Shown here in pieces: positions 1-64,000 of a DNA stretch of 64,000 nt. The DNA is taken from the sequence record NC_048792.1. One strand, written 5' to 3'. The notes under the pieces were generated by a model. It had not been told where the DNA came from. It worked only from the letters and a program-made list of their open reading frames with translations, and did no database searches. Within the stretch, counting starts at the first letter, position 1, and the number at the start of each line of letters is the position of its first letter. A program made the position numbers and the translations under genes.

Positions 1-20
1 ACCGTTTATGGAGCAATAAG

Positions 21-2135
21 ATGATACTGCACAAAAAAGATTGGGATAAGTTCCCCAGCGCAATTCCGCATATTACGACAAAAAATAAATCGTTCAAACG
101 ATTCGTCGGTGTGCTGCAGAAAATGGGGATCGAGAACTGTTGGTGGCCTTTGGCACTGCTCAACCCGGAGTTGGCTAATGTCGACCCATTCGACCCTAAC
201 CTGACTGACTCGCAGAAAGCAGCAGTCAAACTGGAAGCTGAATACAACATCTGGTATTACCTGAGGGAATGCGTTCTCGTACCTAACCCTGCAGGTGATG
301 GTGGCGATATGTTCCGTGCTAACCGTGCGAACATGTCCTTGATCTGGTCTTACATGAATCACGTAGCATATCTTCTGATTCAGCCTCGTCAGACTGGTAA
401 ATCGATTTCCTCTTATGTACTGTACAGCTGGTTACTTTACATCAAGTATCGTAAGACCCGTATCTCCCTGGTAACTAAGTCGGATGAACTGCGTGCTGAA
501 ACCACAACTAAGGTTAGACAGATTCGCGAGCTTCTTCCTCCGTACATGACCATTACGGATAAGACCGATACCATCGCAGGTGACAAGGCGACTTACAACG
601 TTCGTCAAAACTTACTGGCTGTTGCGGTATCGCGTTCTGACCCAGCGGGTGCTAACAAAGTTGGTCGTGGTAACACCTCCCCTACCGTAGGTTGGGATGA
701 GGCCCCCTTCATTACCCACATCAAGATTGCTTACACCGCAGCAATGCCAGGTATGAACGCCGCGATCAAAGCAGCGCGTGACCGTGGTATGCCATACGGT
801 ACCATCATGACAACTACTGCCGGTGAGCAAACAGACCGTGACGGTGAGTTCATCCACAAAATGTGGACTGAAGCAGCTCCATGGACTGAACACTTCCTGG
901 ACGCAGGGGATCAGGATAAACTGGAAGGGATGGTTAAGTTATCCTGTAAAGGCCGTCAGGTTCTGATCAACGGTACGTGGTCACATACTCAGGTTGGTGT
1001 TAGTGACCGTGAGCACTACGATAACATGGCACGTGCGCAGGCTGATGGCCCAGAGGCAGACCGTGACTTCTTTAACATCTGGACTTCCGGTGGTGCTAAT
1101 AACCCATTGGATAAAGGTACTCTGGCTCAGATCGTTGCAAGTCAGCGTTACTCGGATTACTCTGAAGTATTCGCTGGCGGCTACGTTATCCACTGGTATT
1201 TGAGTAAAGAAGAGCTAGAGGAACGTAGACCTAACCTTCAGATGATTGTGGGCGCCGATACCTCCGAAGGCGGCGGTAACGATGCCTTGACGCTCATCTT
1301 CACTGACCCGTATGATTTGTCGGTGCTAGGTACTTCGGTCATTAACGAGGCGCTTATTCCTAAGTACGCTGAGTTCCTCCATCAGATGTTAGTTCGTTAT
1401 CCTAAGTCAGTCTTTATCCCTGAACGTAAGTCAACCGGTCAAACCTTTATCGACTACTTGTGTATCATGTTGCACAAAGACGGTATCGATCCATTCACTC
1501 GTATTTACAACACTATCGTAAACGAGTCGGACAGTGACCGTGTTGCATTCCAGGAAATCAAAGGGTCGATGGATCATCGCGATGACTCGTTCTACATTCG
1601 TCGTAAAACGAAGTTTGGTTTCTGTACCGGTACCACAACTCGCCGTACTCTCTACAGCGAGATTCTTCAGATTGCTGGTAAGAAAGGCGCGAGTCGTGTG
1701 CACGATAAAGTACTGATCTCCGAACTGACTGGACTGGTGTCCAAGAACGGTCGTGTCGACCACGCTTCGGGTAAACACGATGATACCGTCATCGCATGGT
1801 TACTGAGCGTCTGGTTGCTCGTATACGGTCGTAACCTCGACTACTACGGCATTGATGCTCGTCGTGTAATGACACGTGCTCTGGAAAGCTCTGGGATGTC
1901 TAAGGAAGAAGAACAACGCCACATGGACATCGAAGCGTTGCAACGTCAGATTGAAAGTACCCTTGAGCAACTCAAGAGTGCAGATAGTCCAGCGTTGGCT
2001 ATTCGCTACGAGAAACGAATCACTCACCTCAGCGAGATGTTAAGTGAGATGGGTATCGATTCTGTAAACATCTCAGGTAAGATCGAAGAGATCAATGACG
2101 AGCGGAGACGTAAGGTTTACAACAACTATTACTAA
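21..2135 (+). CDS. terL: Terminase large subunit (phiKZ-like)
   Basis: 704 aa. Walker A (QPRQTGKS), Walker B (VGWDEAPF) and C-terminal RNase H-like nuclease motifs (GADTSEG, HDDTV). Confidence 0.9.
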   Translation: MILHKKDWDKFPSAIPHITTKNKSFKRFVGVLQKMGIENCWWPLALLNPELANVDPFDPNLTDSQKAAVKLEAEYNIWYYLRECVLVPNPAGDGGDMFRANRANMSLIWSYMNHVAYLLIQPRQTGKSISSYVLYSWLLYIKYRKTRISLVTKSDELRAETTTKVRQIRELLPPYMTITDKTDTIAGDKATYNVRQNLLAVAVSRSDPAGANKVGRGNTSPTVGWDEAPFITHIKIAYTAAMPGMNAAIKAARDRGMPYGTIMTTTAGEQTDRDGEFIHKMWTEAAPWTEHFLDAGDQDKLEGMVKLSCKGRQVLINGTWSHTQVGVSDREHYDNMARAQADGPEADRDFFNIWTSGGANNPLDKGTLAQIVASQRYSDYSEVFAGGYVIHWYLSKEELEERRPNLQMIVGADTSEGGGNDALTLIFTDPYDLSVLGTSVINEALIPKYAEFLHQMLVRYPKSVFIPERKSTGQTFIDYLCIMLHKDGIDPFTRIYNTIVNESDSDRVAFQEIKGSMDHRDDSFYIRRKTKFGFCTGTTTRRTLYSEILQIAGKKGASRVHDKVLISELTGLVSKNGRVDHASGKHDDTVIAWLLSVWLLVYGRNLDYYGIDARRVMTRALESSGMSKEEEQRHMDIEALQRQIESTLEQLKSADSPALAIRYEKRITHLSEMLSEMGIDSVNISGKIEEINDERRRKVYNNYY

Positions 2136-2153
2136 TCCACTTGGATTGAGATC

Positions 2154-2169
2154 TATATTACTTTAATGA
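2154..2169 (+). promoter_or_regulatory. Early (virion RNAP-type) promoter, TATATTAC-N5-TGA
   Basis: TATATTAC matches the phiKZ early promoter consensus. The same motif with TGA 5 nt downstream recurs at 17599, 25645, 34050, 39239, 49195 and 61024. Confidence 0.75.
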
Positions 2170-2175
2170 TAGCTG

Positions 2176-2197
2176 AGTAGTGGCTTCGGTCACTACT
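2176..2197 (+). terminator. Hairpin, probable intrinsic terminator
   Basis: agtagtggc-ttcg-gtcactact just after the terminase stop. Confidence 0.6.
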
Positions 2198-2247
2198 CCT
2201 ATTTTACATCCATCCTGAAATAACTATGACCAACTGAGGAGAACATT

Positions 2248-3240
2248 ATGTCTGTTATGAACTTTGAGAAATTTGTTACCCGTGAAAAGAATCGTTATTC
2301 TGTTTACAAGCTTCATGAAATGTACGTCATGAAAGATAACGATGAAATTATCTCGGTGCTACGTAAAGATCGCCCTCTGGATTCAGAAACAGAGATCGTC
2401 GTTATTACTGAGCGCGGTGAGTCGGGTATCTGGTATCTGGGCTTGCAGTCCGGCAACATGAATAACCGTAAGGAGATTAAACGTCTCCTGAAAAGAAATG
2501 CACCTAAGGGCGTTAAGTTTGAGTTCTTCGAAAAGATCCGCTTCAAAATCGACGGCAATCAACGCTTCCTGACATCTGCGGGCAATCGTATCGCAGAAGG
2601 GGCAATGAACGAAGACTTCAACAACTGGCGTGGGCCGTTCAGTGGTCGTCAGTGGAAAGAAGATCTGGGTGGTAAATTCAAAGACTACCTGAAAGAACAG
2701 TTCGACTTGCAATGGGCTCACAAAGCCATTTGTCAGCGTCGCGGTGAATATCAATATCTACCCGACGTTGCTCTGTTCTTCGATACCACTAAAGATCTGG
2801 TACTGAAGTTGATTAAGCGTCCTAATGACAAGGATAGCTGCGAAGGCTTCTACGTCGGTACGCTCTATGGTAAACCATTCGGTTACCACATAGACGGTAA
2901 CCAACCCAAGATCACTCAGATCGACGATTACGTCCGTCGGTCGGTTGCTGACATCACGCAGACTCCAATCGAATCTGTCGAACTCGAAGGCGAACGCTTC
3001 GCTACGGATGTTAACTACGATCGCGTTGCTGACCGCTGGATCCTCAACTCTACGATCGGCGAGATTGGTCACTTGGTCAAAGGGGTTCGTCCTGATAACA
3101 CTTGTGATATTCGCAAGCACGTTAAATGGACATACCGCGTTAACGGATTTGCTCTCAACGAAATTCCATTGTTGGAACCGTTGTTGGTAGAAAGTTTCCT
3201 TCGTGGTTACCATCGCCTTATTCAGCACACCACCGTCTAA
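2248..3240 (+). CDS. Hypothetical protein
   Basis: 330-aa ORF with GAGGAG RBS, downstream of an early promoter. No motif recognised. Confidence 0.75.
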   Translation: MSVMNFEKFVTREKNRYSVYKLHEMYVMKDNDEIISVLRKDRPLDSETEIVVITERGESGIWYLGLQSGNMNNRKEIKRLLKRNAPKGVKFEFFEKIRFKIDGNQRFLTSAGNRIAEGAMNEDFNNWRGPFSGRQWKEDLGGKFKDYLKEQFDLQWAHKAICQRRGEYQYLPDVALFFDTTKDLVLKLIKRPNDKDSCEGFYVGTLYGKPFGYHIDGNQPKITQIDDYVRRSVADITQTPIESVELEGERFATDVNYDRVADRWILNSTIGEIGHLVKGVRPDNTCDIRKHVKWTYRVNGFALNEIPLLEPLLVESFLRGYHRLIQHTTV

Positions 3241-3247
3241 GTGGCAT

Positions 3248-3280
3248 AAAAGAAAGGGCATTGCGCCCTTTCTTTTTTTT
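3248..3280. terminator. Bidirectional terminator
   Basis: aaaagaaagggc-attgc-gccctttcttttttt between convergent genes. Confidence 0.8.
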
Positions 3281-3287
3281 GTGTTTT

Positions 3288-4541
3288 TTAAGAGGGACGA
3301 ACACCAGTACGAGAATGAGAACTACCGCCAGCTTGATAATACTTCATCGTAACAGTACGCAGAACGATGTAGAGAATAACACCGGTACGTTCTGAACTTA
3401 CTGGGGTAGGCGGATTACGGCCCGTGGCTTTACGAACGAGATCGTCGCCGTTGGTACGCAGGAACATGACATCCGGCTCTTTGTTACGCGAGGCGTTGAT
3501 AACACCTTTCAACCCAGAGATTAACTCTGCCAGGTTTTGAGGGTTAATGCCGCGAGCATGGATAAAGTCGAAAGTATATTCCAACGTTCTCTCAACAAAA
3601 CTTTTCACCTTCTTGCCTTGTGGCTTAGAGTACATCGTAGAGATGAACGTAAGCGTCTCTGTTAAGAGTTTAGGCTGAAGGCTAGGGTTTGTCTTACTAA
3701 TCAGATCAACAAGTTCTGGTTTGATGAAGGAGCTTGTATCAGTGATAGTTTCGTTGAGGTAACGACGGTACATCGGGAACAGACGTTTAACATCGCGTAC
3801 TTCTAACGAGCCATCTACTTCAACCATAGTCGATGTAGCAATTACACGGTCGCCTGCTTCTTTGACTTGATAGTACAGCGCAGTCAGCGTCTTGATCACT
3901 ACGCGGATACGGGTCTGTATATCTGACAGGATGTATTTCACATCGTCGTCGTCATTGAAGCGAATAAAGGATTCGTAGTGAATCCCGTTAGTAGCGATGA
4001 TTGACTTGGCACGTTCCTCGATTAACTTAGCCCAGGTCTTGTATTGCTTAAGGTCGTACTTGTAGGACATTGCCTCGTAAGTACGCAGGGCGATCTGGGG
4101 ATCGGTACCGTACGGGAAGTACTGCGTTAAAATACCACAGATGAACTTAAAGTGCAGGACACGAATAATGTCGATTGCACAGTTCGTCTTTTGAGTCGGG
4201 TTCAACTTATCGCTAGTCAATACCCGGTGAACGAAGTAAATCGTTGTCAGGTTGAAAGCGTCAGTTGTAACGATGTGGTTAGGATCGATGTTGTCCAGGT
4301 TATCGATGTTGATCTTTAACGAGTCCATATCGGTCACTGCGATATTGTCGAACCATTCTTTCAGTTCGGTCATCGTCCAACGAACCTTGTGCGCTGCCAA
4401 TAGCCCTGAACCAAAGAAGGCTGAGTGCTCGCCTTTGTTCATGAATACACGGACAAAGGTATTTATTTTTTTGGCTAAGCTAGGGTCAAAGGAGATGTGC
4501 GAATAGGTGCTGTCGAAAAGCTGTTTGATTTCCACGGACAA
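3288..4541 (-). CDS. Conserved phiKZ-like protein, probable virion structural protein (start may be GTG at 4535)
   Basis: 417-aa ORF with AAAGGA RBS and an upstream TATG late-promoter-like motif on the minus strand. Position next to the terminase resembles phiKZ-like genomes. Confidence 0.6.
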   Translation of the reverse strand: MSVEIKQLFDSTYSHISFDPSLAKKINTFVRVFMNKGEHSAFFGSGLLAAHKVRWTMTELKEWFDNIAVTDMDSLKINIDNLDNIDPNHIVTTDAFNLTTIYFVHRVLTSDKLNPTQKTNCAIDIIRVLHFKFICGILTQYFPYGTDPQIALRTYEAMSYKYDLKQYKTWAKLIEERAKSIIATNGIHYESFIRFNDDDDVKYILSDIQTRIRVVIKTLTALYYQVKEAGDRVIATSTMVEVDGSLEVRDVKRLFPMYRRYLNETITDTSSFIKPELVDLISKTNPSLQPKLLTETLTFISTMYSKPQGKKVKSFVERTLEYTFDFIHARGINPQNLAELISGLKGVINASRNKEPDVMFLRTNGDDLVRKATGRNPPTPVSSERTGVILYIVLRTVTMKYYQAGGSSHSRTGVRPS

Positions 4542-4654
4542 GGTCCTTTGGTCAGTTATTCAAAAAGTTACATACCAACCGATTTCAAACAATTTTCAAG
4601 TCTATATAACCGTGGCGCAAGGGTAGAAGTAATACCTTTTGTAAATAAAACATA

Positions 4655-5495
4655 ATAGGACTTACCCCGGTTTTACCCGAGGTAAGCCTCTGTCATCAAT
4701 CAACCTTAATAAGGGAACTACTTGTAACAATGAATCAACCTAAGTTAACTCTCAGCAAAAAGGAAGTAGTTAAAGCTACTCTGTTTTGACCTTAAGGTAA
4801 TCTCTACTTAAGGTCGGAAGGCACCGCCATAAGGCCGTGTCCTACAGAGACCCCGGATGTTCTGGGGTGAGAGTGTAACGATGAGTAAACGAACCGTAGT
4901 ACCCACTAGTAAATACAACCCAGTTACGGGTCTGTCACCTATAGTTAACGGGATCAAAAAGATCTTCGTTAAACGCATAAGGCGTTTCAGGATATCAAGA
5001 TCGACCAAGTTAAGGAATAGACAACGGTCCCTGAAAATTTACGAGTCATTGAATGACCTAGATCGAGGTAAAGGTGCTGCAGCCCCCTGCTTTACTTAAC
5101 CAGATCTATTGGCGGGAGGACTGATAAGGAAGTAATGTTAATCCTAGGTAGCGCCGTAGGTGAGGTTACAAAAGCGCCTAGTTGGGCTTCGGTAATATTC
5201 TCGCCAGTGGCGCTATTCTTCGGAATACCAAAACTATTAATCAGTCTTACTTTATTAACGGTCAGCGCGATTATGCGCTATTTCCTCATCGGAAGGTGTC
5301 GCCGGCAATTAAGCGACTTCCGTAAATCCGAAAGACATAAAGCAGAAGTTAATGGGATCGTTACTACAATAACGATGGTCTTAGACTCCATGCGTCAAAC
5401 GGATTAAACTGTCGGTCAATTCTAAAACGGATTGCTCCCCGACCCATAATTCAAGGAGGTGAAAGGTGCCCGTGTTACCAGCACGGGCATCGCCC
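4655..5495 (+). ncRNA. Candidate large structured non-coding RNA (~850 nt)
   Basis: More than 12 hand-found helices, including nested multibranch domains and crossing long-range pairings. Only weak ORFs lie in the region. Confidence 0.45.
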
Positions 5496-5562
5496 AAACA
5501 CGTTTACAACCTGTTTCATAAAATGAAACTATACGTACTTTTTTAAACTGAGGATTTCGATT

Positions 5563-5895
5563 GTGGCTATCAATACTATCTTGGATGCAAAGGTTCGTCT
5601 CGAAGAACTTCGTAAAGTGGTAGGTTCCGTTTCTCTCAATAACGACGAATCGCGTAAACACGCTTTTTTAACGGTGCGTACAATTACAGTGGGTATTGCT
5701 GATGTCATCATGCATGACTTCGGTAACGATTACGCACGGCTCTTACTCAGCGCCGATCATTATCATCTTTATAGCTGGGCAACTGCTACAGCGTTCTACT
5801 GCAGTAAGATGTTAACAGAAGATAACTCTTCTAAGTTAATTCGTGCAATCCATTTCCTCGACGATCAGATTGAAGATCAGCTCGAAAAACTGTAA
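5563..5895 (+). CDS. Hypothetical protein
   Basis: 110 aa, GTG start with GAGGA RBS. Confidence 0.65.
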   Translation: MAINTILDAKVRLEELRKVVGSVSLNNDESRKHAFLTVRTITVGIADVIMHDFGNDYARLLLSADHYHLYSWATATAFYCSKMLTEDNSSKLIRAIHFLDDQIEDQLEKL

Positions 5896-5935
5896 TTCCA
5901 TTTAATCCATTTTCACTAATAAAGAGGTATTTATC

Positions 5936-6370
5936 ATGGCTATTAACTTCACTGAAAAACAAACTCGTTCTATCACTGCTGCACGTATCGCTGGTCTGGT
6001 TCAGGCATTGGCTCATGAAGTCGCAATGTTCGGTCGTGATCCACAAACTCTGCTGGAAACTGAATACCTGCCACTGTACTCTCAACTGCAGGATCTGGGC
6101 TTCAATACCAAAGGCGACATCAAATGGATGCTGCTGCAGGATCTGGAGCGCAACCATGGTATCGCGTTCCACAAAACCGATCTGGGTTTCGGCTTCCAGT
6201 TCAAAGGCCTGACTCTGGAAGTAGCTTCTAAAATCGAAGCGCAAAACTCAACTGGCGGTAAGGACTTTCCTTCCGTCATCCGTAACCGCGAAGCCAAATA
6301 CAAAGGCTACGAAGTCGTTTACGCTGTTGCAACTAAAACTGGTAGCGACCACGCGATCGTACGCGCTTAA
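5936..6370 (+). CDS. Hypothetical protein, probably highly expressed
   Basis: 144 aa, AGAGGT RBS, strong CTG/ATC/AAC/CGT/GAA codon bias. Confidence 0.75.
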   Translation: MAINFTEKQTRSITAARIAGLVQALAHEVAMFGRDPQTLLETEYLPLYSQLQDLGFNTKGDIKWMLLQDLERNHGIAFHKTDLGFGFQFKGLTLEVASKIEAQNSTGGKDFPSVIRNREAKYKGYEVVYAVATKTGSDHAIVRA

Positions 6371-6405
6371 AATCATCGCTGTTTTTCGATAAGTAAGGAA
6401 ACAAA

Positions 6406-7170
6406 ATGACCATTAACAAATTCCCTCATGAAGTCTCTGAGAAATTGGGCTGGTACGTTTATACTCTCACTAATCCTCTGAATAATGACGAGGTGTTCTA
6501 CGTTGGTAAGGGTTGTGGTAATCGCATCTTCGCTCATGTTAATGATCAACTCAAAACCAAGGATGCGAGTAACCTTTCACTTAAACTGGGAACGATTAAA
6601 GAGATTCATGAATCCGGTCTGGAAGTAGGTCACAACATCGTGGCCTACAACTTAAGGGATGAGACAGAAGCCTTTGCCGTAGAATCTGCTTTGATTAACG
6701 TCTACCCTAACTTGACAAATGAAGTCAAAGGACACGGTAATAAATTCGGCGTACTTACTGTCGAAGAAGCCATTGTCCAATACGGGGCTGAGGAAGCTGT
6801 TCTGGAAGATGACGTCTTGATCATTAAGATCAATGACAGTTACGATAAGATGAGTACTTACGACGCAGTACGTTTCTCCTGGCCGGTAGTCGTTAGTCGC
6901 GCTAGTAGAGCTAAAGCTGTGCTGGCCGTTGCTAACGGTATCGTTCGCGGCGTTTTTGAAGTAGACAGTTGGAAACCTGCTACTCCAGAAAACTTCCCTG
7001 AGATGTATCGTTTAAGAACCATCGAAGATGTTGCTAAAGAAAGCAAAAGAAAAGCTTTCTCAGGAAGGGTGGCTTCAGAGCCACTCTATTCCCGTTACAT
7101 TAACAAAAAGCTCCCTGCTGAATATTCCTTAAAAGGTTCTCAGCAATCAATCCGTTACAATTTCAAATAA
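6406..7170 (+). CDS. GIY-YIG nuclease of the LEM-3/ANKLE1-like type
   Basis: YVYTLTNP...FYVGKGCGNRIFAH, later FAVESALI and LTNEVKGHG. Confidence 0.7.
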   Translation: MTINKFPHEVSEKLGWYVYTLTNPLNNDEVFYVGKGCGNRIFAHVNDQLKTKDASNLSLKLGTIKEIHESGLEVGHNIVAYNLRDETEAFAVESALINVYPNLTNEVKGHGNKFGVLTVEEAIVQYGAEEAVLEDDVLIIKINDSYDKMSTYDAVRFSWPVVVSRASRAKAVLAVANGIVRGVFEVDSWKPATPENFPEMYRLRTIEDVAKESKRKAFSGRVASEPLYSRYINKKLPAEYSLKGSQQSIRYNFK

Positions 7171-7180
7171 GGAAACCATC

Positions 7181-7531
7181 ATGCATAGCGTAAACGCCAT
7201 TATCCGTACTATCGAAACTAACCCAGAGTTTGACAAAATCGCTGCCCCGTTCAACCGTACTTTGGTTCTGGCTCGTAAAGGCAAAGTCAAAAAGATGATC
7301 AAAATGATCGAGTCTTTGGCTAACGAGCCTACTGAGCTGTACGTCATCAGAATAGAAACTGGCGATAGCTGGTTCAAAACTCCGGTCGGTGGCGATCACT
7401 GGATCCTTAGCCGGACTGAAATCTCTCGTCTGCGTGCCGCACTTTATCGTGCGATCGAAAAGGATAGCTATCCTGTCAAGCTGAGCCGTACCATCGTTCA
7501 GTATCAGCCGATCGTAAACTTCGTAAAATAA
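7181..7531 (+). CDS. Hypothetical protein, paralog of 7553..7930
   Basis: 116 aa. Aligns by eye with the next ORF. Confidence 0.65.
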   Translation: MHSVNAIIRTIETNPEFDKIAAPFNRTLVLARKGKVKKMIKMIESLANEPTELYVIRIETGDSWFKTPVGGDHWILSRTEISRLRAALYRAIEKDSYPVKLSRTIVQYQPIVNFVK

Positions 7532-7552
7532 TTAACCTCGAGGCCAGAACAA

Positions 7553-7930
7553 ATGAGCACCATGGAAATTCTGTTATCCCACGTCGAATCTAAAGTTTGG
7601 CACAAGACTATCGATATTAGCTATCGTGAAATGAAACGCGCTGTATCGGCTTTAGAAGAGTTGTTGGATGAACCTGTACAGTTTGTCAACTTTGAAGATG
7701 GCGCGATGCGTGATCGGATTAGCGACTCTGTGAATGAGGTTTTGGAGTTGTCCACCGCTAAGTTCTGGTCTGGTTGGAAATTCATCTACAAAACCGAAAT
7801 CGTTTATACACTCAGTCGACTGGATGCAATCCGTTTAGTCGGTGAACTGAAGCGTCGTCTGGAAACCGGTAATACTTCGCCTGTAAGCTTCACTATCGAA
7901 CGCATTCGCAGACTGCCTATCATTCGTTAA
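7553..7930 (+). CDS. Hypothetical protein, paralog of 7181..7531
   Basis: 125 aa, GAGG RBS, followed by terminator ggagagggc-tacg-gctctctcc. Confidence 0.65.
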   Translation: MSTMEILLSHVESKVWHKTIDISYREMKRAVSALEELLDEPVQFVNFEDGAMRDRISDSVNEVLELSTAKFWSGWKFIYKTEIVYTLSRLDAIRLVGELKRRLETGNTSPVSFTIERIRRLPIIR

Positions 7931-7995
7931 TAAAACTATAGGAGAGGGCTACGGCTCTCTCCGCTTATTTTCTCTATTTTAAAAAGGATACTATC

Positions 7996-8316
7996 ATGGA
8001 ACAGTGCATCTTCGATTCAGTTTTGGTTGCAGACTACAAAAAGACTATCATCCGTACTTTAGATCGTAAAACTGTAGTTATTCCGCTTGACCAAATTCAA
8101 AAGGTCGCTTCTTTCGTTTCGATCACTAAAGATGAAGCTACTGGCTTTGTTCGTTTCTCTTTCTTTGGTGAGCGTAAAGATCTTTTTGTTCAAGTGGACT
8201 TCGGTAAGATGGACGAAGACACTCTGCAATACCCTGGACTGATCCGTGAAGGTATTCAAACTGTTCTGGATCGTATCATCGGCTGCTACAACGTCGACGC
8301 TATTGTTAATAAGTAA
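7996..8316 (+). CDS. Hypothetical protein, possibly PH-like beta fold
   Basis: 106 aa, AAGGA RBS, segment VIPLDQIQKV. Confidence 0.6.
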   Translation: MEQCIFDSVLVADYKKTIIRTLDRKTVVIPLDQIQKVASFVSITKDEATGFVRFSFFGERKDLFVQVDFGKMDEDTLQYPGLIREGIQTVLDRIIGCYNVDAIVNK

Positions 8317-8326
8317 GGAGTCAGTA

Positions 8327-8737
8327 ATGAGTAAGAACGAAGAACATCACAATGCGGAAGCGCGCTTAACTGTACAATCTTTCTTCGAGGCCTTGGGTCT
8401 GCGTACTCAACCTAAGTTGCCGGAAGGGATTATTGGTTACAACGGCCAAGTAAACATTTCGTTGCTCCGTGGGATTATTAACGCGCATCCTCTGCGTCAG
8501 TTGATCCAGGTTTCTAAAGCCAAGTCTGACTTCACTAGTTTGCCTATGGCCGTGCAGGATATCGTCAAGGCACTGTCTCGTTATGAAGATAGCGAGTGGG
8601 TACTCACTAAGTTTGGCGTATTCAAGTTTAAGCTGAAGAAGCCTAAGGAAGAAATTCAAACCGTGATTGAAAAATACCGGAATGAGATTCCTAACCACGT
8701 TTACGACAAACTGAAAAACGCATTGAAGTCGTGGTAG
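8327..8737 (+). CDS. Hypothetical protein
   Basis: AAGGAG RBS supports ATG at 8327 rather than 8246. Confidence 0.65.
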   Translation: MSKNEEHHNAEARLTVQSFFEALGLRTQPKLPEGIIGYNGQVNISLLRGIINAHPLRQLIQVSKAKSDFTSLPMAVQDIVKALSRYEDSEWVLTKFGVFKFKLKKPKEEIQTVIEKYRNEIPNHVYDKLKNALKSW

Positions 8738-8752
8738 ACCACTCTCTTTAAT

Positions 8753-8883
8753 TCATTTTTTACGTCGTGTCTTATAGTGTGCTAAAAGCACACAAGACAT
8801 CTCGCAAGAGGGGTCACGGCGGAGCCTGTGACTATTAGGGGTTAGAATGACTGAGGAATGTAATGACGAAAGGAATTCCCTAA
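8753..8883 (+). repeat. GA-hairpin element, copy 1
   Basis: TCATTTTTTACGT, then GGTCACGGC-GGA-GCCTGTGACTATTA, then GAAT-GA-CT-GA-G-GA-AT-GTA-AT-GA-C-GA-A-AG-GA-ATTC inside a TAGGG/CCCTA stem. Confidence 0.85.
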
Positions 8884-8950
8884 GAGTACAGCTAGTCAAA
8901 TACCCTAGATGAATTAGTGTGATTATAACTCAATAATCCACGTCTAAGAG

Positions 8951-9310
8951 ATGGAAAATACGATGAGAAGAAACCAAGCAGTAATCGATAAATCAATCGA
9001 AGAACTGAACGATCTATGCATTGGTGGTCCAGAGACTAAAGAGAAAACTCTGGCAATCAGCTCTGCTATGATGCAGATCTTTACCAACGGCTTAGGCTTG
9101 ATGGTAAGTGCCTCTGAGGAAGGGAAGTATCCTCTGGGCAAATACGATTCATTCGCTGAAGTAAGTTTAGCGTCTAGTCGTATCTACGGTCAGATCGTAG
9201 TCTTCCGTGTACGCATCGGTTGGCAGGACACGACGTTCACTCGCTTCGTGTTCCTGGATGAAGCAGGTGCTCCAGCCGCAGCCGTTGATGATATCGGTAC
9301 TCCGTACTAA
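8951..9310 (+). CDS. Hypothetical protein
   Basis: 119 aa, followed by a terminator-like hairpin at 9321-9352. Confidence 0.65.
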   Translation: MENTMRRNQAVIDKSIEELNDLCIGGPETKEKTLAISSAMMQIFTNGLGLMVSASEEGKYPLGKYDSFAEVSLASSRIYGQIVVFRVRIGWQDTTFTRFVFLDEAGAPAAAVDDIGTPY

Positions 9311-9436
9311 GTAAAATGATCCAGCTCATTCCTCTAACCGGGAGTGGGTTGGGTTATTCCTTTTATTTTTTGACGCTATGTATCCATGGTATAGCGATTA
9401 TGCTAGTTTAACTATTGAAAACAAGGGAAGAGAAAC

Positions 9437-10084
9437 ATGTCTGATACTCGTAAGCCGACTAAGATCCTGAGCATGGGTAAGCTCGTAGTAGAAGAGCAAA
9501 TGGTTCGTGTGGTCGATATTAATCTTCTGGATCAAAACGGTGCACAGCGTCCGGATATGGAAGCATTCAATCCAGCCTTCGGCTTCACTAAAGATCCGGT
9601 AGTATTCCAGAACCCAATGGCAATGTTCGGTTGCGCCAGCTCTATCGAAGAGCTGAACGAGGCGATTAAACCTCACTACGAAAACCTGCCGTGGGAACTG
9701 TTCGAACTGATCGCTACCTTCAGCGAGACGTTCCGTATCTCCATCATGGTGAGCGCTAACAAAACGATCACCGCGCTGCTGGAAAGCAACGAAAGCACCA
9801 CGCTGGCCTGGTGGGTACCTAACCAGGGCGTGATCTATACTTCCTCTACCGATCGGGTACAGGCGATTCAACGTCGTCCGCTCAACCCATCGGAAGTTCT
9901 GTATGCATTCAGCATTGCGTTGGCACAGCTCGGTATCGGCGCGCCAGCGGTTAGCATCTCTCGTACTGAAGACAACGAAGGCGTAGCGGTTACTTATATC
10001 GACCAGGAAATGGCGATGAGCAACCCAGGTGCGTGTCGTATCTCTTTCGTGTTCCCATCCATGGCCACGGAAGTAAAACACTAA
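9437..10084 (+). CDS. Hypothetical protein, probably highly expressed
   Basis: 215 aa with strong codon bias. Upstream TTTTTTGAC...TATA promoter-like motif and downstream agggag-ttcg-ctccct terminator. Confidence 0.75.
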   Translation: MSDTRKPTKILSMGKLVVEEQMVRVVDINLLDQNGAQRPDMEAFNPAFGFTKDPVVFQNPMAMFGCASSIEELNEAIKPHYENLPWELFELIATFSETFRISIMVSANKTITALLESNESTTLAWWVPNQGVIYTSSTDRVQAIQRRPLNPSEVLYAFSIALAQLGIGAPAVSISRTEDNEGVAVTYIDQEMAMSNPGACRISFVFPSMATEVKH

Positions 10085-10204
10085 TTCATTCGACATGAGG
10101 GAGTTCGCTCCCTCTTTTTGTACAGGAGGATATAAACGCGAAGTGGTAACACTCTCCTCTCGCCAAGGTACTCGTTAAACACGACTACTTGAGGAAAAAA
10201 GAAC

Positions 10205-10873
10205 ATGCGCATGGTATTCTGGACTCTTGTCCTTTGCTTGGTAACATTCAGTTTCCCAGCAACCGCATCTGTATCCGTGAACCAGGCCGGTTGGAATAAA
10301 CACAAAACCGTCTTGCTTTCTACGTCCAAACGTACGGACGTAAACATGATGGATCTAGTCATTTTGGCTAGCATCGAATCAACTATGGGTCAAAACCGTC
10401 ATAACCGTTCCAGCTCCGCCGCAGGTCTGTTTGGGTTCACCGACAGTACGTGGCGTGTAATGGTTAAGCGTTACGGTAAACAGTACGGCATTCGACCTGG
10501 TACAAGTAAACAAAACCCGCGAGCCAACGCTTTGATGGCTGCGGAATACATCAAGGAAAATCAACGATATCTTGAGAAGCAACTTCACCGTAAAGTCGGT
10601 ATCGAAGAAATCTACATGGCTCACTTGCTCGGGCCTGGAGACGCTGTCAAGATCCTCAAAGCGCGTAACAACCGTTACGCTTCTTCCGTAACGCCTAGTG
10701 CTGCTCGGGGCAATAAAGCGTTCTTCTACGATAAAGGACGTGCCCGTACTGTAGCAGGATTTAAGCAATACGTTCATTCGAAAGTTAACAGCCACCGCAA
10801 AGCTTATAAAAGCGAAGTGGTTCTCTTAGCTTACAAACATCAACTCCCCCTAACTTTAGCTGACGCAACTTAA
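10205..10873 (+). CDS. SLT/lysozyme-like lytic transglycosylase with an N-terminal signal peptide
   Basis: Catalytic ASIES, SSAAGLFGFTDSTW and IYMAHLLGPG. Hydrophobic N-terminus ending FPATA. Confidence 0.8.
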   Translation: MRMVFWTLVLCLVTFSFPATASVSVNQAGWNKHKTVLLSTSKRTDVNMMDLVILASIESTMGQNRHNRSSSAAGLFGFTDSTWRVMVKRYGKQYGIRPGTSKQNPRANALMAAEYIKENQRYLEKQLHRKVGIEEIYMAHLLGPGDAVKILKARNNRYASSVTPSAARGNKAFFYDKGRARTVAGFKQYVHSKVNSHRKAYKSEVVLLAYKHQLPLTLADAT

Positions 10874-10982
10874 GCGTTCCGGGAATAACGAAGTGACCAT
10901 GGCGAGAGTAACTCATCCTTTCCTCTAGTTAATTCTAGAGGAAAGGGATCTATTCACTATTTTGTTAAAACAAGGAAACAAA

Positions 10983-11507
10983 ATGATTCACTATTCTCTG
11001 ACTTTTCCATGTGGTTTGATCGAACGTGTCTCTAAGAAAGGAGATGCAACTATCGTCACTGCTAATATCGCCAAGGGGAATTTCCACTTTAACGTACGCG
11101 GTGTTCGGGTCTACGATTCTTCCGTAGATAAGAAGCTCCCTAAGGAACATAAGGCTGCTATCGAGAAGTGTGAGCTCTACGGAGTTTGGCTGCATGTTCA
11201 GAAACACGGCGTGCCTCCAAAGGTTCAGTTCTTCTCCGACCTGCCGTATTACTTAGACGACTCGAAAGAGTTCCCTAAGTTCGTTCAGAGTTTCTGTGGT
11301 AAAGATGCCTCTGTGGTCGAGCTCTATTTCAAGCCAGGTTATGACGATGACCTTTTCAAGTCTATCGTAGAGGCCGCAGGTCGACCGGTACCTTACCTCA
11401 ACCCGATTAACCGACCTACGCTTTATGATGCGTTGACTTTCGACGTATTCGCGTCAGCGTTCAATCCTCGTGAACTTAAACAAAACATGTCTCGTGCAAA
11501 AGGATAA
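10983..11507 (+). CDS. Hypothetical protein
   Basis: AAGGAA RBS before ATG at 10983. Confidence 0.65.
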   Translation: MIHYSLTFPCGLIERVSKKGDATIVTANIAKGNFHFNVRGVRVYDSSVDKKLPKEHKAAIEKCELYGVWLHVQKHGVPPKVQFFSDLPYYLDDSKEFPKFVQSFCGKDASVVELYFKPGYDDDLFKSIVEAAGRPVPYLNPINRPTLYDALTFDVFASAFNPRELKQNMSRAKG

Positions 11508-11513
11508 CTGAAA

Positions 11514-12122
11514 ATGAAAACTGATTATATCCAAGTCTTTAACTCCGGCTCAGTAAACGTTGAATCTCGCAGAGTAGGCAACGACCAACTCCATTATGTC
11601 ATTCGCATTGATGGTGGCGTTCAGGTTACATTCACCTCCGTAAAACTTCCACTGACCTTCGTACTCGAGCGAGCTTATATCCTGCACTACTACGAAAACT
11701 ATGGTGGTTCTAACTATTGGAAGAAAGCGGTCCCTTCTGCTATCGCGGAAGCCCTTCGTACCATCAGCACTACTCATCTGGTCGGGGAAGTTTATCTCGA
11801 TACTTTCAAGCGTCTGATCGTTTCCGGCCAGGGTCGTTTGAACATTCCCCACATGGTGAGGGAAGTTGCTAAGTTGATCGATATGGGTACCGAAGATTTT
11901 ACTGTTAGGGTACAACGTTTCGAACTGAGTACCGACAGCAAGTTCCAGGTAATTCAAACTCTGTCAGCGGTATTCGATTTCGGCGAAGATCATTTCCGAC
12001 CGACCAAAACGGTCACCTTTACTCGCGTCGTTCCACAAGGCGCTTATCCGTTTAATTACCAAGAATTGGCTCAAGCTATGCGCGCTGAAGTCAATTTAGT
12101 TATCCGTGACATCAACGGCTAA
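11514..12122 (+). CDS. Hypothetical protein
   Basis: 202 aa, AAGGA RBS, terminator cgcctaggg-aatt-ccctaggcg downstream. Confidence 0.65.
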   Translation: MKTDYIQVFNSGSVNVESRRVGNDQLHYVIRIDGGVQVTFTSVKLPLTFVLERAYILHYYENYGGSNYWKKAVPSAIAEALRTISTTHLVGEVYLDTFKRLIVSGQGRLNIPHMVREVAKLIDMGTEDFTVRVQRFELSTDSKFQVIQTLSAVFDFGEDHFRPTKTVTFTRVVPQGAYPFNYQELAQAMRAEVNLVIRDING

Positions 12123-12182
12123 ATAACAACATACTCGCCTAGGGAATTCCCTAGGCGTTTTATACCGTATATCGGAGTAGTC

Positions 12183-12761
12183 ATGAAAGATTCAATTAAG
12201 CACGCGTTTCGTACCATACTTGAAACATACCGTACTGAGATAGAGCCATCTCGAGTCATTAGCGACCATGGCGGTATTGCCTTATTCCACCAATTTGAAA
12301 CTGATTTACCAGAAGAACACATCCATACGGCTGCATTGATTAACATTACAGATCACGTAGATCTCTTCGACATTGATCCTCTACGTGGTATCTGCCTACC
12401 CTGTGCATTATTCGTTACTGCCTATATGCAGGATGTTTACGGGTATGGCGTAGTTAGGCAGGATCTTAAAGTACCGAATGAAGACTTCAGTGATTCGGTA
12501 TTCCTTCACACTTTCATCTTGGAAGACGGTCTGCACTTCGATACATGTTACGTCGAGGGTCTGCGCTATATCCACGATCACCCTTTACTGCGCCAATTCG
12601 ATGAAGATGAGGATTGGTGGTTATCATTCTCGGATACTAAAGAAGATTATGGTATTATCCATAAGGGTACGGAACTTAGTGACTTCTTCGTTAAATGCGC
12701 TGATTTGATCTACCCTGCCGCGTGCTCCCGTACGGAATTCAAAAAGATATTCCTTAACTAA
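12183..12761 (+). CDS. Hypothetical protein with a possible Cys-His-Asp (papain/transglutaminase-like) triad
   Basis: GICLPCALFV ... LHTFILEDGLHFDT. Confidence 0.5.
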   Translation: MKDSIKHAFRTILETYRTEIEPSRVISDHGGIALFHQFETDLPEEHIHTAALINITDHVDLFDIDPLRGICLPCALFVTAYMQDVYGYGVVRQDLKVPNEDFSDSVFLHTFILEDGLHFDTCYVEGLRYIHDHPLLRQFDEDEDWWLSFSDTKEDYGIIHKGTELSDFFVKCADLIYPAACSRTEFKKIFLN

Positions 12762-12850
12762 GTTACGTAAAAAATAAACTCATCATCGTAGTCTATGTAC
12801 GGGATTCTCTTTAGAGTATCCTTTAGTTCATTAACGAAGAGAGATTTCTC

Positions 12851-13450
12851 ATGGCTAAAAGTAATGAGAATGAAGTAGCGTTCTTCTTCCAGATTACGCC
12901 CGAAACACGGCAGACTCTGTTGGAGACACCAGACTACCTCATCATCACTCAGTCGGAAATCCAAACCGTAGCCGACAACGGCCTGCGGTTAACTAACCGT
13001 GTTCGTCGTACCGAAGCTGTTCAGGCTAAGACCTCAGTTGGGGTTGTGTTTGAGTGCGCGACTAAATATCGGTTCCCTGGTAAACCCGGCGATATGACTT
13101 CTCGTTGTCTGGAACGTGAATTCCAAGTTAGCGAAGAAGAATACGAACTTGCGTTGCCTTTTGGTGAGCGAGTTTACCACAAGCGTCGTTTCTCATTCAA
13201 CTTAGCTGGATTTGAAGCAGACCTTGACTGGTTCGTCGAGAAAGAGTCTAACGACTTCGGCGAATGGGTTAAACTGGATATCAATGTTCCTGAGGAAGGC
13301 ATCACTGACAGTAAGCTCTATCAGTTACTGACTAAGTTGCCGCAATCAGGCATCACTATTGCAAACCTGATTAACCCACCTGGTATTTACAACGAACGTA
13401 TCAAATCCACTATTAGTGACCTGATGCAGAATACCTGGAACCTGGCATAA
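12851..13450 (+). CDS. CYTH-like (triphosphate tunnel) protein
   Basis: N-terminal ENE motif, later YHKRRFSF, DLDWF and WVKLDINV strands. Confidence 0.55.
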   Translation: MAKSNENEVAFFFQITPETRQTLLETPDYLIITQSEIQTVADNGLRLTNRVRRTEAVQAKTSVGVVFECATKYRFPGKPGDMTSRCLEREFQVSEEEYELALPFGERVYHKRRFSFNLAGFEADLDWFVEKESNDFGEWVKLDINVPEEGITDSKLYQLLTKLPQSGITIANLINPPGIYNERIKSTISDLMQNTWNLA

Positions 13451-13520
13451 AGCCAACCGCACGGCGTAGGGGAATTCCTCTACGCCAAAACACCCATTTA
13501 TTTTTGAGGAGTATATCTCC

Positions 13521-13961
13521 ATGCGCAAACAATGTATTATTTGTAACGTAACCTTCGATCTTTCCCAATTCATGCGTGACGGTAAAGAACATGCCGATTG
13601 CAATGGTTGCAACTGCTTCCAAAAAGCGAAGCCTGCTGCCAAAGTATTTGAACGTGTTACTGAGGTAAAAGATACCTGCAAGTGCCCGACGTGTTTAGAA
13701 GAGAAATCGATTAAAGAGTTCACAAAGGACTACAAGGTATATCGTTATTGCAATACCTGTCGTACCGAAGCACTCGAAAAACGAAGTGCAAAAAACAAAG
13801 AACTCTTGGGTGCATTCGCGCCCAAATCTCAAACGCTTTGCCGCTGTTATCGTTGCGGTCGCATTAGTGCCACAACGAGTGGAGATTTTAAAATATCAAC
13901 AACCTCCGAAACAGGGTATAGCTTTTACTGTTATACGGTTTGTAAAGGGAGACGTGGATGA
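13521..13961 (+). CDS. Multi-zinc-finger protein
   Basis: Six CxxC-type pairs (CIIC, CNGC, CPTC, CNTC, CYRC, CYTVC). Confidence 0.7.
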   Translation: MRKQCIICNVTFDLSQFMRDGKEHADCNGCNCFQKAKPAAKVFERVTEVKDTCKCPTCLEEKSIKEFTKDYKVYRYCNTCRTEALEKRSAKNKELLGAFAPKSQTLCRCYRCGRISATTSGDFKISTTSETGYSFYCYTVCKGRRG

Positions 13962-14419
13962 AAGTCACCGTTAAACTTTCTGAAGGTATTGTTCAGAACG
14001 TTTCAGTGATCGATGATAGTAACGACGTAGTGCTGAACATCGCCCGTCGTTCCTCGGTAGCCAGACATTGTTTAATCGTTGGTACCAAAGACGGTTTACA
14101 AGTTTACCGCATTACTCGTACGCAGGCTGGTCGTAAGTTACCGATCCGCCCACTACTTAATCTCATCGAAGAAGATCTGAAAAGCCACTATAACTTAATG
14201 TTCCGTGGCGTATGCTGGGGTAAGCCGTCCTACTCTGTTTACAATGGCGTTAACCACTTCGTACTCAATACCTGTTTTATTAGTACCTGGGAAGGCGAAA
14301 TCACCGAAGTCTTTAAAGAGACTCTGGAAAAGGCTGGGCTAGACACAGTTCCCAAAGCTGGACTTGTCGAGTTCATCAAGTACTTTACCTTCCAAACACC
14401 TGAGCCAGAAGAAGAATAG
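13958..14419 (+). CDS. Hypothetical protein
   Basis: 153 aa, ATGA overlap with the upstream stop. Confidence 0.65.
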   Translation: MKVTVKLSEGIVQNVSVIDDSNDVVLNIARRSSVARHCLIVGTKDGLQVYRITRTQAGRKLPIRPLLNLIEEDLKSHYNLMFRGVCWGKPSYSVYNGVNHFVLNTCFISTWEGEITEVFKETLEKAGLDTVPKAGLVEFIKYFTFQTPEPEEE

Positions 14420-14494
14420 AGAGAGCCTCTGCACACTTTGTGTGCAGAGGTTTTTCTTTCTGTTACCCTCTTTTCTTTTTTGTTAGGAGTGCCC

Positions 14495-15301
14495 ATGGAA
14501 CAAGTCACCTCAGCTATACCTGAGTCTACTGTAGATGAAAACAAGTATGCCATGACCTTCATGCTTTCTTTCAAACCAGAGAATGTAACACCTGGGTCAT
14601 TGATTATCGACTTGTATGCCAATGGGGAAACTTACCCCGTACTGCTCTCTGTACCGCTGGGCTATGAAGTTCCATTTGAGAACACCGGGGACGTTAAGAA
14701 GATTATTGAAACGTTGATGAAAGGTGGCGCTAAGTTCACGGATGATTGGAGGATTGTTTCTACTTTCCTGGTCCACAAGGTCAGCCTCATCGACGATATG
14801 TATCGCTTTGAGTTTGGTGAAGTCGTTTGCGTTCCACACGTAGACGAAGATGGGTTCGTTAGCGACTATCAGGTTTTGGCTGACGATACTGAACTCGATA
14901 TGTCGGTTCACCGTATTGATCGTCATCTCATTGTTGTTCACGATAAAGTCAACAGTGAAGATATTACCGTCCACATGGTGACTGAAGATCAACCGGTTAA
15001 AACTGGAGACTGTATCGCTACAATCTTTGATATCGATACCAAGGAGAACTTCATCTACAACCTTTACAACTACAAACGTAAAGACGATGAAGAAAAGACC
15101 AACTACATCTGCGCCATGGTTTGGTTGACTCAAACTCAATCACTTGGTCAGTTTAGTTTCATGACAGGTAACTTCAGTTTGGCTAAGAGCGACTTAGGTG
15201 ATATTGACCCAGGTTACCTTGCAGCGACGGTAACAGAACCAGACGGAACTGAGTACGATTTCGAAATTCCTAAAGAGCACTATATCGCCTCACTTCACTA
15301 A
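14495..15301 (+). CDS. Hypothetical acidic protein
   Basis: AGGAG RBS supports ATG at 14495. Confidence 0.65.
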   Translation: MEQVTSAIPESTVDENKYAMTFMLSFKPENVTPGSLIIDLYANGETYPVLLSVPLGYEVPFENTGDVKKIIETLMKGGAKFTDDWRIVSTFLVHKVSLIDDMYRFEFGEVVCVPHVDEDGFVSDYQVLADDTELDMSVHRIDRHLIVVHDKVNSEDITVHMVTEDQPVKTGDCIATIFDIDTKENFIYNLYNYKRKDDEEKTNYICAMVWLTQTQSLGQFSFMTGNFSLAKSDLGDIDPGYLAATVTEPDGTEYDFEIPKEHYIASLH

Positions 15302-15341
15302 AACAAAATAGGTAGGAGGGTTTCCCCTCCTACTTGTGACC

Positions 15342-16175
15342 TTACATGAATCCGCCGATAAGGTTTCGGTAATAGTTCCCAGCTGCACTGGCATCCGAAA
15401 GGAAGTTGACAGCTTGCCATTCTTCCCTGAAGTATTCTTTATAGAGCTCTGCTGCATCCGAGTATCCGTCGACGAACTCTTGGATGACTGGCATTTCACT
15501 ACCACCTTCCAAGTAGCCCTGATTAAGACTTACCTTCAGATTATTATAGATCCATGCTTTCGTTGCATAGACGCACAGCTGAACAAATTGTGGAACAGCC
15601 CTAGGTGGCAGGGTATTCATATCAGCGTCATGGGAAACACGGCAGGTAATAGAGCCTTGTTTAACAGAACCCATGTAGTCCGTGATGAGAATCGTATTCT
15701 CACCAATCAGACGGACAGCTGCTGAACCCGTAAGACCACCTGGGGCGGCGGAGGTGAGGATTTTAGATGCGTAGTTCATCAACTGGGAGTTACCACAGTT
15801 GTTCATCGAGTAGTCGTTGTTCAACGTACCACCGATCATGGTTTGTGCACCCAGGTTATACGTATAGTTGAAGTACAACGTTTCAACAATAGTACGACCC
15901 TGAGTTAAACGTTTAGGGATACGTACCACGGTACGATAGTCACCAGTTGGATCAGGGATTACTTCCGCTTGAGCTAATGGGATGTTAATCTCAAGAGCAC
16001 CGAGAAGGTTACAATCTGCCCTGACTTTCGCATCGATAACTTTGTTACGGATCTCCCAGTCCAATGACCCCGGAGAGATTCGTTCCCTTCCTCGTTTACC
16101 GAGAAATGCTATTTCAAGGACATCGGTTGGAATTTCAAACCGAATATCCGAGATAACTTTATGAAGGACTGACAT
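15342..16175 (-). CDS. Conserved phiKZ-like protein, probable virion structural protein
   Basis: 277 aa, AGGAGG RBS, transcribed divergently from phuZ as in phiKZ-like genomes. Confidence 0.6.
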   Translation of the reverse strand: MSVLHKVISDIRFEIPTDVLEIAFLGKRGRERISPGSLDWEIRNKVIDAKVRADCNLLGALEINIPLAQAEVIPDPTGDYRTVVRIPKRLTQGRTIVETLYFNYTYNLGAQTMIGGTLNNDYSMNNCGNSQLMNYASKILTSAAPGGLTGSAAVRLIGENTILITDYMGSVKQGSITCRVSHDADMNTLPPRAVPQFVQLCVYATKAWIYNNLKVSLNQGYLEGGSEMPVIQEFVDGYSDAAELYKEYFREEWQAVNFLSDASAAGNYYRNLIGGFM

Positions 16176-16281
16176 GGGCTACCTCCTAGTAGGATCCGTC
16201 AGGTTATTTTTTACATCTCTTCTGAAGATGTGTAGCAATTACACAGATAAAGTAGTTTTTTCTTATCAGTAGTGAGGAAAT

Positions 16282-17244
16282 ATGCAAACTCGTAATAGCG
16301 TCTCTATCTATGGTTGTGGCGGTGCCGGTATCGACCTGGTAAACCGTCTGCTCGATCAAGACCTCAGTGGTCTGGCTTATGTCAACGCTGCCTTCGTAGA
16401 CAGCAGCAAATCCAACTTCAACGGCCGCTACGATCCTAAGACGTGTTACGTCCTGGAAGGCGTAGATGGCTCCGGTAAAGAGCGTTCGATCAACTACCCT
16501 CTGATCGCTCGTGCAGTAGACGATGTTCTGCTGTCACACAAACCATCCGACCTGAACATCCTGGTCTTCTCTGCATCCGGCGGTACTGGTTCAGTATTCT
16601 CACTGAAAATCGCCGAAGCGCTGTGGGAACAAAACAAAGCCGTTCTGCTGTTCGTCGTCGGTTCGACCGAAAGCGGTAAAACCACCGGTAACGTTCTGGA
16701 TACTCTGTATTCGATCGATACCATGGCTCGGAAGAAAAACGTCTCTGCGGTTGTCTACTACGACACCAATGGCAGCAACGTCCGTAACTCTGAAGTCGAC
16801 ATCAACATGCTGACCGGTATGCGTTGGATCCTGGATCTCTACGCAGGTACTCACCACGGCCTTGATAGCGCCGATGTTCTCAACTGGGCTCGTCCTACTA
16901 GCGGCGCCAAAGTAACACCTCAGCTCTGCCTGCTGGACATCACCGAAGATCGCAACGAAGCGATCGAAATCGAAGCACCAATCTCTGTTGCTGAACTGCA
17001 CGGTGACGACTATCGTGGTGAAGGTACTATCGCCGCTGACTACAGCGCGTATGGTAACCGTCGCGAAAGTGGTAAAGGTTCTCTGTACTTCAGCATCTAC
17101 ACCCATGGCCTGGGTTCGCTGATGGATGAACTGAAAACCATCAAGGACGATTACGAGCGTCGTAAGGCCTCTCGTGAGAAACTGACTTCTTCTGTAATGA
17201 AGAACTCTGGGCCGTCCGAAGACGACGGGATGTTTTTCTCCTAA
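16282..17244 (+). CDS. phuZ: PhuZ tubulin-like spindle protein
   Basis: GCGGAG, tubulin signature SASGGTGS, and acidic C-terminal tail EDDGMFFS. Confidence 0.93.
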   Translation: MQTRNSVSIYGCGGAGIDLVNRLLDQDLSGLAYVNAAFVDSSKSNFNGRYDPKTCYVLEGVDGSGKERSINYPLIARAVDDVLLSHKPSDLNILVFSASGGTGSVFSLKIAEALWEQNKAVLLFVVGSTESGKTTGNVLDTLYSIDTMARKKNVSAVVYYDTNGSNVRNSEVDINMLTGMRWILDLYAGTHHGLDSADVLNWARPTSGAKVTPQLCLLDITEDRNEAIEIEAPISVAELHGDDYRGEGTIAADYSAYGNRRESGKGSLYFSIYTHGLGSLMDELKTIKDDYERRKASREKLTSSVMKNSGPSEDDGMFFS

Positions 17245-17518
17245 TAGTATGTAGAAAACATTCTTCGTGTTTCAAAGTAGTTCAATCTTGATCTTCGGCA
17301 GTTAACGCTGCGCTTGGATTCGGATAAAACTCTGGGCGGGGTTAACCTCCCGCTCCGTTTAACAATTTGGAAAAGGTCTGAAGAAGACCAACCCCTCGCG
17401 GATTAAGTTCCGTACATTAGCCGACTAAATCGTATTCGGCTCTAAACAAGATATACCGCACTATAGATCTGCAAACAAACGTTGAACGATTGAACGCTGT
17501 AGCGTCTTCCTTCCGTAG

Positions 17519-17560
17519 CTATCTCCCTCGGCGACCTTAACCGGTCGTCGGGGAGAGATA
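17519..17560 (+). terminator. Long hairpin terminator
   Basis: atctccctcggcgacc-ttaacc-ggtcgtcggggagagat. Confidence 0.7.
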
Positions 17561-17598
17561 TGCTATTATGACTTTTTTGCTCGAAATGATTTCAGAAC

Positions 17599-17614
17599 TA
17601 TATTACTACAATGA
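17599..17614 (+). promoter_or_regulatory. Early promoter TATATTAC-N5-TGA for the orphan-ORF array
   Basis: gaaatgatttcagaacTATATTACtacaaTGA. Confidence 0.75.
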
Positions 17615-17731
17615 TAGGAGTTTTATACTCTAGAACTTACTGTATCAAATTGTACGTAGCTTTCACTTATAATGAGGGTAGTTGCTGCACATTTGGTATT
17701 AAATTGAATCTGGTGGATTACAGGGACAATT

Positions 17732-18124
17732 ATGATTGGGCAAACTACAGTAGTAGGTAACGTACCATTGCTGTTACGTTCTATCACGAAACCTTATCCT
17801 TACTTAGTCCATGAGAACACGATCTTCCAATTGATGTTATTCACTTGGTGGAGCGTAGGTGACCTCGGCTGGGCAGAGCAGTTGTATACCTGGGTAATCA
17901 GGACGGGTAAGGATGAGCTTCCTCGAGCAGCCATGCTACTACCGGGAAGGAACCCGGTCGATTACGATAGGATGTTATTCGAGATATTTGATAACGTCTG
18001 TAATCACGAAGACATCCTCACTGACTACATGATCTCGAGCTTCGACCATTATCGACATCTGTACATTGAGGAAATCTATTTTAGGAAAAGGGAATTCACA
18101 CTGAAACTAGCGGTGAGAAAATGA
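17732..18124 (+). CDS. Array protein 1 (hypothetical)
   Basis: 130 aa, first of ten tightly coupled ORFs. Confidence 0.65.
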   Translation: MIGQTTVVGNVPLLLRSITKPYPYLVHENTIFQLMLFTWWSVGDLGWAEQLYTWVIRTGKDELPRAAMLLPGRNPVDYDRMLFEIFDNVCNHEDILTDYMISSFDHYRHLYIEEIYFRKREFTLKLAVRK

Positions 18125-18486
18125 TTATACTTTACGACATCAGCACGATGATCAGTATAGCGAGAAAGATAGATCCAGAACTGAGCCAAGGAGACTTGCT
18201 TGAAATATTCATATTTTGCATTACGAAAGACAATGATCTAAATTTGGTACATCCGACTTATATTGACGGATCCAACAGAAGAGTAGCTGAGACAGTCAGG
18301 AGATTATGGCGGTTCATGCCAGGTTATAATTTCTTGGATATAGAGGATGTTCAACTCGCTCCATTCGGTCGTGTAGCAATACACGTAGATGAAGAGGAGT
18401 TCTACGACAGAAACCCTAATGCAATCCCTAGGAGTAAGTCATGGAGAGAATATATCGTCTCGACTACCCAATGTCTGTTCAAGTAA
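18121..18486 (+). CDS. Array protein 2 (hypothetical)
   Basis: 121 aa, ATGA overlap. Confidence 0.65.
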   Translation: MIILYDISTMISIARKIDPELSQGDLLEIFIFCITKDNDLNLVHPTYIDGSNRRVAETVRRLWRFMPGYNFLDIEDVQLAPFGRVAIHVDEEEFYDRNPNAIPRSKSWREYIVSTTQCLFK

Positions 18487-18857
18487 TCCTGAATAAACTG
18501 GATGGTTTGGAAGCTAAATACCGATTCCTTTATTCGTTAGTGAACACCGCTATATGGACAGGGATCTACGAAGGGGAATCGGATAAAACCCTTTCCTTCA
18601 ACGAACATTATTACAACGATCACATCGAGTACGTATACGACGACGAAGAGATGTCTGAAGAAACTCTACAGGCTAGGATGAAGGAGTTGGATTTCTTATC
18701 TGACTTATTCGCCCGGCCTGAGGGAATCAATCTCTTCGAGAACAGCCTGGCTACAATGGGTCGTTCTTTGTCAGATATCGTAGACGGTTTAGCCGATCCA
18801 GTTCTGGCTGTAGAAACCGCCTTGATTAGTCACTACGATGTTTCAGTTATGGATTAG
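18441..18857 (+). CDS. Array protein 3 (hypothetical)
   Basis: 138 aa, AGGAG RBS. Confidence 0.65.
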   Translation: MERIYRLDYPMSVQVILNKLDGLEAKYRFLYSLVNTAIWTGIYEGESDKTLSFNEHYYNDHIEYVYDDEEMSEETLQARMKELDFLSDLFARPEGINLFENSLATMGRSLSDIVDGLADPVLAVETALISHYDVSVMD

Positions 18858-18866
18858 AGGATTGCA

Positions 18867-19346
18867 ATGGGCAAGTTAGTTGTCGTAGATAGTTATTCGT
18901 TAACCGGGTTCTTGCTCAGTACAATACGACAGTTTATCCGTCGGTATCCTGAGTACCGTGAACGAATCGATCCGAACATTTCGATAAACAATTTGCAAGA
19001 AACTACCGAGCGCATCATCTGGAATATCATTCAGAAGGACAAGCGTTTCGGTTCCCCGGAGTATTGGGATGAGGTTCAGGAAATCGGGAAGTGGTTCAAG
19101 GGCTACGATCCCGAAGGCGTCTATATAGACGACCGTGGTGAAGAGCAAAATAGCGATGAGATGTCAGGTGAATTCTTCCGTGAAGTTATCGACATGTACG
19201 AAGTTCGTATCCGGTCAGTATTGGGATCGATCGGCGTAGATCTCAGCTGGGAATATTTGGAGTACGAGAAATCTACACCAACCGCTCTTCTATTACGGAG
19301 TCACGGTGACTATCGTATTTACGATTATCACAAACGTAATGGGTGA
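18867..19346 (+). CDS. Array protein 4 (hypothetical)
   Basis: 159 aa, GAGGA RBS. Confidence 0.7.
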   Translation: MGKLVVVDSYSLTGFLLSTIRQFIRRYPEYRERIDPNISINNLQETTERIIWNIIQKDKRFGSPEYWDEVQEIGKWFKGYDPEGVYIDDRGEEQNSDEMSGEFFREVIDMYEVRIRSVLGSIGVDLSWEYLEYEKSTPTALLLRSHGDYRIYDYHKRNG

Positions 19347-19349
19347 GTT

Positions 19350-19697
19350 ATGAGGACATGGTTGATTCCAGTAGAAACGCTACGGGCAAGATACACGAGG
19401 TTACTCGATAATGTAGATCGGGATGCGAAGAACTCAGTTAACGTTGAGGTGCATCTGAAATACTTGTTGGCTAACCTCATGGAACCCGATCTCTTCTCCT
19501 ACCGTGTTGATGAGATAGCGAACGACTTGAGTATGTTTGGTTTCGACCATATTGTCTTTGATTGTTTGGTCTTGGAGGTTAGTGATTTCTTCAAGAAACA
19601 AATAGTCTATCACACCGGATTACCCCCGCATCTTTTCGAAGGAAACTGGCACCTTGACTTCCCAACAAGAACGTTATCGGTCAGTGCATATTGTTGA
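19350..19697 (+). CDS. Array protein 5 (hypothetical)
   Basis: 115 aa, starts 3 nt after the previous stop. Confidence 0.65.
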   Translation: MRTWLIPVETLRARYTRLLDNVDRDAKNSVNVEVHLKYLLANLMEPDLFSYRVDEIANDLSMFGFDHIVFDCLVLEVSDFFKKQIVYHTGLPPHLFEGNWHLDFPTRTLSVSAYC

Positions 19698-20157
19698 TAT
19701 CTCGAACCTGCTCAGTCTATTTAAAGTCATGGTGAGTCCGTATGGGCTCTCCGTGGCTGATTGTGTTCGGGTAGCGTTCCTTTATGCCATGACCTATTCA
19801 GTAAACAGCGACGGTTCCTCTGTCTTTGACATGAGGTTACGTTATCGTATCGTTAATGAGATGGAGGTACTGGTCGAGAAATCGTTGATCAAACATCCAC
19901 TTAATAACGAAGAGGAGTATGAATTACATCGGACTAATATCTACCTGATGATTCAGAAAATGTCTCGTAATCTAGGGCCGCAATCCTCAGGGTACTTCGG
20001 CGTTATTGATTCTATAGAGGATATAATGTTCGATTTTGATCTCACCTTAGGAACGCTCTATGTTAGATTTAAGAAGCCCGCCTGGGAGGCATTCAAAGAG
20101 AATAGTTCTATATCTCGACTACAAAGAGGAAATCCACGATCTCTATCTCAGCCTTAG
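19684..20157 (+). CDS. Array protein 6 (hypothetical)
   Basis: GTG at 19684 is the probable start; the ORF track uses 19654. Confidence 0.6.
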   Translation: MHIVDISNLLSLFKVMVSPYGLSVADCVRVAFLYAMTYSVNSDGSSVFDMRLRYRIVNEMEVLVEKSLIKHPLNNEEEYELHRTNIYLMIQKMSRNLGPQSSGYFGVIDSIEDIMFDFDLTLGTLYVRFKKPAWEAFKENSSISRLQRGNPRSLSQP

Positions 20158-20467
20158 TAAAGACTGGGGGATCATTGGAGCACCTCGATTGTTGATCGAA
20201 GGGGCTATCAACTCTATTACGGCCTCTACGCCTCCTAAGGTAATACTTAAGGAACTCTCCGAAATCATCATGTTAGTTCGTAATCCGTTCTTCCAGAAAG
20301 AGAATTGGGACATGAACAACTGGATGTCTGACGCACTCGTTTTTTACGGCATGTTTCAAAAGTTCTATGCGCATGTTCTGATTGCCAGGAACTTAACCGG
20401 GGAGTACTCCGTATCATCTATCGACTTCAGTCAATCTTCAATAAGGTTGATGTTGGAGAAACCATGA
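20060..20467 (+). CDS. Array protein 7 (hypothetical)
   Basis: 135 aa, start uncertain. Confidence 0.55.
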   Translation: MLDLRSPPGRHSKRIVLYLDYKEEIHDLYLSLSKDWGIIGAPRLLIEGAINSITASTPPKVILKELSEIIMLVRNPFFQKENWDMNNWMSDALVFYGMFQKFYAHVLIARNLTGEYSVSSIDFSQSSIRLMLEKP

Positions 20468-20904
20468 TTAACCGTAACTTCACTTCCACGGCACTATTCG
20501 AGATTCGTGGATGGAATGCAAGTGTTCTAGATGCATTCGTAAAGAGGCACGCTCCGGATCTAACTGGCCCGGAGTTACTTAAGTATGCTGCTCAGTTGTC
20601 TTTGGATTACTACATCCATCCCAATGGAGAAGCGTTTGATAATCTCCAGGATAATCTTGAAGAACAGTTTGGTTATAACGAGTTGACGGAAGATAGCCCG
20701 GATTACGTTTATGAGCAAATTGAACGTGAAGTGCAAGTATATGTGGAAATCGTATCTGACTTCGCAAGGTATCTTGATAAAGAAATCGAACGCATCGCCA
20801 ACCGTATCGACATCCCGTTGAGCCGAGTCAGTATTGATCGTGCTTTCGTACGCGGGCACACATTCGGTTTACAGTTAGTCGATTATGACCGGGAGGTTTG
20901 GTGA
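20464..20904 (+). CDS. Array protein 8 (hypothetical)
   Basis: 146 aa, ATGA overlap, GGAG RBS. Confidence 0.7.
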   Translation: MINRNFTSTALFEIRGWNASVLDAFVKRHAPDLTGPELLKYAAQLSLDYYIHPNGEAFDNLQDNLEEQFGYNELTEDSPDYVYEQIEREVQVYVEIVSDFARYLDKEIERIANRIDIPLSRVSIDRAFVRGHTFGLQLVDYDREVW

Positions 20905-21356
20905 GCACCGTAGCTAAAGTAATTGTCTTTGAAGCACTTGAGTATTTAAGGCTGTTGGAAAACCTGTGTTCTGTAGTAGAAGCCTCTGACGAAATGGTAT
21001 ATGTCAGCCGTGAAGGTATTACCCATTGTATTCTGGATGATATCATGAGCGGCGGCACATTCGAGGGTTCTATGCGGGGCTATGTGTTTGCCGATAGTAA
21101 ATGTAAAATGGATGTTGCTCTTGAAATAATCGAAGAGCAGCGTGAGTTATTAAGGAATGAATTGACTCAGGTAATGATGCGTCAGTGCATGGGTGTAATC
21201 AAAGATGCCTCTTTCATTGATAACTTCACCATACTCGGGTTAACTAAATCCATTGCGATGAGATACCTGACAAATGATTCTGAAATGTTACCACAGCAGC
21301 GTATATCTCCCCGTCGTAATTGGGGAATACGTAGACGCGATAACCGGGCGTATTAA
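20901..21356 (+). CDS. Array protein 9 (hypothetical)
   Basis: GTGA overlap, GGGAGG RBS. Confidence 0.65.
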   Translation: MSTVAKVIVFEALEYLRLLENLCSVVEASDEMVYVSREGITHCILDDIMSGGTFEGSMRGYVFADSKCKMDVALEIIEEQRELLRNELTQVMMRQCMGVIKDASFIDNFTILGLTKSIAMRYLTNDSEMLPQQRISPRRNWGIRRRDNRAY

Positions 21357-21654
21357 GAAAGAGGCTAGCGAGTCTGGGGAAGATCTGGAGATCGACCCCG
21401 TCTTCGTCATGGAAGAAGCCGTTAAAGAGATTGAATGGTGTTTCATTGAACTGTTGTCTCTCGAGGAAGGAGCGCCGCCTACTTTCGATTGGTTAATTAA
21501 CTCGAGTTTACCTGCAATCAACTTCTATCGTTCTTTGATGGATACCGATGTCTTCACCCATCTACGCAATGAGGAGTTCGACTTCGTAAGTCTGGATGTT
21601 ATGAATTCTTGCGAAATCTTAGTAACTCTGAAATGGAGAAGTAAAAATGGCTGA
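21274..21654 (+). CDS. Array protein 10 (hypothetical)
   Basis: 126 aa, overlaps the previous ORF. Confidence 0.6.
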   Translation: MILKCYHSSVYLPVVIGEYVDAITGRIKKEASESGEDLEIDPVFVMEEAVKEIEWCFIELLSLEEGAPPTFDWLINSSLPAINFYRSLMDTDVFTHLRNEEFDFVSLDVMNSCEILVTLKWRSKNG

Positions 21655-22072
21655 AGCAGGTAACAAGATCCTGGGTAAGTTTAACCTGGGTGATCGGGTT
21701 ACGTTCCAGATTTACCCGGTGACACTTTACGGTGACATTTTCCGTAACTGCGTCCCTACTGACCTTATCTCGTTCAAGTCAACGCCTCGCTTTAATGTCG
21801 ATGCTGCGGCTGAACACGCTAAGGTCTACAACTTACTTCCACCTGGCCAAGCGCCAAATGACCCTGCGGGTTATAAGTGGTTAGTAGTTACTCTGGAGAA
21901 CGGCGATGAGCGCGTAATCGGGTTACCTTGGATTAAGGTTGATACAATCCAGGTAATCCAGGTAGTTAACACCTACGTGACTATCCCGAACACTGCCCCA
22001 GAAGATCAAGAGAAGATTCGACTGGCACTCTCTGCCGCAGGTTTCAACGACGTCGAAATCAATCAACGATAA
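21647..22072 (+). CDS. Conserved phiKZ-like hypothetical protein
   Basis: 141 aa, GGAG RBS, followed by a terminator. Lies immediately upstream of the DNA polymerase. Confidence 0.7.
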   Translation: MAEAGNKILGKFNLGDRVTFQIYPVTLYGDIFRNCVPTDLISFKSTPRFNVDAAAEHAKVYNLLPPGQAPNDPAGYKWLVVTLENGDERVIGLPWIKVDTIQVIQVVNTYVTIPNTAPEDQEKIRLALSAAGFNDVEINQR

Positions 22073-22188
22073 CATACTCCTCCCTCTGCCTAATGGCAGA
22101 GGGAGGGCTATTTATTCTCTTTCTTTTTTCTTTTACGTCATGGGCTGATGGTATAGATGAAAGTTTAAGATTAGAAAAAGGGATTAAC

Positions 22189-24417
22189 ATGTCCGCTAAT
22201 ATTCAGAACCCATTTAATCGTCCTGCGTCACACTACACGCGTAACATCGATGTCATTACGGGTTACATCGAACAGAATACTTTACTCCTCCATAAGTCAA
22301 CCGGACTTCCGATGGATGAGTGCGAAGCTTTCGTAAGGGAAGAACTCTTCGAAGGCCCGAATAAAATGAAGGATCCTGAGTTCCTGTTATTGGAAAGGGA
22401 CGACGAACTCGATCAGCATCCTAAAGCAGTGAAGTTTACTCAGTACATCAGTACAGTGACTTCAAACGGCTGGTTACTGGCACCTACCTTCACTACGGTA
22501 CTGCCACCGCACATCAAACAGTCTCTGCTTTCTGAATACATCAAAGGAAACTTGAGCAAACGTTCCGCTGAGAAGCACTTGATGTTTGAAGCCGAGCGTA
22601 AAGGTAACGGGTTTAAAGCAACGTTCCACAAGAACAACCAGAACAACAAAAAGATCCTGAACAACGCCATCTCAGGCAACCACCGTTCTGAGCACAGTCC
22701 GTTACATGACCGTAGTACTCACCCGGTGTTGACTTCGTGCTGTCGTATTGCTAACGGTAGTGCTAACTCCAACGATGATCGGTTGTTGTCCGGTAACCGT
22801 CACTATTGGAAGCCTGAAGTTGTACTGAACAATATCAGTAGTATCCTCAGCCTGAGCAATTGGGACGAAGTGGAAGAAGCGGTAGTGAAGCATAACCTCC
22901 ATATCCCGACAGTGGATGAAGTTATGGAAGTTATCCGTTGGGGTAGTGACCTTTATTGGGGTCGTGGTAACCCTGACTCACCAGCTCACCGTACGATCCG
23001 TAAGTACGTAGAGGGTTGCACGGATATCGAGCGTGCAGGTATTGTTTATACCGGCGACCTTTACCACTTACGTAAATACAACGAACCGTTAGTACGTGAC
23101 TTCATCTCTGGTTTGGTTACTCCAGCTACCGAGATCGATCCTGATCACGAAGCGTGGCTGAAACACGTAGATGATGACACCATCGCACAGATGAAAGTTA
23201 TGTTCCCACACATTCTCTTGGAAGAGGATCTTTGGGACGACTACGAGGAAGTGAGTCAACGTGAAGGCTTTGGTCTGATGGGCACAACGTGCAAACAGAT
23301 CTACCAGAAGCTGGACAAGTATAAGGAGATCATCAACGTCTTCTTCATGTCTAAGAACATTCCGTTCCTGACGTGTGACTTCCCTCACTCCATCCGTCGT
23401 AGTGGTGTAGGTTCAGATACAGACTCCGCAATCTTTACGGTGCAGGATTGGGTACAATGGTATTCTGGTCACAACCGCGTGAACCATGAGAACATCATCA
23501 TAGCCGAATCTATGGGCTTCATTGTATCTCAAACCACAACACACAACCTGGCTAGCTTGGCGGGTAACATGGGTGTTGTAGAACCTAAAGAAGTATTCCG
23601 CCTCTCAATGAAGAACGAATACCTGTTCCCTATCTTTACTCTTACGTCTCGTGCTAAGCACTACTTTGCTAACATGGCGGTACAAGAGGGGGTAATCTTT
23701 AAGAAGTATAAACGTGAGAAGAAAGGTGTGGAGTTAATCGCATCTAACTCACCGGCCGGGGTACGTGCTGACCTTGACAGAATCATCGAGGAAATCACTG
23801 ACCTGGCTACGGAAGATAAAAAGATTAACCTCGCTCGTTACTTACGCTGGGTAGCTCGTTGGGAATACACCATTTACGATTCTATTCGTAACGGTGAAGT
23901 AACTTACCTGAAAGCTGCTCGTGTAAAAGAGGAAGATGGTTACGAAGGTGAAAACACCCCTTACCTGAACTATGAGTTGTGGCAGGAAGTGTTCGCGCCT
24001 AAGTATGGTTTGATCGAACCACCTCCGTATTCTGCTTTGGCGTTTAGCATTATTCATGACACCAAGAAGAAAACGGATAACTGGTTGAATACGTGGGAAG
24101 ATCAGGAGATGGCTGGTCGCTTCCGTAAATGGTTAGCGTCTAAAGGGAAGAGTTACGTTGGTCGTATGTTGCTGCCTGAGAGTATCATTATCTCCATGGG
24201 TATTCCATCAGAGATTCTGGATGCAATCGACGTTCGCAAGATTATCGGTTCAGCAATGAGCCCGATGTACCTGGTCTTAGAGAGCCTGGACTACTATCTG
24301 TTTGACAGTAACCAGACTCGCCTTATCTTTGACCACATCGACCGTGACGTAGCCTTTATGGACGTAGACCAAGTGGACTCAGCACTTCGGACTCAAGTAG
24401 TTGAAGAGTTCGATTAA
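22189..24417 (+). CDS. DNA polymerase, polymerase-domain subunit of the split B-family enzyme (phiKZ gp50-like)
   Basis: Palm motif GSDTDSAIF, KNEYLF and TSRAKHYFA. AAGGGA RBS supports MSANIQ at 22189. Confidence 0.85.
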   Translation: MSANIQNPFNRPASHYTRNIDVITGYIEQNTLLLHKSTGLPMDECEAFVREELFEGPNKMKDPEFLLLERDDELDQHPKAVKFTQYISTVTSNGWLLAPTFTTVLPPHIKQSLLSEYIKGNLSKRSAEKHLMFEAERKGNGFKATFHKNNQNNKKILNNAISGNHRSEHSPLHDRSTHPVLTSCCRIANGSANSNDDRLLSGNRHYWKPEVVLNNISSILSLSNWDEVEEAVVKHNLHIPTVDEVMEVIRWGSDLYWGRGNPDSPAHRTIRKYVEGCTDIERAGIVYTGDLYHLRKYNEPLVRDFISGLVTPATEIDPDHEAWLKHVDDDTIAQMKVMFPHILLEEDLWDDYEEVSQREGFGLMGTTCKQIYQKLDKYKEIINVFFMSKNIPFLTCDFPHSIRRSGVGSDTDSAIFTVQDWVQWYSGHNRVNHENIIIAESMGFIVSQTTTHNLASLAGNMGVVEPKEVFRLSMKNEYLFPIFTLTSRAKHYFANMAVQEGVIFKKYKREKKGVELIASNSPAGVRADLDRIIEEITDLATEDKKINLARYLRWVARWEYTIYDSIRNGEVTYLKAARVKEEDGYEGENTPYLNYELWQEVFAPKYGLIEPPPYSALAFSIIHDTKKKTDNWLNTWEDQEMAGRFRKWLASKGKSYVGRMLLPESIIISMGIPSEILDAIDVRKIIGSAMSPMYLVLESLDYYLFDSNQTRLIFDHIDRDVAFMDVDQVDSALRTQVVEEFD

Positions 24418-25453
24418 CATCGACGCCGGTAATCCCATTGAAGTAGTTACCGTTCTTTAACCGATTGAAATAGCGATCAAGGTATTGAGCAACGCGGGTA
24501 TTGTTCTGCGTCTTAGTCTCTTTACCTGCCCAGGCAAGGAACGCCAGGTATCGCATATAAGCCAAGGTATAAATACCTAGGTTCTGTCGGTTGAAGAACG
24601 TATCCGGGATTCGCAGTTTATCTGCGAGGTTATCCAGGAAGATCAGAGGGATCTGAGCTGGCAAAGTAAGGAAGTCTTTGTTGGCAGTACGTAACCGATT
24701 GATCAAGTCGGCAATAACTGAATCTGCAGGTGTGTTTAAATCCACGGAGGCCAGTCCAATTCGTTTGGGTTGGCTTACCATGGGTTTATGCTCCCATCTC
24801 GCTACCAGACGGTTAAAGAAGCAAGTATCGATATCGCTACTGATCATGTTCACCAATGGGTATTGATAAACGAACTGAGTAACTAGCGGTTTGACTTCGC
24901 TATATGCCTGGACATTAGCTTTCCATTTAACGAACTGGAGAGCAAGTAAACCGATGTCCAATTCTAGGAAAGCACCGGCCTTACCGATCGGATAATCTTC
25001 ACCGTTACGAGTCTGCATGGTCAAGTCGGTAAATGGATGAGATATTACCTTAATAGGTTCCAAGTCCATCCAGATGTCTGTCACGTCCAAATTGGTTGGG
25101 TAGCGACGCTTGACGCAGATAATGAATTCGCGAACGCTTTTAGGGAAGAAAGAGTTCTTACTCAGCGCACCTGAGAGTTGAACTTCATTGTTCAGCCCAA
25201 GTGCACGGATGATCTTATCAGCCTGGGTGTTAACACGGTAATAAAAGTCTTCATCATTACCCAGGTACTGGACTGCTACGTGCTGAAGAACCTGGACCAG
25301 GATATGGTCTGACTCCACTGCGTGTACAGATTTACGGTACCAGTATTTGGTACGAACCAAATTCGATTGAGCATTGTTCCTGAGGAGATTCATGGCGCCA
25401 GGCGTATAATCCCTGACGTTATCTGTCCTTAGGTCTTTGAATATTTCGATCAT
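24356..25453 (-). CDS. Conserved phiKZ-like protein between the DNA polymerase and chimallin, probably virion-associated
   Basis: 365 aa, GAGG RBS, upstream TATG on the minus strand, and synteny. Confidence 0.6.
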   Translation of the reverse strand: MIEIFKDLRTDNVRDYTPGAMNLLRNNAQSNLVRTKYWYRKSVHAVESDHILVQVLQHVAVQYLGNDEDFYYRVNTQADKIIRALGLNNEVQLSGALSKNSFFPKSVREFIICVKRRYPTNLDVTDIWMDLEPIKVISHPFTDLTMQTRNGEDYPIGKAGAFLELDIGLLALQFVKWKANVQAYSEVKPLVTQFVYQYPLVNMISSDIDTCFFNRLVARWEHKPMVSQPKRIGLASVDLNTPADSVIADLINRLRTANKDFLTLPAQIPLIFLDNLADKLRIPDTFFNRQNLGIYTLAYMRYLAFLAWAGKETKTQNNTRVAQYLDRYFNRLKNGNYFNGITGVDVNRTLQLLESEVLSPLGLRP

Positions 25454-25644
25454 CGTTTACCTCATGGGTAAAGGGTTAGGTAATTTTTTACATACGATCC
25501 ATTAGATATGTAAAAGTAACTATTCCGATTGGAATTGTTGCTAGGTACGTATAATCTATTATATGTACAAACTATTCTTGGGTGCCTCGGGGTGCTCAGG
25601 TCGTACTATAGGCTATATAGCCGAAATGAAACTTTTTTCACGTC

Positions 25645-25660
25645 TATATTCCTACTATGA
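25645..25660 (+). promoter_or_regulatory. Early promoter variant for chmA
   Basis: ttcacgtcTATATTCCtactaTGA. Confidence 0.65.
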
Positions 25661-25741
25661 AGATAAACAAAGATGTTTGTTCTTCAACTAATTACTTTCA
25701 TTGCAATGAAACAATAAACAATGCTTTTAAGGAGCAAAACA

Positions 25742-27574
25742 ATGAGTCTGTCTGACCAAAACGTTAACGAAGCTAAAAACACCCAACGCGCTGCAGCTGC
25801 ACAGGGTCAACAACCTCGCGAACAAGCAGGCCGTCGTCTGAACACCAACATCTTCGAAAGCGGCCAACTGGTACAAGCCGGCGTTTCCGGTAACGAACTG
25901 ACCACTTTCATCGAGCGCTTCAACGCTTATCACGACGCAAACAAAGCTGCTCTGTCCGCCGGCGGTCAACTGACCTGGGCCGTAATCCCAGCATCTTCTG
26001 GCGAAACCAAAATGAAGCTGGATGCAGCTGTCGTTGTCGGTAAAGCCACTACCTCCGAAGGCGTGATCACCACTGCACTGACTCTGCTGTTCACCGGCGG
26101 CCAGCCTCTGCCGAAGCAAGTCGTAGAGATCAGCAACCGTAACGAGCGTCAGTACTCTGCCGTCGCGAACGATCAGTTCACCGAAGCGTATCAGAAAAAG
26201 CTGACCGAAATCATCAACCGCAAAGCTCCTTACATGGGCGAAGCTGAAAACATCGTTCTGATGGGCGCCGTGGCAGTAACCAACGCGCAACTGAGCGAAG
26301 CGAAGTGTGAAGACCTGATCATCTCCGCGGTGAACTCCGTCTTCGGTTACCTGGGCAACATGCTGCGTACCGAACACTTCTCTCTGACCGATGCGATCGA
26401 CTCTCAGCGCAGCGAGTTCGTTTCTCGCGTGATCTACAATCAGGGCGATGCCCATGACGAAATCACCGAGCGTCCTCGTCGTCGCGATCTGGCCGTCGAA
26501 GTATCTCTGGCAACCAAAGGTCAGCGTAACCGTGTGTCTAACGCACTGGAAAACGCTGAAGGCGCAATGGACATCGCAACCATCGAAGGTTACGTTGATC
26601 TGCTGTTCCTGGGTCGTCCGGATGGTCAGCAACGTCGTTCTCGCTACCGTTCTCAGCGTGAAGAAGACGCAGCGCGTCAGATCTACGGTAAAAACCTGGT
26701 CATCACCCACATGAAGCACGAAGCTTCTCCTGAGCACCTGTGCCTGGCACTGGCCCAGATCCCTGTACTGATCAACGAAAACGTTCTGACCACTGGCCTG
26801 AAGCCAGCCGGCGACAACGCGAAACTGCGTACTCCGGTTGCTCTGACCTACGAGCTGGACGAAGAGTTCGAAGCAGTGCCGGACGTTCTGGACGATGCAG
26901 AGTGGGCTGACCTGACCGACGTAGTGATCCAACCGGATCAGAACTTCGTAACCGTACTGATCGACGAAACCGGCATCACCACCCAACAGCAGAAACTGCT
27001 GCTGCAAGCGACCGACCGCATGAACCCGAACCGCGACCTGTTCGCAGACATGCTGGTACAAGCGGCTGATAACCTGACCAAAGGCGCCTTCATGGAAAGC
27101 CTGGGCGCAGCGCGTATCAACCCGCTGGATATCGGCGAACGTCAAGACCGTATCGTCCTGCTGGGCGAATGGACTGACGACCGTGGCCAAATCCGTTCTC
27201 TGACCGAAATCGACTACTACGCGATCCTGACTGCCTTCGGCCAGAAAGATCGTCGCATCGTAGAAGACTGGGATCGTTGCCAGAACGATGTAAGCCTGCC
27301 GATCGAAATCCGTCTGGCGAAAATGGAAGAGATCATCGACCAATTCACCGGCGGTTCCTATCGCATCACCGGTCACGGTGTTCCAGTACTGGTTAACACC
27401 CAGTGGCTGTTCACTCTGACCAACGCCGCCGAGCGCGCTGGTATGGTTACTCAGGCTGACGGTATCTATCAGGATACTCGTTTCCGTCGTGGTTTCCAAT
27501 CTCAGTACGCTACTTCCGGTTACGCCGGCAAAGCGTTCCGTATGCGTGGTACTGGTCGCAACGATTACTTCTAA
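25742..27574 (+). CDS. chmA: Chimallin, the phage nuclear shell protein
   Basis: About 610 aa with extreme high-expression codon bias. Lies directly upstream of the nvRNAP beta-prime N-terminal subunit, matching phiKZ gp54-gp55 order. AAGGAG RBS before 25742. Confidence 0.85.
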   Translation: MSLSDQNVNEAKNTQRAAAAQGQQPREQAGRRLNTNIFESGQLVQAGVSGNELTTFIERFNAYHDANKAALSAGGQLTWAVIPASSGETKMKLDAAVVVGKATTSEGVITTALTLLFTGGQPLPKQVVEISNRNERQYSAVANDQFTEAYQKKLTEIINRKAPYMGEAENIVLMGAVAVTNAQLSEAKCEDLIISAVNSVFGYLGNMLRTEHFSLTDAIDSQRSEFVSRVIYNQGDAHDEITERPRRRDLAVEVSLATKGQRNRVSNALENAEGAMDIATIEGYVDLLFLGRPDGQQRRSRYRSQREEDAARQIYGKNLVITHMKHEASPEHLCLALAQIPVLINENVLTTGLKPAGDNAKLRTPVALTYELDEEFEAVPDVLDDAEWADLTDVVIQPDQNFVTVLIDETGITTQQQKLLLQATDRMNPNRDLFADMLVQAADNLTKGAFMESLGAARINPLDIGERQDRIVLLGEWTDDRGQIRSLTEIDYYAILTAFGQKDRRIVEDWDRCQNDVSLPIEIRLAKMEEIIDQFTGGSYRITGHGVPVLVNTQWLFTLTNAAERAGMVTQADGIYQDTRFRRGFQSQYATSGYAGKAFRMRGTGRNDYF

Positions 27575-27675
27575 GTAATAGTTCGGAAGTAATTGAAGTA
27601 CTCCCGTAAGGGTGAGAAAGGGGGCGTTTGCCTCCTTTCTTTTTTTCTATCTTTTCAGAAAAGAGGGGAAAGTAA

Positions 27676-29127
27676 TTGGGTGTTTATCTGTTAAATCCGG
27701 ACTATGACAGGGATATCGCAGCTCTGCCTCGTCCTCCAATTATCCTCAATGATATCGACCCGGCGCATTATGAAGGTACTGATCCAGTCAAAGAACTGAC
27801 CATGACCGAATATAGCGACGACTTCATTGAGACATTACCGGCGTGTGAGTGTGGCCACACCCATGGTCGGTATAATTCATCGAACGACCCAAGTATCCCT
27901 AACACGGTATGTCCGAAATGTCAGACTGAAGTGATGAGCCCAATCGATCGAGGGTTTAAATCTTCTGTGTGGCTGAGAGCACCTAACGGTGTTCGTGCGT
28001 TCATCCGTATCAATGCGTTGGTCATGTTGCTGAAGAACTTCACCCAGGAGAACTTCTCGGCAATTGAATGGCTCTGTAACACCAAATATAAGCCAACCAA
28101 CGATACCAGTGCCACGTTCCGTCGGTTCAAAGAACTGAACATCCCTCGTGGCTATAATCACTTTATCGAGAACTTCGATGACATCCTGGGAGCGATGGTG
28201 GATAGTAAGATATTCAAGCCATCTGCTAACCGTAACGATGCGTTGGTGTATTTCGATAAGTTCAGGGATCTCCTGTTCCCAACCGTCCTCCCGTTGCCAT
28301 CTCGCCGGTCTATCATCACGGAGCTTAGTAACAAAACTCGCTTCTGCGCTGAAGGCTATGCAGATGTTGTCGATGCTGCACGAGCTATTTATAGCTTGGT
28401 CGGTAAAGATGAACCGCGTTATCAAGTGACTAAGGAATATCACGTATTCCGAGCACTGATGATGTTGGTGAAGTATCGGGAATATATCGACAAGAACATC
28501 CTGGGTAAGAAAGAAGGCTGGTTCCGTAAACAGATCTATGGATCTCGTACCGGGCCAACTTATCGTGGCGTAGTAACGTCTATCGCGGGATCTCACGACT
28601 ATGAAGAAATGCATATGCCGTGGGGGATTGCGTTAGGGGTTTATCACACCCACTTGATCGGAAAGTTAGTTCGTCGCGGATTCACCATCCAAGACTCTGA
28701 GGATCTACTGATCTCTTCGGTAGGGCGTTATAATCCGCTGATCTCCACACTGCTGGATGAGCTGATTGACGAATCTCCGTTTACGACAATTAGCGGTAAA
28801 CGTGGGCTGCCTCAGTTGCTGGGTCGAAATCCAACGTTGAACTTACGTTCGATTCAGAACCTGTTTGTCACCAAAATCAAAAGGGACGTGCACGACAATA
28901 CTATCGGCCTATCGCTGCTAGTACTCAAAGCTCCGAACTGTGACTTTGATGGCGATATGCTCGGTGGGATGCCTATCCTGAGTAAGGCGGATTATCATCG
29001 TGTGCGCAAATTAGCGCCTCACACGGGTACATTCGATCTGAACAAACCGCACGCCTTGAACAACAATATGGCGTTGGGTGCTCCGGTAAGGGCTACGATA
29101 AACAACTACCTTCACAGGAGGAAGTAA
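27676..29127 (+). CDS. Non-virion RNAP beta-prime N-terminal subunit (phiKZ gp55-like)
   Basis: Zinc-binding CECG...CPKC, RNPTL, and catalytic NCDFDGD (NADFDGD variant). Confidence 0.9.
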   Translation: MGVYLLNPDYDRDIAALPRPPIILNDIDPAHYEGTDPVKELTMTEYSDDFIETLPACECGHTHGRYNSSNDPSIPNTVCPKCQTEVMSPIDRGFKSSVWLRAPNGVRAFIRINALVMLLKNFTQENFSAIEWLCNTKYKPTNDTSATFRRFKELNIPRGYNHFIENFDDILGAMVDSKIFKPSANRNDALVYFDKFRDLLFPTVLPLPSRRSIITELSNKTRFCAEGYADVVDAARAIYSLVGKDEPRYQVTKEYHVFRALMMLVKYREYIDKNILGKKEGWFRKQIYGSRTGPTYRGVVTSIAGSHDYEEMHMPWGIALGVYHTHLIGKLVRRGFTIQDSEDLLISSVGRYNPLISTLLDELIDESPFTTISGKRGLPQLLGRNPTLNLRSIQNLFVTKIKRDVHDNTIGLSLLVLKAPNCDFDGDMLGGMPILSKADYHRVRKLAPHTGTFDLNKPHALNNNMALGAPVRATINNYLHRRK

Positions 29128-29748
29128 TTGAAAATTTCTATAGTTAGCGGAGATGAGCGATCGTTCCGAGCGGCTGCGTTCGGGATGCCTGATCGTGACT
29201 CCGTAGAGCGGACATATTCTCGTCTGGAAGAATTCAGTCGTGGGTTGTCTTCTCGGGCAAGGGAAGGTCTGGAGCGTACTCGTGGGTTGATTGAATCCAT
29301 GTATGACGATACGGTGCGTAACTCGCTACGTATTCTGGGCCGGGTTAAACGCGGGCTGTTCCGTGATGACGTTATCCAGTTCTTGGATGATCAGACGGAA
29401 ATTGCCACAGCACCGATGACCATGCGTCGTTGGATTCTGGCGCACCCATTCATCCGTAGTCGTTATGATACCCAGTCCATTGATGCTTGGGGTAGTAAAC
29501 CCGGTCAGTGGGATCTGGAAGGTAAAGGCTATGAAGATCTCTTCTATCGTGCAGCGACCAATGGTCTGGCAACGAAGAACGAGAAAGGTGAATGGTGGAG
29601 CGAATATACGTTTGGCGGTTGTTCTGTTCCTGGTGCGGGTACTATCTCTCTGGAAGAGCAGATGGATATCCTGGCTACCTGGGATATTATTGACGACTGC
29701 ATCGCAGACGGAATCGATCCGACTTCAGTAATGAAAGAGCGTCTTTAA
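29128..29748 (+). CDS. Conserved chimallivirus hypothetical protein
   Basis: 206 aa, TTG start coupled to the RNAP stop, followed by a terminator. Confidence 0.65.
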   Translation: MKISIVSGDERSFRAAAFGMPDRDSVERTYSRLEEFSRGLSSRAREGLERTRGLIESMYDDTVRNSLRILGRVKRGLFRDDVIQFLDDQTEIATAPMTMRRWILAHPFIRSRYDTQSIDAWGSKPGQWDLEGKGYEDLFYRAATNGLATKNEKGEWWSEYTFGGCSVPGAGTISLEEQMDILATWDIIDDCIADGIDPTSVMKERL

Positions 29749-29830
29749 TAGACGAAGAAGAGGGGCGTTTGCTCCTCTTCTTTTTTTGTTCGAATTCTAT
29801 GGACAAGTAATCATTCATTAGGAGTTCTAG

Positions 29831-30226
29831 ATGGCAACTGTACATGCCTCTTTAAACGGGTACGGTTACACCAAAGACCCAACTATCATTGCCGATGAGT
29901 TATTCGGCGAGAGCATCTATAGCAGGCGCTCTCAGACCGAGATCTACTTCGGGAAGATCGTCTCCTTGGACGACATGATTCGACAATTCAGCGATCGACC
30001 TACTGAGCTTTGTAAGGAGTTGGAAGATCAATACACTGAGTTGTTTGGTCGTCACTTTGTGGACGTACGGGTTCAGGCTACTTCCGAGGAACCTGAAGGT
30101 AAAGACGCTTTCAACGTAGTGTTAAAAATTAGATATCTGCGAGATGGTATACGGTACGACTTCGCGCGTGTCATCGAGCACTACGATGGCGTCGTTAAAG
30201 AGATTACAAGGATACTTGACAAATGA
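29831..30226 (+). CDS. Conserved hypothetical protein, possibly gp25/gpW-like
   Basis: 131 aa, AGGAG RBS. The fold guess is weak. Confidence 0.5.
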   Translation: MATVHASLNGYGYTKDPTIIADELFGESIYSRRSQTEIYFGKIVSLDDMIRQFSDRPTELCKELEDQYTELFGRHFVDVRVQATSEEPEGKDAFNVVLKIRYLRDGIRYDFARVIEHYDGVVKEITRILDK

Positions 30227-30786
30227 CCGATCTCACCCCTCCAATTCCTCAGGAAGATACTAGCTTCCTGGATGCGATCTTAGACTGGAGCGAAGCCTCC
30301 ATCGGATCCATCGATAAAGAAACCTTTGCTCGTACCTGGCTCCCTGCCTTGACCAGCGAAGATAAAGTTATTCGTGAAAACGCCTGGCGTGCTTGGGAAG
30401 CTGACGTTGCTAAAAGCTTCTCCTTGCCGGTCTATGTTACCGAAGACGGCGAACGTAAGTGGTTAGTTCCCCCTGTCATTGGTACCATTAACTCGGGTTA
30501 CACTGCCAACCCGATGTCAGTAAATACTCAGAACCAGATGGTAGCAACTATGCGTAACCGTCTGCTCGCCAACGGCGACATTGCCCAGGACAAAATGTTC
30601 GAGGGTATCGCCAATGCAGATGGCACTGCCGCAGATATCAATAAGTTCTATCAGCTGAACTGGTTTGTTATTCTCCGTGACTTCGGTCACCTGAAAGATG
30701 AATCTGGAAAGGCGGTTGCTGCTACTAATGTAGACGCGGCTAATGGTACTGATGATGTCTACGAAGAAGGCGAGTATGATTTCTGA
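30223..30786 (+). CDS. Conserved hypothetical protein
   Basis: 187 aa, ATGA overlap. Confidence 0.7.
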   Translation: MTDLTPPIPQEDTSFLDAILDWSEASIGSIDKETFARTWLPALTSEDKVIRENAWRAWEADVAKSFSLPVYVTEDGERKWLVPPVIGTINSGYTANPMSVNTQNQMVATMRNRLLANGDIAQDKMFEGIANADGTAADINKFYQLNWFVILRDFGHLKDESGKAVAATNVDAANGTDDVYEEGEYDF

Positions 30787-31900
30787 CGAAAAAGGCCTGC
30801 GTATTGGGCTCGTCAGTGATGTTCACTTTTTCCATAAACGGACTCGGTCGCCACGTATGTTGGCGGCCATCCGTCGTCTATTTCCGGATAATGACGAAAC
30901 GGGAGAATTAGACATCATTGCGATTACCGGTGACTGGACAGATCACTTGGTATCGTTAGATGATCCCGATGTATATTTCGCCCAGGAAGCGGCGATTTAT
31001 TTGATGCGCCTCTGCGCCAAACGGGACATTGATCTTATCGTCCTGGAAGGTACCAAATCCCATGACCGAAACCAAAACATCATGTTCGATAAATTGAACA
31101 AGATACTGGAATTAGGTTGTAACGTTATCTACCGAGACACGCTGTGTATTGAGTATCTGGAAAAGCACGGGATTAACATTCTGTTCTTACCTGATGAATG
31201 GTCGCCTAATGCTGAGGTTACTCTGCAACAGGCCAAAGACTTGATTCACTCTCGTGGCTTGGCAAAAGTTGACTTTGTCTTTATGCATGGCGGATTCACT
31301 TACCAATTACCCGGCATCCCATCTCCAGCGTTGCACGACGCAGTAGCATGGAGTGAGTTAGTTGAGTATGCGGTATTTAGTGGGCACATCCACACTCACT
31401 CTCGTTATCTTAACGTCATGTCTGTAGGCTCTCTGGAGCGACTTGGGCACGGCGAAGAAGAAAACAAGGGCGTAGTCTACATGACCTATGCAAATGGGCG
31501 TGAGGCTGACTATGTGCGTAAAATCAACCATGATGCTAGGATTTACCGTACTCTTGATGTTCAGGGTATGGAGATCAATGACGTCTTACAGATTATTGAT
31601 TCAGAGGGGCCGTGGGAACCCGGTTCTGCGATTCGTCTTCTGTTCGATCCTGAAGATCCTAAGATGGCTATAATGGAGGCGGTAAAAGCAATATACGGAG
31701 ATATTGAGTTTACTGAGAAAGTCAACGGTAAGAAGTTAAAAACAATGCATCGTGGTACTGCGTTTGTCCAGCAGAAATACGTAGCTACGCCGATTACTCG
31801 TGCAAACGTATCTTCTCTTTTAGAGAAACGTTGGTCTGATCGCGGTACTGATTCAGCAACCATCGAAGAACATCTTGATTTGGTAAGGGGACTTTTGTGA
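30776..31900 (+). CDS. SbcD/Mre11-like metallophosphoesterase nuclease
   Basis: SDVHF, TGDWTD, EGTKSHD, MHGGF and SGHIH motifs. Confidence 0.85.
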   Translation: MISDEKGLRIGLVSDVHFFHKRTRSPRMLAAIRRLFPDNDETGELDIIAITGDWTDHLVSLDDPDVYFAQEAAIYLMRLCAKRDIDLIVLEGTKSHDRNQNIMFDKLNKILELGCNVIYRDTLCIEYLEKHGINILFLPDEWSPNAEVTLQQAKDLIHSRGLAKVDFVFMHGGFTYQLPGIPSPALHDAVAWSELVEYAVFSGHIHTHSRYLNVMSVGSLERLGHGEEENKGVVYMTYANGREADYVRKINHDARIYRTLDVQGMEINDVLQIIDSEGPWEPGSAIRLLFDPEDPKMAIMEAVKAIYGDIEFTEKVNGKKLKTMHRGTAFVQQKYVATPITRANVSSLLEKRWSDRGTDSATIEEHLDLVRGLL

Positions 31901-32301
31901 AGGCAATTGTTAGAAACTCAATGGAGGTCACCGTAGACAATACGGTGCCTTATATCCTACTTTTGGTTTTGTCGCCTGTATTGGGACTTATCGCTAAGGT
32001 AACGTTCTGGTCGTTTTACGGCGGCTCCAGTATTTTGATCTTCGGGGCAGGTGTTGGGTTAATCGTTCACTGGTGTTCGTGGGTGATGACTAACACTACT
32101 GAAAACGACGGTATCCCTGGCTGGTTAGCTGGGGTAATGTCTTACCTGGCTGTCAGTATTGGTTTTGTTCTGATCAACTGGGGACTCCACCTTATCGACT
32201 ACAGAGTACGAGTTGATACAGCTAACGCATCTATCGTCTGTCTGTTAGCGGCATCTGCCGTACCGTTGATTCGCTTATGGTTCGATAAACGAAAAGGGTA
32301 A
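31897..32301 (+). CDS. Small multi-pass membrane protein
   Basis: About four hydrophobic segments. Confidence 0.65.
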   Translation: MKAIVRNSMEVTVDNTVPYILLLVLSPVLGLIAKVTFWSFYGGSSILIFGAGVGLIVHWCSWVMTNTTENDGIPGWLAGVMSYLAVSIGFVLINWGLHLIDYRVRVDTANASIVCLLAASAVPLIRLWFDKRKG

Positions 32302-32304
32302 GTT

Positions 32305-33129
32305 ATGAACGCATACGACGTCCTTTCTCAGCGGGCTGTCGGCGAACTTCCGATTTCTATAGGCACGGCTCTAGCTCTTGAGGGGCTAGAGAAAAACATT
32401 AGCGCTGGTGATTCTGGTAATCAGCGCTATGGTGCTTTGTGGATTAACATTCGCACGCTGTACCGTAACATCTACGAATCGGTGGAGAATATCCGCCGAC
32501 CTTTATTAACGCCAAAAGCAATTGCGGATACATTGATCGAAGAAGTTCAGTATATTCGTCGTTTTGCTAGCGGTAAGATTGATCACGTTCAGTTGTACCA
32601 CCGTGAGTACGCAGATCTACTTCGTCGGTTCCCGAAAGCGTATATTAAGGTTCCTAATACCCCGTTGCAAAAACAATACGATGCGTTCATGAACAAGACA
32701 CTGGACATTGTCATTGCTCGTGATGTCGACCAAAGTATTGAATGGGATAAGGGATCGATATTGCGCGGTGAGCCTACCAAAGCGTTGATCATTACTCACT
32801 ACCCGGTTGACTTACTTTCTCGTACCAAGTTCACTCAGCTACGTTTGCTGGAGTCGTACACGGCTGCGATTAAGTCTAAGTCGCAATGGAACACGAAGTT
32901 GACGGAAGGTAAGAACCTCAAGAACATGCCTTTCAACGATTTCACTATTCAGGTGTTTGGCGATGGCCCGACGCAGTTCTTGCGTATGCCAATTGCAATT
33001 CGCCGAGCGGTTATCGATTGTGCAATTAAGTACAAATGGACACCGATGACTACCACTGAAAAGATCCGTCAGAACATCCAATGGATACCTGACAAATCGA
33101 TCGTGGAGCTACTCAGAGAGGCCCTCTAG
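32305..33129 (+). CDS. Conserved chimallivirus hypothetical protein (possibly a degenerate PIN/FEN-like fold)
   Basis: 274 aa. LWINIRTLYRN resembles the first PIN strand and helix with Asp replaced by Asn. Confidence 0.55.
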   Translation: MNAYDVLSQRAVGELPISIGTALALEGLEKNISAGDSGNQRYGALWINIRTLYRNIYESVENIRRPLLTPKAIADTLIEEVQYIRRFASGKIDHVQLYHREYADLLRRFPKAYIKVPNTPLQKQYDAFMNKTLDIVIARDVDQSIEWDKGSILRGEPTKALIITHYPVDLLSRTKFTQLRLLESYTAAIKSKSQWNTKLTEGKNLKNMPFNDFTIQVFGDGPTQFLRMPIAIRRAVIDCAIKYKWTPMTTTEKIRQNIQWIPDKSIVELLREAL

Positions 33130-33206
33130 TAGTATTTTACGCCGGCTCTAGTGATATGAGCCAACTTACAAATTTATCTTCAAACCGAATATTAAGGGTT
33201 TACCAA

Positions 33207-33992
33207 ATGGCAGAACAAAAGTCTTATAGCCTGGGTCGTCGCGAACGTGCACTCGATGATTGGGCATGTCGCCTGTTTGCTCCGGCTACTCAAAACAGCG
33301 ATGGTAAAGAACCATTCCTGTTTATTGATTTCCGCTACAATCATCAGGATAAAGTTCGCGATATCCAGATGGGTGTAAACCTGCGCAAAGGCGGTAAAGA
33401 CGGTAAGATCGACTTCTTCCCTAACCTGGTTCAGTTCAACGCGCTGTGCGAAGCTATCCGCATGGTAGCTAACGACCAGATCCCTGACGGTATGGTCAAA
33501 ATGGAAGTCATGACTACGTTCATGTTCGGTAAGAAACTGGATCGTCCAGAAACCGAATTCATGATCGTGGTCGGGAAAGACCAGGAAGGTGTATTCATCG
33601 GGATCACTCAGAAAGGCCGCGATAACGTGAAGTTCTACTTCACCGGTCCGCGCATGACCGTTCTGCGCAACCGTGCAGGTGAAGTGTTCGATAACTCGGT
33701 CACCAGCAAAATCTTCGCAATCGCTCGTGCGAACATGTGGGAAAGCCACATCAACTATCTGATGCAAAGCGCATACCTGGACGCTCCTGAACTGGAGCAA
33801 GCAAAGGAAGCGAAGAAACGCGCCAACCAAGCACGCTTCAGCCAGAACCAAGGTCGCCAGGGCGGCGGCGGAAATTCATGGGGCGGAAATGGTGGTGGTA
33901 ACGGCGGCGGCAATAGCTGGGGCGGCGGTCAGCAACAGCAACAATCTGCTCCTCCAGCCGATGGCGGCTTCGATAACGACATTCCGTGGTAA
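33207..33992 (+). CDS. chmC: Probable ChmC-like nucleic-acid-binding protein with a Gly/Asn/Gln-rich tail
   Basis: Lies immediately upstream of the gp68-like subunit and has a low-complexity G/N/Q tail. Assignment is by synteny from memory. Confidence 0.6.
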   Translation: MAEQKSYSLGRRERALDDWACRLFAPATQNSDGKEPFLFIDFRYNHQDKVRDIQMGVNLRKGGKDGKIDFFPNLVQFNALCEAIRMVANDQIPDGMVKMEVMTTFMFGKKLDRPETEFMIVVGKDQEGVFIGITQKGRDNVKFYFTGPRMTVLRNRAGEVFDNSVTSKIFAIARANMWESHINYLMQSAYLDAPELEQAKEAKKRANQARFSQNQGRQGGGGNSWGGNGGGNGGGNSWGGGQQQQQSAPPADGGFDNDIPW

Positions 33993-34049
33993 TACGGTAA
34001 AGCTGCTGAGGGCAAGTAGCCCTCAGCAGTCTCTACTATTTTTCACGTA

Positions 34050-34065
34050 TATATTACCTAATTGA
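34050..34065 (+). promoter_or_regulatory. Early promoter TATATTAC-N5-TGA
   Basis: ttcacgtaTATATTACctaatTGA. Confidence 0.8.
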
Positions 34066-34095
34066 TAACAAACCAAATGGTCTACAGGAGACTTC

Positions 34096-35613
34096 ATGGA
34101 AATCTATTTTGATCCGGAAATCGACGAGAAACAAAAGCTCGTTTTGATGGGACATCCCGGAGAAGAGCCGTTGGTCTGGGACATGCGTTATTACAAGAAG
34201 GTAAACGCGGAAATGTTTCGGGACATCAACGATTTCTGGCGGTGGCGTCCAGAAGAAGAGCAGGCTGCGATCTTCCAGGCGTTCAGGAATATCCGCGATG
34301 TGCTCGGTGTAGTATTCGATCCAAACGTCCTGTTCAGTATCATCAACAAGGAAGTCATTAAGATCGCGAAGTATCATCCGATCGACCTGGTTGATCACTG
34401 GGTAAGAACGCGTTCTCAGATTCGTTTTCCAGATAACCTGAAAGACGAAATGGATGAGCGTGACCGACCTGAGCAAACGTATCTGCGTGACGACTATCGT
34501 CAGCTGACGTCTCTGTCGGTAATCCTGAAGTTCATGTTGCCGATCTGGTCTGAGTATACCATGCTCAAACTGGGGTTGCGTGAGAACCAGCAGGAAGTAG
34601 TATCCATGGCGTTGCTGCAACGTAGTGGTATTGAAGAGAGTGCTCCATTCCAGCGGTTCCGCGTATTCGTGGATTATATCGCATCGGATAACGATCCGGG
34701 CATGAGAAACATTCTCGAAGGTATCGGGACGTTGGACATGCCGGAGTGGATCTTCAGTCTGATGATGGTAGAACGACTGGCAGCTGCGGTAGTGTCTCAC
34801 AACGACGATGCGAACAAAGAGCAAACAGTTAACCTGATCTCTACGCTCTGGGCACAAACTCGGGCTAAACTGAGCCCTGACCAGAACCGTAAGAAAGGAG
34901 ATGTTCGTCCTAAGACGTTTACGTCGGCGAACGGTAGCGAAGAAGACAACTCGTCTACAGCGGAAAGTTATAAGCCCAAGGAACGTATCAGTGATGGTAC
35001 TCGAATTGAGTTCGACTATTCTGCAGCAGATGCGGCGTTGATGGGTCGTCGGTTGATGAACGATATCGATCTGGATCTGTTGAAACGACTGGTTCGTCGT
35101 AACTCGCTCCGTAAGTATTTCAACCCGACCGAAGAGCAAGTTAAGTTAACGGCACTGACGTTAGCGAAAATTAACCCGACTCGTGCAATGCCTCACACCG
35201 ATCGTACCGGTGCGATTAACATGTTGTCGGTAGCTCAGACCTATCTGCATCAGAAAGGGTTCTCTACTCTGGCTGATCTGTTAGGTGCAAGTCGCGGTGA
35301 GCCGTGTAATACGATCTCTGGTAGCGAGCAGATCAAAGATCACCACAAAACTATACTGGCAACCATCTATCCATATCGTCGCCAAGTAAAAGCGGGTACT
35401 GGCTCTAAGACGGTATTGAAAGATCCGGGCACAATTGCCATTGAAACATTAACAAGTAAATTCGCAGGCTATTATTGGTATCGTGATACCGATGACGTCA
35501 TTGCGGAAAGCTCCAAGATGGTTATTCGGGAAGGCGGTATGGTTATCCCTAGCGATATCCGACTGATCCTGGCTGACTTCATCATTGCATTAAACGGCCC
35601 AACTGGCCTGTAA
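34096..35613 (+). CDS. Non-virion RNAP promoter-specificity subunit (phiKZ gp68-like)
   Basis: 505 aa helical protein at the expected syntenic position, with its own early promoter. Confidence 0.7.
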   Translation: MEIYFDPEIDEKQKLVLMGHPGEEPLVWDMRYYKKVNAEMFRDINDFWRWRPEEEQAAIFQAFRNIRDVLGVVFDPNVLFSIINKEVIKIAKYHPIDLVDHWVRTRSQIRFPDNLKDEMDERDRPEQTYLRDDYRQLTSLSVILKFMLPIWSEYTMLKLGLRENQQEVVSMALLQRSGIEESAPFQRFRVFVDYIASDNDPGMRNILEGIGTLDMPEWIFSLMMVERLAAAVVSHNDDANKEQTVNLISTLWAQTRAKLSPDQNRKKGDVRPKTFTSANGSEEDNSSTAESYKPKERISDGTRIEFDYSAADAALMGRRLMNDIDLDLLKRLVRRNSLRKYFNPTEEQVKLTALTLAKINPTRAMPHTDRTGAINMLSVAQTYLHQKGFSTLADLLGASRGEPCNTISGSEQIKDHHKTILATIYPYRRQVKAGTGSKTVLKDPGTIAIETLTSKFAGYYWYRDTDDVIAESSKMVIREGGMVIPSDIRLILADFIIALNGPTGL

Positions 35614-35645
35614 AATAAATCGACTAAGAAAAGGAAAGACAATAA

Positions 35646-37139
35646 ATGAAACCTCAAGTTATCGACGCAATCTTCTTCGAATCTTCTAACTACGATGATC
35701 AGTTCTCTCGTTCTTTCGATACTCACTTCGACGGAGATGTATCGAATGACCTGTTGCGTAACACCAACAACGGTCGTAACTTGTCACCGACTGCATTGTC
35801 CCGTTCTGTGGGTTCTGCGATCACGATGCAATCTCGTCACCGTGGCGAAATCGTAATCCCAGGCGGCTGGGGCGAAAAACGTCTCAGTTTCATCATCACT
35901 GTACTGATCGACGATTATAATGGTCGTAGTCGTCGTCAGGTATTGACTGGCTATACTGACTATAACGGCGTGTCTCGTGTAAGTGGTTCTCTGGATGATG
36001 AGATGTTGCTGTATGTCAACAACTCCACCACTATCGCAGATACCGTGTTCAGCACCGGTCGTGGTAATACTCGTCGTTCTCGTATTGAGAGCAACGATTA
36101 CATCATCCGACCAAACGCGCTGCGTAACGACCGTACTCGTCGTCTGGGCTTTGACGAACCTGAACGTCTGCTTCGTCCAAACGATATCTTCAATAACCGT
36201 TCTATTGCAGAACAAACTCGCTTCCTGGGCGGTAGTGACGAAATCATCGATACTCGTGGCGATCTCGGTAACGAAATCAAACTGGGTCGTCGTACTGATA
36301 ACAATGCGTCCAACTATCTGTCTCGCGTTCTTCGTGCAGGGATCATGGCTGAAACTAACACTCAGCCGGAGTTCAATGTCGAATCTCGTTTTGCGGCAGA
36401 AGAGCTGACTCCAGCAGAACATGCAGCAGCGGCAACTATGCCGAACGATATCGGTTCAAACACACTGTTCATGGAATTCCTGGCCAGCTGTGATTTCGGC
36501 GTAAGTGGTTCCATCACTCTGCGTGAGTTTGCAGACTGCACCGATTGGGATGAGCGTGCAACGCGCTTCATCGATGCCGGCGAAGTGGGTAAACGTGGCT
36601 ATACTGGTTACGAACGTGGTCGTGGTAGCGACTGGAAAGGCTCTGACCGTAAGACCATCGCAGCATCTATCATCGCGCAATCTGTTCCGGCGTTGATGAT
36701 GCAACACTTCATCTCCGATGCTATCATTAAGATCACTAATGATACATTGACTGGTGAAATGAAAGCGCTGGTAGAAGGCCCTCGTGCAATGATCCCAGGT
36801 ATGGACGTAACTCCGTATCTGACTCCGCTGGAAGACCTGCTGGTTCTGCAAGTCGGCGAAGTGGTATCGCACAACAACCAAATGTTGATCGATGTTCAGA
36901 TCGACTGTTCTGTCATCACCGATATCAAAATCACCATCAGCATTGAAGGTGATGAGGACGAAGAGTTCGTAGCTCCGTGCTTCTGTGATGGTTTGACTTC
37001 TCCGATGAAAACTCCTGACTACGATCAGGCAGCTAAGATCGGTAACGATCTGAGTGCAATCATCGACGATGTCGTAGACCAAATGCGTGCTGAAACTGAT
37101 GAGCCAACTCGCGACTACTTCGACCGCGACGGTTATTAA
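35646..37139 (+). CDS. picA: Probable PicA/Imp1 nuclear protein-import factor (phiKZ gp69-like)
   Basis: 497 aa directly after the gp68-like gene. Assignment is by synteny from memory. Confidence 0.6.
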   Translation: MKPQVIDAIFFESSNYDDQFSRSFDTHFDGDVSNDLLRNTNNGRNLSPTALSRSVGSAITMQSRHRGEIVIPGGWGEKRLSFIITVLIDDYNGRSRRQVLTGYTDYNGVSRVSGSLDDEMLLYVNNSTTIADTVFSTGRGNTRRSRIESNDYIIRPNALRNDRTRRLGFDEPERLLRPNDIFNNRSIAEQTRFLGGSDEIIDTRGDLGNEIKLGRRTDNNASNYLSRVLRAGIMAETNTQPEFNVESRFAAEELTPAEHAAAATMPNDIGSNTLFMEFLASCDFGVSGSITLREFADCTDWDERATRFIDAGEVGKRGYTGYERGRGSDWKGSDRKTIAASIIAQSVPALMMQHFISDAIIKITNDTLTGEMKALVEGPRAMIPGMDVTPYLTPLEDLLVLQVGEVVSHNNQMLIDVQIDCSVITDIKITISIEGDEDEEFVAPCFCDGLTSPMKTPDYDQAAKIGNDLSAIIDDVVDQMRAETDEPTRDYFDRDGY

Positions 37140-37171
37140 TCCAACCCAATTTTAAAAGAGAGTAAAGTATA

Positions 37172-38497
37172 ATGAGCGCAGAGAACAAAAAGAAACTGAC
37201 TACGATCTATAAAGAGATCATGATCGCATTAGGTTTCGAAGTTGATTCCAAGATGCACGTACTACTGAACGAGGCCGGGGTGAAAACCCCGTTCACGATC
37301 AAAGGTAAGCAACTGACCATCCCGACCGATGAGTGGTTGAAGAATCCGGACTACGATAACCAGATCCCGTTCCATCCTCTGTCTGAGAACGTACGTCGTA
37401 AGAAATCCGAAGTCCAGGAACGTCTGGCGCTGGCGGTTTCTAATCGGGTATATCGCGTAACCTGCACTCTGCTGAACTTCATCTTCACGCTGGCGCTGGA
37501 TACTGACAAACACCCGCAGTTGACTCCGGAACAACGTGAGTATCTGCGCGACGTGCCGGACGTGACCAAGAAGACGCTGACTGCGGTGCAAAAACTGATC
37601 CAGGAGAAAGTAGACTTCAAAGGTCAGTATGCCCTGGTCAACATGTTCGTGAAACGTAGCGGCCTGTGGAAGGGTGAGGAATATCCTCGTGTCTGTACGA
37701 CCACCTTCCCGATCATGGATGAAGAACATTCTCCGGAAAAGAAAATCTTCGACGTACCGTTCCTGGTTCGTGATCGCAGTACTTTCTTCAAGGTGATGCG
37801 TCGGATCTTCCCGAACATCGATACTTCCATGGACGACTATTCTTACGGTAGCCGTTCTCAGGTAGCGCCAAACTTCCACAGTTTGATGATGGCGTTCTCT
37901 CTGCTGGCCAATGACCTGAACAAGGTCACCAAAGTATTCTGCGAAGACTTCGCGGAGCTGGAAGGTTGTATCATCCAGACCAACTGGGTGAAAAACATGG
38001 CCGACCTGAACGACTACAAAAACGATATCCCGCCACTGGACGGTAATATCGGTGAAGCGAATGAAGATGAACTCGCTGAGATGAAGTCTCGTCAGGAAGA
38101 GAAAGTTAAACGTGAAGAGCGTCGTACTCTGCGTCGTGAAGTGTCTGCAGGTCGCCAGAGTATCCTGCGTCCTCGTGACGAAGGTAACCGCTTCGTGCGT
38201 CAGGAAGAAAGTCGTGAAGATGAAAGAACTGTTAGCTGGCGTGGTCGCGCTGGTCGGGACGACGATCGCGGATATGGTCGTGAAGATCGTTATCGCAGCC
38301 GTCGTGATGACCGCTACGACGATCGTGATCGTGGCCGGGATAGTCGCTATCGTGATGAACGTGATGACCGCGGATTCGGTCGTCGAGACGACCGCTATAG
38401 CCGTGAAGACCGGTTCAGTCGCGATGATCGCCGAGATACTCGCGGCGGTAATGACGATTCCTGGTTCGACAACGTAAGTACTCGTCGCCGTTGGTAA
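37172..38497 (+). CDS. Conserved protein (phiKZ gp70 position) with an Arg/Asp/Glu-rich low-complexity C-terminus
   Basis: 441 aa. The last ~120 aa are RD/RE/GR repeats. Confidence 0.65.
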   Translation: MSAENKKKLTTIYKEIMIALGFEVDSKMHVLLNEAGVKTPFTIKGKQLTIPTDEWLKNPDYDNQIPFHPLSENVRRKKSEVQERLALAVSNRVYRVTCTLLNFIFTLALDTDKHPQLTPEQREYLRDVPDVTKKTLTAVQKLIQEKVDFKGQYALVNMFVKRSGLWKGEEYPRVCTTTFPIMDEEHSPEKKIFDVPFLVRDRSTFFKVMRRIFPNIDTSMDDYSYGSRSQVAPNFHSLMMAFSLLANDLNKVTKVFCEDFAELEGCIIQTNWVKNMADLNDYKNDIPPLDGNIGEANEDELAEMKSRQEEKVKREERRTLRREVSAGRQSILRPRDEGNRFVRQEESREDERTVSWRGRAGRDDDRGYGREDRYRSRRDDRYDDRDRGRDSRYRDERDDRGFGRRDDRYSREDRFSRDDRRDTRGGNDDSWFDNVSTRRRW

Positions 38498-38550
38498 GTT
38501 AAACATAGAGGAGGGGTAAAGCCCTCCTCCCTATTTTGTTCGAGGAAACT

Positions 38551-38760
38551 ATGTCTGGATGTAAAGAAGTTAGCGGTATTGTGAAAGAAGCTGTTCTGTT
38601 ATACGGGGAAGTTCTTGAGCTATCTCTGTGGCGCCAGGTTCAGGTTGCAAAAGAGAAATCGATTGACGATGAAACTATCGCAGCCGTATTGGATATCTCG
38701 GTTGAAGAAGTCCAACAGTATTCCAACTCCACCGAAGCAGAAGTCGTTCGTTGGTTCTGA
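38551..38760 (+). CDS. Small helix-turn-helix protein
   Basis: ETIAAVLDISVEEVQQY. GAGGA RBS supports ATG at 38551. Confidence 0.55.
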   Translation: MSGCKEVSGIVKEAVLLYGEVLELSLWRQVQVAKEKSIDDETIAAVLDISVEEVQQYSNSTEAEVVRWF

Positions 38761-38863
38761 CATAGCCCTCTCTACCTATTAAGGTAGAGAGGGGATCTAT
38801 GCTTAGTCGATTTATTTTTTTTACGTAAATAGGTCGCAATTTACGCCGGCTACACTTGATTTG

Positions 38864-39211
38864 TTAACTGGCTTTAAAGGCCAAATACTTTTCCATCAGG
38901 GTTTCAATCTTACCATCTTTAGGGATGAGTATCTCATGCCAATTCTCATCGAACTGAATCGGTGAGGTCATGTTATTAACTCTGAGGATCGTGTAGTAGT
39001 ACTCCGGTTTATTGGCGTTCACTACATCGCGAAGGAATGCATAAAAGCGGCCGTAATAACGGTGAGCTTCCATCCCGCTGACTTTGTGAAGATTAGAGTT
39101 TGCCGGATCTTGGAGCCACTGCAAATGATCTTCTACGATATTGTAGAACCCGCGTTCGTAGTAGATAGCTGGCCCAGGATTATTCATTGCGTCGATTAAG
39201 TTAGTCGCCAT
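38864..39211 (-). CDS. Small conserved protein, LysM/T4 gp53-like (tentative virion protein)
   Basis: YYYTILRVNNMTSPIQFDENWHEILIP. Confidence 0.5.
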   Translation of the reverse strand: MATNLIDAMNNPGPAIYYERGFYNIVEDHLQWLQDPANSNLHKVSGMEAHRYYGRFYAFLRDVVNANKPEYYYTILRVNNMTSPIQFDENWHEILIPKDGKIETLMEKYLAFKAS

Positions 39212-39238
39212 GATGATTTCCTAAAATGATTTCATGTA

Positions 39239-39254
39239 TATATTACCTAAATGA
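39239..39254 (+). promoter_or_regulatory. Early promoter TATATTAC-N5-TGA
   Basis: aaaatgatttcatgtaTATATTACctaaaTGA. Confidence 0.8.
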
Positions 39255-39331
39255 TAGGTAAATCAAAACAAAAGAAAGGTGTTGGTTTAAAAGCCAACAC
39301 CCGTATTATTCACTATTCCATCGAGGAGCGT

Positions 39332-41581
39332 ATGACTGAATATCAGATGTCGGAACTAGAGCAAGGACAAGTGGACGTAAGGGTAGCGGGAACAGCGACC
39401 AACTTGGCACCGTATGCTCCGTGTACATCTCCAAGTCGTCTGGTGATGTTAGGTTCTCAGATTCAGCAGAAGCTGTTGACCAAAGGACTGAAGCGTCAAC
39501 GATTCTTCACCGGTGTTGAACACGAATATGCCAAGTATACTTTTGGCGTTAAAGTGGACGAGCCGGTAGAGATCATCGCAGCAATCGATAAATATAATGT
39601 CGGGTTCGGTGAGCGTAGTTTCAAATATAACCCAACTCGGTATCTGTTCGTCTTCAACGTGAAGAAGCAAGAATATGACTTGATGGAAGTCACTAAGTAT
39701 TGCTCTCATCACAATAACTTTGGTTTTGAGTTCGACATCAATGAAGAAGCGATGTTCCGTACTCAAGCGGGTAACGTACTTCAAGCAAATACCTGGTTGA
39801 CAAAAAGTCCTGGTGTTATGCCTGAGGGCGACTATATCTTCGGTACCCCAACCAAAACGGCGTTCATGTCGTCGCACTATGTTACCGAGGATGGTTTCAT
39901 GGTGTCTCAGGAGTGGTGTGAGGAAAACACTACGACTGGCTATGGCGAGATTGTCATCAACGTACCTAAGGGTAAGTATCTGACTAACAGCTATGGGTCG
40001 AAAGGATCGTATATTCCGTTCCCAGGTCCGGGTGATAAGATCCGTCCAGATGGACTGATTGCATCTCTTCGGGATTATGACGATATCCTGGGTGCGGTAG
40101 AGATGACCGAAGACGCCATGGGTACAGTGGATCACTTCTTCGATGAGCGTTATTACATCGAGGCGGGTTCTCTGAATGCCCGTGTACTGGATGTCGATAT
40201 CTGGTGTACTGATGGCGACGGCGTTGATAAGATGCCGACGTTTGAAGCCACTGGTCCGAATGAGTCTGACTATATCGACAAGTTCTGGAAAGCTAAGCAG
40301 AAGTTCCACAAGCAAGTGGATGCTGCCTATACGCTGATCAAGAACCGTAGCCGTGGGAAACCTCGTCTGAGCCGTGCACTTCATCGGTTCATTACAGACT
40401 CCCGTGACTTCATGCTGACCAAACCAGGGAAGCGTCGTTATCGTTACAAGAACACTCCGATCCCAACGGTGCGTATTGCGATTCGTTTCATGTACGATAT
40501 CGTGCCGACGATCGGTTTCAAATTAACCAATATGTACGGTGGCAAGGGCGTAATCTGTCGCATTAAACCGCGTTCGGAGATGCCAACTTATCCTGATGGT
40601 ACAGTTGCTGATTTCATCGGCGATGGCTTAAGTACTATCAACCGTATGAACCCGTCGGTCTTGTTCGAGCATTACATGAACTATAAGGCCGAAGAGGTTG
40701 AGAAGAAAGTCCGGGACTTCGTTGATCAGGATCGTTGGGAAGATGCCTTCGATATTCTGATGACGTATTATCGGGCAGGTGTTCCGCTGTATTACAACAA
40801 GATCGTTTCTCAGAACTGGTCGGAGAAGCGTCGTCGTGAGCATGTGAAAGCTGTCTATGACGATAAGATCTTTGCGTATATGCCGCCGAATACTCCTGGG
40901 TTAGGTATTGAGCAAATTGGTCGGGTTGAAGATGCGTTACCTTCTAAGGTAGAGCATGTAACCTGGATCGGCGATTTGGGTCGTGAAGAACGTAGTGTTG
41001 ATCCAGTAATGATCGGAGACATGTATATCATGGTGCTCGAGAAAACTGGTCACGACTGGTCTGCAGTCGATGTACCGAAACGTCAGGTACACGGCGTTCC
41101 AACTAAGGTGAGTGCTCGCGATAAGCACAACTTACCATATCGTCAGTCTCCGCTCCGATTCTTCGGTGAAGCAGAGATCCGTAACTATTCAGGTATCCTG
41201 GGTGGTGACTGGGCTGCCGATATGTTGGATCGTGCAAACAATCCGAAAGCTCAAGAAGCAATCTGGAAACAGGTTATCGAGAATGAACGTCCAACCGATC
41301 TGGACATCACTATCGATCGTAATCAGATCCCAGTCGGCAACTCGTTGTCTCTGAGTTATCTGAACAATGCGATGTATTGTAACGGCGCTCAGTTCGCATA
41401 TGCTGAAGTCGATACTGCATCGGATCTGGAAATCGAGATGCTTCGTAAATACCCTGATCCAATCAACCGCCCACGGGTAAGTTCATTGGCTAAGTCCTTG
41501 GAAGAAGTCGTCGAGGATGAGGACGAAGAAGAGTACATTGAACCTGAAGCTGACTACGACGATGAAGGTGAAGAAGAGTGA
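39332..41581 (+). CDS. Non-virion RNAP beta C-terminal subunit (phiKZ gp71-73-like), uninterrupted
   Basis: GFKLTNMYGGKGVI, NPSVLFEH, GDMYIMVLEK and RFFGEAE. GAGGAG RBS before 39332. Confidence 0.9.
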   Translation: MTEYQMSELEQGQVDVRVAGTATNLAPYAPCTSPSRLVMLGSQIQQKLLTKGLKRQRFFTGVEHEYAKYTFGVKVDEPVEIIAAIDKYNVGFGERSFKYNPTRYLFVFNVKKQEYDLMEVTKYCSHHNNFGFEFDINEEAMFRTQAGNVLQANTWLTKSPGVMPEGDYIFGTPTKTAFMSSHYVTEDGFMVSQEWCEENTTTGYGEIVINVPKGKYLTNSYGSKGSYIPFPGPGDKIRPDGLIASLRDYDDILGAVEMTEDAMGTVDHFFDERYYIEAGSLNARVLDVDIWCTDGDGVDKMPTFEATGPNESDYIDKFWKAKQKFHKQVDAAYTLIKNRSRGKPRLSRALHRFITDSRDFMLTKPGKRRYRYKNTPIPTVRIAIRFMYDIVPTIGFKLTNMYGGKGVICRIKPRSEMPTYPDGTVADFIGDGLSTINRMNPSVLFEHYMNYKAEEVEKKVRDFVDQDRWEDAFDILMTYYRAGVPLYYNKIVSQNWSEKRRREHVKAVYDDKIFAYMPPNTPGLGIEQIGRVEDALPSKVEHVTWIGDLGREERSVDPVMIGDMYIMVLEKTGHDWSAVDVPKRQVHGVPTKVSARDKHNLPYRQSPLRFFGEAEIRNYSGILGGDWAADMLDRANNPKAQEAIWKQVIENERPTDLDITIDRNQIPVGNSLSLSYLNNAMYCNGAQFAYAEVDTASDLEIEMLRKYPDPINRPRVSSLAKSLEEVVEDEDEEEYIEPEADYDDEGEEE

Positions 41582-43569
41582 AAACCCGTTACGCTCGTGA
41601 ATTAGTTAACTGGCAAGAACGTGAGATCTGGGCACACGCAGAAGACCCAGAGGAATTCATTATCGTCTTTGATGATGGTGAGTTACCAACTCATTGGGAA
41701 CAGGTTTTAGTATCCTGGTATTTCTGGCAGTATCACCGGGAATATCCGAACGTACCATTGGAACTGAAGCACTTCCTTTGGGACGATCGACTGGAACCTG
41801 GCATGGAAGACAAGCTCCGTAACCGCGGCATGAACTCTGTTCTAGCGGTGCATCCGGAAACCGATCGTGAAGATCTGCAAGCGACTGCATATCGGTTGTC
41901 TAACATGCTTCACAACGCATTCTCGTCTGAAGGGGAAAGTTATCAGGCTTCTGTAGATGCACTGGCGTTGTTGCAAATCCACAGAGATCCGGATATCTCT
42001 AAAGCGTTGAACGAAACCCGCCACACCAAGGCGGGGATTAACGAACTGTACTCTCGTATCAATAAGGTCTTGATGGATAAACCGAGTCTTCGGTTCAATC
42101 CGATGGTTGCAGCTAACCGCAACAAACAAATCAAGATCGCTCAGTTTGACCAGGTAGTCGGCGCCAGGGGATTCTGTTCTGAGATCGATCAGACCATTTT
42201 CCCAACCATGGTATCGTCTGGGTTCTCTCGCGGTCTACATCGACTGTCTCATTATCTGATGTGTAGTCGAGATGCATCTAAAGCGATGCAAGCAACCGAT
42301 GACCCGGTAAAACAAACTGAGTATTATAACCGAGAGCTGCAGCTCTTTACGTTCGTCGTGAAAAGTATCTGGGTTGGTGACTGTGGTTCCACCGAGACAG
42401 TTCCGTGGTTAGTGGAAGCTGATGAGCTGGATACAATCCTGCCAGGGAAACGCTATGTAGCAGAAGACGGCACGTTGAAGATGATCAAGCCGAGCGATCG
42501 TCATCTCCGTGGTAAAGTCATTCAGCTGCGTAACGTAGCCAGCTGTTGGCATCCGGACGATGGGGTAATCTGTAGCACCTGTATGGGTGATATCGGTGAG
42601 TCCATCCAGCGCGGTACCAACCTCGGTCATGCCTGTACTGTAACTCAGAACGAACGTGTATCTCAGGACGTAATCTCAACGAAGCACTTATTGATCTCTG
42701 CGACCAGTGAAGGCTTTGAAGTAGATCCGTTCTATTCGGAGTATCTGGTTAACGCCGGTGACATCTCCGAGATCATGTTCTCCACGGGTGTTTGGGATAA
42801 ACGCGTAGAGATCGAAATTGATCTGGCTGATATCCCTCGTCTGTCCGACATCACTGTAATGAAGAACCTGAGTAACGCAGAGCTGGCACGCTTCTCTGTT
42901 ATTCGTAGTTTGACATTGCTGATCCATAACGACGATGAAGATAAGTCTATCACGACAGTCATCGTACCTACATCCCATGGCTCCTATCGTCCGTTCCTGA
43001 CGGAAGTGATGGTTAAGCACATGCTGGATTACGGTTATGAAACGTTAGGGAAGAAGATTAAGATCGACATGACTAACTGGGATAACACAGAGTCCATCCT
43101 GCGATTCCCAGAACGTCACCAATCTACCCTGGAGCTGATGGCTGAACTGAAGTCTGCATTGTTCATGTCTACCAAAGAATCGAAAGCTAAGCTGCGCTAT
43201 GACCTGACTGACCCGGACATTCTGTCCATGGCCATGAAGGACATGTGTGAGATGACTAACCGTAAGTTCTCGGTTAACTTGGCAATCGTCGAAATGGTAC
43301 TCTATGCGATGATGTCTCGTGATCCTGCCAACGGCGATTATCGTCTGCCGAAGAAAGGAACTGGGCGTTGGTTTGATTCTAAATCCAACATTATGAACGG
43401 GCGCTCCTTGTCCGTTAAGTCCAGTTACGAGCAGCAGTATGAAATGCTTCAGTCTGCGAGCAGTTACACGAACCCAGTTAGACCTTCGCATCCATTTGAT
43501 TATCTACTTGTGGATGTAGAGGGTTGGCGTCGTAAGCATCGCCGTAACGGTACTGAGATAAAGACGTAA
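41578..43569 (+). CDS. Non-virion RNAP beta-prime C-terminal subunit (phiKZ gp74-like)
   Basis: VGARGF, GDCGS, zinc site CWHP...CSTCMG, and trigger-loop-like SQDVISTKH. Confidence 0.88.
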   Translation: MKTRYARELVNWQEREIWAHAEDPEEFIIVFDDGELPTHWEQVLVSWYFWQYHREYPNVPLELKHFLWDDRLEPGMEDKLRNRGMNSVLAVHPETDREDLQATAYRLSNMLHNAFSSEGESYQASVDALALLQIHRDPDISKALNETRHTKAGINELYSRINKVLMDKPSLRFNPMVAANRNKQIKIAQFDQVVGARGFCSEIDQTIFPTMVSSGFSRGLHRLSHYLMCSRDASKAMQATDDPVKQTEYYNRELQLFTFVVKSIWVGDCGSTETVPWLVEADELDTILPGKRYVAEDGTLKMIKPSDRHLRGKVIQLRNVASCWHPDDGVICSTCMGDIGESIQRGTNLGHACTVTQNERVSQDVISTKHLLISATSEGFEVDPFYSEYLVNAGDISEIMFSTGVWDKRVEIEIDLADIPRLSDITVMKNLSNAELARFSVIRSLTLLIHNDDEDKSITTVIVPTSHGSYRPFLTEVMVKHMLDYGYETLGKKIKIDMTNWDNTESILRFPERHQSTLELMAELKSALFMSTKESKAKLRYDLTDPDILSMAMKDMCEMTNRKFSVNLAIVEMVLYAMMSRDPANGDYRLPKKGTGRWFDSKSNIMNGRSLSVKSSYEQQYEMLQSASSYTNPVRPSHPFDYLLVDVEGWRRKHRRNGTEIKT

Positions 43570-43686
43570 TAACGTCATAAGGGGAGCTTCGGCTCCCTTT
43601 CTTTTTTTGTTTTCACCATGAGGGAGGGCGTAAGAAAGCACGTATCCGCTTCTAGTTATGGAGCGATATTTTCTACGAGGACTGTT

Positions 43687-45204
43687 ATGGTAGAGTTTAA
43701 GATCACTCGATACAGTCACTATTTCTCAGTGGCGGCGATAACTGCCAAGGCTCGCGGATTCCGTAGGTCTATAGCAGAGACGCTTATCGAGAGTAACCTA
43801 ACCAAGAAACGTGGACGCTTTGTCCAAGAGCAAAAAAGGATCTATGCTCGTCGTGACTTGGAAAGAGAAGAAATCTGTTTCCATGATAACCTCTGGGAAG
43901 AGTTCTATCAAAAGGCGATGTATGAGGGATTCAATGAAGACTCTTTTGAGATTGACGTTGTCCCGATGTACGAGCCTGTTAAGTTTGAGATGTCAATAGA
44001 TGCAACGCCATGGCCAGAGCAATTACCTGTAATTGATTTCTGTCTTGCAGAAGGGAAACAGAAAGTCGTAACCGCCCAGCCTGGGTTCGGTAAGACGATG
44101 ATCTCCCTTTACGTTGCCGCCCAGATGGGTGTACGGTTCGCCGTCGTTACATTAGGTGGCTACGAAGACCGATGGGTTCCTGAGATGTATCGTCTCTTAG
44201 GATTTGAGCCTAGCGAAGTTCGGTCTTGTTGCGGTTGTACTAAACTCTATAAGCTTCTGCGTGAAGTTAAAGAGACTGGGATTCCCGATGTTAAAGCAAT
44301 CTTCCTCTCCACTGCAACGTTGCGTGATTTCTTCAAGAATTACAAAAACGGTAAGGTGGTAGGTACGGGTTGCGAAGATATTGATCCCCGTGACATTTGG
44401 GAAGTACTGGGCGTTGGTCTAAGGATCACTGACGAAGCTCACAAAGACTTCCATGCAAACTTTATAGCTGATCTCTTTAGCCATGTTCCTAGGACTATTT
44501 ATCTGACCGCTACGTTGTTCTCTAATCAGGACTTCATGAAGCGAATGTACGAGATTTTACTCCCTCGTAAGTTCCGGAAAGAAGGCGGTAAGTTGAATGT
44601 CTACGTTGAGACTGTTCGTGTTCTGTATCGTCTCAAAGACCCTAGTAAGGTTAGGTTCAATGGCGGACAAGGGAGTTATTCCCACACGGCTTATGAAGCG
44701 TGGATAATGAAAGATGCCGAAAGAGAAAAGAACTACATCGAAGCTATCTATAAGTACGCTTTGAATCAATGGGTTCTGAGTAAACTAGACGGCCACAAAC
44801 TACTGATCTTTGCTGCTACGATAGAGCTTTGTCAGAAAATCAGGGACTTGTTACAACAACGACTACCTGACCTGATTATCAATAGTTATACGGCTGGGGA
44901 CGATTATCAGATTCTTCTGGATTCTGACATCATCGTTTCTACAATCGGTAAATCCGGTACTGCAGTAGATATTCCTGACTTGACTCAGGCTATCATGACC
45001 GTAGCTATCGATTCACCGAATGCTAACGTTCAGGCGTTGGGTCGTTTACGTGAACTGAAGGGTGACAAGAAGTTCCCTCAGATCTTCCATTACTTTGTCT
45101 GTATGGATATTCAGAAACAGATCGACTATGCCAAGAGTAAGGAACGGCTGTTCAGCAATCGTGTAACGAAGGTTAGGACAGAACACTTACCTGGTGTCAT
45201 TTGA
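43687..45204 (+). CDS. SF2 helicase (phiKZ gp75-like)
   Basis: AQPGFGKT, DEAH, YLTAT, STIGKSGTAVDIP and QALGRLR. Confidence 0.85.
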   Translation: MVEFKITRYSHYFSVAAITAKARGFRRSIAETLIESNLTKKRGRFVQEQKRIYARRDLEREEICFHDNLWEEFYQKAMYEGFNEDSFEIDVVPMYEPVKFEMSIDATPWPEQLPVIDFCLAEGKQKVVTAQPGFGKTMISLYVAAQMGVRFAVVTLGGYEDRWVPEMYRLLGFEPSEVRSCCGCTKLYKLLREVKETGIPDVKAIFLSTATLRDFFKNYKNGKVVGTGCEDIDPRDIWEVLGVGLRITDEAHKDFHANFIADLFSHVPRTIYLTATLFSNQDFMKRMYEILLPRKFRKEGGKLNVYVETVRVLYRLKDPSKVRFNGGQGSYSHTAYEAWIMKDAEREKNYIEAIYKYALNQWVLSKLDGHKLLIFAATIELCQKIRDLLQQRLPDLIINSYTAGDDYQILLDSDIIVSTIGKSGTAVDIPDLTQAIMTVAIDSPNANVQALGRLRELKGDKKFPQIFHYFVCMDIQKQIDYAKSKERLFSNRVTKVRTEHLPGVI

Positions 45205-45256
45205 ATCATAGGCGGAGGGGAAACCCTCCGATCTATTTTGTTTTAGGAGAAATAAC

Positions 45257-45688
45257 ATGATCGATCGTATCAAACTTAAAATATTGGGTAGAGTGGGTTC
45301 TGGTAAGACTTCCGTATTGCGATTTATTAAGCATAAGCACGGACTGGTCTCTAATGATCCTAATGTTAACGCTATTTCACTGGAGCGGGCATTGGGCGTT
45401 ATGGATGAGATTAAACGAGGTTTGCTCAAAGAGATTAATGTTAAGATCGTGAGCAAGTCAGAACCTGTGTCCGGATTAAAGAATGGAGATATGGTATTGG
45501 CTATTGAAGGTAATTTGTCCCGTGCCATTAAATGCCAATTCATGCTGGATGTAATTATCCCAGCATTAACTAGTCAGGGAATTAAATTCTCCATTGCTAG
45601 CGATCTTTCTGCTCACGTAGATAATCCTGCTGTCTTCCCTCTCGATAAAATCGATGTCTCCTACGAAGAATTATACCCAAGGAACTAA
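45257..45688 (+). CDS. Hypothetical protein with an N-terminal P-loop
   Basis: GRVGSGKTS. Confidence 0.55.
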   Translation: MIDRIKLKILGRVGSGKTSVLRFIKHKHGLVSNDPNVNAISLERALGVMDEIKRGLLKEINVKIVSKSEPVSGLKNGDMVLAIEGNLSRAIKCQFMLDVIIPALTSQGIKFSIASDLSAHVDNPAVFPLDKIDVSYEELYPRN

Positions 45689-46181
45689 CATGTTCGATTA
45701 TGTTGAATGCAATGATGCTAACCAATTCTTTATTCTGGCTTCGGAAAACAGCTTACATCTCCCTCGTGGGATTATGATGCGTACCATCAGAAGTGCTGCC
45801 GATGAGCCTGATTATAGTTTCAAAGGTGTCTTAGTTTACGCTAATGGTAAATGTTGTGCGCTCGGTTGTATTACCAGGAAGAAGCCAGAGGCTGCGTACA
45901 GTCTTATGCTTTACGTAAAGACCTGGTTACGCGGCATGGGTATCGGTTACGAATTAGTCCGGCAGTTAATCAAAGCGGCAGAAGGTCGTCGTGTATTCTG
46001 TTTTCCTTGGGATAGCAGAAGCGTTATCTTCTATCGTAAATGCGTCGATAAAGAAATCGTTACGTTAGATAACTTCCAGGCGTATGAACGAAGATTAGTT
46101 AGCGATGAAAGTCTTCAATGGACTTTAGGCTCGGGGGATAATAATGGCAATCGTAAGGGTGTTGAAGTCCAACGTATTTGA
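45654..46181 (+). CDS. GNAT-family acetyltransferase (start may be ATG at 45690)
   Basis: [17 protein letters not shown] acetyl-CoA motif and IFYRK. Confidence 0.7.
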
Positions 46182-46599
46182 AAGTGATCGGGAGATCATC
46201 GGAGTTACAGTTAACTGCGTCGGTGTTGCCGGGGCGGGGAATGCTAAAGAATGGAAGGAGCGCTATCCTGAGCAATATGCCAGGTACAATGCGCTATGTC
46301 GTAAAGGTAAGTTTTTCCCTGGTAGTCTCTTGTTGATGCCAACTAACGACGGGTCTGGTAAAAAGATCCTCCTGATGGCGACCAAGAAACACTGGAAAGA
46401 TAAATCTGAAATGGAGTGGGTGGCTCGTATATTCTCGGCGCTAGCGGCACGATGTGAGGAGTTTAACATCGACGAGCTGGCTATACCCTATCCCGGCTGC
46501 GGTCATGGTGGATTGAAACGTAGTGAGGTCTTCGATGTCATTCACAAGGCTATGGAAGATACGCTCGTAGAAATCGATCTGCACGATTATCGTTCTTAA
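46144..46599 (+). CDS. Macrodomain ADP-ribosylhydrolase (DarG-like)
   Basis: [18 protein letters not shown] and [10 protein letters not shown]. Confidence 0.8.
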
Positions 46600-46660
46600 A
46601 CAACAAACGAGTAGGGCAAACGCCCTACTCTATTCACAATCGCTTATAGGGCGTCTAATC

Positions 46661-47719
46661 ATGGGTTATTACTCAGTCCTTATCTTCTTTCCTGGTTTAT
46701 TAATTATTCTGGGATCTAAGTATTTCTTTCCTCGTCAAATTACCAGGAAGGAGTTCATGGTTCAGCTGGGATGTCTTGTTGTCTCGACTGCTATAGCGAC
46801 TGCAGCATTGTCTGCCGGTCAGTTATACAAGACATCTGATTTCAATATCCTAAACGGCGTAGTTACTGATAAGAAGCGGGTAGAAGTTTCATGCGAACAT
46901 CAGTACCAGTGCGACGAAATATGCTCAGGTACCGGTAAAAATCGAAGCTGTACTCCAGTCTATTGCGATGAGCACGATAACGACTGGGATTACAACGTTT
47001 ACACTACCGTCGGTAAGTTTGAAATAAAGCGACTGGATGATCAGGGAGCTCGCACACCGCCTCGTTGGTTAGCGGCTAAGATTGGCGAGCCTGCTGCCAA
47101 AGTAGAATCGGTCACCAACTATACGTTAATCGATGATGAGCGTTATAAGGCTGAGGAAGCGAGTGAACTTAAGTACAAGGGTAAGTTACCTGATTATCCT
47201 AAGACTGAGGATTACTATCGCTATAATCGTATCGTAAATACCACCCCGTTCTCGTTCGGTTATTTGAACAACTACCTCAATCGAATGCTGATTGAATACG
47301 GTGCGAAGAAACAATTGAATGTTATCCTGGTTATTACAGAAAACGATCCTGATTACTGGAAGGCACTTCGTAGCCACTGGAAAGGGGTTCGGAAAAACGA
47401 TGTTGTATTAGTTTACGGTATCGGGGATAATAATGAGATCAAATGGTTCGAAGCAGAGACATTCGCTGACGGGGAAGGTAATCGTAGATTGATTACTGAT
47501 CTGGAAGGGATGGCGCGGAACAATCGTTTGGGTTACGATCTTGTACATCATCAGTTTGAACATATCGTTACCGAGTATGTCCGTAAACCGAACGCCGAGT
47601 TCGCGTATATGGCCAGTAATTACTCACCGCCTATTTGGTGGATTGTTCTAATCATTTTCATCAACATGCTCGTCACTGGTGGCGTGGCTATATACTTCAA
47701 AGACAACAGAGTCTTTTAA
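46661..47719 (+). CDS. Membrane protein with a Cys-rich periplasmic segment and a TPM-like domain
   Basis: Two N-terminal TM helices, CEHQYQC...C...C motif, WKGVRKNDVVLVYG, and a C-terminal TM helix. Confidence 0.6.
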   Translation: MGYYSVLIFFPGLLIILGSKYFFPRQITRKEFMVQLGCLVVSTAIATAALSAGQLYKTSDFNILNGVVTDKKRVEVSCEHQYQCDEICSGTGKNRSCTPVYCDEHDNDWDYNVYTTVGKFEIKRLDDQGARTPPRWLAAKIGEPAAKVESVTNYTLIDDERYKAEEASELKYKGKLPDYPKTEDYYRYNRIVNTTPFSFGYLNNYLNRMLIEYGAKKQLNVILVITENDPDYWKALRSHWKGVRKNDVVLVYGIGDNNEIKWFEAETFADGEGNRRLITDLEGMARNNRLGYDLVHHQFEHIVTEYVRKPNAEFAYMASNYSPPIWWIVLIIFINMLVTGGVAIYFKDNRVF

Positions 47720-47736
47720 TTAAGGAATAAAATACC

Positions 47737-48318
47737 ATGGGCGTTTCTGCAGATAAAACCGCTTTCTCTTTCGCTAAAGCTTTAGTAGTAGCGATGTTAC
47801 TTTCCGGTGCTGTGATTGTAGGGGTTACAGTCGCGTACGTATCCGCTTACAACGAAGGTAATAAGAGCGAAGAACAGATCAAGTATCTGAATACTGAATC
47901 AGAGAACCGTCTTAGCTCCTACACGAACTCTGTGCTGGAGCAAGCGCAAATTCCAGAGAAGTACAAGGACAACTTGAAAGACGTCCTTAAAACGGCTCTG
48001 GAAGCTCGTTATGGCGATACCGGTAATAAGTCTGCTATCTCCTTTATCCAGGAGCACGCAGTTAACTTCGACAGCAAGATGTACGAAAACATTCAGGCGA
48101 CTATCAAGTCTGGTCGTGAAGAGTTCCGTATCTCTCAAACTCGTAAGATTGAAACCTGCCGTAACTATCGGACTTCCCTGGGTTACTTCTGGAAAGGGAC
48201 TTTCTTGAAGTTTGCTGGTTATCCGAAAGTTAACCTGGACGATGTCTGCGCCCTGGTGAGCGATGAGCGCTCCATGGAAGCATTCAAAACCAAAAAGACA
48301 TCACCAATCAAACTGTAA
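47737..48318 (+). CDS. LemA-like single-pass membrane protein
   Basis: N-terminal TM helix, AYNEGNKSEEQI, helical body, and GTFLKFAGYP. Confidence 0.5.
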   Translation: MGVSADKTAFSFAKALVVAMLLSGAVIVGVTVAYVSAYNEGNKSEEQIKYLNTESENRLSSYTNSVLEQAQIPEKYKDNLKDVLKTALEARYGDTGNKSAISFIQEHAVNFDSKMYENIQATIKSGREEFRISQTRKIETCRNYRTSLGYFWKGTFLKFAGYPKVNLDDVCALVSDERSMEAFKTKKTSPIKL

Positions 48319-48384
48319 TAATAAAACCCTCAGAGAGTCGCTTACGCTCTCTGAGGGCCTATAACGTTTAATAGAGGACGTGTA

Positions 48385-48942
48385 ATGGAAACTCGTATGG
48401 TCTTTAGTAATCTTCGTCGTACTGCGGGTAAGTTGTTCCGCAATGTAGGCTTTCGTGAGGAGGGTGCGCAAACTAACCTCAACTCACTGAATACGGCTCA
48501 GTACGAAGTAGTGACTTTCTTGAATCAGTCACTTAATGGTGGCGTTAACAATATTATCAAAAGTATTGCCAGTGAGTCCACTGTAGAGGAAATGGCGCAT
48601 TTATTCCGTCATGCCCATACGTTGGGTTTCCTCAAGTGTGACGTCGCCGTCCTGACCTGTAAGCGAGGTTTTCAGAAGGGGTCGTTCTACGTCTACCTTC
48701 ATGAAGAAAGCCTGAGTAAGAAAGTTTACCTGGAATGGGTAATTCACCAGGTAGGGCTGATGTGGGGAGTTAACCTTCCGATTAAGGTTGTAACCGATTG
48801 TCAGTACGTTAGTGACACTCGAGTTAACCCTAATGAACTAAACGATCTTGATCACTTGAGTTTGTACTTTCAACTCATCTCGTTCGGGGTAGATGTTTAT
48901 CCTGGTAATGCGGGTAAAGAATCGGCATTTCTGATTAAGTAA
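48385..48942 (+). CDS. Hypothetical protein
   Basis: 185 aa, GAGGA RBS. Confidence 0.65.
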   Translation: METRMVFSNLRRTAGKLFRNVGFREEGAQTNLNSLNTAQYEVVTFLNQSLNGGVNNIIKSIASESTVEEMAHLFRHAHTLGFLKCDVAVLTCKRGFQKGSFYVYLHEESLSKKVYLEWVIHQVGLMWGVNLPIKVVTDCQYVSDTRVNPNELNDLDHLSLYFQLISFGVDVYPGNAGKESAFLIK

Positions 48943-48953
48943 TTAGTTAGCTC

Positions 48954-49074
48954 TCATTTTTTACGTACGTTTCAATTATGTGTCAGAACTTGGTCACGGC
49001 CCGGAGGGTCTGTGACTATTAGGGGTTTTAGAGTGAACTAGGATGACCAAAGGGAAGACGAAGTGAGCTCCCTA
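48954..49074 (+). repeat. GA-hairpin element, copy 2
   Basis: TCATTTTTTACGT, then GGTCACGGCCC-GGA-GGGTCTGTGACTATTA, then GAGT-GA-AC-TA-G-GA-T-GA-CC-AAA-GG-GA-A-GA-C-GA-A-GT-GA-GCTC inside TAGGG/CCCTA. Confidence 0.8.
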
Positions 49075-49109
49075 AACGCGTGGATAATTAACCCCATTTA
49101 AACTAAATT

Positions 49110-49149
49110 GATACTCACTGGTAGAATAAGTTCTACCAGTGAGTATTGA
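49110..49149. terminator. Perfect 16-bp inverted repeat
   Basis: atactcactggtagaa-taag-ttctaccagtgagtat. Confidence 0.65.
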
Positions 49150-49194
49150 TCTATTTTGTAAAATTACCAATATACCTCCATTGGATCTTAGGTA

Positions 49195-49210
49195 TATATT
49201 ACCAGATTGA
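49195..49210 (+). promoter_or_regulatory. Early promoter TATATTAC-N5-TGA
   Basis: ggtaTATATTACcagatTGA. Confidence 0.75.
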
Positions 49211-49244
49211 ATAGATTACTACTTGGATAACAGGAGAAAAGATT

Positions 49245-49988
49245 GTGGCTATCGAATTAAATAAAGAAACGGGTAAAGTTGAGATGGATCTTGATACGTA
49301 CCGCTCACTGATCATCGGAGTTCCAAAGCAGATATTCTCCCCTGCTAAGTTTGAGAAATTCTTGGAAGTTCGTTACCCTGATGCTAAGAACTATAGTACC
49401 CTTGGCAATGAGATGGGCGTGGAAATACACGACTTGATAAAAGGCCGTAAAAATCCGTCGTGGAGACTATGCGAAAGACTCATTGAGAAATTCAGCACCG
49501 ATGTCTTCATGATCACTTTACCTACGTTCAATCAAAATAATCCTTGGGATCTTAATGGCGAGTTTCTTAGGATATTCGCACTAGACGAAGTTAAGGACCA
49601 TTACCTTAGGGTTAAGATAGGGACTGTTGTTACAAACAAAAATACTTCGATGAATCTAGCTACGGTTTGTGAGATAGCTAAGGCTATTGGGTGCGGTTTA
49701 GATCGCCTTTATATCGGCGGCGCAAAGCTAGTTAAAATACCTAACAATGAATTGATTGCGATTCTTAAAGAAGCTGAGACATCTACTAAAAATATCTTCA
49801 GTCATTTGTTAGACTACCGCGGAATAACTCAGCGCCATTTGGCGACATTATTAGGTACCGATCAAAGTAGCGTCTCTGGTTGGAGTAAAGGCGGACGCCG
49901 ACCTAAATCGGATAACTACTACAAAATTTGCTCCATCATGGGGACACCTATCGATTACTTCAGCGATTGGCTCACCGGCGAAGAATAA
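49245..49988 (+). CDS. Multi-HTH (XRE/Cro-C1) DNA-binding protein
   Basis: Three HTH-like units; the clearest is TQRHLATLLGTDQSSVSGWSKGGRRP. GTG start with AGGAG RBS. Confidence 0.8.
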   Translation: MAIELNKETGKVEMDLDTYRSLIIGVPKQIFSPAKFEKFLEVRYPDAKNYSTLGNEMGVEIHDLIKGRKNPSWRLCERLIEKFSTDVFMITLPTFNQNNPWDLNGEFLRIFALDEVKDHYLRVKIGTVVTNKNTSMNLATVCEIAKAIGCGLDRLYIGGAKLVKIPNNELIAILKEAETSTKNIFSHLLDYRGITQRHLATLLGTDQSSVSGWSKGGRRPKSDNYYKICSIMGTPIDYFSDWLTGEE

Positions 49989-50016
49989 GCCTTAACTAAA
50001 AATCAGGAGAAGGAAA

Positions 50017-50559
50017 ATGAAACACTTATCAATTACCGCTGGTTGGGGTAGCGTTAAGAACACTACGATCATCAGCTACGAAGATAACGATACTTTATCT
50101 CGTGGATTACTCCATACGTTCATTAACGAAGCAGGTGGAAGTTTCTGCCTGGATCATCTGGAAGCTATCGCTAAAGTGGTACGCGGTATTGTTAGCGGTG
50201 AACTGCGCACAGATGAGGATATCATTGTAGTCCCTTCTTATCTCACTGTTTCATACAGCCAAGAACGTTCAGTTTGGACCAGGGCCCGTTACCAGATTTT
50301 CTCAGGTGGCGAGTTAATCTGGAAAGGGATTTTCGCATTAGATAGTAATGGCGACTTCGATACTGCATGGATGGTGCGCGCTTGGGTATCGAAAGCACTT
50401 ATTCGCGTCGACCATAATTTGATAGGCTATGCTGCTGACATCATGGAACGTGTCCGGAGTAGCGATAACCTCAAGAAAGAATTGGTAATAGAGCGCTTTG
50501 TCTTTGAAGGCAAAGAGATTATTGTCAACGTGTCTAAAAGCTACCAAGGAGCTAAGTAA
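50017..50559 (+). CDS. Hypothetical protein
   Basis: 180 aa, AGGAG RBS. Confidence 0.65.
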   Translation: MKHLSITAGWGSVKNTTIISYEDNDTLSRGLLHTFINEAGGSFCLDHLEAIAKVVRGIVSGELRTDEDIIVVPSYLTVSYSQERSVWTRARYQIFSGGELIWKGIFALDSNGDFDTAWMVRAWVSKALIRVDHNLIGYAADIMERVRSSDNLKKELVIERFVFEGKEIIVNVSKSYQGAK

Positions 50560-50819
50560 TGTCCAGAGAAAGTATCGTTAGTGTTACACTGAAATCCGAA
50601 TACTGCGATGTTAGTGAGAAAGAGTTTTCTTACTACTGCGGCGAAGAGCGTTCTCTCATGTGCGTTGCTGATGAGATTGCTGAATGGATCGAAGAGTGTA
50701 GCGTAATGCTCTGTCCTGAGCCAGACGACATCCAAGAGGCGTTGGAAAACCTTTATCTCAACGGCTCGTCTAAAATGGATACACTGGATGAAACGGAAGT
50801 CTTGTTCCGGAAAGTTTAA
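50559..50819 (+). CDS. Hypothetical acidic protein
   Basis: 86 aa, TAATG coupling. Confidence 0.6.
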   Translation: MSRESIVSVTLKSEYCDVSEKEFSYYCGEERSLMCVADEIAEWIEECSVMLCPEPDDIQEALENLYLNGSSKMDTLDETEVLFRKV

Positions 50820-50830
50820 AGGAGCCTGTT

Positions 50831-51403
50831 GTGAAAAACAAAGAATACATTTTAACGGTTAAAGAAAACGTTATCCGCGTTAAGTTGCCGGGCGAGACTA
50901 CGAAAGAAGAGTTCGTTCGCAAAGTCTCCAAAGAAATCCGTAAACAACTCAGCCGCGTGGCAAGTAAAGTCATCGTGGAAGGGTTGACGTCCCAATTACC
51001 GGAGTACCTGGGTAAGTATTATCAGGAAACCGAGCAGTACAATTACGCGATGCTCTCAGCGGCTTATAACCTGTCGCTGTACGTTATCCCTATCGATGAT
51101 ACTCAGGTAGAATTAAAACCGGTTATACGTTCTCTGGGAGCGTGTCGTGGGTACATTACGTACAAAGGTCAGAAGAGTCCGTTCATCCTCATGGAAGGCG
51201 ATAGCCTGGAAGAGGCGGTAACAAAAGTCCATCGTCGCTTGGCTACTAAAATCAAGGAAACTAATTTCCCTGAAGATCTGGAGCTAATCGAGTCAGGTCT
51301 AGCTAAAGATTCCATTACGGAAATCCTGAGCTACTTTGCAAACGATGGTGAGCGCGGGTCAACTATCGAACACCCGTGTGGCATCATTCTCTTTATCGAA
51401 TAA
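50831..51403 (+). CDS. Hypothetical protein
   Basis: 190 aa, AAGGAG RBS. Confidence 0.65.
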   Translation: MKNKEYILTVKENVIRVKLPGETTKEEFVRKVSKEIRKQLSRVASKVIVEGLTSQLPEYLGKYYQETEQYNYAMLSAAYNLSLYVIPIDDTQVELKPVIRSLGACRGYITYKGQKSPFILMEGDSLEEAVTKVHRRLATKIKETNFPEDLELIESGLAKDSITEILSYFANDGERGSTIEHPCGIILFIE

Positions 51404-51415
51404 TTACCTGGAGCA

Positions 51416-52570
51416 TTGAAAGTGAAAAAAGAAAAGATGGTTAAAGTAGAAATCGTAGTTAATGGTCAGCATCGCATGACTCGTATTTTTGACGTCGATG
51501 ACCTTAACGCTGTGTCAGATGCCATTGTGGAAAACAAAGAAGTATTCTCCGGTGACGAATTTAAACAATTAACCGATAACTACATGGAAAGCGTCAAGTG
51601 GCGTATTCGCGATGGCTTTATCGGTGTAATTGGACTCGGTACTTCACTGAACATTTCCGCCTGCGTATCCAAACCTACCGATCTGGAACTACAGCGCGTT
51701 AGCGTTTCTCTCCGAGCCCCTGGGAATCTATCGACTCGATTGATCCGCACGATCTGCTATCGTGGTGAGATCCGCGATATGTTCTCGCTGTTTAAAGTTA
51801 ACTTACTTCGTAGACTGTCTTTGACGGCCAGGGCGTTTTTGAGCTCACTTAAGTACGAAGACTGGAGCAAACTACGTTCTGGGGATAATGAGTTAGCCCT
51901 CATGGGGAGTGACTACACTCTGGTAGTTACACCGGTAGGCCAACCTGCTGAGAAAATCGTTCAGATCTTCACGCCTGTGGAAATCAGAGAAATCATCGAG
52001 AGTCCGCAGGCAATTAAGAAGGATACTATCGATTTGCCTCCGGAATTACTTGAGGCGATCGGTACGGTTTCTGAGTTACATCGCCGTAAAGCTCAGAACG
52101 GTGGTCGTTGGGAACTTCGGGAATTAGCTAACCCTGAATTACAATTGAAGGTATGTTCGGCCGCTGTTTCGCCAATCACCGACTGGGCCAGTAGTACACT
52201 GCAATATCTCGTGTCCCCACGTCGGGTCGGTAAACATTCGGTGGAAGAGGTATTCAAAAAGCTATCGGCTCGGCACGAGGAACTTCAGGCACTATGTAAA
52301 CGCGGCGAAGACATGAGTAAGGTCATCGTCTATCGTGGCTCCGCCGAGGCCAATGGTAAGAAGACCAACTTCGTTTTGACCTACGATATGGTCTACGGTA
52401 AACAAGAGGGGTTTAGCTGGGTCATCGACCGCGTAGCTCGCCAGATTAAACGTAACTTGGGCGAAGACATTTCTCCTCCTATCCTCTATCATGCGTTCCA
52501 TATCACTAACTTGGGGCACTGGGTAGAATTAGTCCCTGGACTTAATATCCGCATTGAAGCTGTACTTTAA
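51416..52570 (+). CDS. Hypothetical protein
   Basis: 384 aa, followed by terminator gcccgtagg-attaa-cctacgggc. Confidence 0.7.
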   Translation: MKVKKEKMVKVEIVVNGQHRMTRIFDVDDLNAVSDAIVENKEVFSGDEFKQLTDNYMESVKWRIRDGFIGVIGLGTSLNISACVSKPTDLELQRVSVSLRAPGNLSTRLIRTICYRGEIRDMFSLFKVNLLRRLSLTARAFLSSLKYEDWSKLRSGDNELALMGSDYTLVVTPVGQPAEKIVQIFTPVEIREIIESPQAIKKDTIDLPPELLEAIGTVSELHRRKAQNGGRWELRELANPELQLKVCSAAVSPITDWASSTLQYLVSPRRVGKHSVEEVFKKLSARHEELQALCKRGEDMSKVIVYRGSAEANGKKTNFVLTYDMVYGKQEGFSWVIDRVARQIKRNLGEDISPPILYHAFHITNLGHWVELVPGLNIRIEAVL

Positions 52571-52634
52571 ACCCGTCATAGGCCCGTAGGATTAACCTAC
52601 GGGCTACTATAATCTTTTTTAGAAGGAAAATAAA

Positions 52635-53228
52635 ATGAACTATCGTGGCAAAGTAAATGGCGATGAATACCTGGCATCTGTAGTTAAGTCTGTTCTGTTC
52701 TCTGGCTCGGTACCTGATGCAGATTCCCGCAGTGAACTTCATTGCGTTTCAGTTGCAATCCCTAAGTTCGATGTCATCAAAGAAGTTAAGTTCAACTTCG
52801 CTGGCGGGGCATCTTGCTTGGATGAATATCAATACCCCGTACGTGAGGTCTGTGAGACGCTACAGGCCATGGGTGTTAAAGGTGTCACTCTGGTAACCCA
52901 GCGACTTGTTCGTGCCTTAGAGGCTCGTCTGACGACGATTGTGCCGAACATGGATGACTTCTCCGTCAAGCAGTATTGCGAATGGTTGAAAGTTACCATC
53001 CGTGAAAAGATTGCGTTGTGCTATCCGGATATGTTAGCCGTGTATGTCGAACCTAACCCTGATCTGTTCGTTGAAGATGAGTTTGAACAACCTTGTCCTA
53101 CTGGTTCAGTCAATGTGGTTATGGCTGATATGGTTGGTTCAGTATTCGGTTGTGAATTGTATTCGTGTACTTACTTCACGGATGATGGCGTTATCAATCC
53201 GATATTCAAGTTTGTACTTAAACAGTAA
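52635..53228 (+). CDS. Hypothetical protein
   Basis: 197 aa, AAGGA RBS. Confidence 0.7.
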   Translation: MNYRGKVNGDEYLASVVKSVLFSGSVPDADSRSELHCVSVAIPKFDVIKEVKFNFAGGASCLDEYQYPVREVCETLQAMGVKGVTLVTQRLVRALEARLTTIVPNMDDFSVKQYCEWLKVTIREKIALCYPDMLAVYVEPNPDLFVEDEFEQPCPTGSVNVVMADMVGSVFGCELYSCTYFTDDGVINPIFKFVLKQ

Positions 53229-53235
53229 TAATCTC

Positions 53236-53362
53236 TCATTTTTTACGTCACTTCTCTTTAGTTTGTCAAAACAATACCACTCAGGTCACGGCCGTAGGCC
53301 TGTGACTAATAAGTACCCGTATGACTGAAGAACGTAGTGATGAAAGGAATACATCTTGGGTA
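53236..53362 (+). repeat. GA-hairpin element, copy 3
   Basis: TCATTTTTTACGT, then GGTCACGGCC-GTA-GGCCTGTGACTAATA, then GTAT-GA-CT-GA-A-GA-AC-GTA-GT-GA-T-GA-A-AG-GA-ATAC inside TACCC/GGGTA. Confidence 0.85.
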
Positions 53363-53414
53363 AAAAGAGAGTTAAGTAAGGTTAAATTAACTCTATTGAT
53401 AAAGAGTAATAATC

Positions 53415-53969
53415 ATGAATAATACTCATTTAGTAATAACTGTAACTAATGGAATGAGCAGTTTAACAGATACATTACGAGTAGAGCTAGATAACTTTCC
53501 AGTAGCTCGTATCAAGGGATGGGTAAAGAGCATCAGTGAACGATATGGATTAGCTACTCTACCTACGCTGTACTACATGGACTGGGGGAAGGTGGTTGAT
53601 GACATTAACGAACACCCTCATACCGTTCTCAATGTAGGAGGAGACAGCAGTATTACCTGGGAAGCGGGTAATACATGGCCAAAGGGTGTAAACTCTGATG
53701 GTACGTTATCGGCTGGACGTAATATTAAGTTCCATCCAACCACCTGGTCAGAAATCATGTTTGCTACCCAGGATAACTTTTTAGAAGTAGAAGGTTTCAT
53801 TCTGGTAGATAAAACCGGGGCTGTTTATGAGTACGGTATCTTAAAGGAACGTAACTTCATTAACCTGGGTGGATTTGATTTCCTCTCTAGCGATTACAAA
53901 GCGTTTGCTTACCATCGTAGAGAAGGAGTGGTCACCCTGATCGAACGCCATAGTCCACCAACCGCTTAA
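53415..53969 (+). CDS. Hypothetical protein
   Basis: 184-aa ORF directly after element copy 3. Confidence 0.65.
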   Translation: MNNTHLVITVTNGMSSLTDTLRVELDNFPVARIKGWVKSISERYGLATLPTLYYMDWGKVVDDINEHPHTVLNVGGDSSITWEAGNTWPKGVNSDGTLSAGRNIKFHPTTWSEIMFATQDNFLEVEGFILVDKTGAVYEYGILKERNFINLGGFDFLSSDYKAFAYHRREGVVTLIERHSPPTA

Positions 53970-53986
53970 TTAATTAGGAGCACGAC

Positions 53987-54277
53987 ATGATCGAAGTAAC
54001 TTGTGATTCAGTAGCAGATAACTTATTCTCCGTGACGTTGAGTAAGCCGTCTGAGGGTAGACTTAATTCTAGCTACTCCCGTAAAGTTTCTTTCTGTATC
54101 GATACGAAAGTATACTCCATTCGCTTAGCGAGCATCTCTGCCGTTCACCAGGCTGCACGCAACGGCGGTGAAGGGGTGATTACTATCATCACCCAATCAG
54201 CGAAGTACACGTTCAACTACCGCAAGGGCGCCCAGGAAGCAATCAATGAGTTCTTGGCTGCATGGGAACAGATCTGA
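53987..54277 (+). CDS. Hypothetical protein, bacterial-PH-like
   Basis: 96 aa, AGGAG RBS. Confidence 0.6.
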   Translation: MIEVTCDSVADNLFSVTLSKPSEGRLNSSYSRKVSFCIDTKVYSIRLASISAVHQAARNGGEGVITIITQSAKYTFNYRKGAQEAINEFLAAWEQI

Positions 54278-54531
54278 TGGAATACTCCATTATCAACCCT
54301 AATGGGAAACTCCCCGTACTACGCATCAAAGTCAGTGGTGTTTTGAGCCATTACTCGATTATGGGTATTACGGGTATCAGCTACGCCAAAATGGCCATGC
54401 CGTTAGGTACCGTACAAGTGACGATTGACCGGGAAGGAACAACTAATATCTTCCAGGTTCCGGCAAAAGATGTCCCATTAGTAGATGAGATCGTTACTCT
54501 CTGGGTAAATATCATCAACGGTATCAAGTAA
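54277..54531 (+). CDS. Hypothetical protein, bacterial-PH-like, paralog of the previous ORF
   Basis: TGATG coupling at 54277, with a downstream terminator at 54546-54572. Confidence 0.6.
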   Translation: MEYSIINPNGKLPVLRIKVSGVLSHYSIMGITGISYAKMAMPLGTVQVTIDREGTTNIFQVPAKDVPLVDEIVTLWVNIINGIK

Positions 54532-54654
54532 GTAATTTGTCATAAACCCACCTACCCTAACCGGTAGGTGGGAGTTGTATTATCCTAAATCTTTTTCTTT
54601 TGTCCTTACGTTAAAATGTACGCATGTTTGACTTAATGTAGACATTAGGGAATT

Positions 54655-55569
54655 ATGAGGGAGTTTCGGAAAATGGCCGGGACAAAGAAATTAATCATTA
54701 CACCAACCTTCAAACTAAAAAAGTTATTGAAGGATATGGTAGGCTCAGAGCCAGGTTTTAATCTAGTCTGGCAAATGGCCGTAGACTACATGGTGAAATG
54801 CATCTTGTCTGGTGCCCGTAAAGAAACGCTTCCCGAATTCATGCAGGAAGCATACGGCGAATTAGATGCTTCCACGAGTTATTACTTCGCAGATCTGTTG
54901 GGATTCAAATTGGTTGAGTCCTCGTACAGAAAAGATTCATTTACATTCTCCTTGGCATTATCTGGGGAATCTAAAAACGTCCCTGATCTTTCTAAGGTTA
55001 CGAAGATCTCTCGTACACCTTACGATAACGGATGGATGAATGGCGTAGTTTGGTTCCGACCTGTACACTGCGCATTTTACTACGTTAAAGCAACCCGTAA
55101 CCCATTAGCTGACTTTGTACAGGAAAGTGCATATCTGGTCGGCAAACACCACAAGGTGAATATCTACCAAAAGATATTTGATGCGGGTGATGATAAACGT
55201 ATTAAAGGGATTTACTTTGAAGTATCCGATCGGAAGGAATCCGAAGATGTAGGTAGTCAGATGTCTAACTACGTCAGAAACAATAGAGGGATCTACGAAG
55301 AGGGAGAAAGACGCGTTGGGGAGTTATTACCTGACCGTAAAGATCAACCCAATACCCAACACCAGGGGAATGGGAAGAAGCCTGACTTTGGTATCGGGAG
55401 AAATCAGGTATGTGTAAAAGGTAAGGAATACCGTAATGTAGTTTCGTACCACAAAGAGACTCGTTTACCGATGCCGCAGATCTACCGTCGATTGAACTCC
55501 CGTCATCCTGAATGGATTGATTGGTTCTTCATCGGCTCTCCTAAAGATACTAGAAGGAAGTCAGTGTGA
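54655..55569 (+). CDS. Hypothetical protein with a C-terminal homing-endonuclease-type (NUMOD-like) DNA-binding module
   Basis: QVCVKGKEYRNVVSYHKETRLPMPQIYRRLNSRHPEWIDWFFI. Confidence 0.55.
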   Translation: MREFRKMAGTKKLIITPTFKLKKLLKDMVGSEPGFNLVWQMAVDYMVKCILSGARKETLPEFMQEAYGELDASTSYYFADLLGFKLVESSYRKDSFTFSLALSGESKNVPDLSKVTKISRTPYDNGWMNGVVWFRPVHCAFYYVKATRNPLADFVQESAYLVGKHHKVNIYQKIFDAGDDKRIKGIYFEVSDRKESEDVGSQMSNYVRNNRGIYEEGERRVGELLPDRKDQPNTQHQGNGKKPDFGIGRNQVCVKGKEYRNVVSYHKETRLPMPQIYRRLNSRHPEWIDWFFIGSPKDTRRKSV

Positions 55570-55820
55570 AAGTATTGGAAAGTAAAGAAGGACACGGTGT
55601 TTTCCTCATCCAAACGTACAAGTGCGTTTTCGATGCAATCAAGTGGTTCGCAGACCAACTAGGTTCAGAAGACCTAGATGAAAGCATCTTAGAGAAATCA
55701 CTGACCGGGATCGCTATAGAGACAGGGGTAAGCTTGTTTCCTGCGATCTTAGAAGTCATGGAGACGGACAAGGTAATGTCCTACCGAGTCATTAATCTCG
55801 ATGGTCTTAAACTTAGCTAG
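55566..55820 (+). CDS. Hypothetical protein
   Basis: 84 aa, GTGA overlap. Confidence 0.55.
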   Translation: MKVLESKEGHGVFLIQTYKCVFDAIKWFADQLGSEDLDESILEKSLTGIAIETGVSLFPAILEVMETDKVMSYRVINLDGLKLS

Positions 55821-55888
55821 TCCATAAGCCGGCTGGGGAAACCTGGCCGGTCTATGTTGTTTATGTACAATTAAGAGGAAACACCACC

Positions 55889-56047
55889 ATGCCTAGTACC
55901 AGTAAGAAACAAGAGCAATTCATGGCTGCCGCTGCCCACGACAAAGAGTTCGCTGAAGAAGCAGGCATTCCCCAGAAGGTTGCTAAAGAATTCCATAACG
56001 CCGATAAGCGTAAGAAGAACAAGAAAGCGATCTTGGCAAAACGTTGA
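55889..56047 (+). CDS. 52-aa basic protein missing from the ORF track (MPSTSKKQEQFMAAAAHDKEFAEEAGIPQKVAKEFHNADKRKKNKKAILAKR)
   Basis: AAGAGGA RBS and good codon bias. Resembles a small phage protein family of the MPSxSxxQxxFMAAxAH type. Confidence 0.7.
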   Translation: MPSTSKKQEQFMAAAAHDKEFAEEAGIPQKVAKEFHNADKRKKNKKAILAKR

Positions 56048-56055
56048 TTTAGATC

Positions 56056-56082
56056 TTTTTTTACGCAACAAGTTTAAGTATG
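56056..56082 (+). promoter_or_regulatory. TTTTTTTAC-N~14-TATG promoter (middle/late type) for the RNA island
   Basis: tttttttacgcaacaagtttaagTATGtag. The same architecture occurs at 25486, 33136 and 48957. Confidence 0.55.
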
Positions 56083-56350
56083 TAGAAGCTGCATCAAGTA
56101 ATCATTTAGTTCAATTAACTCCAGGGTCGATTGTCGGTAACTAAGTGAGATTCAGCTACAAGCGGGGATGGATCCCCACTAACTATTGGAGAGCTTTAAG
56201 GGTACGATCTCAATCGTCCGGGTTGTGGAACAACTTCCGCACACTAGTGCGTTGGTTTAGGGTTCGAATGCCTTAAAGGTAGCGCATGATAGATGCGAGC
56301 AACTAACACGAGGCGACATTACGCGCCTACTCCAATCAAGACGAATTCCT

Positions 56351-56435
56351 GGTAGGTTACTCAAGCGGCAACGAGAACAGACTGTAAATCTGTCGCCTTC
56401 GGGCTTCGATGGTTCGAGTCCATCACCTACCACCA
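56351..56435 (+). tRNA. trnY: tRNA-Tyr (GTA)
   Basis: Acceptor GGTAGGT/ACCTACC, anticodon arm ACAGA-CTGTAAA-TCTGT, long variable arm, GTTCGAGTC T-loop, and encoded CCA. Confidence 0.95.
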
Positions 56436-56443
56436 AATCAATG

Positions 56444-56521
56444 AACCGAGTAGCTCAACTGAATAGAGCACCGTCCCGCTAAGACGGCCGTTGGAGGTTC
56501 AAATCCTTCCTCAGGTTCCCA
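56444..56521 (+). tRNA. Atypical tRNA, anticodon GCT (nominally Ser) on a short-variable-arm body
   Basis: D arm GCTC/GAGC, anticodon arm CCGTC-CCGCTAA-GACGG, T arm GGAGG-TTCAAAT-CCTTC, and CCA. It has C33 and a bulged A in the acceptor stem. Confidence 0.7.
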
Positions 56522-56822
56522 AACAAAGCCCGAAGACGTTCGGGTAAAGTCGTCCCATTTAATTCCCTACTACTTAAGTTACGGTAGATACAGTTAATTG
56601 GGGTGCGATAACAATGACACTTGTCCCCCAAAGCCCTGGGTACTGCACCCAGAAAAAGAGGACTGGCAGCCAATACATAGCGACCAATGGTTAGCTAGAG
56701 CAGCCTTTATAACTCCGTGAAATTCGGAGGAGTGTCTCCCATGATGTCCTCATTGTAGAGGGAGGTTGATTGTAGTCAACCTGTTGTGAAACGAATCTGC
56801 AGTGAGGACTTCTTAACGTTTT

Positions 56823-56910
56823 ATCGAGATAGTCTACTTAAACCTAGTGAGGAATTCGACGGCGGATACGTCCGTAAGACTACGTAGGTTCGATCCCTAC
56901 TCTCGATCTA
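56823..56910 (+). ncRNA. tRNA-like RNA 1 (acceptor and T arm, no anticodon arm)
   Basis: ATCGAGA/TCTCGAT, GTAGG-TTCGATC-CCTAC, and central stem TAGTCT/AGACTA. Confidence 0.6.
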
Positions 56911-57217
56911 GTTAATAGACATCCTAAGAGATCGGTGAAATGACTGCTACTAATCATAGCGGTCTGCCCCCGTTACTACCTGAGAACGGAAGATGTCTGG
57001 GGTACGATATTACACACTACGTTAATCAACCGGGGTGCAACAGGTCAGGGCTTAAACGCATACCTGAGATCCACTTACCATCTATCGGGTGTTGTGGTGT
57101 GTAATCCATTTAGCTAACATGAAGATCGCTATCTACTATTTAAGGTTTTTGATAGCCAAACCATGAGGAAGTTAAACTGATCGGTAAACAACTTCTGTTT
57201 GTCGGTTAAAAGAACAA

Positions 57218-57345
57218 TGACGCCTGCACGTAAAAAGCAGCCTGCGCCAGCTGGGCGCGGTGGGGGCTAAGTGCCAGCAACTGTTGTGGCGAGATCGCGG
57301 CAACAGCACCGGAAAGCCAGGTGCGATTCCTGGGGGCGTCACCCA
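57218..57345 (+). ncRNA. 128-nt expanded tRNA-like RNA ending in CCA
   Basis: TGACGCCT/GGGCGTCA followed by C-CCA, T arm CCAGG-TGCGATT-CCTGG, and three or four internal hairpins. Confidence 0.6.
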
Positions 57346-57347
57346 AT

Positions 57348-57424
57348 TAGGTACGTAAGTCTCAAGTGGCCGCATTCATCTGCCCGCTGCCTAAAGACTT
57401 TGTGGAATGGATTCCGCGTACCTA
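57348..57424 (+). ncRNA. tRNA-like RNA 2, same topology as 56823..56910
   Basis: TAGGTAC/GTACCTA, central stem AAGTCT/AGACTT, and T-like arm GTGGAA-TGGA-TTCCGC. Confidence 0.5.
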
Positions 57425-57460
57425 AAAACCAGTAAGTTAAACTAATAGGACGATTCTACG

Positions 57461-57970
57461 ATGACTATCCTTAATCGCGATATGATCATGCAAGAACTCT
57501 TAAACTCAATAGATCCTGATGCAGGCCCATGTCTTGGGCTTAGCAGGGAAAAAGAGTTAGCCGAAATTTATACGCTAGGATTCAAGGCACCTCGCCAAAC
57601 GGGGTCTACGTATTGGCTTATCGAAAAACTCATTGAGGATCGTAACTCAATTGTAATTTTGATTAATAGCGACTTTAAAGAACACTTCCTAGCGGATGTT
57701 GAGAAATACCCTAAAGTCATTTTCGACAAGTGTCTTAAATATGGACCATCTGTTGAACGGGGTATTCTTAATGGCGACAAAGACAATATAGTCGATCGTT
57801 GCTTCACTGCCAGGGAATTCTTAAACGCTGACCTAGAACGTCACCGCTACGCCACATCGGTCTTCTTTGATGGCGCGTCGACGATTGCTAGTAAGATTAA
57901 TCTTAATGCGTATTACCGAAAGTTGGCCAAAGAAGTAAAAGGTTATCCGGTTACTTGGCTGATTAACTAA
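57461..57970 (+). CDS. Degenerate P-loop protein with a terminase-like Walker A
   Basis: KAPRQTGSTYWL and VFFDGAS. Confidence 0.6.
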   Translation: MTILNRDMIMQELLNSIDPDAGPCLGLSREKELAEIYTLGFKAPRQTGSTYWLIEKLIEDRNSIVILINSDFKEHFLADVEKYPKVIFDKCLKYGPSVERGILNGDKDNIVDRCFTAREFLNADLERHRYATSVFFDGASTIASKINLNAYYRKLAKEVKGYPVTWLIN

Positions 57971-58062
57971 AGAACACTTGATGTGCTGGTAAAGGTTTAG
58001 TCACCTTTTTTAAGATCGTCCGCTAACGATTGATACTAGCGCATCTTTTTTATTGAAGAATC

Positions 58063-58280
58063 CCGCCGATCGGGTAGTGTACGTCTGGCGTAGCCATTAC
58101 TCTAATTGAGTGGGGCTACGAGGGGTTTACCAGTCGATCGGTGGTACCAAACTCTGAGCAGGTTGCAGCCGGCTGGAGTAAATAGGGGACTGCGAGTCCC
58201 CAGGTGCATAAAGGCCCAGAAATGGCGCCCGGCACAAGACGCAGCGCGTCGGTATCGAGAGGGGCTTCGGCCCCTCTCTT
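58063..58280 (+). ncRNA. Candidate ~200-nt GC-rich structured RNA followed by a terminator
   Basis: CCGCCGATCG/CGATCGGTGG, CGTAGCC/GGCTACG, GGGGACT/AGTCCCC, GACGC/GCGTC, then agaggggc-ttcg-gcccctct. Confidence 0.55.
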
Positions 58281-58304
58281 TATTTTCTTCAACGGGAAAC
58301 TGTT

Positions 58305-58781
58305 ATGAAATTCATACTGGCATTGAATCCTAAAGATCCGGCAATTAAAGGTTACGAATCAGATCTTCTTAAGATGATCCAGATTATGGATAAACGAGAA
58401 GCTACTTACTGGAAAGAGTCAGCTAACTTAGATATCCTTAGTCGTGAGATGGAGTGTAAAACCTTAGAGGAACGTTGGGTGGACGATACTCAAATACTAA
58501 TGCTCCTTGTGAGGGGTAATCCTGTAGGTTTCGTTGAGTACACGACCGCAGTAGTTAACGCTAGTTCTAAGTGGCTTTCTATATGTTATCTGTACGTACA
58601 ACGAGAGTACAGAGGGTTTGGATATGGATCTGCACTAGTTGATCAAGTAAGGAACTTTGCCAAGATCCAACAAGTAGATCAATTGTCACTTTCAGTCAAG
58701 TCAAGAAATAAACGAGCCATTAAGTTTTACAAGAGATACGGTTTCTCGGAACAGACTAAGTACTTCTGTATGAAACCTTAA
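58305..58781 (+). CDS. GNAT-family acetyltransferase
   Basis: LYVQREYRGFGYGSALV, NKRAIKFYKRYGF. Confidence 0.88.
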   Translation: MKFILALNPKDPAIKGYESDLLKMIQIMDKREATYWKESANLDILSREMECKTLEERWVDDTQILMLLVRGNPVGFVEYTTAVVNASSKWLSICYLYVQREYRGFGYGSALVDQVRNFAKIQQVDQLSLSVKSRNKRAIKFYKRYGFSEQTKYFCMKP

Positions 58782-58795
58782 TTAGGAGAGTAACG

Positions 58796-58996
58796 ATGAT
58801 TATCTTCCCTGGGATTACTGCGGTAGAGAAAAGTCAACTGAGCGTCGGTACGCTCATTAATTATACCGGGCTAGGACTCAAGTTTAAATGTGATGTCTGC
58901 GAAGAGAAGTTAACCGTAAGCTATTACAAAGACAGTAAACCCGAAGATCGGATTATCTGTTCAAAGTGCAGCGGTTCTTCTTTCAGCACCTACTAA
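58796..58996 (+). CDS. Small zinc-ribbon protein
   Basis: CDVC...CSKC, AGGAG RBS. Confidence 0.65.
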   Translation: MIIFPGITAVEKSQLSVGTLINYTGLGLKFKCDVCEEKLTVSYYKDSKPEDRIICSKCSGSSFSTY

Positions 58997-59037
58997 GCAA
59001 ACATAGGGAGAGGGAAAACCCTCTCCCTATATAATGT

Positions 59038-60963
59038 TTAAACGCCGTCAGGAATATTGAGCATGGAGTTAACCTGATCCGTAGACCACTCGAGAATATC
59101 GAATGTACGGGAGTTAATGTTCTCCTGGTCACCGGTATCTAAGACGAACTCAAATACGAACGTAGGAGCGTCCTGATCAATCCTGTCAATACGACCTATC
59201 GCTTGTTCCATGTTGTAGCTACGGAACGGCACGTTCAATGCCAGGATGGTATTTGCCATTGTCATCGGTACGGCACTGGAAAGAGATTGGAATGTAGTAA
59301 CCATCGCCCGCTCTTTACCCGTTTCGAACTTCTTGACTTCACTATCAGCAGTACCTTCAGAACTACCGTGAACTACCAGTGGTTGAATGCCTTTACCTTT
59401 AAGATATTTGGCACACTCATCAACTACCTTAACGTACGAAGTAAAGACGACAGTTTTCTTCTCAGCCTCCTCGATATACTTCTCGATTTTAGCATGACGC
59501 ATAACTGCCTCAACTGCTTCCTCACGCCGTTTGGATACAAGTGACCCAAGACACTCCCCTCTGACTTTCAATTCAACATACTTGATTACAGAGAGATAGG
59601 ATCGCAGTTTCTTCCTACGTTCATTATCCAAAGCAGGTAAAAGAACATTCTTCTCGTACTTATTAACAAATACGATAGTGTCCCGGATTTTAGGATAATC
59701 AGTAGTCTTAACTATCACGTTGAACATCTTACGATAAAGCGCGAACTGTTGCTTCTGCTGAGGACTCTTCAACGCCTTCTCAAAGATGGCAAGGGACTCG
59801 TTGTAATACTTCAGAGCATTACCTCGCTGACCTTCCCAGTACTTCAAACGATCCTTGATAAACTTCTCCATATCTTTCTTGAGAGTAGTCAACAAGAAAG
59901 GAGTTGGGTCGGGTATCTTAACAGGGACACGTTCGATCTTAGGTTCGGTTTTAACAACCTCAGCTTTGAAGACGATATTACCCAGACGATGACTAATGAT
60001 GTCGAATACCTTATTACTGGACTTACCGTATAACTTACGGAAAGCCTCTGCAACATCATCGTTCATGAGCGGATCGATTGTCCTTAGCATGGTGATCGCT
60101 TCAGTACCGTATGCCTTAAGCGGGGTTGCCGATGCCCAAATAGTCGACATGGGTTCGATGATCTTCCATGCTTCGTACATGATGTTATTTCGACCACTTG
60201 TCTCTTCGTTCAACGTGTGGGATTCATCGAGTATTAGCGTGACTTTCTTACCACGGAACTTACTCGCAATCTCTTTGAAATAACGTAGGTCTTCTACGTG
60301 GAAGATCAGGAAAGGAGGGGGATTTCCTTTTAACTCTTTGTCCCGATCGTAGATCCAGTACTTAGGAGGATTACGAAAATCTTCCTTCATCGACTTTTCC
60401 CAAACACGATAAACCGCACGTTTGAGTGTTATGATAATCGTGAAGTCTGACCCTAACATCTGGGACAGAGCCAACGAGGTATAGGTCTTACCAGTACCAG
60501 TTCCCATAGCCAACGTATAGCCACGAAGACGGAATCTTGGTACTACGTTATCGTATTTATCAAAGAACTCATCCTGGTGTTCCTTAGGCGTGAATTTGAA
60601 CAATGATAACTTAGAACGATTAAGGATTGGATCGTGTTCTTCTTGAGTACTCTTCAGCCAGGTATTTTCTAACATGGCGTTTTTAACGGACACCAGAGAT
60701 CGTTTGGAGGTCTTGTTTAACTTAGGGAACTCCAATAACTTGTCGACAATGTAAACGAACTCTACTGCGAAGAAACTATAAAACTCAATCTCGTAGGGAG
60801 AGACTTTAATGAACATCGATTTGGCGATCCTGTTTGTCCGCCACAGAGAATAGATGTCCGCAAACATGTTCTTGGTTTTCAAAGCCGAAACAGTAATCTT
60901 CCCATTACTCTCCACGACCTTAACCGAACCAATTAAAGAACGAATTGGGTTAAGAATGCCCAT
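59038..60963 (-). CDS. SF2 (SNF2/RAD-like) helicase, probably late-expressed or virion-associated
   Basis: MGTGTGKT, LDESH, ASATP and QAIGRIDRIDQ. TATG motif upstream on the minus strand. Confidence 0.85.
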   Translation of the reverse strand: MGILNPIRSLIGSVKVVESNGKITVSALKTKNMFADIYSLWRTNRIAKSMFIKVSPYEIEFYSFFAVEFVYIVDKLLEFPKLNKTSKRSLVSVKNAMLENTWLKSTQEEHDPILNRSKLSLFKFTPKEHQDEFFDKYDNVVPRFRLRGYTLAMGTGTGKTYTSLALSQMLGSDFTIIITLKRAVYRVWEKSMKEDFRNPPKYWIYDRDKELKGNPPPFLIFHVEDLRYFKEIASKFRGKKVTLILDESHTLNEETSGRNNIMYEAWKIIEPMSTIWASATPLKAYGTEAITMLRTIDPLMNDDVAEAFRKLYGKSSNKVFDIISHRLGNIVFKAEVVKTEPKIERVPVKIPDPTPFLLTTLKKDMEKFIKDRLKYWEGQRGNALKYYNESLAIFEKALKSPQQKQQFALYRKMFNVIVKTTDYPKIRDTIVFVNKYEKNVLLPALDNERRKKLRSYLSVIKYVELKVRGECLGSLVSKRREEAVEAVMRHAKIEKYIEEAEKKTVVFTSYVKVVDECAKYLKGKGIQPLVVHGSSEGTADSEVKKFETGKERAMVTTFQSLSSAVPMTMANTILALNVPFRSYNMEQAIGRIDRIDQDAPTFVFEFVLDTGDQENINSRTFDILEWSTDQVNSMLNIPDGV

Positions 60964-61023
60964 TACAGTTTACCCGATAGTTGATTAGCCTAGACATAGA
61001 AAATCTCGAAAAGTATTCACGTA

Positions 61024-61039
61024 TATATTACTACCATGA
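61024..61039 (+). promoter_or_regulatory. Early promoter TATATTAC-N5-TGA
   Basis: ttcacgtaTATATTACtaccaTGA. Confidence 0.8.
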
Positions 61040-61065
61040 TAGAGGCCATTAGTAGGTAATGTCAG

Positions 61066-61734
61066 ATGGGCAATCTAATAGTTAAGTTCGATTACCCAGC
61101 GGGTATACGGGCTAAGATAAAAGAATGGGTTAAGAATAATCCGTTCTTCGAAGCATTGATCTTTTCGATGGTAATCGAATCTAAGATCGATACCATGTTC
61201 GCTTGTCCTGAAATAGAAGGGCTCGCAGATAAGTTTAAAGGTAACTACGAATCCCTAGAGGATCACCTTGACGGTAAAGAATTCAGTCATGCTAAACCGA
61301 CTGAATTAGGATTGGACGTAATAGCTAACAAGGATAAAGATAAACTCCTTGACTATTCTCCGATGAGGTCGATAAACGATATCCGTTTCTTCAAAGACCA
61401 AGAAGAGATGAAGAAGTGGTTTAAAGGCCCAGGTAAACACTGCTCCAGATTTATCCTGATTTGTTCAACTGTGGTATTAAAGGAATATGGAGTAGTAAAC
61501 TCCAATCAAGGAAACGACCTGGAAGAGTGTTTAAAGATCAGCGGCAAGATGTTTGATTACATCACAGCCAAGAAAGCGCAGTGGGCAGTATTGAACTTTA
61601 ACGTGAATGGAAATGAGGGAGCGATCAATAATTCGTCTAGAGTTATCGAACGTTTAATCACCTTAACCATGAACGCTAAGAGAAAAGCACGCGGCAGAGA
61701 CGCCGGTAAATTAATCGCACCAATCGAAAACTAA
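61066..61734 (+). CDS. Hypothetical early protein
   Basis: 222 aa downstream of an early promoter. Confidence 0.7.
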   Translation: MGNLIVKFDYPAGIRAKIKEWVKNNPFFEALIFSMVIESKIDTMFACPEIEGLADKFKGNYESLEDHLDGKEFSHAKPTELGLDVIANKDKDKLLDYSPMRSINDIRFFKDQEEMKKWFKGPGKHCSRFILICSTVVLKEYGVVNSNQGNDLEECLKISGKMFDYITAKKAQWAVLNFNVNGNEGAINNSSRVIERLITLTMNAKRKARGRDAGKLIAPIEN

Positions 61735-61744
61735 GGAAATACAA

Positions 61745-62152
61745 ATGAAAAACATCACCAAAACTATCGCAGCTATCGCATTCGCAACCGGCGCTATGTT
61801 CGCAGCCAATAACGCATATGCCGCAGACGGCTACAAATCTCCAGATGTGAAATACGCCAAACCATGCGTAGCCGACGCTCGCCAGAAGGCGCAGCTTATG
61901 GCTAACACCTACCAGGAAATGAACCAGCTGGATTACGAAGCTGAACTGAAACTGGTCGACCCTACCTTCCCGGCGGCATTCCGCAACCCAACTCGCAAAG
62001 AGCAGTTCGTTCACCCGATCGAATTCAAAGTGTTGTTCGTCCGTGGTTTCGAAACCCGTATCCGCGTGATGTACTCCAACTCCTCAGCCACTGATCCTAA
62101 CATGTGCGTATTCCAGGGCATCGAATTCCTCGACCTGACCGACGCAAACTAA
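61745..62152 (+). CDS. Exported (signal peptide) hypothetical protein, probably highly expressed
   Basis: MKNITKTIAAIAFATGAMFAANNAYA-A signal peptide with an AYA cleavage site, and strong codon bias. Confidence 0.75.
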   Translation: MKNITKTIAAIAFATGAMFAANNAYAADGYKSPDVKYAKPCVADARQKAQLMANTYQEMNQLDYEAELKLVDPTFPAAFRNPTRKEQFVHPIEFKVLFVRGFETRIRVMYSNSSATDPNMCVFQGIEFLDLTDAN

Positions 62153-62179
62153 TTCTACCAATCCGAAATAGCGGTCTTA

Positions 62180-62722
62180 ATGGCCGCTAATAAATTTAAG
62201 GAGCTTAACGTGACTAAACGATTTATTCTGCTGAAGGACATCTTTGGTGAAAGTTGGAAACGAGGTGGCGTAGTAGACTTAGCCGAAGTGACCATGATCG
62301 CACCGGCTAATATCGCTGTACCGCGTACTCTCAACGATATCCGCATCATCACTCGTGGCGGTGCAGAAACTCGCATCATCGTTGAAGATTTAAATCAGTC
62401 CTCTATCGTAGCCGCTAACGATAAGTTGGTACAGGCCTTCATGGATTACGTTACCGCTCAAGCAGAGGGGCCGGAACTTCCCCCGGAACAAATTAAACCA
62501 ACACGGGAAGAAAAGCTGGCTCGGTTCAATGAAATGGTCATTGCTGAAATTTCAAAGTTAACTGACTATGGTCGGTTAAGCGCATTTCACCTGAGCATTA
62601 CTGAAACAACGGAGTGGAATCAAAAAGATCTCAACGATCTTGATTCCTTCCTTAAGTATCGTCCGGGTGCGTGGACTAACCAATATCGTAAAATCATGGA
62701 GTGCGAAGATGATCTTTGGTAA
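62180..62722 (+). CDS. Hypothetical protein
   Basis: 180 aa. Confidence 0.65.
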   Translation: MAANKFKELNVTKRFILLKDIFGESWKRGGVVDLAEVTMIAPANIAVPRTLNDIRIITRGGAETRIIVEDLNQSSIVAANDKLVQAFMDYVTAQAEGPELPPEQIKPTREEKLARFNEMVIAEISKLTDYGRLSAFHLSITETTEWNQKDLNDLDSFLKYRPGAWTNQYRKIMECEDDLW

Positions 62723-63011
62723 CTACAAATCAGCCACGATCCAACGTTCAGACGTACCTGATCTGAGATCGCTGTACATCATGGTACTGCTCAACTCCCA
62801 CGCTGTCGACCATCTGGCTGAATACGCTATGGTGCGCGATGAGACAACCGTCGGCGTATTCGCTGTTAAACCAACTGGCGAGACTGTAGAAGACTCGCTC
62901 ACCATTATTCGTTTAACCGGCGGGGCTGTTAAGTTCATCCTTTCCGAATCCATGATTGAGTTTACCGTCGATCAATCCTTCCTCAAACGTTTTATCTCAG
63001 GAATTCAATAA
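62706..63011 (+). CDS. Hypothetical protein
   Basis: The ORF track starts at 62640; ATG near 62709 (MIFGNY) is more likely. Confidence 0.55.
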   Translation, partial: KMIFGNYKSATIQRSDVPDLRSLYIMVLLNSHAVDHLAEYAMVRDETTVGVFAVKPTGETVEDSLTIIRLTGGAVKFILSESMIEFTVDQSFLKRFISGIQ

Positions 63012-63487
63012 TGGCCAGAAAAGTAGAAGTTACTTCCCTTACCGATGATGCCGGTGAACTAGCCTTAACGCTGACCTACGAAGGCCACTCGGAAACTGCG
63101 CGTTTTACCACCGAAGAGTTGAAACCTCTCGATGGATTAAAGTACGCGCTCTGCCTTTTATTTGCAGACGATTGGAAAGAAGAAGGTTTCATTCGCCGGA
63201 TGCATATTACTGAGATAGTAATCAAGTACGATATTACTATCTCTAAAGAAGCGGAGCTTGCGGCGATCCAGTTGAACAATGGTTTCAAAGAACTCTTCCG
63301 TGAATTCCCAGGCTCCGTCGGCAGCAAAGAAGACCGCGTTGACGCACTGATCCAGGCTCTGGTGGCGGACATCAACACTCGCGCCCTGCACAATCATCAA
63401 CACGGCGATCCTTGGACTCTGGAAGACTGTAAGAAAGGTGCCGACCTGGGCCGCAAAGTAGCATTTCAGTTGAAAGAACTATTGTAA
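63011..63487 (+). CDS. Hypothetical protein
   Basis: 158 aa, TAATG coupling, terminator gcagagtaccc-tta-ggggtactctgc. Confidence 0.65.
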   Translation: MARKVEVTSLTDDAGELALTLTYEGHSETARFTTEELKPLDGLKYALCLLFADDWKEEGFIRRMHITEIVIKYDITISKEAELAAIQLNNGFKELFREFPGSVGSKEDRVDALIQALVADINTRALHNHQHGDPWTLEDCKKGADLGRKVAFQLKELL

Positions 63488-63558
63488 CATAATCGCAGAG
63501 TACCCTTAGGGGTACTCTGCTTCATCTAAAGTAACTATTTCTTTTTTTGGAGAATTCA

Positions 63559-64000
63559 ATGAAAACTAAAGTCGAACGTATAAAGGCTGTGTGCGATAAA
63601 CTGAATCCCGAAAAAGAATACTTCTTTACTGGGATCGGTTCAACCGAAGTAACCGAAGACGAGTTCTCTTTAATGAAAATGCTCGCCTCAGTAATCTCAG
63701 TTACTTTCAGAATCGGAGTTCGTTCAGGCCGTGCTCCTGGATCGGACCAAGCCTTCCAAGCTGGCGTGGAGTATTCCAACCATAAATGTAGTTTGAACAA
63801 TCTCCCCTTAGCTCCATTGGAGATTTATTTACCCTGGAAAAAGTTTGAGCTTGATAACCCGAATACCTCTAAGGATAATTCAATTTGGGAAATGGATCAC
63901 TACGACAAAGCCTCAGAGATCTGCTCAACTATTCACCCTATCTTCGACAGACTCACGGATGCCCAACGTAAGTTCCATGTACGTAACGTTTATCAGACCT
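63559..64000 (+). CDS. Hypothetical protein, truncated by the window end
   Basis: GGAG RBS, ATG AAA ACT AAA GTC, open to the end of the window. Confidence 0.55.
   Translation, partial: MKTKVERIKAVCDKLNPEKEYFFTGIGSTEVTEDEFSLMKMLASVISVTFRIGVRSGRAPGSDQAFQAGVEYSNHKCSLNNLPLAPLEIYLPWKKFELDNPNTSKDNSIWEMDHYDKASEICSTIHPIFDRLTDAQRKFHVRNVYQT

What the first reader, a model, noticed from the sequence alone, without database searches (positions are those of the whole stretch)
56823..57424. Two tRNA-shaped RNAs sharing a non-tRNA central AGTCT/AGACT stem
Seen: at 56823-56910 and 57348-57424 a perfect 7-bp acceptor-like helix stacks on a T-like hairpin (the first has a canonical TTCGATC loop). The D and anticodon arms are replaced by one 6-bp stem, T-AGTCT/AGACT-A in one copy and A-AGTCT/AGACT-T in the other, with a compensatory outer pair. 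The acceptor sequences are unrelated yet both pair fully, and neither encodes CCA. Known: the tmRNA tRNA-like domain and bacterial Y RNAs (YrlA) keep acceptor/T-arm mimicry without an anticodon. Inference: a new tRNA-elbow-mimic RNA family with at least two paralogs.
Basis: partly seen in the sequence, partly recalled or inferred. Interest (0 to 1): 0.7.

Follow-up and report, generated by a model that had tools for sequence, protein, structure and literature searches.

The report
New tRNA-like RNA family in phages
The first of the two RNAs (56823-56908) belongs to a conserved, unannotated small-RNA family that keeps a tRNA's acceptor stem and T arm around a non-tRNA core and sits in the tRNA gene clusters of about 87 T4-like and jumbo phages. 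The second (57348-57424) is an unrelated local hairpin structure, not its paralog.

Summary
The window is Serratia jumbo phage Moabite.

**Element 1 (TL1, 56823-56908)** is real.
- It has a perfect 7-bp acceptor helix next to a canonical T arm. That combination is expected 0.017 times per shuffled window.
- No tRNA or Rfam model accepts it.
- About 87 phage records hold a homolog: Moabitevirus, Klebsiella N1M2, Shewanella SXP01, and the T4-like Jiaodavirus, Gelderlandvirus and Moonvirus. It is always inside a tRNA cluster, is annotated as RNA in none of the listed records, is single-copy in the four whole genomes checked, and is absent from 185,579 bacterial genomes.
- Covariation is strong: 94% of cells pair against about 41% in slid controls, and 10 pairs change on both sides.
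- Acceptor sequences differ between lineages but still pair, while a roughly 24-nt internal loop is nearly invariant.

**Element 2 (TL2, 57348-57424)** is not a family member.
- Its hairpin has no T loop.
- The TL1 covariance model gives it 6.4 bits, less than real tRNAs get.
- Its sequence similarity to TL1 is at chance level (p=0.26).
- Its overall shape is as common in shuffled sequence (16 observed, 13.6 expected).
- The shared AGUCU stem covaries away in other TL1 lineages.

The closest known analogue is T4 species 1 RNA (rnaC), which is not detectably homologous. Function is unknown. The likeliest reading is a tRNA-scaffolded RNA released by tRNA-processing enzymes. Another first-stage note (s1-156815) covers the same RNA island.

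The parts
56823..56829 (+). TL1 acceptor-like stem, 5' strand (pairs with 56901-56907)
   Evidence: Read directly. Five distinct acceptor sequences occur across lineages, and four of them pair at 6-7 of 7 positions.
56830..56835 (+). TL1 central stem, 5' strand UAGUCU (pairs with 56877-56882)
   Evidence: It covaries to UAGUUG/CAACUA in JD18, S16 and CF1.
56836..56861 (+). TL1 nearly invariant internal loop (UUAAAC-N-UAGUGAGG-(N)-AAUUC-R-A-M)
   Evidence: It is invariant or nearly so in 12-16 sequences from six lineages. It may hold a 3-bp mini-hairpin CYU/AGG (inference only).
56862..56875 (+). TL1 inner hairpin GCGGA-UACG-UCCGU
   Evidence: The G-C pair becomes A-U in the T4-like members. 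The alternative register is broken by C-to-A in N1M2 and S16.
56877..56882 (+). TL1 central stem, 3' strand AGACUA
56884..56900 (+). TL1 T arm: a 5-bp stem with the canonical 7-nt loop UUCGAUC
   Evidence: Read. The stem covaries (GUAGG/CCUAC, GCAGG/CUUGC, AUAAGG/CCUUAU) and the loop stays UUCRAWY.
56901..56908 (+). TL1 acceptor 3' strand plus a discriminator-like C; no CCA is encoded
57347..57425 (+). TL2: a separate closed three-helix module (closing stem, AAGUCU/AGACUU stem-loop, 6-bp hairpin with UGGA loop). It is not a TL1 family member.
   Evidence: Fold z-score is -2.8 on both strands. It is found only in Moabitevirus. One compensatory pair is seen in Totoro. Model R1 gives it 6.4 bits.
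57218..57341 (+). It has an 8-bp acceptor-like stem, two long internal arms, a T-like arm CCAGG-UGCGAUU-CCUGG, then A-CCC.
   Evidence: Consensus fold of five relatives; one compensatory pair in the variable arm.

Best explanation
**Shown.** 56823-56908 encodes a member of a conserved phage non-coding RNA family, here called TL1, of about 86 nt.
- It has a tRNA-type acceptor helix coaxial with a canonical T arm.
- The D and anticodon arms are replaced by a 6-bp stem that carries a nearly invariant loop of about 24 nt and a short UACG-capped hairpin.
- It sits on the tRNA strand inside phage tRNA clusters, 4-16 nt from neighbouring tRNAs or tRNA-like modules.
- It was single-copy in the four whole genomes checked.
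- 57348-57424 (TL2) is a different, Moabitevirus-only structured module in the same RNA island.

**Inferred.**
- TL1 is co-transcribed with the tRNAs. Host RNase P and 3' trimming enzymes cut it out because the acceptor/T-arm minihelix looks like a tRNA, and it probably receives CCA.
- The tRNA-like half therefore acts as a processing and stability scaffold. Its sequence is free to vary as long as it pairs.
- The invariant loop is the working part. It binds a component conserved across Enterobacterales and Shewanella, rather than a phage protein or an antisense RNA target.
For: - **tRNA-likeness beyond chance:** 2 observed against 0.017 expected.
- **Not a tRNA or a known family:**
- **Distribution:** 87 phage records. 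It lies between tRNAs in JD18, CF1, N1M2 and SXP01 and directly after tRNA-Arg in S16. None of the listed records annotates it as an RNA.
- **Phage-only:** 0 hits in 185,579 bacterial genomes.
- **Covariation:** 94.1% of cells paired against 37-44% in slid controls. Ten pairs change on both sides against 0-4 in controls, and 0 of 500 shuffles reach this.
- **Selection or transfer:** Moabite shares only 65-70 detectable ORFs with N1M2 and SXP01, yet TL1 is 87% identical in DNA while its flanks are unalignable.
- **Retention:** TL1 is kept in phages that have only 2-3 tRNAs.
- **No phage partner found:** no ORF is shared by all TL1-positive genomes and absent from T4. No antisense target was found in the phage genomes or in host rRNAs, tmRNA, M1 RNA or two tRNAs.
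- **TL2 is not a member:**
Against: - There is no expression or end-mapping data. No infection RNA-seq exists, and the wastewater 'RNA' contigs are probably DNA.
- The MFE z-score of TL1 alone is unremarkable (-0.78).
- In JD18-type members the acceptor pairs at only 4-6 of 7 positions, unless a bulged longer helix (AGAC...GUCU) is allowed. RNase P processing may therefore differ there.
- The functional half of the statement (scaffold plus host-factor binding) is inference. The BLASTP profile used to exclude a phage partner is insensitive.
Confidence: 0.72

Rival explanations
1. One reading: TL1 and TL2 are two paralogs of one tRNA-elbow-mimic family defined by the shared AGUCU/AGACU central stem.
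For: Both are closed three-helix modules in one RNA island. Both have a 6-bp stem containing AGUCU/AGACU directly after the closing helix. In the relatives they lie in tandem with TL3 between them.
Against: - Model R1 scores TL2 at 6.4 bits, E 1.1, below the real tRNAs.
- There is one R1 hit per genome.
- Alignment is at chance level, p=0.26.
- TL2 has no T loop.
- The stem sequence is not conserved within the TL1 family.
- The TL2 shape occurs at chance frequency.
- TL2 is absent from N1M2, SXP01 and the T4-like phages that carry TL1.
Confidence: 0.06
2. TL1 is a decaying tRNA pseudogene with no function of its own.
For: It lies in tRNA clusters. At a very relaxed threshold ARAGORN forces a 'tRNA-Pro' cloverleaf onto it. 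Its local similarity to tRNA-Ser has p=0.011.
Against: The non-tRNA core is the most conserved part, across six lineages of very distant phages. Compensatory changes maintain all four helices. It is retained where almost all tRNAs have been lost.
Confidence: 0.05
3. TL1 mimics the tmRNA tRNA-like domain and acts through SmpB or the ribosome.
For: The loop contains GGAAUUCGACGG, which resembles the tmRNA 5' GGAUUCGACGG just before a helix leading to the T arm.
Against: - No Rfam tmRNA hit appears even at E=10, and ARAGORN finds no credible tmRNA.
- Alignment to E. coli tmRNA is at chance level, p 0.14-0.64.
- There is no G3-U70 pair.
- The 'GAC' that would correspond to the tmRNA motif covaries as part of the central stem.
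Confidence: 0.04
4. The conservation reflects a DNA-level element (a recombination or homing-endonuclease site at cassette borders), not an RNA.
For: A Moabite-specific 297-bp insertion starts exactly after TL1's last base. Nuclease genes are inserted in these tRNA islands, for example HNH in Totoro and segB in T4.
Against: Base changes are compensatory in the RNA-helix sense, including G-U pairs that work on one strand only. The orientation always matches that of the tRNAs.
Confidence: 0.03

Closest known systems
Phage T4 species 1 RNA (rnaC) and species 2 RNA (rnaD)
   Same: These are small stable RNAs in the phage tRNA cluster, on the tRNA strand and a few nucleotides from tRNA-Arg. rnaC also has an acceptor-like helix next to a canonical T arm (CCGGG-UUCGAAU-CCCGG), with one covarying pair in Karamvirus. 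Their function is still unknown (PMC3014915, PMC12685909). In S16, TL1 occupies the position directly after tRNA-Arg.
   Different: There is no detectable homology. R1 gives rnaC 10.6 bits from the T arm alone and finds nothing else in T4. rnaC is 139 nt, has tandem U-U mismatches in its acceptor and has a different core. BLAST finds rnaC in 751 records and TL1 in 87.
tmRNA tRNA-like domain
   Same: It has an acceptor stem and T arm without an anticodon arm, and a GGAUUCGAC-like motif.
   Different: TL1 has no tag reading frame, no alanine identity pair, no Rfam or ARAGORN match, and only chance-level similarity.
Bacterial Y RNA YrlA (RF02553)
   Same: It is a tRNA-like module embedded in a non-coding RNA.
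   Different: The only YrlA hit in the region (22.6 bits against a gathering score of 69) falls on the two real tRNAs, not on TL1. TL1 has no Ro-binding helix.
Canonical tRNA (RF00005)
   Same: It shares the 7-bp acceptor stem, 5-bp T stem, UUCRANY T loop, tRNA-operon context and short spacers.
   Different: TL1 has no D arm, no anticodon arm and no 7-nt anticodon loop. It is not called by ARAGORN or Rfam.
Engineered tRNA scaffolds and eukaryotic mascRNA-type tRNA-like RNAs (own knowledge)
   Same: A tRNA-like fold is used so that tRNA-processing enzymes release and stabilise an unrelated RNA.
   Different: Those are artificial or eukaryotic. Here the idea is only an inferred mechanism.

Membership tests
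Canonical tRNA (Rfam RF00005 / ARAGORN) | Cloverleaf with D arm and anticodon arm scoring above threshold | tested here: not met
   ARAGORN calls only Tyr and Ser. Rfam at gathering score and at E<=10 has no tRNA hit on TL1, TL2 or TL3. Only -ps60 forces a call.
Canonical tRNA (Rfam RF00005 / ARAGORN) | 7-bp acceptor stacked on a 5-bp T stem with a T-loop consensus | tested here: met
   Met for TL1 only. TL2 has a 4-nt loop.
tmRNA tRNA-like domain | Match to tmRNA models, a tag ORF, and a G3-U70 pair | tested here: not met
   The TL1 acceptor has C3-G70.
YrlA (RF02553) | Rfam model at gathering score | tested here: not met
   The 22.6-bit hit (gathering score 69) lies on tRNA-Tyr/Ser, and there is none on TL1.
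T4 rnaC / rnaD | Sequence and structure homology to T4 species 1 or 2 RNA | tested here: not met
   R1 against T4 gives 10.6 bits from the T arm only, and the whole-genome search has no hit.
T4 rnaC / rnaD | Non-tRNA stable RNA gene inside the phage tRNA cluster with a tRNA-like 3' half | tested here: met
   Context. rnaC's T arm and acceptor. The stability of TL1 RNA itself was not tested.
TL1 family (model R1), membership of TL2 | Significant score to the family covariance model | tested here: not met
   6.4 bits, E 1.1 with filters off. There is no second hit in the Moabite genome.
TL1 family (model R1), membership of 56823-56908 | Significant score, and covariation over all four helices | tested here: met
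   85 bits, E 1e-16. For covariation.

The most novel reading that the evidence does not exclude
TL1 is a tRNA-shaped decoy or adaptor RNA. Unrelated lytic phages pass it around in their tRNA islands to neutralise a conserved host factor that recognises the tRNA acceptor/T-arm elbow. That factor could be a tRNA-targeting immune nuclease or an acceptor-end-modifying toxin. The invariant loop would be the inhibitory or binding surface. T4 rnaC would then be a functional analogue, which would finally give the 50-year-old 'species 1 RNA' a role.
Probability: 0.2. Interest if true: 0.85.

Novelty: new variant of a known kind. Interest (0 to 1): 0.6.

Why it matters
Phage tRNA clusters are now seen as counter-defence islands, for example against Septu and PARIS-type tRNA nucleases (PMC13096335). 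T4's two tRNA-cluster RNAs have had no known function since the 1970s (PMC3014915).

TL1 is a second, independent tRNA-like family. It is covariation-supported and shared at 75-87% nucleotide identity by phages that otherwise share almost no genes. This gives a comparative handle on that question.

TL1 also adds an unannotated gene to about 87 genomes, many of them Klebsiella and Salmonella phages, and gives Rfam a candidate family. In Moabite it shows that the annotated small ORFs in this stretch are probably RNA genes instead.

Tried and rejected
- **Cloverleaf refolds:** relaxed ARAGORN runs, including intron and tmRNA modes, gave only sub-threshold or inconsistent calls.
- **Rfam:** searches at E<=10 on short slices gave only noise.
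- **tmRNA resemblance:** at chance level.
- **Antisense targets of the invariant loop:**
  - None other than TL1 itself in the Moabite, JD18 and S16 genomes at up to 3 mismatches.
  - No duplex better than shuffles with E. coli 16S, 23S, 5S, tmRNA, M1 RNA, tRNA-Ile or tRNA-Ala.
- **Phage protein co-occurring with TL1:** six-frame ORFs of Moabite were compared by BLASTP with JD18, S16, N1M2, SXP01 and T4. No ORF is shared by all TL1-positive genomes and absent from T4.
- **More divergent members:**
  - A degenerate structure-aware pattern in IMG/VR found nothing new.
  - A metagenome scan gave only JD18-like copies and one chance hit.
  - R1 found nothing in RB69, RB49, KVP40, RB43 or phiKZ.
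- **Expression data:** no infection RNA-seq exists. Wastewater contigs only revealed one more variant, placed right after a tRNA 3' end.
- **Sigma-70 promoter and terminator scan:** uninformative.
- **Complex prediction:** not run, because no partner hypothesis survived the sequence tests.

Full report
**Identity of the window.** The window is Serratia phage Moabite (MK994515, 273,933 bp, Moabitevirus), and window coordinates equal genome coordinates. The finding lies in an ORF-poor stretch downstream of the only two tRNA genes of this genome. These are tRNA-Tyr at 56351-56435 and tRNA-Ser at 56443-56521, both on the + strand.

**The observation.**
- TL1 (56823-56908) has a perfect 7-bp terminal helix. 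A 5-bp stem with the loop UUCGAUC sits directly next to its 3' strand. A 6-bp stem UAGUCU/AGACUA starts right after the 5' strand.
- TL2 (57348-57424) has a 7-9-bp terminal helix, a 6-bp stem AAGUCU/AGACUU, and a 6-bp hairpin whose loop is only UGGA.

Chance expectations for the two differ by three orders of magnitude.
- The strict tRNA-type combination (perfect 7 bp, adjacent 5-bp stem, T-loop consensus) occurs twice in the window, in tRNA-Tyr and TL1. It occurs 0.017 times per dinucleotide shuffle.
- The loose shape that TL2 meets occurs 16 times, against 13.6 in shuffles.

**TL1 is not a tRNA or a known RNA family.**
- ARAGORN and Rfam, at gathering score and at E<=10 on short slices, do not call it.
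- Only at a very relaxed ARAGORN threshold is a cloverleaf forced onto it.
- No ORF of 40 aa or more overlaps it on either strand.

**TL1 has many homologs, always in tRNA clusters.** BLAST finds it in 87 phage records.
- Hosts and lineages:
  - the Moabitevirus group at 98-100% identity;
  - Klebsiella jumbo phage N1M2 and Shewanella jumbo phage SXP01 at 87%;
  - T4-like phages of Klebsiella (Jiaodavirus, e.g. JD18), Salmonella and Escherichia (Gelderlandvirus, e.g. S16), Citrobacter (Moonvirus CF1) and Enterobacter, at 75-83%.
- Annotation: none of the listed records annotates it as an RNA. In S16 a hypothetical ORF is drawn over it.
- Position: it lies between tRNA-Asn and tRNA-Arg in N1M2, between Ser and Cys in SXP01, between Leu and Thr in JD18, between Gln and Met in CF1, and 4-5 nt after tRNA-Arg in S16. 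It is always on the tRNA strand.
- Other collections:
  - A pattern scan of 185,579 bacterial genomes found none.
  - IMG/VR and metagenome scans found only further phage copies.
  - One wastewater contig holds another variant directly after a tRNA 3' CCA.

**Structure by covariation.** I built a covariance model (R1) and aligned 16 hits (15 distinct sequences) to it.
- 94.1% of cells form standard pairs, against 37-44% when partners are slid by 1-3 columns.
- Ten pairs change on both sides, against 0-4 in the slid controls. None of 500 shuffles reaches the observed values.
- My per-lineage parse shows the following.
  - Acceptor: AUCGAGA, AUCGGGA, AAUUGAA and AGUAGAA pair at 6-7 of 7 positions with their partners. 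CCGGGAA pairs at only 4-6 of 7.
  - Central stem: it switches from UAGUCU/AGACUA to UAGUUG/CAACUA.
  - T stem: it takes three forms.
  - Inner hairpin: it switches from CGGA/UCCG to CAGA/UCUG around a UACG loop. The alternative register is broken by a C-to-A change in N1M2 and S16.
- The internal loop (UUAAAC-N-UAGUGAGG-(N)-AAUUC-R-A-M) is nearly invariant.
- In JD18-type members the acceptor is imperfect unless a longer bulged helix (AGAC...GUCU) is allowed.

**Selection.** Moabite shares only 65-70 BLASTP-detectable ORFs with N1M2 or SXP01 and about 8 with JD18 or S16. Yet TL1 is 87% identical to the N1M2 and SXP01 copies at the DNA level while its flanks cannot be aligned. TL1 is kept in phages that retain just 2-3 tRNAs: Moabite, S16, N1M2 and SXP01. 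This points to strong constraint, cassette transfer between tRNA islands, or both.

**TL2 is not a paralog.**
- R1 with filters off gives TL2 6.4 bits (E 1.1 in 1.3 kb), less than the real tRNAs get (12.6 and 9.8 bits).
- A whole-genome search finds one TL1 per genome.
- Local alignment of TL1 and TL2 is no better than shuffles, p=0.26.
- The shared AGUCU is not a family feature, because it covaries in other lineages.
- TL2 is restricted to the ten Moabitevirus records.
- TL2 is probably still a real structured RNA.
  - Its fold z-score is -2.8, although this holds on both strands.
  - Totoro carries one compensatory G-C to A-U change inside it.
  - A 14-nt duplication in BUCT660 and a 1-nt deletion in 2050HW (the latter inside TL3) break the ORFs annotated across this stretch.
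  - In the relatives, TL1, a third tRNA-like module (TL3, 57218-57341) and TL2 stand in tandem, separated by about 16 and 6 nt, like genes of a tRNA operon.

**Mechanism.**
- Shown: the fold, its conservation and its tRNA-operon context.
- Inferred from established tRNA biology:
  - RNase P and 3' exonucleases recognise the acceptor/T-arm stack, and the CCA-adding enzyme completes tRNAs that lack encoded CCA, as known for T4 tRNAs. On that basis TL1 is released from the tRNA precursor and stabilised by its tRNA-like half.
  - Because that half varies freely while the loop does not, the loop is the effector.
- What the tests of the loop's binding partner showed:
  - There is no antisense match elsewhere in three TL1-bearing phage genomes.
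  - There is no above-chance duplex with host rRNAs, tmRNA, RNase P RNA or two tRNAs.
  - No phage ORF co-occurs with TL1.
  - A conserved host protein or complex is therefore the most likely partner, but this is unproven.

**Comparison with known systems.**
- The closest precedent is T4 species 1 RNA (rnaC).
  - It lies next to tRNA-Arg.
  - It has an acceptor-like helix with tandem U-U mismatches next to a canonical T arm. One pair covaries in Karamvirus.
  - Its function is still unknown (PMC3014915; PMC12685909).
  - R1 detects only its T arm, at 10.6 bits, and T4 has no TL1.
  - TL1 is therefore an analogue, not a detectable homolog.
- R1 also finds nothing in RB69, RB49, KVP40, RB43 or phiKZ, so the distribution is patchy.
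- The tmRNA-like motif GGAAUUCGACGG is at chance level and no tmRNA model matches.
- YrlA matches only the real tRNAs, and weakly.

**Verdict.** The novelty level is a new variant of a known kind: tRNA-like stable RNAs in phage tRNA clusters. Function remains open. The most exciting reading that the evidence allows is a decoy against tRNA-directed host immunity (see PMC13096335 for such defences), at about 20%.

Noticed in passing
window 57218-57341: A third tRNA-like module (TL3). It has an 8-bp acceptor-like helix, two long internal arms (one variable with a compensatory change in 2050HW), and a T-like arm CCAGG-UGCGAUU-CCUGG. It is followed by A-CCC and lies 6 nt upstream of TL2. It is found only in Moabitevirus.
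   Followed up: partly
window 56909-57205: A 297-bp stretch present only in Moabite and Yaphecito starts exactly after TL1's last base. It contains a closed module (about 57012-57109, closing helix ATTACACAC/GTGTGTAAT). The homolog of this module in Klebsiella phage N1M2 lies upstream of TL1 and shows two compensatory pairs. RNA modules therefore seem to move as cassettes.
   Followed up: partly
window 56703-56814: Two more conserved hairpins lie upstream of TL1: about 56712-56730 (CUCCG.../...CGGAG, with two compensatory pairs in relatives) and a long one at 56741-56814.
   Followed up: partly
window 56598-56720, 56940-57104, 57172-57375(-): The annotated small ORFs CPT_Moabite_078, 079 and 080 have no Pfam or PHROG match and overlap the structured RNA modules. 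The stretch holding 079 is absent from the relatives. The frame of 080 is broken by a 1-nt deletion in 2050HW and a 14-nt duplication in BUCT660. They are probably not genes.
   Followed up: partly
L005 (Haymo) 1550-1629; L007 (Totoro) 1635-2240; L006 (Kodama) 1634-1743: The slot holding tRNA-Tyr in Moabite holds tRNA-Asn in Haymo and an HNH nuclease gene in Totoro. In Kodama about 100 extra bases lie between the Tyr and Ser genes. The tRNA island is a hot spot of replacement.
   Followed up: no
L004 (BUCT660) about 2236-2249: A 14-nt tandem duplication (CCGCATTCATCTGC) lies inside the TL2 inner arm.
   Followed up: no
L011 (T4) 2909-3047(-) and homologs L033, L034: T4 rnaC has a tRNA-like 3' half. 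Its acceptor-like helix carries two conserved U-U mismatches and one A-U to G-C covariation in Karamvirus phages. EnC15 replaces the middle of rnaC but keeps both ends.
   Followed up: partly
whole Moabite genome (L043-L056): Only two tRNA genes are found in 274 kb. Only about 65-70 ORFs are detectably shared with the jumbo phages N1M2 and SXP01, which carry the same TL1.
   Followed up: partly
window 57461-57970: The 169-aa gene directly downstream of TL2 matches only PHROG 2586 (unknown function) and is conserved in all Moabitevirus relatives.
   Followed up: no

Follow-up and report, generated by a model that had tools for sequence, protein, structure and literature searches.

Comparative sequence analysis of a giant tRNA-like RNA family in the tRNA arrays of enterobacterial jumbo phages

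Introduction

RNAs which share part of their structure with tRNAs have been described in several settings. The tRNA-like domain of tmRNA combines an acceptor stem and a T arm with a large non-tRNA body, and tmRNA is a substrate of RNase P. In bacterial tRNA-Sec an 8-bp acceptor and a 5-bp T stem give a 13-bp geometry. Among phages, the closest described system is species 1 RNA of phage T4 (RNA C, rnaC; NC_000866, 70908-71046), a 139-nt RNA encoded at the end of the T4 tRNA cluster on the strand of the tRNAs, which is stable and whose role is still not established after 50 years (PMC3014915, PMC9697503). There is no Rfam family for rnaC. Two further groups of tRNA-shaped RNAs act outside ribosomal decoding. 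The non-proteogenic tRNAGly of Staphylococcus aureus, which serves cell-wall synthesis and not the ribosome, is marked by a UGC or UGU T loop instead of UUC and therefore lacks pseudouridine-55 (PMC7826273), and mascRNA and menRNA (RF01684) are non-decoding tRNA-like folds which are cut by RNase P from a longer transcript (PMC8457004).

In this work we analysed an oversized tRNA-like element in Serratia phage Moabite, a phiKZ-like jumbo myophage. The window analysed was the first 64 kb of the Moabite genome (MK994515, 273,933 bp), and window coordinates are thus identical to genome coordinates. A first-pass annotation of the window, made from the letters alone, had proposed a giant tRNA-like RNA in this region with an encoded CCA end and a non-decoding function. 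We compared this proposal with homologues from related phages, with shuffled sequences and with the known classes of tRNA-like RNAs.

Results

The giant RNA gene, called copy 2 in the following, is 127 nt long (57219-57345, plus strand) and lies inside a tRNA island with few annotated ORFs, between the tRNA-Tyr and tRNA-Ser genes upstream and gp081 (start 57461) downstream (Table 1). These two tRNAs, both of class II, are the only ones retained by Moabite beside the giant RNAs. In GenBank, the region of copy 2 is covered solely by an antisense hypothetical CDS, gp080.

Table 1. Coordinates of the main features of the Moabite RNA island and of the parts of copy 2
Feature	Position	Strand	Support
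tRNA-Tyr(GTA)	56351-56435	+	ARAGORN and Rfam; genuine tRNA in the same RNA island
tRNA-Ser(GCT)	56443-56521	+	ARAGORN and Rfam; genuine tRNA in the same RNA island
Copy 1, paralogue of the same family, 127 nt	56615-56741	+	Model R2, 77.6 bits, E = 1e-12; also picked up by the acceptor/T-arm scanner
CPT_Moabite_080 (gp080), annotated CDS antisense to the giant RNA	57172-57375	-	Annotated only in Moabite and Yaphecito
Copy 2, leader base -1 (U), proposed last nucleotide removed by RNase P	57218	+	U in 18/23 and C in 5/23 distinct members
Copy 2, acceptor stem 5' strand GACGCCU	57219-57225	+	Pairs with 57334-57340; 97.5% of cells pair in the family, 6/7 pairs compensatory
Copy 2, composite arm in the D position	57226-57274	+	RNAalifold consensus; MFE fold of the 2050HW copy
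Copy 2, hypervariable hairpin CUGUUGUGGCG-AGAU-CGCGGCAACAG in the anticodon/variable-arm position	57281-57306	+	Retained in the 2050HW clade
Copy 2, T arm: stem CCAGG/CCUGG, loop UGCGAUU (57322-57328)	57317-57333	+	100% of cells pair in the family; 3/5 pairs compensatory
Copy 2, acceptor stem 3' strand GGGCGUC	57334-57340	+	Family alignments
Copy 2, 3' tail A73-C74-C75-C-A	57341-57345	+	ACC in 21/23 members; next two bases variable

A covariance model built from Moabite copy 2 only (R1) gave a full-length match in Erwinia phage AH06, but was too narrow and missed even the Moabite paralogue, copy 1. Further members were collected, starting from AH06, by BLAST, pattern scans and a second covariance model of the family (R2); the E-values of both models are rough. 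The resulting 23 distinct homologues, 108 to 222 nt in size, come from at least seven phage groups: Moabitevirus, Agricanvirus (including RAY, Rebecca, Deimos-Minion, Desertfox and Ea35-70), Erskinevirus (phiEaH2, Stratton and Asesino), Wellingtonvirus (Kwan and Wellington), Seoulvirus (SPAsTU), Machinavirus (pEa_SNUABM_43 and pSal-SNUABM-04), Proteus phage 10, with a weak match, and uncultured phages, of which several contigs of 250-290 kb carry members. The copy 2 element is found in all Moabitevirus genomes (Yaphecito, Haymo, Kodama, Totoro, 2050HW, BUCT660 and Pectobacterium phage ParM-25), and conservation of the family extends to genera with helicases only about 33% identical. Searches with R2 in phiKZ, SA002, pEa_SNUABM_37, Centimanus, Eowyn and KpGz_1 were negative; the family is thus accessory and may play a minor role.

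Outside of phages, a scan of 185,579 prokaryote genomes for the family signature yielded 18 matches, all of them with an unpaired T stem, an unpaired acceptor stem or both, and the family appears from these sequences to be phage-specific. A pattern scan of metagenomes gave 37 matches, five of them cleanly paired; four of the five belong to the family (two from contigs or phages already in the set and two further close copies), while the remaining one (L089) is doubtful. The ten matches of an IMG/VR scan for the 17-nt T arm were all unrelated tRNA-like sequences or chance. Three of the IMG/VR contigs, from unrelated phages (L010, L013 and L014), carry tRNA-sized tRNA-like sequences which have, as read by eye, a UGCGAUU loop, and T loops with G at position 55 may thus be a wider variant among phage tRNAs. 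The GenBank records examined had either no annotation for the family or an antisense ORF in its place, and literature searches found no description of it. The family of these enterobacterial jumbo-phage tRNA arrays is previously unannotated.

The homologues were used to revise the proposed structure of the acceptor end. An 8-bp acceptor, TGACGCCT/GGGCGTCA, had been read from the Moabite letters, where all eight pairs can indeed be formed, but the eighth pair (U57218-A57341, position -1 with position 73) is U-A in 16 members, C/A in five and U/U in two, so that it is unpaired in 7/23 homologues, and no compensating change was seen. Because the eighth pair is without family support, the acceptor is best read as 7 bp (G57219-C57340) with A57341 as the discriminator. 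The earlier reading of a discriminator C followed by an encoded CCA likewise gives way to A73 and C74-C75 followed by variable bases: the tails of the 23 members are ACCCA (9), ACCCU (5), ACCAA (3), ACCUU (2), ACCUA (2), UCCCA (1) and UACCA (1), with C, U or A at position 76 and a conserved ACC from which copy 1 of Moabite departs with UCC and into which the Proteus copy fits uncleanly. Most of the genuine tRNAs of the same loci, unlike the family, end in an encoded NCCA.

The family signature comprises a pyrimidine at -1, G1-C72, A73-C74-C75, the acceptor sequence GACRCY, which is more constant than pairing alone demands, and the T loop U-G-N-R-A-N-U. The perfect T stem CCAGG/CCTGG with the 7-nt loop TGCGATT noticed in the first reading is present in the sequence and pairs throughout the family. 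The T-loop pattern holds in 23/23 members with G55 invariant and position 56 free, while all genuine tRNAs picked up in the same phages have UUC at positions 54-56. Positions U54, R57 and A58 build the T-loop fold, and the U at position 55, which becomes pseudouridine in tRNAs, is replaced by G55 in the giant family. The invariant U54-G55 is consistent with a non-decoding role, a reading which draws on the parallel with the S. aureus tRNAGly and is not in itself a test. An elbow contact, in which T-loop position 56 would pair with the first arm's loop, was also considered; it fitted four of five lineages by eye, about the chance level, and was dropped.

Between the acceptor and the T arm, copy 2 carries two arms that are not those of a tRNA. 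In the composite arm, a closing stem GCAC/GUGC (57226-29 with 57271-74) encloses the hairpin CUGCGCC-AGCUG-GGCGCGG (57242-57260), so that the proposed CTGCGCC/GGCGCGG hairpin is retained as part of the consensus. The stem abutting the acceptor, which is 4-5 bp long in relatives, recurs with changed letters across the family (GCAC/GUGC, GUCC/GGAC, GUCA/UGAC, GUCU/AGAC and AUCU/AGAU), and for this reason the GCAC/GUGC model for nt 9-57 was favoured over a separate GGC/GCC mini-hairpin; the latter can be found in the sequence as had been proposed, but it competes with the GCAC/GUGC stem, which the RNAalifold consensus fold prefers. For the Moabite copy itself the analogy with relatives favours this pairing, the arm being invariant within Moabitevirus and its pairing therefore modelled. 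The second proposed hairpin, CTGTTGT..GCAACAG, is present and is kept (nt 64-89) in the 2050HW clade despite different letters, whereas the GGTG/CACC stem suggested to close a sub-domain can form in Moabite but is lost in the 2050HW clade, where CACC is changed to TATA. The Moabite and 2050HW clades differ almost exclusively within nt 60-98 of the RNA (57277-57315), where the hairpin at nt 64-89 shows one U-A to C-G exchange; in the remaining approximately 88 nt the only changes are at nt 23-24. The MFE fold of the 2050HW copy is the same as the consensus fold.

Taken alone, the Moabite sequence provides little statistical support. The MFE z-score of copy 2 was -1.56, which is unremarkable, and when both strands of dinucleotide-shuffled windows were scanned for a 7-bp acceptor immediately adjoining a 5-bp T stem whose loop is T-like, the pattern was expected about 2.0 times per shuffled window. 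With an NCC tail added, the expectation was 0.07 in comparison to three observed, all of them within the tRNA island. Since these single-sequence statistics are weak, the case rests on the comparison with relatives. In a model-based alignment of the 23 distinct homologues, 98.5% of cells were paired over the 12 acceptor and T-stem pairs (7 + 5), and changes on both sides were found in 9 of the 12 pairs. None of 500 shuffles of this alignment reached the observed pairing or covariation, and when the pairing partner was slid by 1-3 columns as a control, pairing fell to 39-56% of cells. The alignment was fitted to the model structure and leans that way, but an independent count based on MAFFT agrees, which answers the concern of structural bias. 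The Agricanvirus subgroup, folded separately, showed the same four-way layout with seven compensatory pairs: the acceptor leads straight into a composite arm (GUCA...UGAC), from which a linker runs to a long hairpin, five of whose pairs are compensatory, and a further linker of 13 nt precedes the T arm. As judged from these sequence comparisons, the giant element is shown to be a gene for a conserved, structured RNA which has the 12-bp top half of a tRNA but lacks a decoding arm, and we consider it very likely to be a genuine functional RNA.

In all loci examined, members neighbour tRNA genes or are interspersed with them; where the strand was mapped it was that of the tRNAs, and gaps of 4-6 nt are frequent. 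The member of RAY begins 6 nt after tRNA-Asn, that of phiEaH2 lies 5 nt after tRNA-Glu and 4 nt before tRNA-Asp, in the order Tyr-Glu-[element]-Asp that is shared by Asesino and SPAsTU, that of Kwan follows tRNA-Ser by 5 nt, that of Proteus phage 10 lies between tRNA-Glu and tRNA-His, and that of pEa_SNUABM_43 is arranged likewise at tRNA genes. In the tRNA array of Erwinia phage Stratton (L044:1790-1909), and also in Asesino, a 120-nt 'tRNA-Ile(aat)' is annotated which is far too long for a plain tRNA and may be an oversized tRNA-like RNA or an intron-bearing gene.

Other elements of the Moabite island were recorded along with the two copies. Copy 1 has the T loop UGAAAUU and the tail UCCCA; its orthologue in Haymo, 2050HW, Totoro and Kodama is 166-167 nt long, ends in ACCAA (L002:856-1021) and contains a repeated GGCAGCC...GCAGCC motif which is also found in the phiEaH2, Kwan and SPAsTU copies. 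Two small tRNA-shaped RNAs with a three-way junction and a common central AGUCU/AGACU stem lie on the plus strand at 56823-56908 (with a canonical UUCGAUC T loop) and 57349-57423 (with a 6-bp hairpin closed by a 4-nt loop, z = -2.5). As each of them lies downstream of one of the giant copies, a two-RNA unit may have been duplicated in tandem long ago; a wastewater contig carries a 92%-identical copy of the former small RNA alone. A strong 63-nt hairpin (56746-56808, plus strand, MFE -32 kcal/mol, z = -5.6), conserved in all Moabitevirus genomes, is located between copy 1 and the first small RNA. At about 56210-56275 (plus strand), in a region annotated as CDS gp075, there is a remnant of another tRNA-like element, whose T arm is destroyed in Moabite because 12 nt are missing after 56265; its 2050HW counterpart (L004:532-599) scored 30 bits against the mascRNA-menRNA model, below threshold.

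The island itself is variable. A 297-nt insertion (56909-57205), which of the genomes compared only Moabite and Yaphecito have, splits it and contains gp079, an orphan ORF of 54 aa with no family match; in relatives without the insertion, 56908 is followed immediately by 57206. Turnover among close relatives is also seen in the tRNA slot before tRNA-Ser (L002:688-767, L003:164-769, L007:579-661), which is occupied by tRNA-Tyr in Moabite and 2050HW, by an HNH nuclease gene in Totoro and, in Haymo, by an odd tRNA annotated as Asn to which ARAGORN assigns no definite anticodon. Among the neighbouring proteins we recognised only a generic GNAT acetyltransferase and a zinc ribbon; gp081 belongs to an unknown PHROG, and no partner protein was found.

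The element was further tested against the known classes of RNA. ARAGORN made no tRNA or tmRNA call on 57218-57345, and Rfam cmscan, both at the gathering threshold and at E = 10, returned no match on it. Of the features of canonical tRNA (RF00005), the 7-bp acceptor stacked on a 5-bp T stem with a 7-nt T loop is present, while the D arm and the anticodon arm with its 7-nt loop are absent, and U54-U55-C56 is replaced by a T loop with G55 in all 23 members and a varying position 56. The silence of both programs and the two non-tRNA arms of the consensus folds bear out the claim that a canonical anticodon loop is lacking. An intron-containing tRNA was rejected, with no group I intron or tRNA match at E = 10 and no call by intron-tolerant ARAGORN; with the architecture conserved across genera, the first-pass description of a tRNA-like RNA gene without a decoding arm was upheld. 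For tmRNA there was no ARAGORN call, no G3-U70, and no tag reading frame or pseudoknot set; tmRNA is 260-400 nt long with G3-U70, in comparison to 108-222 nt in the giant family, where pair 3:70 is C-G in 21/23 members and U-A in 2/23 and never G-U. The 8-bp acceptor and 5-bp T stem of the first reading would have copied the 13-bp geometry of tRNA-Sec, but the 8/5 geometry was rejected as well, the eighth pair being without support, with no RF01852 match at E = 10 and no UCA anticodon arm.

The remaining candidates are likenesses rather than matches. T4 RNA C shares with the family its location in a phage tRNA cluster, tRNA-like ends and a size of 120-140 nt, and its MFE fold is alike, with a terminal stem, a long irregular arm, a hairpin of about 26 nt and a T arm beside the 3' strand of the terminal stem. 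Homology to RNA C was rejected, in that R2 matched its T arm alone (5.7 bits, E = 0.37) and R1 gave no match. In RNA C the T loop is the canonical UUCGAAU and the terminal stem is imperfect, whereas the giant family has G55, a clean 7-bp acceptor and the ACC tail; the best reading, by analogy of layout and location, is that the family is an analogue and no detectable homologue of T4 RNA C. The Staphylococcus tRNAGly differs in having a full cloverleaf and a Gly anticodon and in being charged by GlyRS, while the giant family is without an anticodon arm. The mascRNA and menRNA are eukaryotic, about 60 nt long and fold into a cloverleaf with a degenerate anticodon loop, and the giant element has no Rfam match. 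Since the family did not pass the tests for canonical and intron-containing tRNA, tmRNA, tRNA-Sec geometry and the Rfam tRNA-like RNAs, it was classed with the tRNA-like stable RNAs of phage tRNA clusters.

Discussion

Several other explanations could be given for such an element, and the comparative data bear on each of them. That the locus codes for protein, either as antisense gp080 (67 aa) or as a 17-aa sense ORF from the ATG at 57217, is scarcely credible. It is true that gp080 is annotated by GenBank in Moabite and that every Moabitevirus genome has the 17-aa ORF in intact form. However, a 1-nt indel within the nt 64-89 hairpin reduces gp080 to 35 aa in 2050HW, BUCT660 and ParM-25, and it is unannotated in most relatives; with a frameshift in three genomes gp080 is no conserved gene, and its annotation is probably spurious. 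The sense ORF has just seven codons in AH06, its ATG is made of an A together with U(-1), G1 and A2 of the acceptor, and substitutions follow base pairing, not codons. The earlier statement that the RNA holds no internal ORF thus remains true in substance, even though these two frames are present. A decayed tRNA gene, or a tRNA split by an intron or insertion, is very improbable. Such an origin could be expected inside a tRNA cluster whose tRNA slots turn over and in which another tRNA-like element is visibly degenerate in Moabite (a 12-nt deletion), but decay does not fit conservation with compensatory changes across genera with helicases at about 33% identity, no D-arm or anticodon-arm exon halves flank the insert, and the searches for group I introns and tRNAs at E = 10 and with intron-allowing ARAGORN were silent.

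A purely cis-acting processing element, by which an RNase P site would punctuate the transcript, for instance at the 5' end of the gp081 mRNA, and the excised RNA would be functionless, seems unlikely to us. In Moabite, copy 2 and the small tRNA-shaped element at 57349-57423 do stand directly upstream of gp081 (57461), and tRNA-like punctuation is known, e.g., from MALAT1 mascRNA (PMC8457004). In Erskinevirus, Seoulvirus, Wellingtonvirus and Agricanvirus, however, the element lies between or after tRNA genes, which are RNase P sites themselves, with no adjacent ORF, and although a minihelix suffices for cleavage, 60-150 nt of internal structure are conserved and co-vary. In these tight arrays the neighbours are already RNase P sites and there is no mRNA end to process, so that the RNA product, and not the cut, is probably under selection; the function is probably the RNA product itself rather than a mere processing signal. 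Such a product could be aminoacylated by an anticodon-blind synthetase after repair of its CCA and could then donate the amino acid outside translation or be bound by EF-Tu, a role which we hold to be improbable. The acceptor/T minihelix and A73-C74-C75 are conserved, and a GNAT gene lies 1 kb downstream. The family has A73, the discriminator used by LeuRS. U54-G55 is a hallmark of the S. aureus non-proteogenic tRNAGly (PMC7826273). Against this, CCA is not conserved in register and 9/23 members are without any CCA; no known anticodon-independent identity element was found in the family, the one for AlaRS being absent because 3:70 is C-G or U-A and never G-U, and there is neither a D loop with G18G19 for LeuRS nor G73 for SerRS. 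The GNAT protein is a generic acetyltransferase of 158 aa and not Fem-like, and no phage aminoacyl transferase or CCA enzyme was seen.

The reading we prefer, and consider likely as a whole, is that of a non-decoding tRNA mimic which is co-transcribed with the tRNAs and released by RNase P. From its context, the giant RNA would be transcribed together with the neighbouring tRNAs. The features expected of an RNase P substrate are present in the sequence, namely the acceptor/T minihelix and the classical determinants U/C(-1), G1-C72 and A73-C74-C75 (with R73-C74-C75 available for pairing with the P15 loop), which are conserved in the family, and host RNase P would be expected to cut at U57218/G57219. 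Exonucleases would then trim the 3' end back to the C-rich tail, with repair by the host CCA-adding enzyme as a possible further step; a phage enzyme of this kind (PF01743) was found in none of Moabite, AH06, phiEaH2, SPAsTU and phiKZ. More tentatively, the stable RNA would accumulate and may act in trans, as a tRNA mimic, on a protein recognising the acceptor/T-arm half. The tRNAs of phiKZ depend on the non-virion RNA polymerase and the phage nucleus (PMC12571901), and by extension the giant RNAs are probably middle or late products. No RNA run containing the locus was found, and the sequences that matched 56100-57500 (1,401 letters) were DNA from relatives together with a small number of short wastewater contigs, none of them informative on RNA ends; the wastewater contigs, labelled 'RNA-Seq', are sparse and probably DNA.

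As a tentative extension of the tRNA mimic, one which may well prove wrong, the family could serve in RNA counter-defence, an RNase P-released, tRNA-shaped decoy titrating a host nuclease or toxin directed at tRNA. The idea was suggested by several observations: the family is accessory and confined to phages that infect Enterobacterales, the acceptor sequence varies less than base pairing alone would permit, hypervariability of the arm in the anticodon/variable position is seen in Moabitevirus as well as in Agricanvirus, Moabite keeps just the class II tRNAs Tyr and Ser beside its giant RNAs, and Septu and retron-Eco7 attack the variable arm of tRNA-Tyr, to which phages reply with their own tRNAs (PMC13096335, PMC11555353). 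Enzymes of the Septu/retron-Eco7 type or acceptor-end toxins are possible targets, as candidates only, and it is conceivable within the decoy reading that the fast-evolving hairpin in the anticodon/variable-arm position is a bait tracking the host enzyme.

Conclusions

Odd stable RNAs from phage tRNA clusters, T4 RNA C and D, have been on record since the 1970s, and no role was ever found for either. A tRNA-like RNA supported by covariation is now seen across many jumbo phages of Serratia, Erwinia, Salmonella and Proteus, with G55 in the T loop as a sequence rule which separates the giant RNAs from the adjoining decoding tRNAs and in which the non-ribosomal tRNAs of Staphylococcus are alike. 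The family is tractable, with a covariance model, clear boundaries and two copies in a culturable phage, and annotation pipelines should drop ORFs of the gp080 type at these loci. If the RNA binds a host protein that handles or cleaves tRNAs, an RNA mimic would join the contest between phage and host over tRNAs.
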